Shown piece after piece: positions 1 through 24,812 of a DNA stretch of 24,812 nt; within the stretch, counting starts at the first letter, position 1, and every line of letters starts with the position of its first letter. Below the pieces are notes generated by a model that was not told where the DNA came from, did not search any database, and saw nothing but the letters and a program-made list of their open reading frames with translations. Both the position numbers and the translations under genes were made by a program. Source of the stretch: an uncultured Nitrososphaerota archaeon (GTDB lineage: Archaea > Korarchaeota > Korarchaeia > Korarchaeales > Korarchaeaceae). Location of the stretch: NCBI GenBank assembly GCA_964480775.1, contig CAYZRF010000026.1, positions 1 through 24,812 on the forward strand, in the 5' to 3' direction.

Positions 1-1094
1 ATCCCTCCGACGGTAGGAGCTGGGAAGGAAAGTATTCCTCTCACAGCATTTATCCTACCTAATGATCCAGCTCTACTCCTATCATCTGATCTCTCTGCTA
101 TGTAAGACATAAGGCTAGGAATCCACGTAGACATCGAGAGACCCCATATACCCTGAGCAATCAAAAGTTTCATGAGAGTGTGTGATTTAAGGAACAAGAC
201 CATGGCAGCCACACCAAGACCTTCAGAAAGGAGAAGAAAGTGTTTTGATCCGAATCTATCAATTAGTTTACCAACTGGCAGCTGACTGAGGGCCCATACA
301 ATCGAAAAGACCGTCAACATTATTCCTAATTCTAGATTAGATAAGCTATAGGCGTCTGTTAGCATTCCAGGGAGGATTGAAATTACCATTCCCCAAACGA
401 AGGCATCTATAGCTATAAGGAGATAGAATCTTATCTCGGTTTTTGGTGGAATTAGAGATCTCTTTATGATCTCCGATATGCTAAGTCCTTCTTTCTTGGA
501 ACCTATTGTTTCTCTGAAAAGTAAAAGTAAAATCAGAAAGCATGAGAACTCTAACACAATGGATAACATGAAAATAGGGGTGTAACCGTGCTTATCTGCT
601 ATGTAGCCTCCTAGAGGTCTGGTAAATATCCCTGGCAGAGTTGAGAAGAACATCATGATGCTGTAAGCCGTTCCCCTTTCTCCTGGTTCAACGGATTCCG
701 CGACGGTTGCATCCCAAACCGGCCAAGATATCGCTGAAATTCCCGCAAGTACCGTTGCAGGTAAAAGAAACAACCAATCGAGTGTTATTGAGGCGAGAAG
801 GTACGAAAAAAGCCCCGCCAAAGTCAGAATTCTGGCCGTTATCAAAAACGGTTTTCTACCAATCGCGTCCGAAAGACTACCAGAGATTGGCTGTACTATT
901 GTGGTAAGGATCCCTCCCATGCCTCCTATGCTCATTAATAGCCCTATGAAAGACATTGAGGCTCCTAGTTTTAGCATGAATGGTTGCTGAACTACCGTAA
1001 ACATACCTAGGTAAAGTCCATTAATGAATGCAACCGATGCCATGACCCACAAGTTTTTTCTTCTGATCTTTTTTGTCAGTTGTTTACTGTCCAT
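1..1094 (-). CDS. MFS transporter; C-terminal end runs off the window, so it is missing from the supplied ORF track
   Basis: The minus strand translated by hand from ATG (1094-1092) stays open to base 1: MDSKQLTKKIRRKNLWVMASVAFINGLYLGMF...QPISGSLSDAIGRKPFLITARIL... It has many hydrophobic helices and the MFS loop 2-3 signature G-x-L-x-D-x-x-G-R-K. Confidence 0.85.
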   Translation of the reverse strand, partial: MDSKQLTKKIRRKNLWVMASVAFINGLYLGMFTVVQQPFMLKLGASMSFIGLLMSIGGMGGILTTIVQPISGSLSDAIGRKPFLITARILTLAGLFSYLLASITLDWLFLLPATVLAGISAISWPVWDATVAESVEPGERGTAYSIMMFFSTLPGIFTRPLGGYIADKHGYTPIFMLSIVLEFSCFLILLLLFRETIGSKKEGLSISEIIKRSLIPPKTEIRFYLLIAIDAFVWGMVISILPGMLTDAYSLSNLELGIMLTVFSIVWALSQLPVGKLIDRFGSKHFLLLSEGLGVAAMVLFLKSHTLMKLLIAQGIWGLSMSTWIPSLMSYIAERSDDRSRAGSLGRINAVRGILSFPAPTVGG

Positions 1095-1207
1095 TTTAAG
1101 GTCCTGTTCATGCCTTGGCTTTTATCATTTTTACCCTAGAAACCAGTCCAGCCAGTCCTATAGTGGGAAATAATCGTTCAAAAGAACGAGCCTTATTTCG
1201 TGCCTAT

Positions 1208-2080
1208 CTAACTAATAAGGAGGGCCACGTTATCTCCTCTTCTTACTCCTACGTCTTCTGCAACTGGATCGCACTTTGCTTTGAACAATATAAGAACTGG
1301 CTTGTCAATTTCCTGCTCTGTTATCGATTCATAACACCCCATTCCCTTTGCTATTATAACATCGCAAAGTTCCAATTCTGCTAAGAACTCCTCGGACACA
1401 GCGTTTAAAAAGAGACCTATGACATCTGAGCCCGTGGTTATTAACTTGTCCGCTACCTCATTCATTCCAACGGCGAACGCATCCTCAATAGTCGCATCAT
1501 TCAATATTGGCTTCGCTTTGACGGCTACAACTACCTTACATCCCATCTCTTTGAGTTGTTCGACCAAGATTATGTCGAACGCTATTTCTCCAGCATTGTC
1601 CGCTATTATCATCACTTTTTTGCCCTGAACCAAGTAATATGCTTTCTTCGTGTGATCTATTGCGAAATCCTCGTGTGATAATAAACTAATAACGCTGGAT
1701 ACATCGTATTCGTGACCTAAGATATCTGGATCTGCGGCGTTTCCTATTACTGCTGCCTTACATGCTTCTCTAAATCTTTCGTAGCCTTCTGGTTTAGAGT
1801 TTACGGCAGTTCTAACAAGGGGGAGGAGCTTAAGAGCTCTTTCATTATCTTTTGCTTTAACTTCTATGTAAGGATCCGGATTCCCAGTTATTTCTCTTAT
1901 CAACCTGTCTTTCTTACTTCCAATCCATGCAGGAACGGCTTCATCAGAAAATTCGTCGGCCAAAAAACGAAATAATTCGATTGCTGCTTTTATCCTAAGC
2001 TTTTCATCTTTAGTTGCTCTTTTTATCGTCTCCCAACCTCTTGAGAACTCACAAAGAGCACATTGAAATTTAGCTTTCAT
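1208..2080 (-). CDS. DUF89 (ARMT1-like) family protein, probable metal-dependent damage-control phosphatase
   Basis: 290-aa ORF with an N-terminal CxxC (CALCEF), IADNAGEIAFD and AKGMGCYES motifs in the order typical of archaeal DUF89 proteins. Confidence 0.8.
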   Translation of the reverse strand: MKAKFQCALCEFSRGWETIKRATKDEKLRIKAAIELFRFLADEFSDEAVPAWIGSKKDRLIREITGNPDPYIEVKAKDNERALKLLPLVRTAVNSKPEGYERFREACKAAVIGNAADPDILGHEYDVSSVISLLSHEDFAIDHTKKAYYLVQGKKVMIIADNAGEIAFDIILVEQLKEMGCKVVVAVKAKPILNDATIEDAFAVGMNEVADKLITTGSDVIGLFLNAVSEEFLAELELCDVIIAKGMGCYESITEQEIDKPVLILFKAKCDPVAEDVGVRRGDNVALLIS

Positions 2081-2344
2081 ACCTTTGTTCTTTATAGTTT
2101 AATTTCTTAATGATGATGTTGTCGCTATCGGTCCACACTCTATGGGCTCAGAGAGATCCAGTAGCACGGGGAAAATATGTGGACCTAATTGATGTCTTTC
2201 CTCATTCATTCAATATCTACTACAGATGCCAAGTCATTGGATGCTGTGGTTAGCGCTAGAAATTTTACAATGTCTTTATTAATACATAAACACATAATCT
2301 CAATTACTGGTTCTTATAAAGATTTTTCTATTTTCCTTAATGCC

Positions 2345-2360
2345 ATAAAAGTTATATTAT
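2345..2360 (+). promoter_or_regulatory. TATA-like box upstream of the cupin gene
   Basis: ataaaagttatattat lies about 35 bp upstream of ATG 2389. A GGTGA ribosome-binding site is at 2380-2384. Confidence 0.35.
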
Positions 2361-2388
2361 CACCCTTTTTGCAACCAAAGGTGATTTG

Positions 2389-2727
2389 ATGTACGTATCC
2401 CACATTAGCAAAATACGAAAAGAAGAAGTGGATATTGCTAAGAATGTATGGGTTCAATGGTTAATTACTAAGGAGCATGGTGCAAAGAACTTTGCCATGA
2501 GATTGTTTACGGTTGCGCCTAGGGCCTCAATACCAAAGCACCAGCACCCATGGGAGCATGAAATATTCGTCCTTAAAGGTCATGGGATAATAGGAGCGGG
2601 AAACGAGGAAAGGGAGGTCGGAGAAGGTAATTTTGCATATATTCAGCCCGATGTCCCACACTGGTACAGAAACATCGGCGATGAAGAATGGATCTTCTTG
2701 TGTATGATCCCATATCTTGAGGAATAG
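2389..2727 (+). CDS. cupin-domain protein (Cupin_2 type)
   Basis: The HQHPWEHEIFVLKGHG ... YIQPDVPHWYRN pattern matches the two cupin metal-binding motifs. The track starts at TTG 2386; ATG 2389 behind GGTGA is more likely. Confidence 0.8.
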   Translation: MYVSHISKIRKEEVDIAKNVWVQWLITKEHGAKNFAMRLFTVAPRASIPKHQHPWEHEIFVLKGHGIIGAGNEEREVGEGNFAYIQPDVPHWYRNIGDEEWIFLCMIPYLEE

Positions 2728-2861
2728 GGTATTAAGGATAGTTTGGTCTAAGGATCACTTGGCGATGAAGAAAGGTTTTGTTCTGAAAGAAATGGCGTAT
2801 TCAAAATAGCAAGTAAGATAGGCAAGAAGAAAAGAGTTTCAACAAAGGTTTCGGTGATTCC

Positions 2862-4067
2862 ATGGGTTTTAGGTCCTATTCCTCAAGCAAACTAGAGCTA
2901 TATCGGCTTATGGCGGTTACTTTTACGTTTTCAATAGCTTTTATGATGATAAATCCTATTTTACCGCTCTACATAGTAGAACTTGGAGCATCAGAACTTG
3001 AACTTGGTTTGATAATGGCCATCTCCTCTTTTTCTGGAGTTGTACTCAGAATCCCTTTTGGTATGATTTCAGATAAGATAGGCAGGAAATTCGTAATGTT
3101 GTTCTCTTTGTTAACTTTCTCGATTGCACTAATCTTGATATCAATGGTTAGGAGCCTTTTTTGGCTCTATCCAGCGGCTCTTCTTCTCTCCATCCCTATG
3201 ACATCATACATGCCTTCTTCAACAGCGGCAGTTATGGATCTTACACCATCTGAGGAGAGAGGGACGACCATGGGGATTTATTTCACATCCTTTGGGGGCG
3301 CGGCGATTCTTGGACCTCTTTTAACCAGTATTCTGGTTAAATTCATGCCCTACAGAAACCTCTTGCTGATTACGTCTTTGTTTCCAATGATAGCTCTCAT
3401 AATTCTGATCCAGAGTGGTCTTTCTAAGGAACCGATGGAAAACATTGGTAAAAGGAATTCTTTAGGCATCCTGAAATCAATTAAACGATTGTTGTCTTCA
3501 AAGAGCCTAATTGGTCTAAGCCTTGGTAGGGTACTGTATTCGACACCAAACTTCGTCTTTGCAACACTCTTTCCAGTTTACGCAAATAAAGAACTGTTGA
3601 TGACAGCATCCACAATTTCATTACTCTACTCTGCTAGAGGTACAGCAAATGCGCTAAGCAGGCTACCTTCAGGGAAACTGTGCGATATCATAAGGCCAAA
3701 GAAGTTGTTGCTTGTAGCTTATGCTATTTCGTCGATGTTCTATCTGATAGTTCCTAACTTGAAATTTTTCCATTTATTAGCCATTTTAATGGCTATTCAT
3801 GGAATTGCTTGGGGTGTGAGGGTAGTATCAGATCAAACAATTGCTTCAGAGATCCTTGAACCTGAACTTAGAGGTCTTGGATCAGCTTTCTTAGGAACTA
3901 TGTTTAGTATTGGCAGATTTTCAGGATCATTATTGGCTGGCATTTTCGCGACTTTAATGCCTGTGTCAAAAGTAATACGGCTTTTCGGAATTATGCCTGC
4001 TATTGGTTCACTAGTTATCCTCCTCCTGGTGCAAGAGGAAGATACGAAAGCAAGAACTCCTCAGTAA
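2862..4067 (+). CDS. MFS transporter
   Basis: 401 aa with about 12 hydrophobic segments and a GMISDKIGRKFVM motif after TM2. Confidence 0.85.
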   Translation: MGFRSYSSSKLELYRLMAVTFTFSIAFMMINPILPLYIVELGASELELGLIMAISSFSGVVLRIPFGMISDKIGRKFVMLFSLLTFSIALILISMVRSLFWLYPAALLLSIPMTSYMPSSTAAVMDLTPSEERGTTMGIYFTSFGGAAILGPLLTSILVKFMPYRNLLLITSLFPMIALIILIQSGLSKEPMENIGKRNSLGILKSIKRLLSSKSLIGLSLGRVLYSTPNFVFATLFPVYANKELLMTASTISLLYSARGTANALSRLPSGKLCDIIRPKKLLLVAYAISSMFYLIVPNLKFFHLLAILMAIHGIAWGVRVVSDQTIASEILEPELRGLGSAFLGTMFSIGRFSGSLLAGIFATLMPVSKVIRLFGIMPAIGSLVILLLVQEEDTKARTPQ

Positions 4068-4198
4068 ATTAGCTTGATATCGAAAATCAGAGATCTGCTC
4101 CAGTTAGAAATGTTAGATTACGTAGACAGACTTTGTCAAAGTTCTCATAACACGGAAACAATTTAAGAAATCCTTTCTGGCCTACAGATAGGTGATCG

Positions 4199-5467
4199 AT
4201 GGTGTGTTCTTTTTACTTAGAGAGAAGACCCGAAGGAGAAGCCAAGGTTATTGCCTTAAAAGCATCTATGTTGATAGATGGTACTGGAGCAGATCCTATT
4301 AAGAACGGAGTCGTAGTTGTGGAGGGCGATAAGATATCCTCTGTCGGTAAGGAGGGAGAGGTACGGATACCAAGCGATGCGAAGGTAATTGACCTTGGAC
4401 ATAGGTGCATCCTTCCGGGTCTCATCGACGCTCACGTCCACATAATGGGCATAAGAGCTTACAGCTTATCCGATAGAATCGTGAATCCGCACGATTTTCT
4501 CGTGTTAAGGGCTGCCGAGGATTGTTTTAAGCTCTTGAAGGCAGGATTTACAACCGTTAGAGATTGTGGCTCCAAGACCGCTCTCTCATTGAAAAAGGCT
4601 ACTGAGAAAGGAATAATACCAGGACCAAGGATCTACGCCGCCGGAAGGGTGATATCTCAGACGGGAGGGCACGGAGATGTTCACTACATCCCAAGGGAGG
4701 AGGCAATAAAAATGGGCTGTCTACTCGCCGACGGGCCTGATGATTGTAGGAGGGCTGCTAGAGAGGCACTAAGAGATGGAGCAGACTTCATTAAGATCTG
4801 CACAACCGGAGGCGTTGGGTCCGAGAAAGATCATCCTTGGACTCCTCAGTTCACAGTAAAGGAGATAAAGGCTATTACGGAAGAGGCGCACAGAGTGGGA
4901 AAAAGAGTTGCTACTCATGCGCAAGGAGCCGAAGGCGTAAAAAATGCCATCGAAGGAGGAGTCGATTCCGTGGAGCATGGTTACTTTTTGGATGAAGAAG
5001 CCGTGGAGATGATGCTGAGCAAGGGCGTGTTCTTCGTCCCAACAATAGCTCTCTTGGAAGTATACAAGAAGTCCCTAGAGAGATCCTATGATATGCCTCC
5101 TTGGAGGCTTAAGAAGCAAAAGATGTGCATAGATGCTATGCCGAAAAGCCTAATGATGGCATACAATGCTGGTGTGAAAATCGCTGCCGGATCAGACTAC
5201 TTCGGTGCTCCCCTTAGAGAACATGGAAATAACGCCGACGATCCAATAACGATGGTTAAGGTTGGAATGAAACCCATGGACGCGATCATGGCAACAACAA
5301 AGGTTGCTGCAGAATGCATAGGCGCTGAGGATAAGATAGGCACTTTAGAAAAAGGAAAGCTTGCCGATGTGATAGCAGTAGATGGAGATCCATTAGAAGA
5401 CATAACAGCACTAAAAAGGGTTTCATACGTCATGAAAGGCGGGTCTACATTTTATTACGGTTTATAA
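4199..5467 (+). CDS. metal-dependent amidohydrolase (COG1228-like, imidazolonepropionase/Xaa-Pro dipeptidase-related)
   Basis: LPGLIDAHVHI (HxH metal motif), later conserved H, and SDY/DG motifs. The N-terminal MLIDGTG and C-terminal GKLADVIAVDGDPLEDI are typical of this family. GGTGA precedes the ATG. Confidence 0.8.
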   Translation: MVCSFYLERRPEGEAKVIALKASMLIDGTGADPIKNGVVVVEGDKISSVGKEGEVRIPSDAKVIDLGHRCILPGLIDAHVHIMGIRAYSLSDRIVNPHDFLVLRAAEDCFKLLKAGFTTVRDCGSKTALSLKKATEKGIIPGPRIYAAGRVISQTGGHGDVHYIPREEAIKMGCLLADGPDDCRRAAREALRDGADFIKICTTGGVGSEKDHPWTPQFTVKEIKAITEEAHRVGKRVATHAQGAEGVKNAIEGGVDSVEHGYFLDEEAVEMMLSKGVFFVPTIALLEVYKKSLERSYDMPPWRLKKQKMCIDAMPKSLMMAYNAGVKIAAGSDYFGAPLREHGNNADDPITMVKVGMKPMDAIMATTKVAAECIGAEDKIGTLEKGKLADVIAVDGDPLEDITALKRVSYVMKGGSTFYYGL

Positions 5468-5514
5468 TAGCACCATCCACGTAGTAGTAAGCTCGTTAAT
5501 GACGAAAAAAGTAT

Positions 5515-6810
5515 CTATATCACTAAACCAGCCCTTTCATTGACTTTCTTCCATTTTCTCTGGTAGAGCCAAGGTAGTTTTCCGGGCTTTAATTTTGCAT
5601 GCCATCTCTCTAAGAGCCTTCTTTCTACCTCAAAAGCCCATTTCGTTATCTTAAAGAGCTCTTCTTTGGTAGTTTTGCCTTTCAAATAACTTTTTCTCAC
5701 TTTGCGTTCTTTCTCAATGATTTCCTTCTGCAACTCATCCCTATCCTTAGAAAACTCTTTTATGTTCTCGTAGTTTGTCTGGAACTTTCTATGAAATTCC
5801 TCAAAGCGCCACCAGTATGTATTTGGATTGTACTTGTTTGTTGGCCTTTCTCCCATGTCTGGCAGGCCTGTTTCAACGTAAACTGGCTTAAAGATGCTTA
5901 AACAGGGCAGAGAGGTTCCAGTAAACCAGTGAACTTGAAACTCCTCGTCAAGCTCAGATATTTGTGATGAAGAGGTTTGGGAGGGTCTAGTTAAGCCCCC
6001 GAAGTGCATGCAAACGTCCCTCATTGAACCCTTTTCTGGACTAAATGGTTCCATTTGATGGGAACGAAGAATTTTCATAACATATTCGAAGTTTATCTCT
6101 CCTTCTTTTTCCTCAAGTTTAGCATAAGTAAAGGACCTTCTTTCCCTACCATGAGCGAAGTAGGTATAAAATCTATCAGAAAAGCGCTTCGCAAAGCTGA
6201 AATTCTTCTCTTTCTTTGCCATCTCTTCGATCCCTTTCGATGCCAAATCCCAGTCGTCGTCAATGGTCAGAGCATTTGATATAGAGTAAAAACGCTCAAT
6301 TTTCTTTGCAACCCAGTACTTTCCAGCCGTTTCGAGAATCCATGCTTCTTTAGGGTCTGCAATTACAAAAGAGTTATGATAAAGGAGCTTGTGTTCATAG
6401 CTCCCGCTTCCACCTTGCCCATACTTCTCTATAAGCGAGATTATAAAATGCAACGCTTCCTTTGCACTTTTCTCTCTTTCTAAGGCTAAGCGTATCATGT
6501 CCATTCCAAGAATTCCTATCTTTTCATACCTTTCTTTCGTGAAAACAGCTGTGTTACCAATTGTCAGACTGAACTCGTTAGCCCCCATCTCGGCTCCCCA
6601 AATCCACCAAGGTCGTGAGAGGATTACCGCATAGGTCTCTCGAACTTGAGGGAACTCTACGTAAGTAAGCCTAACTTTTTCTTCATCGTGTATTTTTCTA
6701 GGAATAAATTCTATAACCTGAGCTTCATTAGGATCCCTGTCGCTGTTCTTTGCGAAGAGCATTATGCCATTTTCTGTAGCTCTGGGAGTCGCAACTAAAA
6801 TATCACACAT
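5515..6810 (-). CDS. peptidase C69 family, secernin-like Ntn-hydrolase dipeptidase
   Basis: It starts MCDILVA...MLFAKNSDRDPNEAQVIEF. The Cys2 nucleophile and KNSDR-x-P-x-E-x-Q block are the secernin/C69 hallmark. The K/E-rich C-terminal roughly 100 aa are of unknown role. Confidence 0.75.
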   Translation of the reverse strand: MCDILVATPRATENGIMLFAKNSDRDPNEAQVIEFIPRKIHDEEKVRLTYVEFPQVRETYAVILSRPWWIWGAEMGANEFSLTIGNTAVFTKERYEKIGILGMDMIRLALEREKSAKEALHFIISLIEKYGQGGSGSYEHKLLYHNSFVIADPKEAWILETAGKYWVAKKIERFYSISNALTIDDDWDLASKGIEEMAKKEKNFSFAKRFSDRFYTYFAHGRERRSFTYAKLEEKEGEINFEYVMKILRSHQMEPFSPEKGSMRDVCMHFGGLTRPSQTSSSQISELDEEFQVHWFTGTSLPCLSIFKPVYVETGLPDMGERPTNKYNPNTYWWRFEEFHRKFQTNYENIKEFSKDRDELQKEIIEKERKVRKSYLKGKTTKEELFKITKWAFEVERRLLERWHAKLKPGKLPWLYQRKWKKVNERAGLVI

Positions 6811-6896
6811 GTAAGCACCAGTTAGCAGTTCAACGGTAATTTATAAAAGCCAAATGGTTCTCTTAATTCACTTCACTCTACAGAATGGCGTGGAGA

Positions 6897-7892
6897 TTAG
6901 CTTATTAGAGATGAGAGTTCCTTTCCGTATGCAAATAAGCCAGGCAAGCCACCGCTGTGTATGAAAAGTATGTTCTCATTCGTGTCAAAAAAGCCATTTT
7001 TTATTAGCTCTATGGTTCCCCCCATGGCTTTTGCCGTGTACACAGGGTCTAACATTATTCCTTCAGTTCTTGCTAAAGTTTTTATGGCTTCAACAACGTT
7101 TTTGGAAATCTTACCCTCTTCTCCAGCATAATCGTCTACTACTTTGATGTCCTCTGGGAATACTTGGATATTGGCACCTAAGAGATCCGCAATTCCTTTC
7201 GCTATCTTTAAGGATGAAGTTTTTAGGCTTTCTGCATCTGGACCCATGCTTATCCCTAGAACTTTAGAGTCCATTTTCATCAGCTTAGTTCCAAAGACCA
7301 AACCAGCCTGGGTTCCCCCCGAGCCAGCGGCGTGTACAATCCAGTCTATTTTTAGATCCCTCTCCTTTGCTTGGTTGAAGATTTCAACCATCGAGTTGAC
7401 ATAACCGATGGCTCCTATCGGAAAGGAGGCTCCCAAAGGTATTATGTAGGGTTTTTCTCCCTTTTTTCTGAGTTCGTCGGCAATTTCTTCCATTATTCCT
7501 GGGATTTCCTCCCTTTCAACTGGGAAGAACCTGACCTCTGCACCGAAGAGCCTGTCAAGAAGCAAGTTACCATTTGTTACGGAGGGTTCCCTCCCTCTTA
7601 ACACTAAAACGGCTTTCAAACCCAATTTACTTGCTACTGCGGCTGTGGATCTAGCGTGGTTTGATTGAATGCCGCCTGTTGTAATGACAACGGTTGATCC
7701 TTTATTTATGGCATCTGCCATCACAAATTCCAGTTTTCTCACCTTATTTCCTCCAAAAGCTGGTCCTGTAAGGTCATCACGCTTAATCCAGATTTTTGGA
7801 CCTTTTAAATGCTTGGATAGACGCGAAAGATGCTCTAATGGAGTTGGCAGATAGGCTAACCTTATCCTTGGTAAAGATATCTTCAAGTTCAT
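6897..7892 (-). CDS. PLP-dependent D-cysteine desulfhydrase / ACC-deaminase family protein
   Basis: LPTPLEHL...IKRDDLTG..FGGNKVRKLEF...TTGGIQSNHARSTA closely follows the DcyD/ACC-deaminase pattern, including the PLP lysine in GGNK. The ORF is open to ATG 7931. The internal ATG 7892 (MNLKISLPRIRLAYLPTPLE) gives the usual N-terminal length. Confidence 0.85.
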   Translation of the reverse strand: MNLKISLPRIRLAYLPTPLEHLSRLSKHLKGPKIWIKRDDLTGPAFGGNKVRKLEFVMADAINKGSTVVITTGGIQSNHARSTAAVASKLGLKAVLVLRGREPSVTNGNLLLDRLFGAEVRFFPVEREEIPGIMEEIADELRKKGEKPYIIPLGASFPIGAIGYVNSMVEIFNQAKERDLKIDWIVHAAGSGGTQAGLVFGTKLMKMDSKVLGISMGPDAESLKTSSLKIAKGIADLLGANIQVFPEDIKVVDDYAGEEGKISKNVVEAIKTLARTEGIMLDPVYTAKAMGGTIELIKNGFFDTNENILFIHSGGLPGLFAYGKELSSLIS

Positions 7893-8353
7893 CACGAGGC
7901 TTCCTTTTGCTGATAGCTTATTTTTTTGCACTCTTACGGATGTCTCCTAATATGTCTAACCATTCATCGAAAACTAAGATCTTTTACCTATTAGCTCACT
8001 GTAAATCTCTGTAGCTAGCTCTAGGACTTGTTTTCTGTTTCTCATCTTGCAACAAAGTTCCTTCAAGCCAAGCATTTTTGAGCGATGGGTTCTCGCTGTG
8101 GTTTGCCTGGGATCTAAGTTAACCCAGCCTAAGAACCTTTTCTTTGGAGTAAGTCAGGAGGTTAGCATAAGCAGCGCTACGATGCTTCCAAGGCTCCCGA
8201 TTACAATGGCCCCAGTTATCTCAACGACCAGTTTATCGGAAAGCGAAGGCCCCAAGAGTTTCAAAATAGAATTCCCATTGTTCACGTACTGTCCACAACT
8301 GAACAACAAGGTTATTGCTTTGATCACTTACTTAAGAAGTTGGTGAAAGATAG

Positions 8354-8653
8354 ATGGATGAGGAAGAGGGTAAGGATGTGGAGGAGTTAAGAGAAGTCCT
8401 GTCAATAGTCAGATCGGAGGTACCTGGGCTCTTAAAGGACTTGGTAGGTCCTTTAAAGGAACTTATGTCTCTTAGCATTAGTCCAGAAGAAGCAAGGGAA
8501 AGGGCAAGGGCATTGGCGGCCTTCTACAACGAACTAATTGAGCAGGGATTTCCAGCTGATCTGGCACTCGAACTTACTAGAGAAAACTTTGTGAACCCAT
8601 ATTCTCTGCTAAAAGAAGTGTTTTCTTCTAGTAGGAAGAAGGAGGAAAGGTAA
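8354..8653 (+). CDS. hypothetical small acidic all-helical protein (99 aa)
   Basis: ATG preceded by GGTGA (8341-8345). The composition is Glu/Leu-rich and typical of coding sequence. I recognise no family. Confidence 0.6.
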   Translation: MDEEEGKDVEELREVLSIVRSEVPGLLKDLVGPLKELMSLSISPEEARERARALAAFYNELIEQGFPADLALELTRENFVNPYSLLKEVFSSSRKKEER

Positions 8654-8911
8654 TTGGGGAAAATAAGGGCCCTCCTAGATATAATACTGTCAATTATGGT
8701 GCTAACCCTTGTAGGCATAGCGTTCTTACCGTACATAGGCTACATATTCCTGAAAGCAAGATGGATGAGGTGGAGGGCCCTTAGAGTAGTGAGGGCTGAA
8801 CTTAAGAAAGCTGGATTCAGCGAAGAGGTGATAAAAGAGCTGGAAAACGTGGTTATCCCTCCTGTTCCTAGATTAGGGGGCGTCTTACGTTGGTTGACCT
8901 CGAGGAAGTGA
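8654..8911 (+). CDS. hypothetical small membrane-anchored protein (one N-terminal TM helix, basic amphipathic tail)
   Basis: LLDIILSIMVLTLVGIAFLPYIGYIFL is followed by KARWMRWRALRVVRAELKK. The only start is a TTG immediately after, and in frame with, the upstream TAA. GGAGG lies about 10 nt upstream. The start is uncertain. Confidence 0.5.
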   Translation: MGKIRALLDIILSIMVLTLVGIAFLPYIGYIFLKARWMRWRALRVVRAELKKAGFSEEVIKELENVVIPPVPRLGGVLRWLTSRK

Positions 8912-9312
8912 TGAATAAACTCGACGAACTAGCGTCGAAGATAGCGAAAATAGAAGAGGAGTTAAAAACCCTTAAGAGTTCTGAGATGGAGTTGTATAGC
9001 TCCCTTCAAATCGCCAAAGCGGTTCTTGAGTCTTACTCCAGGGTACTTGGGTTTACATTAAGGGTAGAAAGGCTTGCGATGAGCTTAGAAGGAGACATTG
9101 AGAAGCACATAGTTCAGATACTAGCGAGACAACCGATGAATGTAAGTCAGCTAACCGAGGCTCTCAGAAAAGCAAGAGGAACCGCTTCCAGGAGAATAGT
9201 CGCTGCGAAGCTTAAGAAATTAGAGGCAGCTGGGGTTGTAGAGAGAGTGAGAACCAATGGAAGAGGGAAGTTTTACAGGCTTGTAGGCAAGATCAAAGAG
9301 GAATCTACGTAA
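8911..9312 (+). CDS. coiled-coil plus winged-helix (wHTH) DNA-binding protein, putative transcription regulator
   Basis: The N-terminal heptad-like stretch is MNKLDELASKIAKIEEELKTLK. The C-terminal wHTH is IVQILARQPMNVSQLTEAL...IVAAKLKKLEAAGVVERVRTNGRGKFYRL. ATG 8911 overlaps the upstream TGA as TGATG. The track start TTG 8890 is less likely. Confidence 0.7.
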   Translation: MNKLDELASKIAKIEEELKTLKSSEMELYSSLQIAKAVLESYSRVLGFTLRVERLAMSLEGDIEKHIVQILARQPMNVSQLTEALRKARGTASRRIVAAKLKKLEAAGVVERVRTNGRGKFYRLVGKIKEEST

Positions 9313-9334
9313 AATCTTGAGTTTGGAGAATCCC

Positions 9335-9342
9335 TTCTTTTT
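9335..9342 (+). terminator. oligo-T tract, possible archaeal terminator for the 8354-9312 cassette
   Basis: ttcttttt lies about 25 nt after the stop at 9312. Archaeal termination commonly uses T-runs. Confidence 0.3.
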
Positions 9343-9446
9343 GGCTTTAAAACTCTCGAATTATTAGCCTGTAAATAGGTTCTTCTTTGATTTTCGATAG
9401 TTAGTCAAAGGTTATTAATCGCCATCCAGTGAGAAAACCCGAGATT

Positions 9447-10610
9447 ATGGGAAGAATACTCCTTGGGACATCTGGCTGGAGCTACGATGAGTGGGTTGGC
9501 CCGTTCTATGAGCAAAGGAAGTGGATGTTCGACTACTACGTTAAGGTCTTTGACACAGTAGAGGTGAATTCCACTTTTTATTCCCTTCCCCCAGAATGGA
9601 TGGTCCAGTTTTGGGCTAAAAAAGCTCCAAAAGACTTTGAGTTCTCAGCTAAAATTCCAAAGACAATAACCCATAAGAAGAAGCTTAAAAGTGCTGAGAA
9701 AGAGATGGAGACCTTTCTTGATCTAATGGAACCACTAAGGAAAGAGGGAAAATTAGGACCGTTGCTCTTTCAGCTTCCTCCAGGACTAAAGTTTTCCCCA
9801 GATCTCCTAAAGTCGCTTTTAGAAGGTCTTCCTTCCACACATAAGTTTGCAGTTGAGTTTAGAGACCCTTCTTGGCTCAACGAAGAAACTTGGAAGATAT
9901 TGGAGGAACACAACGTGGCGAATGTTGTGGTAGATGAACCCCTCTTACCCCCAGAACTCGTGGTGACCTCAGACTTCATCTACATAAGGTGGCACGGCAG
10001 GGGTTCTAGACCTTGGTACAACTACCACTACTCGAAGGAAGAGCTAAAGGAATGGGTTCCCAAGGTAAAGGAAGCGGCCTCTAAAGGAAAGGTTTACGGT
10101 TACTTCAACAACCACTTCAAGGCCTTTGCTCCTAAGAACTGCTTAGAGCTAGCCGAAATGCTTGGTTTAGAGCTTAAACCTCAGGCCGTTGAGGCAAAAA
10201 GCAAGCTAGAGAATTGGTTCAGAGAAATATCACCAGAAGAAGTTCCTCCACCAATCTCTGAGCCCAAAGGGCTTTTAGAAACTCTTTCAGTTGAAGAGCT
10301 TTTAGAAAGCTTCATGGATAGACGAAGATTCGAGAGAGCTACGAAGATACCTGAATCAAGCGTGGAATTGCTTGAAGCCAGTCCTAAATTCATCAAAGCA
10401 AGGGTTAAGGATTATAGAGTTGAGCTTGATGTTTCAAAAAAGCTTATACTACATGATTGTGCAGACTGGGGTCGAGTTTGCGTTAAAAAACAGTTTTGCA
10501 AGCACCTGGGAAGGCTTTTCATGTCTTTACCTGAAGAGCTTGCTGCAGAGATCCTAAGAAAGATTTTGCGAGAAAAAGATGAGTGGAAGTTTAGACCGTT
10601 TACAGAGTGA
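9447..10610 (+). CDS. DUF72 (YecE-like TIM-barrel) protein fused to a C-terminal SWIM-like zinc-finger domain
   Basis: The N-terminal ILLGTSGWSYDEWVGPFY, VEVNSTFY, LFQLPP and IRWHG blocks are DUF72 hallmarks. The C-terminus is YRVELDVSKKLILHDCADWGRVCVKKQFCKHLGRLF. The ORF is open from GTG 9429, but ATG 9447 fits the family N-terminus. Confidence 0.8.
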   Translation: MGRILLGTSGWSYDEWVGPFYEQRKWMFDYYVKVFDTVEVNSTFYSLPPEWMVQFWAKKAPKDFEFSAKIPKTITHKKKLKSAEKEMETFLDLMEPLRKEGKLGPLLFQLPPGLKFSPDLLKSLLEGLPSTHKFAVEFRDPSWLNEETWKILEEHNVANVVVDEPLLPPELVVTSDFIYIRWHGRGSRPWYNYHYSKEELKEWVPKVKEAASKGKVYGYFNNHFKAFAPKNCLELAEMLGLELKPQAVEAKSKLENWFREISPEEVPPPISEPKGLLETLSVEELLESFMDRRRFERATKIPESSVELLEASPKFIKARVKDYRVELDVSKKLILHDCADWGRVCVKKQFCKHLGRLFMSLPEELAAEILRKILREKDEWKFRPFTE

Positions 10611-10615
10611 GAGAA

Positions 10616-11635
10616 ATGGGGCTAAAGCTCTCAAAATTGGTTGTAAAGCACGAGATTAAGCTAGAGTCGCTTAGAGGTAGAATAATTGCCATAGACGCCT
10701 ATAACGCACTTTATCAGTTTTTAGCCTTAATAAGGCTTAGATATGGCGTCCCTCTAACTGATAAGCATGGTCGTGTCACTTCTCACCTAAATGGACTTCT
10801 CTTCAGAACTGTAAGATTGATTGAGGCTGGAATAAGGCCAGTTTATGTATATGACGGGAGACCTCCTCAGCTAAAAAGTAAAACGTTAGAAGAGAGGATT
10901 GAAAAGAAGAAAGAAGCGGAGGTCAAATGGAAAGAAGCTGTTGCAAGGGGAGACCTCAGAGATGCTTGGGCGAAAGCCGTTCAGACCTCGAGGGTCACTA
11001 AAAGCATGGCTGAAGATAGCAAGAAGCTACTAGAGTTTATGGGCATTCCGTGGGTTCAAGCTCCATCTGAGGGGGAGGCTCAGGCAGCTTACATGACTAA
11101 GGTTGGAGATGTTTGGGCTTCTGCTAGCCAAGATTATGATTCTCTCCTCTTTGGTTCCTTAAGGCTCGTGAGAAATCTAACGATAACAGGCAAGAAGTTT
11201 CTCAGAAAAACGCCAAGATATTACAGGCTAAAGCCGGAACTCATAAAACTTAATGAGACATTAAAGGAACTTGATCTGACACAAGAACAGTTAGTGGACA
11301 TGTGCCTCCTTATGGGGACGGACTACAACGAGGGAATCAAAGGAATTGGCCCGATTAAGGCCTACAAGCTCATAAAGAAGTATGGAACCCTGGAAAAGGT
11401 GTTAGAAGGGGAAGATATATCTATTGATGCTGATATAGACGCTATCAGGAACATTTTCCTAAATCCTCCTGCTACTGCTGATTACGAGCTTAGATGGGAA
11501 GATGTCGATGAAGATGGCCTTATCGAGTTCTTGGTTGAAGAGAGAGGATTTCAGAGAGAAAGAGTTAGAAAAGCCATAGAAAGGCTAAGAAAAGCTATAA
11601 TCAAAGGGAAACAGTCTACATTAGAGTTCTATTAA
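10616..11635 (+). CDS. fen: flap endonuclease 1 (FEN-1)
   Basis: MGLKLSKL...AIDAYNALYQFL...GRVTSHLNGLLFRT...PVYVYDG...IPWVQAPSEGEAQAAYM...SASQDYDSLLFG...LMGTDYNEGIKGIGPIKA...GKQSTLEFY shows near-complete XPG-N, XPG-I and H3TH motifs and a C-terminal PIP-like tail. The track start GTG 10607 overlaps the upstream stop. Confidence 0.95.
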   Translation: MGLKLSKLVVKHEIKLESLRGRIIAIDAYNALYQFLALIRLRYGVPLTDKHGRVTSHLNGLLFRTVRLIEAGIRPVYVYDGRPPQLKSKTLEERIEKKKEAEVKWKEAVARGDLRDAWAKAVQTSRVTKSMAEDSKKLLEFMGIPWVQAPSEGEAQAAYMTKVGDVWASASQDYDSLLFGSLRLVRNLTITGKKFLRKTPRYYRLKPELIKLNETLKELDLTQEQLVDMCLLMGTDYNEGIKGIGPIKAYKLIKKYGTLEKVLEGEDISIDADIDAIRNIFLNPPATADYELRWEDVDEDGLIEFLVEERGFQRERVRKAIERLRKAIIKGKQSTLEFY

Positions 11636-11681
11636 CATTTTGGATAATCCAACAAGGTGATGGAGATAAAGGCAATATCAA

Positions 11682-11690
11682 ATATTTATA
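11682..11690 (+). promoter_or_regulatory. TATA-like box for the ABC transporter operon
   Basis: atatttata is centred about 26 bp upstream of ATG 11712. This would fit a leaderless transcript starting at that ATG. Confidence 0.4.
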
Positions 11691-11711
11691 CCTTTAGTTA
11701 CTGCTCAATAA

Positions 11712-12500
11712 ATGCAAATAGTCGCAGTTATTAAGTCCCAAAAGACGAAAGGTGTGGGTCCCATGGCATCAGTACAGGCAGTATTTGTTGATAGATTGAC
11801 AAAGAGATATGGGAAGATAAGGGCTTTAAGGGAGCTCTCCTTTAGAATAGAAAAAGGCGAAATATACGGATTGATAGGGCCAAACGGCGCTGGAAAGACC
11901 ACTACCTTAAGAATTTTGGCGACTCTCATACAGCCAGACTCCGGAGATGCGAAGGTTTTCGGATATGACGTGGTCAATGATGCTCAGAAAGTTAGAACAA
12001 TAATAAGCTATCTTCCTGAGGAGGCTGGAGCTTACAGAAACCTATCTGGTCTTGAATATCTCAAATTTATGGCTTCATTCTATGCAGAAAACGAATTCAA
12101 GCTTCACGAGATGGTTGAGGAGGGCGTTAGCATATCAGGGCTAGGAGAGAGAATAAAGGACAGGGTGAAGACTTACAGCCAAGGAATGAAAAGAAGATTG
12201 GCCCTAGCAAGAACTCTTATGGTTCAGCCAAAGCTTGCTATTTTGGACGAGCCTACAAGTGGATTAGACGTGATTCATGCCCATCACGTAAGAAGCGTCA
12301 TTAGGAAGTACGTGGAAGAAAATGGTCTTACAGTTCTACTCTCTAGCCACAACATGCTGGAAGTCGAAACTTTGTGTGATCGGGTTGGTCTTTTGCATAA
12401 AGGCATGTTAGTGGAAGGAGGGCCTCCAGACGAACTAAAAAGAAGACATCGGGCAGCCAACTTGGAAGAAGTTTTCGTAGAGGTGACTGCTATTGCCTAA
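11712..12500 (+). CDS. ABC transporter ATP-binding protein (NatA/ABC-2 type)
   Basis: Walker A GPNGAGKTT, Q-loop, signature YSQGMKRRL, Walker B LAILDEPTSGLD and H-loop SSH. An alternative start, ATG 11763 (MASVQAVF), sits behind GGTG. Confidence 0.9.
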   Translation: MQIVAVIKSQKTKGVGPMASVQAVFVDRLTKRYGKIRALRELSFRIEKGEIYGLIGPNGAGKTTTLRILATLIQPDSGDAKVFGYDVVNDAQKVRTIISYLPEEAGAYRNLSGLEYLKFMASFYAENEFKLHEMVEEGVSISGLGERIKDRVKTYSQGMKRRLALARTLMVQPKLAILDEPTSGLDVIHAHHVRSVIRKYVEENGLTVLLSSHNMLEVETLCDRVGLLHKGMLVEGGPPDELKRRHRAANLEEVFVEVTAIA

Positions 12501-13779
12501 AGTGCTTGCTCCTCTCTTAAAGAAGGAAATTTTGGATCTTCTAAGAGATCCAAAGATTCTGATAGGAATGATAGTATTGCCAGCCGTACTATATCCAGTA
12601 ATGGGAGCAGCTATGAAAGCATCTATGTCAGCAGCTGGAAAGGCCGCACTACAATTACCAGTAGCAATTCTTGATTTAGATGAGAGTTATGAGTCGAAAA
12701 TCATAGTTTCAGCTTTGTCACAAAGCGGAAATGTAATTACGCTTGAAGTTGTGTCAGATGAGGCCCTAAACAAAGCCTTAGAAATGGGAGCTGGAGCTCT
12801 CGTCGTGATACCCGAGGGATTTGGGGAGAACCTTAGGGCTGGTAAACGAGCTTCCATAGAAATACGTGTTTTCTTTGAGAGTGGTGGATTTTCAACTCAA
12901 ATGTTCGCAGGAAGACTTGAAAGTGCCCTTGAGTCTGCTTCTGAGCTGATATCAGCTCATCTAATCTCGATAACCTCTGAGATAAATCCTGAGGTAGTTT
13001 TAAACCCACTGATGCTTAATTATAGCTCTGTGTTTAGAGGAAAGGTTCTGGAGGTGCCCCCACAAGTTTTAGCTGGAGCCATAATGGGTCAGATGACGAC
13101 CACTCCCATCGTTGCTATGCTCGTTCTGATGTTTGCTATGCAGATAGCAGCAACCTCTGTAGCTGTTGAGAAAGAAGAGAGAACTCTGGAGACCCTCCTC
13201 ACTCTTCCAGCAAGTAGAAGAAACATTCTTCTTGCAAAATTGGTAGGGTCTGCTGTTGTGGCAGGCCTAGGGAGTATTGGGGTAATGGCTGGGTTATGGT
13301 ATTACCTGAAGATGATGAGCGTTGCATTTGAATCCCAACCAATTGAGGGATTGGTGACAGTTTCCTCGAAGGATCTTGCTCTCTTGGCAGTTGCTCTTAT
13401 GGCGGCTAACATGCTTGCTCTTACCATAGCGATAATTTTAGCTGTATTTGCTGAAGATGTCAGGTCTGCGCAAGCTTTAGTTGGAAATCTATACATCTTG
13501 ATATTTATACCAGCGTTTATGCTCATGTTTGCAGACATAGATACCCTTCCAGTAGCTGCCAAATATGTATTGATGGCAGTTCCGTTTACCCATTTAGCCC
13601 TCGCTACGCAACACATAACCTGGGGAGAGTACGCAATGTTCGCTGTAAATGTGGTTTATTTGCTGATTTGGTCGGTTGCGTTTATGTTATTGGCAAACAG
13701 AATCTTCTCATCTGAAAAGATATTGACTGCGAGAATTAGATGGGGTTGGAAACGTAAGGGAGAAGGGGCTAGACATTAA
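12493..13779 (+). CDS. ABC-2 family permease (NatB-like) with a large extracytoplasmic loop after TM1
   Basis: KKEILDLLRDPKILIGMIVLP at the N-terminus, a soluble loop of about 150 aa, then 5 C-terminal TM helices. The start (TTG 12493 or GTG 12502) abuts or overlaps the ATPase stop. Confidence 0.85.
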   Translation: MPKVLAPLLKKEILDLLRDPKILIGMIVLPAVLYPVMGAAMKASMSAAGKAALQLPVAILDLDESYESKIIVSALSQSGNVITLEVVSDEALNKALEMGAGALVVIPEGFGENLRAGKRASIEIRVFFESGGFSTQMFAGRLESALESASELISAHLISITSEINPEVVLNPLMLNYSSVFRGKVLEVPPQVLAGAIMGQMTTTPIVAMLVLMFAMQIAATSVAVEKEERTLETLLTLPASRRNILLAKLVGSAVVAGLGSIGVMAGLWYYLKMMSVAFESQPIEGLVTVSSKDLALLAVALMAANMLALTIAIILAVFAEDVRSAQALVGNLYILIFIPAFMLMFADIDTLPVAAKYVLMAVPFTHLALATQHITWGEYAMFAVNVVYLLIWSVAFMLLANRIFSSEKILTARIRWGWKRKGEGARH

Positions 13780-13805
13780 GCGATCTGCTCATTTGAGCTT
13801 TGGAT

Positions 13806-13816
13806 AAAAGAAAAAA
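13806..13816 (-). terminator. oligo-T tract (T6-C-T4 on the minus strand) downstream of the CWB2-like gene
   Basis: The plus strand reads aaaagaaaaaa, 16-26 nt beyond the minus-strand stop at 13832-13834, in the convergent intergenic gap. Confidence 0.4.
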
Positions 13817-13831
13817 TGATGAAAGAAGAAA

Positions 13832-15049
13832 TCAGCCCTTAGGTGGTTTCCAAGGCATTCCTCCCGGTAGTGGAATTCCAGGTGTTACTTTTGGAACTTT
13901 TATTGGTCTGAGTCCCCTCATTCTCTTTATTTCTTGCATATTCTCCCAAACTGTCTGCCTAAGCTGGTTGATAAGCTCTCTAGCTTGGTCATATTCTTTG
14001 TTTTGAATGAGTTGCTGTATTTCTTTCACAATTGCTATGGCCTCAGTTACGTTCGCGCCCTCTTCCTGAAATTCATTCAACATCTCTAAATATAGTTCTA
14101 GTTTCTGCTCCAAAAGAGTACTTAATTCAACTTGCCCTGTTGAGACCATTAAGCTAACCTTGTGAACTATCTCCTGCAACAAGTGTATGGCTGTCAGGAC
14201 CTTTTCATAGGCCTGCTCATATTCATCATTGTTTATGCACTCAATTGCCTCGTCAAGCAAGGTCTTAACTGTTTCAATGTCTTGAGAGATTTCTTCGTCC
14301 ACATCAATCAAATCGTCAGCAAGTTCCATCGTTCTTGTTAGCTCCCTCTTTGCTCTTTCAAGAGCCTTTATAGCTCTCTCCTTTATTGAAGAGAGGTTAC
14401 GATAAACCACAACCTCTGGGGGAGCTGTGATATTGCATTGTAAAAACGCCTGAATAAATGATGCATTGATAAAGGTAGAATTTATGACTTCTACTTCTGG
14501 AGGAGCCATTCTTTCTATTAATTTGGTAATGTTTGCTATATTTTCGTCCTTTACTAGGAGCACAAGACGTTCTCCGCTTATTATTGATTCTATCATCTCC
14601 TCGAGTGCCACAAAATCTAGTCCATGGACAAGAGAGACTTTACTGGTCTTTATCTCTATGTTATTTGACAGCATCCAATTGAGGACAAGTTGGTTTGTCT
14701 CAAACCTGTCAGCTCCACCTATTCTTTCAACTGGGATGCCTAAGCCTTGGAGCGCCTCTACATAACTCTCAGGAACTGCTACTGATCCGCCAATGATTAG
14801 GACTTTATCTGGGAGTTCTCCAACAACATTTGCAACTACGGTCTCATTGAACAAACCCCACGGTGAAACGACCACTGTTGCATCAATTGATTTGGCCAAG
14901 GATATTGCAATTGCCAAATCTGCTGAATTATCGCTCACTAAAATCACTATGTTTCCCAACGGATCGGCTAATAGAACTGAAATAGGTGTAGAGAGCACAA
15001 GGATAAAAATCAATAGATAAACTGTTCCTTCATTCGATCTACTCTTCAT
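13832..15049 (-). CDS. secreted or membrane-anchored protein with a CWB2-like (cell wall binding repeat 2-like) N-terminal region and a long helical/coiled-coil C-terminal region
   Basis: N-terminal hydrophobic signal/anchor VYLLIFILVLSTPISVLLA. LIIGGSVAVPESYVEALQGLGIPVERIGGADRFETN resembles the GG..a.s...RI.G.DRyeT core of CWB2 repeats. The C-terminal half is Glu/Leu/Gln-rich, with EYEQA and EYDQA motifs about 70 aa apart, and ends in a Pro/Lys-rich tail. Confidence 0.65.
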   Translation of the reverse strand: MKSRSNEGTVYLLIFILVLSTPISVLLADPLGNIVILVSDNSADLAIAISLAKSIDATVVVSPWGLFNETVVANVVGELPDKVLIIGGSVAVPESYVEALQGLGIPVERIGGADRFETNQLVLNWMLSNNIEIKTSKVSLVHGLDFVALEEMIESIISGERLVLLVKDENIANITKLIERMAPPEVEVINSTFINASFIQAFLQCNITAPPEVVVYRNLSSIKERAIKALERAKRELTRTMELADDLIDVDEEISQDIETVKTLLDEAIECINNDEYEQAYEKVLTAIHLLQEIVHKVSLMVSTGQVELSTLLEQKLELYLEMLNEFQEEGANVTEAIAIVKEIQQLIQNKEYDQARELINQLRQTVWENMQEIKRMRGLRPIKVPKVTPGIPLPGGMPWKPPKG

Positions 15050-15179
15050 TTTAACCTATATTATACCCCAACCTTGAATAAATATGGTTTTCCATTGAAA
15101 CAGCTCGTTTCCTATCTTGTTCATTTGTAATCTCTAGGATAAGTGTAAATCACTTTGAAAAAATGTTCATAAAAGTTTA

Positions 15180-16094
15180 TTATTGTTCAGAGCCCAAGTT
15201 CAGTTCGCTATCAGCCATGGTGACGATAAAGGTCTTTTTATACCTCTCTCGCCTTATTAAGCCCTCTTTTTCCATTCGATTGAGCAGTTTGCTTAATTTC
15301 GCCTTTGAAAAACCTAAAATCTGAGCTAGTTCTGCTTGGGTTACACTTTCTCTTTCCCTTAGAACGCGTATTATTCTTTCTTCATCCCCCAATACCACCT
15401 GCTTTGGAAGTCTTATGGTCTTTCTTCCAACAAACAATCCAGCTGTGAAAGCAGAAATCAGGCTTATGAAAGCATAAGGAACCCAGAAGAACCTGCCATA
15501 GTTCTCTCTAAATCCGAGGATGAGAAACTTCTCTTGTTTTGCCTTTACAGGACCGTACGACCAAACTATAATTATCTCCTTGCCGAGAGCAGATATCTTC
15601 TCTGGGGAAGGATAAACTGGAGAAAGTATGGAAAATTTGCTAGGTAGCACAACAGCTACACTCATATCACTTACATCATACGGAACTGAAAAGGATTGGG
15701 AGAATATGTACTTGTCTGAGGCTCTCTCTATCATGCCCTTTGCCTTGAATACAAGTCTAACATTTATGATTCCTCCCTCTATCGAGAGATTTCTGAAGGC
15801 CAGGATTATGAAATTCTTACCTCTAACGCTCTCCAATCTAACTGCTAATGGAAAGAGTTCTTCGTTGCAATATGCTTCTACTTGTAAGTCGCTAATGTCA
15901 TAAGATATGGGAAATATTATAGAAGAGCAGTTTTCAATCTTTGCTGTGAATTCAATGATTTCCTCAACTTCTTCTGGAGATATCATTTTAATCGAGATTG
16001 AAAGAGAGGATATCTCCTGACACCTTGTCTGAGATGGTTCGAGCATCACAAGGATAAGTATTAGGGCGATAAGCACTGCCTCTTTGCGTAGCAA
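15180..16094 (-). CDS. membrane-tethered transcription regulator: signal peptide, ~200-aa extracytoplasmic domain, one TM helix, C-terminal cytoplasmic wHTH
   Basis: TTG start. N-terminal AVLIALILILVMLEP, a beta-rich middle, TM FFWVPYAFISLISAFTAGLFVG followed by RK, then EERIIRVLRERESVTQAELAQILGFSKAKLSKLLNRMEKEGLIRRE (MarR/ArsR-like wHTH). Confidence 0.75.
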   Translation of the reverse strand: MLRKEAVLIALILILVMLEPSQTRCQEISSLSISIKMISPEEVEEIIEFTAKIENCSSIIFPISYDISDLQVEAYCNEELFPLAVRLESVRGKNFIILAFRNLSIEGGIINVRLVFKAKGMIERASDKYIFSQSFSVPYDVSDMSVAVVLPSKFSILSPVYPSPEKISALGKEIIIVWSYGPVKAKQEKFLILGFRENYGRFFWVPYAFISLISAFTAGLFVGRKTIRLPKQVVLGDEERIIRVLRERESVTQAELAQILGFSKAKLSKLLNRMEKEGLIRRERYKKTFIVTMADSELNLGSEQ

Positions 16095-16101
16095 TTGAGG
16101 T

Positions 16102-16119
16102 AACCAATTTGATTTGGTT
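16102..16119. promoter_or_regulatory. perfect 6-bp-arm dyad AACCAA-N6-TTGGTT between the TATA-like box and the start codon of the membrane wHTH gene; candidate operator
   Basis: aaccaatttgatttggtt lies 8-25 nt upstream of the TTG start (16094) and downstream of the minus-strand TATA-like box. Confidence 0.4.
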
Positions 16120-16122
16120 GGT

Positions 16123-16135
16123 GATAAATAAAAAA
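16123..16135 (-). promoter_or_regulatory. TATA-like box for the membrane wHTH gene
   Basis: The minus strand reads ttttttatttatc, centred about 35 bp upstream of the start codon at 16094. Confidence 0.4.
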
Positions 16136-16236
16136 GAGGAGATGTTGAATATGAAACCCCATTCTCATGTGGTTCTTGAAGTTAATTGGAGACTATATCA
16201 GTTGTTTTTAACTAAATCACAATGATTAAATTTGGC

Positions 16237-17457
16237 TTATTCTTCGGAGGCCCATCTTGGGAACAAGGCCACTGCTAGGGTTGTAAAGGCAACAGCAGAT
16301 ATCCCAAGGTATATTGATGGTCCGATTACTTGTGAGAGACCAGCTCCTCCGAGCAACACACCGCTTAAAGCTTCTGTTGCTTTTGTAAAAGGTAGAAGTT
16401 CTGAAAAAGTCCTAAGGGCTCCTGGGAGAAACTGAACTGGGAAGTATATGCCTATGAAGAATTGCAGAAGAACTCCAATTACAGTAGCTGCTTGTCCAGC
16501 AGCTCTTGGGCTTGGAGAGATCTCAGCTATCAATAGCCCCAGACTTATTCCACTCATATCGCCCATCAGCACAAGTGGAAAGATAGCTGGATCCCAGTTC
16601 ACTTCTGGTCTAAGCACAAAAATGGTAGTCGCGATAAGCACCAGTTGGGAGAATGAAAGTGCTATCAGTGCTGAGAGAATCTTTCCGAAAAGCAAGCTCC
16701 ATGTTGACGCCGTAGAGATTCTCAGCCTCTTTAGTGTTTTATTTTCTTTTTCTTCGACCAACGTCCATGTCGAGGATACCATGCCCGAGAACAAAAAGGA
16801 GTACACAAGCATAGTTGTTACCCATTGGCCTCTGTTCTCCCAGTAGGCAGCAGTATCTGAAGTCGCTTCGGGTTTTGATATTAACGCCATTGTAACGTTT
16901 ATTGGCCTCGCAAATGCCATCATTCTCTCTGCCATCTCCTCCTTATTCATGACATATTCTTCAAAGCTCAGGTTTTCTGGCATGTATTCTAGAATTCTTT
17001 GCAAGATTCTACGCCTGAACTCCGAATTGAACTCCTCAACAAAACCAGATATGAAAGATGTGAGCGTTTGCTGAACTGTTGCGTCTCCTTCCTTCACGTA
17101 AAATTCTACGTTGCCAACAAAGCCAGAGGTCAAGTTCTCCGTGAATCCTTTGGGTATCACAAGAAGGCCGACTAAATCCTTTTCTCCAGCCTTAACGGCC
17201 CTAAATGCCTCTTCTTCGGATTCGATGGCGTGAAGAGAAACTACACTTGTCGAATTTAGAGCCTCTATTATTGCCTTGGCCATTTGTCCTTTGTCCTTGT
17301 TAACACAAGCAATGTCAAATTTAGCGCTCTCTGCACTGAATATGGTTGAAAAAAGAAGCATCATTACTATGGGAAAGGCTATCACCCAAAACAAAGTGGC
17401 TCTATCTCTTACAAATAATAGGAAATCCTTCTTAGCTATGCCCCAACAGGGTCTCAT
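16237..17457 (-). CDS. ABC-2 family permease with a large extracytoplasmic loop after TM1
   Basis: KKDFLLFVRDRATLFWVIAFPIVMMLLF, a loop of about 170 aa, then 5 TM helices. ATGA start/stop overlap with the upstream ATPase gene. Confidence 0.85.
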   Translation of the reverse strand: MRPCWGIAKKDFLLFVRDRATLFWVIAFPIVMMLLFSTIFSAESAKFDIACVNKDKGQMAKAIIEALNSTSVVSLHAIESEEEAFRAVKAGEKDLVGLLVIPKGFTENLTSGFVGNVEFYVKEGDATVQQTLTSFISGFVEEFNSEFRRRILQRILEYMPENLSFEEYVMNKEEMAERMMAFARPINVTMALISKPEATSDTAAYWENRGQWVTTMLVYSFLFSGMVSSTWTLVEEKENKTLKRLRISTASTWSLLFGKILSALIALSFSQLVLIATTIFVLRPEVNWDPAIFPLVLMGDMSGISLGLLIAEISPSPRAAGQAATVIGVLLQFFIGIYFPVQFLPGALRTFSELLPFTKATEALSGVLLGGAGLSQVIGPSIYLGISAVAFTTLAVALFPRWASEE

Positions 17458-18389
17458 CTGATCGCCTCCATCAACCTCCTTCCTGTGAGGTTGAGAAACA
17501 CGTCTTCCAGAGATGGTGATCTTATTTCGACGCTTTCTGGATCTATTCCTGCAGATTGGAGTTTTGCTATGAGATCTGGAACTAGCTCCTCAGGTTTTTC
17601 GGTTCTTATTTCCAACCATTCCAGAACCCTAGTTAGAGAGTAGTCCGATAGGATTTTCTCCGCAGTTTCTAGGTATCTCATCTTCACGTGGATTATTATC
17701 TTTGAAGATCCTCCATGCAGCCGTTTCAGCTCATCTGGCGAGCCTATGGTAACTATCTTTCCCGAGTCCATTATTGCAACCCTATCACAAAGTTCGTCTG
17801 CTTCTTCCATGTAGTGAGTGCTTAGTAGAATTGTTTTGCCATCTTTCTTCATTTTCTCTATGAACCTCCAGAACTCCCTCCTAGCATCTGGATCCAAGCC
17901 AACTGTAGGCTCATCCAACACAATTATGGGAGGATCATGCAAGAGCGATGCAGCTAGACTTGCCCTCCTCTTTTGACCTCCAGAAAGCTTTCCAGTCCTT
18001 CTTCTCAACAAATCATTTAATTCCAGCATTTCCGATAGAATTCTCAGTCTTTCCTCAAATTTCTCCTTCGAAGAGGAGTAAAGCGATGCGATAAACTCTA
18101 AGTTTTCTAGAACTGTGAGATTATCATAAAGCATCGTCTCTTGAGGGTTAAATCCTACAATTCGTCCTATTTCTTTGGATTTCTTCGCGATATCCATTCC
18201 TAGCAAGATCACTTTGCCTGAATCAGCTCTTCTCAGTCCTACTATGATCTCCATTAAAGTTGTTTTACCAGCACCATTAGGCCCAAGCAGACCAAATATT
18301 TCTCTTTCCTCAACATTAAGGCATACGCTGTCCAACGCTGTGATATCTCCATATTTTTTTGAGACTTTTTCGACGATTACGGCTTTCAT
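17454..18389 (-). CDS. ABC transporter ATP-binding protein (DrrA/ABC-2 type)
   Basis: Walker A GPNGAGKTT, signature LSGGQKRRASL, Walker B IIVLDEPTVGLD, H-loop STH, and a C-terminal extension of about 90 aa. Confidence 0.9.
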   Translation of the reverse strand: MKAVIVEKVSKKYGDITALDSVCLNVEEREIFGLLGPNGAGKTTLMEIIVGLRRADSGKVILLGMDIAKKSKEIGRIVGFNPQETMLYDNLTVLENLEFIASLYSSSKEKFEERLRILSEMLELNDLLRRRTGKLSGGQKRRASLAASLLHDPPIIVLDEPTVGLDPDARREFWRFIEKMKKDGKTILLSTHYMEEADELCDRVAIMDSGKIVTIGSPDELKRLHGGSSKIIIHVKMRYLETAEKILSDYSLTRVLEWLEIRTEKPEELVPDLIAKLQSAGIDPESVEIRSPSLEDVFLNLTGRRLMEAIR

Positions 18390-18407
18390 TCCAAGTATCT
18401 CTGTTTG

Positions 18408-18425
18408 AACCTGATTTTAAGGGTT
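18408..18425. promoter_or_regulatory. AACC-N10-GGTT dyad in the ABC-2 operon promoter region, with the same half-sites and spacing as the 16102 dyad
   Basis: aacctgattttaagggtt lies 19-36 nt upstream of the ATPase ATG (18389). It encloses an A/T-rich TTAAAAT element on the minus strand. Confidence 0.3.
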
Positions 18426-18559
18426 TTGAATAGAGAGCTATTGAATAGTACCTTTGACTTAGTAACAAAGCATGTCAGTTTCTAAAATTCCAAGTGAACA
18501 GAAGAACGTGCACATGTCTACCATCTTATAAGAATTCCCGGTAGAGATTATTTGTGGGG

Positions 18560-19453
18560 ATGGCGATGAAAATAGTGAGTTTGGCTGAGGATCCTTACTG
18601 GGAGGAAAGAATAGTATGTGTCCTTAACAAGGGACTTGAGAGGGATTTCATATCTCCTCAAACCTATCAACATATTGTGAGGAGAGACCCGAACTTTGAC
18701 CCTAACCTCATCTTACTTGCCATCCAAGAAGATGAACTCATGGGAGTTCTAATAGGAGTAAAAAGGACAAAAGCACCAGCTGAAGTGATTGATAAGCAGA
18801 AGAAGGTGGCTTGGATTAAAGCCATCGCAATTCCCCCAAAAAGAAGAGAGACAGCTGTTTTCAATGTTCTATGTTCCTATTTTGAGAAACTTATACGAGA
18901 AGATGGAAGAACAATCATTAGGTTCGGTGACTTTGCTAGTTGGTATTTCTTTCCTGGAGTAGATGTGCTTTACGATTATTACTTGGATAATCTATTGAAT
19001 TTCGGCTTTAGAAAAGTCGGAGATTCGGTTAACTATGAAGTTGACATGAGAAGATTTTACATTCCTAAAAGAATCGTGAGAAAGGAGAAAAAGCTTCGAC
19101 AAGAAGGCATCTCTTTTAGAAAGGCCTCTCTAAAAGAGAAAGAAGCTCTTGTGCAGTGGGTTAGAGAGAAATTTTCCCCTTTCTGGGCCTATGAGGTAAG
19201 CTTGGGCTTTTCCAATGAATCAACAGGTGTATGGCTAGCTAAGTACGAAGGAAGAGTTGTGGCCTTTTCTGGTTATAGCTTGCTTGAGCCCAACTGGTTT
19301 GGGCCTATCGGAGTAGAAGAAGAAATGAGAGGAAAGGGCATTGGGACGGTGCTCCTATACAAAGCAATAAATTCTCTTAGATTAAGTGGCCACCGCATTG
19401 TTATCATTCCATGGACAGATCTTCTCTTTTTTATACCCAGCTTCCCGGGATAA
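18560..19453 (+). CDS. GNAT-family N-acetyltransferase, apparently two-domain
   Basis: The C-terminal GPIGVEEEMRGKGIGTVLLYKAI matches the acetyl-CoA-binding R/Q-x-x-G-x-G/A motif. The N-terminal roughly 150 aa have a second, degenerate GNAT-like pattern. The ORF is open from GTG 18554; ATGs are at 18560 and 18566. Confidence 0.7.
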   Translation: MAMKIVSLAEDPYWEERIVCVLNKGLERDFISPQTYQHIVRRDPNFDPNLILLAIQEDELMGVLIGVKRTKAPAEVIDKQKKVAWIKAIAIPPKRRETAVFNVLCSYFEKLIREDGRTIIRFGDFASWYFFPGVDVLYDYYLDNLLNFGFRKVGDSVNYEVDMRRFYIPKRIVRKEKKLRQEGISFRKASLKEKEALVQWVREKFSPFWAYEVSLGFSNESTGVWLAKYEGRVVAFSGYSLLEPNWFGPIGVEEEMRGKGIGTVLLYKAINSLRLSGHRIVIIPWTDLLFFIPSFPG

Positions 19454-19589
19454 TTGCTATTAGACATTTCTTCCGTGTCGTTAAAGAATTAAGGCTTTGA
19501 GTAGGCTATGAAATCAATGTTTTTTAATAAAAGATCGTTTGAAGGATCCTAGTAGCGCATTATAATGATCACTTCTGACAACTTTAGGA

Positions 19590-20171
19590 TCATGCTTTTT
19601 CTTGTATATATCTGAACTTAGACTTGTGAATTTCGTTGAATTCCTTAGCAAGAATGTCCATTATTATGAAATCATGTCTGCCGTCTGGTTGAAGAATGGC
19701 TTCCCTTAGCCTACCAACTTCCCTAAAACCGACTTTTTTGTAGCAATTGATCGCTCGTTTGTTGAAGTCCTTAACAAAGAGCCAAACATGGTGCAACTTT
19801 AAGCAATTGAAAGCGTAATCAAGTACCAAGATTGTTGCCTCAGTACCATATCCCTTTCCCCAATACTCCTTTCTTCCAATGAAGATGCCAAAAGTCGCTG
19901 TTCCATCATATGGATCTATACGATCAAGGCCCGTAACTCCTATTACTTCCTCCTCGGGTAGAGCCACTATTGGGAAATGTCTGCAGTTTGGATCCTTCCT
20001 TACTCTCTCTATCCATTCTTCCTCTCCTTCTGGGGTGATAACCCTCCTCATTGGAAGATAAATGGTCACCTCTGGATCATTCAGCCACTTAACAAATAAG
20101 GGGATGTATTCCTTCGATAAAACGGATAGCGCTACCTTCTTACCCTTAAGGATGTAGCATCTCTTGGACAT
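19590..20171 (-). CDS. GNAT-family N-acetyltransferase (RimJ/RimL-like)
   Basis: FGIFIGRKEYWGKGYGTEATILVLDYAF...NKRAINCYKKVGFREVG is typical of the Acetyltransf_3/RimL-type fold. Confidence 0.8.
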   Translation of the reverse strand: MSKRCYILKGKKVALSVLSKEYIPLFVKWLNDPEVTIYLPMRRVITPEGEEEWIERVRKDPNCRHFPIVALPEEEVIGVTGLDRIDPYDGTATFGIFIGRKEYWGKGYGTEATILVLDYAFNCLKLHHVWLFVKDFNKRAINCYKKVGFREVGRLREAILQPDGRHDFIIMDILAKEFNEIHKSKFRYIQEKA

Positions 20172-20386
20172 TATAGTATGGTGTAACTTTCCACTAAAAA
20201 TTTTGTAATCTTATGGAAAGAAGAATAACTGAAGTTCAACCAAGACAATCTTGTTGAATTGGATTTCAAACGAAGACATATTTAGAGTTCCTCTCTTCAA
20301 TCTCACAAATAACTGAGTTTGAAATACAGTTTCACAGAAGGTTCGAAGGATTTGACTTAAAGGCTTCCCATTTCCTATCTTCAAAG

Positions 20387-21223
20387 GTGTTGGTTGTGAA
20401 GATATACTTATCTGCAGATTTGGAGGGAGTATGCGGAGTAGTGGATGTTGAACATACCAGAAGAGATGGAAGAGAACACGATAGGGCTAGGAAGTGGATG
20501 GTTCAGGAAGTAAATGCAGCCGTTGAAGGTGCTTTGAAAGCAGGAGCAGAAAAAGTAGTTGTGAACGATTCTCATGGAACTATGAGAAATCTTTTGCCAG
20601 AAGAACTCCACCCAGAAGCAGAACTCATCATTGGATCTCCAAAGCCCATGAGTATGCTTCAAGGTCTTTCCAAGGATTTCGATGGAACCTTCTTCATAGG
20701 CTATCATGCTAGATCTGGAGCTTTCGGGGTTCTAAGCCATACATACTCAGGGAGCGTTGTCGCAGACCTAAAAGTGAATGGAAGATCTGTTGGAGAGCCT
20801 GGATTGAATGGTTTGGTCTCTAACTTTTATAGAGTTCCAGTTGCTCTAATCTCTGGAGACCAATTTGCAGTGGGAGAAGCCCAAGACCTTTTCCCTGGAA
20901 TTGTTGGCGTAATAACCAAGGAAGCAATGGGGAGATATGTTGCTAAGTGTCCTTCCCCTCAGAAAGCTAGGAAGATGATAGAAGAAGGTGCTTTTAAAGC
21001 CGTAAATCGCCTCAAAGAGGGCGAAATAAAACCAATTCAAGTGCCATCGCCGATAGAAATTCAGCTTAAATTTCTGAACCCTGGTATGGCAGATCTTGCT
21101 CAGAATTTACCAGGATCCGAAAGAGTAGACCCACTTACGCTAAGATATGTAGCAAAAAACATGCTTGAGGCATACAAAGCAACGAGGGTAATGATCTACT
21201 TAGGATACTCGGCTGTAAAATGA
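20387..21223 (+). CDS. dppA: M55 family D-aminopeptidase (DppA-like)
   Basis: KIYLSADLEGVCGVV...VVVNDSHGTMRNL...LHPEAELI.G.PKP.SM..GL...F....FIGYHAR...GVLSHT is collinear, from my memory of it, with Bacillus DppA along the whole length. Confidence 0.85.
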   Translation: MLVVKIYLSADLEGVCGVVDVEHTRRDGREHDRARKWMVQEVNAAVEGALKAGAEKVVVNDSHGTMRNLLPEELHPEAELIIGSPKPMSMLQGLSKDFDGTFFIGYHARSGAFGVLSHTYSGSVVADLKVNGRSVGEPGLNGLVSNFYRVPVALISGDQFAVGEAQDLFPGIVGVITKEAMGRYVAKCPSPQKARKMIEEGAFKAVNRLKEGEIKPIQVPSPIEIQLKFLNPGMADLAQNLPGSERVDPLTLRYVAKNMLEAYKATRVMIYLGYSAVK

Positions 21224-21242
21224 AAAGTGTTAAAATTTACAT

Positions 21243-22502
21243 TCATTTCTTAAGTAACTCGAGCGCAATCCCAACATAGGACCTGAATGCTTCCCTTAAC
21301 CTTTCCAGACTGACGAACTCATCTGGACAATGAGCCATTTCTCCAGCTCCTATCAGAATAGTTGGTATCCCACTCATAGTGTAAAGAAGCTCGGCATCCG
21401 TATAGCCGGTTCCATATACGACTGGGGGGTTATCAAGGCCAGTAGCCTCCCTTACTACTTTAAAGGCGGCATCAAACAGCTCCTTTCCTCTTGGATTCTC
21501 CATTGGTAGCATATATGCTGGCCTGTTCATTCCATACTCTTCAGCCTTAGCATAAAGCTCATAACCAGAATCTGAAAGAAAAGCTTCATAGATCCTCTTG
21601 TGAGACTCATTTATTTCTTCAACTAAGCTCCAAATCCTCTTTCTGACTGCACCTATGTCCTCCCCATAAACTATCCTTCTGTCGAAGTATATCGTACACT
21701 CGGACGGGACTTGGTTTATCTTTTTCCCTGCTTCTATGATTGTTGCTGCCAAAGGTGGCTTAAATTTCATAGCGGGAGATACGTAAGGGATCTCTATTTC
21801 TCCTGAGGAGACCCACATTTCCTTTAGGGCGCTGATGAAGTCCATTGCCCTGTATATGGCATTTATCCCAGTCTCTGGCTTAGAACTATGTGTAGCGATC
21901 CCATTTACCTTTAGGACGAACCTAAGCTTTCCATTATGACCTATTCTTACCCCAACAACTTCTCTATTCCAAACTGAACCCTCTCCTACTACCGCGAAAT
22001 CTGCTTTATTCTCGCTGAGGTAGCCCTGCTTGCACAAGTAATACGTACCCCTGATGTTCTCTGGTTCCTCAGTCCCTCCTTCCTCATTTACTACGGCTGT
22101 GAACACTACTTTTCCCTTCCACTGTGCTCTCACTTCCTTCAAAGCAAGAAGCGTCACAAGCGTCCCAACGAGAGAGCCCTTCATGTCGGAAGAAGCGAGG
22201 CCATAGAGTTTATTCTCTTCAATAACTGGTTTGTATGGATCCTTTTTCCACTCAGGAGTAGGAGGAACTGTATCCATGTGCCCATTAAACACTAGGGTCG
22301 GTCCCTCACCGTTTTCTAGGATCCCAATCACGTTACCAACCTCATCCATGAAGGAGTCAATCCCGCTTTCCTTCAAGAACGACAGAATCTTCTTGGCAAG
22401 CTCCTCTTCCTCTCCACTAACGCTTGGCGTGGATACGTACTCTTTTGTCAGCTCAACTACTTTTTCAAAGTAACTGTCAGCCAATTGGACAAATCCTAGC
22501 AA
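21243..22502 (-). CDS. M20 family metallopeptidase (ArgE/DapE/carboxypeptidase-like deacylase)
   Basis: LVFNGHMDTVPP, SSDMKGSL and VVNEEGG motifs provide the M20 metal ligands and catalytic residues. TTG start with GGTGA 5 nt upstream. Confidence 0.8.
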   Translation of the reverse strand: MLGFVQLADSYFEKVVELTKEYVSTPSVSGEEEELAKKILSFLKESGIDSFMDEVGNVIGILENGEGPTLVFNGHMDTVPPTPEWKKDPYKPVIEENKLYGLASSDMKGSLVGTLVTLLALKEVRAQWKGKVVFTAVVNEEGGTEEPENIRGTYYLCKQGYLSENKADFAVVGEGSVWNREVVGVRIGHNGKLRFVLKVNGIATHSSKPETGINAIYRAMDFISALKEMWVSSGEIEIPYVSPAMKFKPPLAATIIEAGKKINQVPSECTIYFDRRIVYGEDIGAVRKRIWSLVEEINESHKRIYEAFLSDSGYELYAKAEEYGMNRPAYMLPMENPRGKELFDAAFKVVREATGLDNPPVVYGTGYTDAELLYTMSGIPTILIGAGEMAHCPDEFVSLERLREAFRSYVGIALELLKK

Positions 22503-22614
22503 GGAATCACCCTCTCTGGAAGGGAGGGGTTGCTTTTAGTTTTTTGGCTGTTACCTTCATAGTTCCGTTCTTGAGGATCTGTTTCTCTTATTGCCGTGCT
22601 CTTCTTTGTAAGAT

Positions 22615-22624
22615 CTTATATTTT
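22615..22624 (+). promoter_or_regulatory. TATA-like box for the ATP-cone gene
   Basis: cttatatttt lies about 30 bp upstream of ATG 22651. GAGG is at 22643-22646. Confidence 0.35.
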
Positions 22625-22650
22625 CATGGGATGGATTCTATTGAGGAATT

Positions 22651-23214
22651 ATGGCTGATAAAAAAGTAGTAAAAATGGATGGTAGCTTAGAGGACTTTGA
22701 TCAAGCGAAGATAGAGAGATCTTGCGTAAATGCAGGCGCTCCTTCTGAAGTAGCAAAGGAGATAGCTGAAGAGGTAAGCAAAAAAGTCTATGACGGCATA
22801 ACAACGAGAGAGATAAGGGCTATGGTTTTAGAGGAGCTTGAGAGGAGGAATCCAGAGTGGGCTGACAACTGGAAGTTCTATGACAGGATAGTTAAGAACA
22901 GAATTACGTTTGAGAAGGGAAAGTTTGCAGTAGTTGAGAAAGGAAGCTTATACCTCGGAAGGGAAGTTAGGGACGTAGGAGAAAGGGGTTTAAGCGACGT
23001 AGAGGAGGTAAAAGCTATAGTTAAGGAATTGAAGGAGGATTTAGAGCATGGTGTTCCTTCGAGAACCATACATAACAGGACTTACGTCCTCTTTATGGCG
23101 GTCTTAAGGTCCAGAAAGCTTGACAGAGATGAAAAACTGAAGTCCATAGAAGCGATCAATGAGTTCAGGAAAGAAATTGGTTGGAAGCCATTTGAGCTTA
23201 AGAAGCCACTTTAG
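22651..23214 (+). CDS. ATP-cone domain protein with an uncharacterised C-terminal domain of about 100 aa
   Basis: VVKMDGSLEDFDQAKIERSCVNAGAPSEVAKEIAEEVSKKVYDGITTREIRAMVLEEL matches the ATP-cone consensus (v.KrdG..e.F...Ki..s........a..ia..V......i.t.eI...V...L). There is no P-loop or Zn ribbon. Confidence 0.8.
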   Translation: MADKKVVKMDGSLEDFDQAKIERSCVNAGAPSEVAKEIAEEVSKKVYDGITTREIRAMVLEELERRNPEWADNWKFYDRIVKNRITFEKGKFAVVEKGSLYLGREVRDVGERGLSDVEEVKAIVKELKEDLEHGVPSRTIHNRTYVLFMAVLRSRKLDRDEKLKSIEAINEFRKEIGWKPFELKKPL

Positions 23215-23256
23215 GACATCCATAGATGGCTTAACGCTCTAAAATAGGTGTGAGGG

Positions 23257-23817
23257 ATGAGAGTTGCAGTTCTGTTATTTCATGGAGTAGAAAAGCTGGA
23301 CTTTGCCGGTATTTATGAGGTTCTCGCCAAGGCAAGACTTTATGGATGCGACACAGAAGTGAGAACAATAGCTAGGGAGAATCCAATAAAATGCGCTAAC
23401 AGTCTAATTGTTGTTCCTCATGAGTCCCTTGAAGGTATTTACTCTTGTGACGTCCTTGTTATACCTGGAGGAAGAGGCATAAACTCTCTTATGGAAGATG
23501 AGGAGTTGTTAGAGCTTATCAAAACATTTAGTGAGGAGAAGATGGTGTGTTCTGTTTGCACAGGAGCTTTTTTGCTGGCCAAAGCGGGGATACTTGAAGG
23601 CAAGAGGGCAAGAACTCATCATGCTTACTTGGATATACTTGCCAAGCTCTGCCAAGTGGAGAACGATAGAGTGGTTGAAGATGGTAAAATCATGACTTCT
23701 GGGGGTGTCTCAGCATCGATAGACTTAGGTATCAAAATACTGGAGAGGTTTTGTGGATCCGAGGTAGCAAGAAAGGTGGCCGAAAGGATAGAGTGGCCTC
23801 TAGCTCAGAGTGACTGA
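23257..23817 (+). CDS. DJ-1/PfpI (ThiJ) family protein
   Basis: VLVIPGGRG and the nucleophile-elbow VCSVCTGAFLLAKAGILEGKRARTHH, in a 186-aa flavodoxin-like layout. Confidence 0.85.
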   Translation: MRVAVLLFHGVEKLDFAGIYEVLAKARLYGCDTEVRTIARENPIKCANSLIVVPHESLEGIYSCDVLVIPGGRGINSLMEDEELLELIKTFSEEKMVCSVCTGAFLLAKAGILEGKRARTHHAYLDILAKLCQVENDRVVEDGKIMTSGGVSASIDLGIKILERFCGSEVARKVAERIEWPLAQSD

Positions 23818-23913
23818 CTATCCAAGTTAGATTCAATTTTCATACTTCAATCTGGATTATTCATGGCTTGTCAAGGAAATGCTTATACAGTTATACTTAG
23901 AAGCAACCTAAGG

Positions 23914-24812
23914 ATGGAAGAAAAAAAGAGGGGTCTTAGGAACGTTATAGCTCTAGGATTTGTGAGCTTTTTCACCGATGTCTCCACCGAGATGATACTA
24001 GGAGTACTTCCAACCTTCATTGTAGAGGAGTTGGGGGCTGGTAAGGCCGTACTTGGCCTAATAGACGGAATAGCGGATGTACTCAATTATGCCTTCAGGA
24101 TAATATCCGGATTCATTTCAGACAAGCTTGGAGTCAGAAAAGTGGTTGTTCTAGCTGGATATGCCATCTCTACCTTCGCAAAGCCAGGATTTGCCCTTGT
24201 TAAAAGCTGGACTCAAGCTTTAGTGATTAGGATAACAGATAGAGTCGGTAAAGGCGTAAGAACTTCTGCAAGAGACGCTCTTCTGGCAGAATCCGTTGAT
24301 GAAAAGTCTCTTGGCAAGGCATTTGGCCTCCACAGAACCTTAGACCAAATGGGTGCCATTATAGGACCTGGCTTGGCTGCCTTTCTTATCTCCTTCATAG
24401 GAATAAGGGGTATTTTCCTTTCTTCGTTTATTCCCGGTTTGATCGCTTTATTCATACTTCTATTCTTTGTCAAAGAGAAAAGAATAACCAAAAAGCGTCA
24501 AGAAGGAATAATGAAAGATGTCAACGTTGTCCTGACGCCGAACTTCACCTATTACTTAGTTGCTGTTGCTTTGTTCTCAATAGGCGCTTACAGTCCCTCT
24601 TTTGTGCTAGTCAGATCTAAAGAGCTGGGAATTCCATATGCGGCTATTCCTCTTGTTTATGCCGCAATTAACGTCGTGCATACGATAATAGCAATACCTG
24701 CGGGAGTTCTTTCAGATAAGATAGGTGGTGCCAAGACAATATCAATGGGCTATCTATTGTTCTCCCTAGCGTCACTTGCCCTTACAACCGTGTCAGGTAT
24801 TAACGTCGTTAT
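23914..24812 (+). CDS. MFS transporter; 3' end runs off the window, so it is not in the ORF track
   Basis: Translated by hand from ATG 23914, it is open to the window end: MEEKKRGLRNVIALGFVSFFTDVSTEMILGVLPTF...ISGFISDKLGVRKVVVLAG...ITDRVGKGVRTSARDALLAES. These are MFS motif-A-like loops and repeated TM helices. Confidence 0.85.
   Translation, partial: MEEKKRGLRNVIALGFVSFFTDVSTEMILGVLPTFIVEELGAGKAVLGLIDGIADVLNYAFRIISGFISDKLGVRKVVVLAGYAISTFAKPGFALVKSWTQALVIRITDRVGKGVRTSARDALLAESVDEKSLGKAFGLHRTLDQMGAIIGPGLAAFLISFIGIRGIFLSSFIPGLIALFILLFFVKEKRITKKRQEGIMKDVNVVLTPNFTYYLVAVALFSIGAYSPSFVLVRSKELGIPYAAIPLVYAAINVVHTIIAIPAGVLSDKIGGAKTISMGYLLFSLASLALTTVSGINVV

Follow-up and report, generated by a model that had tools for sequence, protein, structure and literature searches.

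Two routes of incision-first excision repair are well described, UVDE plus Rad2/FEN-1 in S. pombe and long-patch base excision repair (BER) initiated by endonuclease IV (Endo IV), and the locus analyzed here resembles both in that a TIM-barrel enzyme is paired with FEN-1. The barrel belongs to DUF72 (E. coli YecE, T. maritima TM1631), a large family in bacteria and archaea with PDB structures since 2004. In the literature searched, the function of the family has so far been a matter of computational guesses, and we found in-silico proposals but no experimental function for any DUF72 protein there; the papers on YecE are mostly about a prophage insertion site. A link to DNA repair was proposed in 2013 (PMC3828134), and a second time in 2025 on the basis of gene neighbourhoods of PolB2 (DUF72 passages of PMC11791011). 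In the former study (Konc et al., 2013; PMC3828134), modelling gave Tm1631 a groove of a size to fit DNA and a phosphate-binding patch; the patch consists of Tyr/His/Arg/Glu/Arg for sulfate or phosphate with no metal cluster, the mechanism was expected to differ from that of Endo IV, and RNA-binding sites were also retrieved among the similar pockets. This is the structure-comparison work on a Thermotoga DUF72 protein that a sequence-only reading of the locus had correctly referred to. The passages of PMC11791011 that concern DUF72 state that its fold is close to UVDE and report DUF72 enrichment beside PolB2 damage-tolerance operons in 119 neighbourhoods. Linkage of DUF72 to fen and its fusion to a SWIM-like domain were not found in the literature searched, nor in the passages of PMC11791011 retrieved with the terms DUF72 and SWIM. 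The repair link itself, having been proposed in 2013 and 2025, is not new.

The window, i.e., the whole 24,812-nt stretch of archaeal DNA that was analyzed, carries a DUF72-SWIM gene directly followed by fen. We read the pair as a two-gene operon for incision-first ('alternative excision') DNA repair and put the probability of this reading at about 0.45. The features are as follows:

9412..9419, + strand: candidate archaeal TATA box, the A/T-rich TTATTAAT, read from the sequence about 31 nt upstream of ATG 9447
9447..10610, + strand: DUF72-SWIM-like fusion CDS, 387 aa plus stop (ORF list and homologues)
9447..10166, + strand: DUF72 TIM-barrel core, predicted catalytic, aa 1-240 (Pfam PF01904, Foldseek, PDB profile, conservation)
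10167..10289, + strand: connector, aa 241-281, a helix (245-260) and then a Pro/Glu-rich, variable, low-confidence segment
10290..10607, + strand: C-terminal divergent SWIM-like module, aa 282-387 (AF2, family-wide Pfam/NCBIfam scans)
10452..10505, + strand: putative Zn-ligand motif H336-D-C338-A-D340 ... C351-K-H353 (conservation, AF2)
10608..10618, + strand: gene junction TGA-GAGAA-ATG, with the DUF72-SWIM stop at 10608-10610, a 5-nt spacer and the fen ATG at 10616
10616..11635, + strand: fen, archaeal flap endonuclease FEN-1, 339 aa (TIGR03674, XPG_N, XPG_I)
11636..11711, + strand: spacer after fen, with a T4 run at 11638-11641 and the A/T-rich ATATTTATAC about 26 nt before the ABC-transporter ATG 11712

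Both ORFs were present on the + strand as previously described, with alternative starts at 9429 (GTG) or 9447 and at 10607 (GTG) or 10616. The length of 393 aa given for the first protein belongs to the GTG 9429 start. We rejected this codon because the homologue alignment begins at ATG 9447, which gives 387 aa: more than 3,400 full-length clusters (48-65% identity) all start at the equivalent Met. TTATTAAT was picked by eye as a candidate TATA box; the DUF72-fen transcript that it may drive would have a short leader or none, and the element, if real, would also argue against GTG 9429 as the start codon. The fusion clusters, found mainly in Bathyarchaeia and other Thermoproteota, make this an abundant archaeal architecture whose sole label is "DUF72". 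With this number of homologues and a C-terminal motif that is nearly invariant in 149 diverse representatives, the DUF72-SWIM feature, as judged from sequence comparison, is far beyond chance. The AF2 model of the full protein has a mean pLDDT of 90.4.

The identity of the DUF72 core proved solid. Pfam DUF72 (PF01904) matches aa 23-238 with E=5.4e-69 and 233 bits (cut-off 25.3), a PDB sequence-profile search retrieved 1vpq at E=4.6e-57, and Foldseek of the AF2 model retrieved the same structure at E=3e-17 (TM 0.82, 37% identity) together with 1vpy and 1ztv. The window barrel is thus a clear member of the DUF72 / UPF0759 family (TM1631, 1VPQ; E. faecalis EF0366, 1VPY and 1ZTV; E. coli YecE), with which it has the motifs GxSGW, NSTFY, QxPP, RxHG, and NNH in common. 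The four motifs first noticed, GTSGWSY, NSTFY, FQLPP, and IRWHG, were all found in the window protein and are invariant or nearly so across 35 to 81 homologues. Sixteen polar or aromatic barrel residues are invariant in 81/81 sequences (E39, S42, F44, Y45, K69, T75, H76, Q109, E137, R139, D163, R181, H183, N221, N222, and H223), and in the AF2 model, which predicts eight strands, they lie at the strands' C-terminal ends or just past them. All family-invariant candidate active-site residues are intact in the window's barrel. The solved and best-known family members consist of one domain and measure about 260-290 aa; the window protein differs from them in its added linker and SWIM-like module of ~105 aa, and in that its gene is predicted to share an operon with fen.

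The proposed endonuclease-IV-like relation did not show at the sequence level. A hhalign run of a 35-sequence profile against E. coli Nfo gave a probability of 0.07%, and the 19 columns that aligned lay outside the barrel core. This rules out membership in the Endo IV family at the sequence level, and unlike in Endo IV no tri-metal ligand set is evident in the DUF72-SWIM protein. The Foldseek match to Endo IV (4hno, E=3.7e-3, TMt 0.48, rank 46) is comparable to those of sugar epimerases and other barrels, as is that to 'AP endonuclease family 2' (3ngf, E=5e-4, TMt 0.52); both are xylose-isomerase-like barrels. Beyond DUF72 itself the fold matches are to generic TIM barrels with TM of about 0.4-0.5, including sugar epimerases, O-GlcNAcase, BHMT, and RuBisCO-like proteins, and UVDE is absent among the top 50 Foldseek PDB matches of the DUF72-SWIM model. 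Since such enzymes score like Endo IV, the DUF72 barrel could instead be a metabolic or small-molecule enzyme (acting, for example, on a phosphorylated sugar or nucleotide, as xylose-isomerase-like and further TIM barrels do), in which case the position of fen would reflect inherited order without coupling and the SWIM-like module would be a protein-protein or regulatory appendage. We consider this explanation unlikely (see below). The lack of a detectable Endo IV-type relationship by hhalign, together with the report by Konc et al. (PMC3828134) of a phosphate-binding patch only, also suits a DNA partner of FEN-1 that makes no incision itself: a 3'/5' end cleaner (phosphatase or diesterase), a glycosylase/lyase, or a sensor that recruits FEN-1, PCNA, or RadA paralogues via the SWIM-like module, in Okazaki maturation or damage tolerance. 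On the other side, the barrel mouth has 16 invariant residues, which argue for catalysis over a pure scaffold, and we judge a non-incising role to be distinctly unlikely overall.

The C-terminal half of the protein differs in several respects from what had been read off the letters. In place of an acidic/Pro-rich linker of ~60 aa, the poorly ordered Pro/Glu-rich part spans just 20-25 aa (around aa 258-281) after the helix at aa 245-260; AF2 pLDDT dips to about 69 in the connector, and the alignment there is variable and gapped. The domain that follows is about 105-110 aa long rather than ~70 aa. In isolation it is predicted by AF2 (pLDDT 96.6) to fold into two helices, four strands, a putative zinc knuckle, two helices, and a final strand. 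The conserved set H336, C338, (D340), C351, and H353 was invariant in one set of 35 and another of 24 sequences and at least 90% conserved in the 149 representatives. It reads HxCxD-x10-CKH, i.e., HxC...CxH, and is not the canonical SWIM pattern CxCxnCxH; four potential ligands remain, and conservation does not extend to the window protein's Cys345. In the model strand 4 ends with the H/C pair of the motif, and a helix begins with C-K-H. The module resembles the SWIM zinc finger (PF04434) in having a strand-rich region followed by a Cys/His knuckle whose C-x-H half opens a helix, and differs from it in that the first putative ligand is His, not Cys, and in an extra invariant Asp.

The window's own C-terminus gave no Pfam SWIM match (E<=10 for aa 240-387 or 304-387; E<=1 for aa 276-387), and the one match to emerge from Pfam, NCBIfam, and PHROGs scans was weak, to an Snf2 N-terminal model at E=0.008, so family-wide scans were done. 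At permissive E-value limits (0.1 and 1, without reference to curated cut-offs), Pfam SWIM was the commonest family both across the 149 diverse module representatives (26 matches, best E=4e-5) and among 24 close members (3 matches). At the same kind of permissive limit, positions 18-84 of NCBIfam NF053675 (Snf2 helicase), which form its N-terminal SWIM region, matched 13 of the 24 members (best 8e-5). Neither a sequence-profile search nor Foldseek found anything significant in the PDB for the isolated module. We read the module as SWIM-like, probably a divergent SWIM-type finger with a putative zinc site and a relationship that is visible at the family level; SWIM matches occur within the family (26/149), and the window's own copy misses the Pfam model. 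A PCNA-binding PIP box at the DUF72-SWIM C-terminus was also considered and rejected, because the conserved W380-x-F382 is part of the module's fold, within its final strand.

Other proteins carry this module in fusion with a PD-(D/E)XK nuclease or with HNH together with an RPA OB fold, and yet others with non-nuclease domains (PRTase, HEAT repeats, phospholipase-C-like). Its fusions to PD-(D/E)XK and HNH nucleases and its likeness to the Snf2 SWIM region favour a repair reading, and its presence in nucleases speaks against a metabolic enzyme; the PRTase and HEAT-repeat fusions fit a metabolic enzyme better. Fusion to PRTase, HEAT repeats, and a phospholipase-C-like domain, like the non-DNA neighbours at many loci, speaks against repair.

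The downstream gene is FEN-1, as had been read: its product scores 475.8 bits against the equivalog model TIGR03674 fen_arch (cut-off 351.95) and contains XPG_N (1.4e-18) and XPG_I (2.2e-28). From general FEN-1 knowledge, we take the C-terminal tail of its translation, QSTLEFY, to be of the PCNA-binding (PIP-like) type. The 5-nt gap between TGA and ATG and the GTG at 10607 that overlaps the stop can both be read in the sequence. A spacer of this size is too short for a promoter, as the sequence-only reading had argued, and the TGA-N5-ATG spacing is repeated in three relatives (L001-L003). In a 50%-identical homologue (L008) the two genes overlap by 11 nt, and in other linked loci they are separated by 34-70 nt, always on the same strand. 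From this arrangement we infer co-transcription, co-translation, and termination-reinitiation coupling of DUF72-SWIM and fen; a promoter for fen could lie within the DUF72 gene. The spacer after fen likely marks the end of the two-gene operon and holds a separate promoter for the ABC-transporter gene, as its T run and A/T-rich element would suggest.

Next, we surveyed the gene neighbourhoods. The fen gene adjoins the DUF72-SWIM gene in 8/80 species-level loci and lies within 6 kb in 11/80; by a rough estimate, chance would give ~0.1 cases of adjacency per 80 genomes. Among the 145 immediate neighbours, the Pfam families that occur most often are those of FEN-1 (8 matches). Among further relatives, fen is adjacent in 3/7 and 2.2 kb away in one more. 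A 342-aa gene upstream in another locus (L087), suspected to be fen, was examined and is not fen. Both gene orders occur, fen->DUF72 in L006, P0013, and P0006 and DUF72->fen elsewhere, and in the DUF72-SWIM protein tree the linkage turns up on two or more separate branches. The expected adjacency in related genomes thus recurs, and is missing in about 85% of the 80 loci, including all Bathyarchaeia. Absence of fen from most loci and the concentration of most fen-linked loci in one clade are what a metabolic enzyme beside an uncoupled fen would predict, and within that clade the linkage could be partly inherited synteny. Against this, the linkage outlasts gene-order inversion and recurs in a second clade.

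Other genes flanking DUF72-SWIM loci encode UDG (5), RadA/Rad51 (3), OGG (2), Cdc6 (2), and helicases (2). Six Bathyarchaeia loci have a PolB plus RadA cluster beside the gene, one more has RadA by itself, and a second, short, active-site-degenerate DUF72 paralogue flanks it in most Bathyarchaeia. These PolB/RadA clusters match the DUF72-PolB2 enrichment given in the DUF72 passages of PMC11791011, where the PolB2-iRadA-PPB2 neighbourhoods tie the same family to DNA-damage genes by context; the window differs from those neighbourhoods in having no PolB2 or RadA, its partner being fen. UDG, OGG, RadA, PolB, Cdc6, and helicase neighbours in other lineages, and the independent enrichment near PolB2 operons (same passages), weaken the case for a metabolic enzyme, which draws on frequent neighbours unrelated to DNA at many loci: rhodanese, cupin, D-aminoacyl-tRNA deacylase, FGGY kinase, and aminotransferases. 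A non-incising partner of FEN-1 is served by the same gene-context evidence as the incision model, and by the RadA-like genes that flank the DUF72-SWIM gene in several loci. The SWIM domains of Shu2/SWS1 reportedly bind Rad51 paralogues, which we count in its favour.

Some of the neighbours raise the question of whether the enzyme targets RNA or tRNA, in modification or repair, with the translation-gene neighbourhood as the meaningful signal. In 5 loci the DUF72-SWIM gene directly adjoins one for D-aminoacyl-tRNA deacylase, a threonyl-tRNA-synthetase-type gene is close by in L085, fen has gatCAB upstream of it in L084 and L086, and RNA-binding sites were among the similar pockets of Konc et al. 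(PMC3828134). However, the translation neighbours occur only within single sub-lineages of Bathyarchaeia or Nezhaarchaeota, for the most part on the other strand, scans of the window for tRNA, Rfam RNA, and tandem repeats gave nothing relevant, and the module's fusions to DNA nucleases and to an RPA OB fold indicate DNA instead. An RNA substrate is therefore highly improbable. Four other proteins of the window were also looked up in the PDB, and none added to the repair genes. A role in anti-phage defence was ruled out, there being no PADLOC match for the DUF72-SWIM protein or the short paralogue.

Taken together, the domain identities, the recurrent fen linkage, and the UDG/OGG/RadA/PolB neighbours make a DNA-repair role for the DUF72-SWIM protein plausible, and such a role fits the published in-silico proposals. 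The sequence-only reading was borne out in its DUF72 and FEN-1 identities, the gene spacing, the recurrent fen linkage, and, at the family level, the SWIM-like module; its Endo IV relation found no support in profile comparison. In the incision-first operon that we favour, the substrate of the DUF72 barrel would be DNA, at a lesion or abnormal end or directly beside one, and the reaction would most likely be the cutting or processing of a phosphodiester. The SWIM-like module, via the flexible linker, would tether the barrel to DNA or to a repair partner, and FEN-1 would then trim the 5' flap displaced by strand-displacement synthesis. By analogy, the overall route may resemble UVDE/Rad2(FEN-1) of fission yeast or long-patch BER after Endo IV. 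Here we purely infer DNA as the substrate, nuclease chemistry, incision of the lesion, and hand-off to FEN-1. A bolder version appears doubtful to us: DUF72 would be a new class of TIM-barrel DNA-damage/AP-site endonuclease, SWIM-armed in many archaea, that starts FEN-1-dependent incision-first excision repair, with the degenerate Bathyarchaeia paralogue as a non-catalytic partner. On this version a family of both bacteria and archaea would be given a function.

Three lines of context agree, namely the tight same-strand fen pairs, the UDG/OGG/RadA/PolB2 neighbours, and the module common to PD-(D/E)XK and HNH nucleases, and they turn a vague repair idea into a concrete biochemical question with defined substrates and a partner. 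If the incision-first reading is true, archaeal excision repair would gain a new class of enzyme, and the reading could help explain how base damage is processed in lineages such as Bathyarchaeia.

The gene pair consists of an ORF for a DUF72 TIM barrel fused to a SWIM-like C-terminal module (DUF72-SWIM), followed by the FEN-1 gene (fen). The relevant features of the window are as follows.

6897-7931, - strand: D-cysteine desulfhydrase / ACC deaminase homologue (PDB 7ysk, E=3.8e-80)
8354-9312, + strand: three small ORFs, tightly packed or overlapping, just upstream of DUF72-SWIM
About 31 nt upstream of ATG 9447, + strand: A/T-rich TTATTAAT element (our reading of the sequence)
GTG 9429 or ATG 9447 to TGA 10608-10610, + strand: DUF72-SWIM ORF
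ATG 10616 to 11635, + strand: fen ORF, 339 aa
11557-11599: 21-nt imperfect tandem duplication (2 copies, 81% match) within the 3' end of fen
11712-13779, + strand: ABC-2-type transporter pair (ATPase and permease), directly after fen
16237-18389, - strand: second ABC-2-type transporter pair (ATPase and permease)

The first protein matches Pfam DUF72 at aa 23-238 (E=5.4e-69; 233 bits, cut-off 25.3) and the second is identified as a flap endonuclease of the archaeal type (TIGR03674, 476 bits vs. a cut-off of 352) with XPG_N and XPG_I domains, which bears out the identities proposed in the sequence-only reading. The junction consists of TGA (10608-10610), a GAGAA spacer and ATG 10616. An alignment of 35 homologues begins at the Met encoded at 9447; DUF72-SWIM is therefore 387 aa long, not 393 aa as first proposed. 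The TTATTAAT element would be suitably placed for a leaderless archaeal mRNA. The anatomy of the fusion and the gene pair is very likely correct.

The products of the three small upstream ORFs are 99, 85 and 140 aa long, the second having a hydrophobic stretch near its N-terminus; L001 and L002 are the only loci that keep all three beside DUF72-SWIM and fen (L numbers denote genome loci of DUF72-SWIM relatives). The 140-aa product combines a coiled coil with a winged helix of ArsR/Csa3 type (Pfam HTH_5 E=1.6e-6; PADLOC Csa3 5e-7) and could be a local regulator. The first ABC-2-type pair is also syntenic in L001, L002 and L082, and in L009 it adjoins the DUF72-SWIM gene. The duplication in fen, which codes for a repeated ...RVRKAIERLRKAI... 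helix, is probably trivial; the desulfhydrase/deaminase homologue has no relation to the DUF72-fen finding.

The AlphaFold2 model of DUF72-SWIM, for which the alignment of 35 homologues was used, has high confidence (mean pLDDT 90.4, pTM 0.73) and the following parts.

aa 1-240: eight-stranded barrel
E39, S42, F44, Y45, K69, T75, H76, Q109, E137, R139, D163, R181, H183, N221, N222, H223: barrel residues invariant in 81/81 long-form sequences
aa 245-260: connector helix, then a short variable Pro/Glu-rich low-confidence segment
aa ~282-387: compact C-terminal module (two helices, four strands, knuckle, two helices, last strand)

In the model, the 16 invariant polar or aromatic residues are located at or just past the C-termini of the eight strands, and TIM-barrel active sites usually lie at such strand ends. 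Because of this invariance and predicted placement, the enzyme of the window looks catalytically intact. The only close structural matches of the barrel in Foldseek are three DUF72 crystal structures, 1vpq (E=3e-17, TM 0.82, 37% identity), 1vpy and 1ztv; the sequence-profile match to 1vpq has E=4.6e-57. The sequence-only reading was right about structure-comparison work on a Thermotoga DUF72 protein: according to the proposal of Konc et al. (2013; PMC3828134), Tm1631 has an Endo IV-like groove in which it binds DNA. The literature searched yielded no experimental study of a DUF72 protein. We rejected Endo IV family membership for DUF72-SWIM because comparing the family profile with E. coli Nfo in hhalign gave a probability of 0.07% and T. 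maritima Endo IV appeared at Foldseek rank 46 (E=3.7e-3, TM 0.48), amid sugar epimerases and other barrels. Incision chemistry for the DUF72 barrel is doubtful.

Modelled on its own, the C-terminal module reaches pLDDT 96.6, and neither a PDB profile search nor Foldseek found anything for it in isolation. Its conserved signature is H336-x-C338-x-D340 ... C351-K-H353, thus HxC...CxH instead of the canonical CxC...CxH of the SWIM finger; Cys345, probably counted in the Cys/His pattern first noticed, is not conserved among homologues. Strand 4 ends with the His/Cys pair and C-K-H starts the following helix, which is the layout described for SWIM. A module profile searched against 1.84 billion proteins found 307 representatives, across 149 of which the HxCxD...CKH signature is at least 90% conserved. 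SWIM is the commonest Pfam match among the 149 (26 members, best E=4e-5), ahead of DUF72 (21), DUF2240 (14) and DUF6582 (8). Among 24 close module members, 13 match Snf2-helicase model positions 18-84 (best 8e-5); in bacterial Snf2 proteins SWIM is carried in this N-terminal part. The proposed SWIM-like zinc finger has support at the family level; the window's own C-terminal sequence has no Pfam SWIM match even at E<=10. In our reading the module is probably a SWIM-type domain of divergent sequence, with transitive support for membership and a putative zinc site. It is mobile: in the surveyed proteins (P0121-P0270, e.g., P0217, P0228, P0221, P0224, P0144) its fusion partners are a PD-(D/E)XK nuclease, HNH plus an RPA OB fold, a ComF-like PRTase, HEAT repeats, a Zn-phospholipase-C-like domain and the archaeal DUF2240 (14/149) and DUF6582 (8/149), and one 1,689-aa protein has 17 tandem copies.

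The DUF72-SWIM architecture is very common, with >3,400 matching clusters, the best 120 of which are all ~385-430 aa with full-length coverage and 47-65% identity. The matches listed come from Bathyarchaeia, Nezhaarchaeota, Methanomethylicia, Thermofilaceae, Methanoperedens and others, and every homologue among them is annotated as DUF72 or YecE and nothing more. Linkage was analyzed in 80 species-level genome loci with a full-length homologue, mostly Bathyarchaeia, and in seven additional relatives looked up one by one (P numbers). The fen-linked arrangements are listed below.

L001-L003 (the window's clade): DUF72 to fen, TGA-N5-ATG junction identical to the window's
L008: DUF72 to fen, 11-nt overlap
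L057, L045, L075: DUF72 to fen, gaps of 40, 60 and 70 nt, respectively
L006: reversed order, fen to DUF72, 46-nt gap
P0002: DUF72 to fen
P0013, P0006: fen to DUF72
P0017: fen 2.2 kb upstream, adjoining a second DUF72 gene

The adjacency to fen recurs in related genomes, as an immediate same-strand neighbour in 8/80 loci and within 6 kb in 11/80, but it is a minority state, seen within that range in none of the Bathyarchaeia loci; fen is also missing near the gene in three of the seven individual relatives. FEN-1 domains top the Pfam counts (8 hits) for the 145 genes immediately next to DUF72-SWIM. Chance adjacency would give ~0.1 cases per 80 genomes by our own rough estimate, assuming one fen per ~2,000 genes, and on this estimate the excess is large even with only 4-5 independent arrangements counted. 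In a neighbour-joining tree, fen-linked loci occupy much of one non-Bathyarchaeia clade, and a separate pair, L045 and L075, lies elsewhere. It is unlikely that DUF72-SWIM is a non-DNA enzyme with inherited fen synteny. Genes without a DNA role (rhodanese, cupin, D-aminoacyl-tRNA deacylase, FGGY kinase) are frequent neighbours too, and they are lineage-specific. An RNA or tRNA target is very improbable.

In other lineages, repair and replication genes are among the flanking genes. A UDG-superfamily glycosylase gene (~249 aa, PF03167 E=1.3e-31) is an immediate neighbour in five cases and is present in 9/80 loci, in most of them directly downstream on the same strand; in those Bathyarchaeia it takes the place that fen has in the window.

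L035, L037, L041, L052, L053, L059, L068, L077, L007 (Bathyarchaeia): UDG-superfamily gene, e.g., L052:7143-7889

RadA/Rad51 (3), 8-oxoguanine glycosylase (2), Cdc6 (2) and helicases (2) are further neighbours, and family-B polymerase plus RadA cluster in six loci, with RadA only in a seventh. These neighbours are in line with an in-silico study of 2025, which reported DUF72 in 119 PolB2 neighbourhoods (e.g., SRAP-DUF72-iRadA-PPB2-PolB2) and called the fold close to UVDE and the function unassigned (PMC11791011). A role in DNA-end cleaning, as a glycosylase or in recruitment, and not in incision, seems improbable. PADLOC gave no defence-system relationship for DUF72-SWIM. An intein-containing ribonucleotide reductase (L083:1-3031) lies four genes upstream of the homologue in L083, where a HepT/MNT toxin-antitoxin pair immediately precedes that homologue, and an intein-containing Lhr-type helicase (L085:1-1370) lies two genes upstream in L085.

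A second DUF72 paralogue (~305-320 aa, Pfam DUF72 E=2.5e-31) is found in ~38/80 loci, immediately upstream of the DUF72-SWIM gene in tandem or divergent orientation, and is absent from the window.

L011, L014, L017, L018, L025-L027, L029-L038, L040-L042, L044, L047, L052, L053, L058, L059, L061, L067, L070, L071, L073, L077 and others: short paralogue, e.g., L018:5057-5989
L009:4264-5229, L088:1837-2784: paralogue copies directly beside fen

It retains E39, E137, R139 and R181, H183 is replaced by Phe, the NNH221-223 motif and W16 are lost, and the C-terminal tail differs; it may be a non-catalytic partner.

We propose that DUF72-SWIM and fen would form a bicistronic operon in which the barrel would process damaged DNA and FEN-1 would remove the resulting flap, a route analogous to UVDE-Rad2 or Endo IV-initiated long-patch repair. 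We give this statement as a whole a probability of about 0.45; a DNA-repair role for DUF72-SWIM in general has even or slightly better than even odds. The original observation survives with minor corrections, and its DNA-repair interpretation is supported in part. Neither the DUF72 family nor the guess that it acts in DNA repair is new. What the literature searched does not seem to describe is the fusion to a SWIM-like module and how widespread it is, the putative operon with fen that recurs, and the degenerate paralogue paired with the gene. The finding is worth attention because it renders an old orphan family directly testable.
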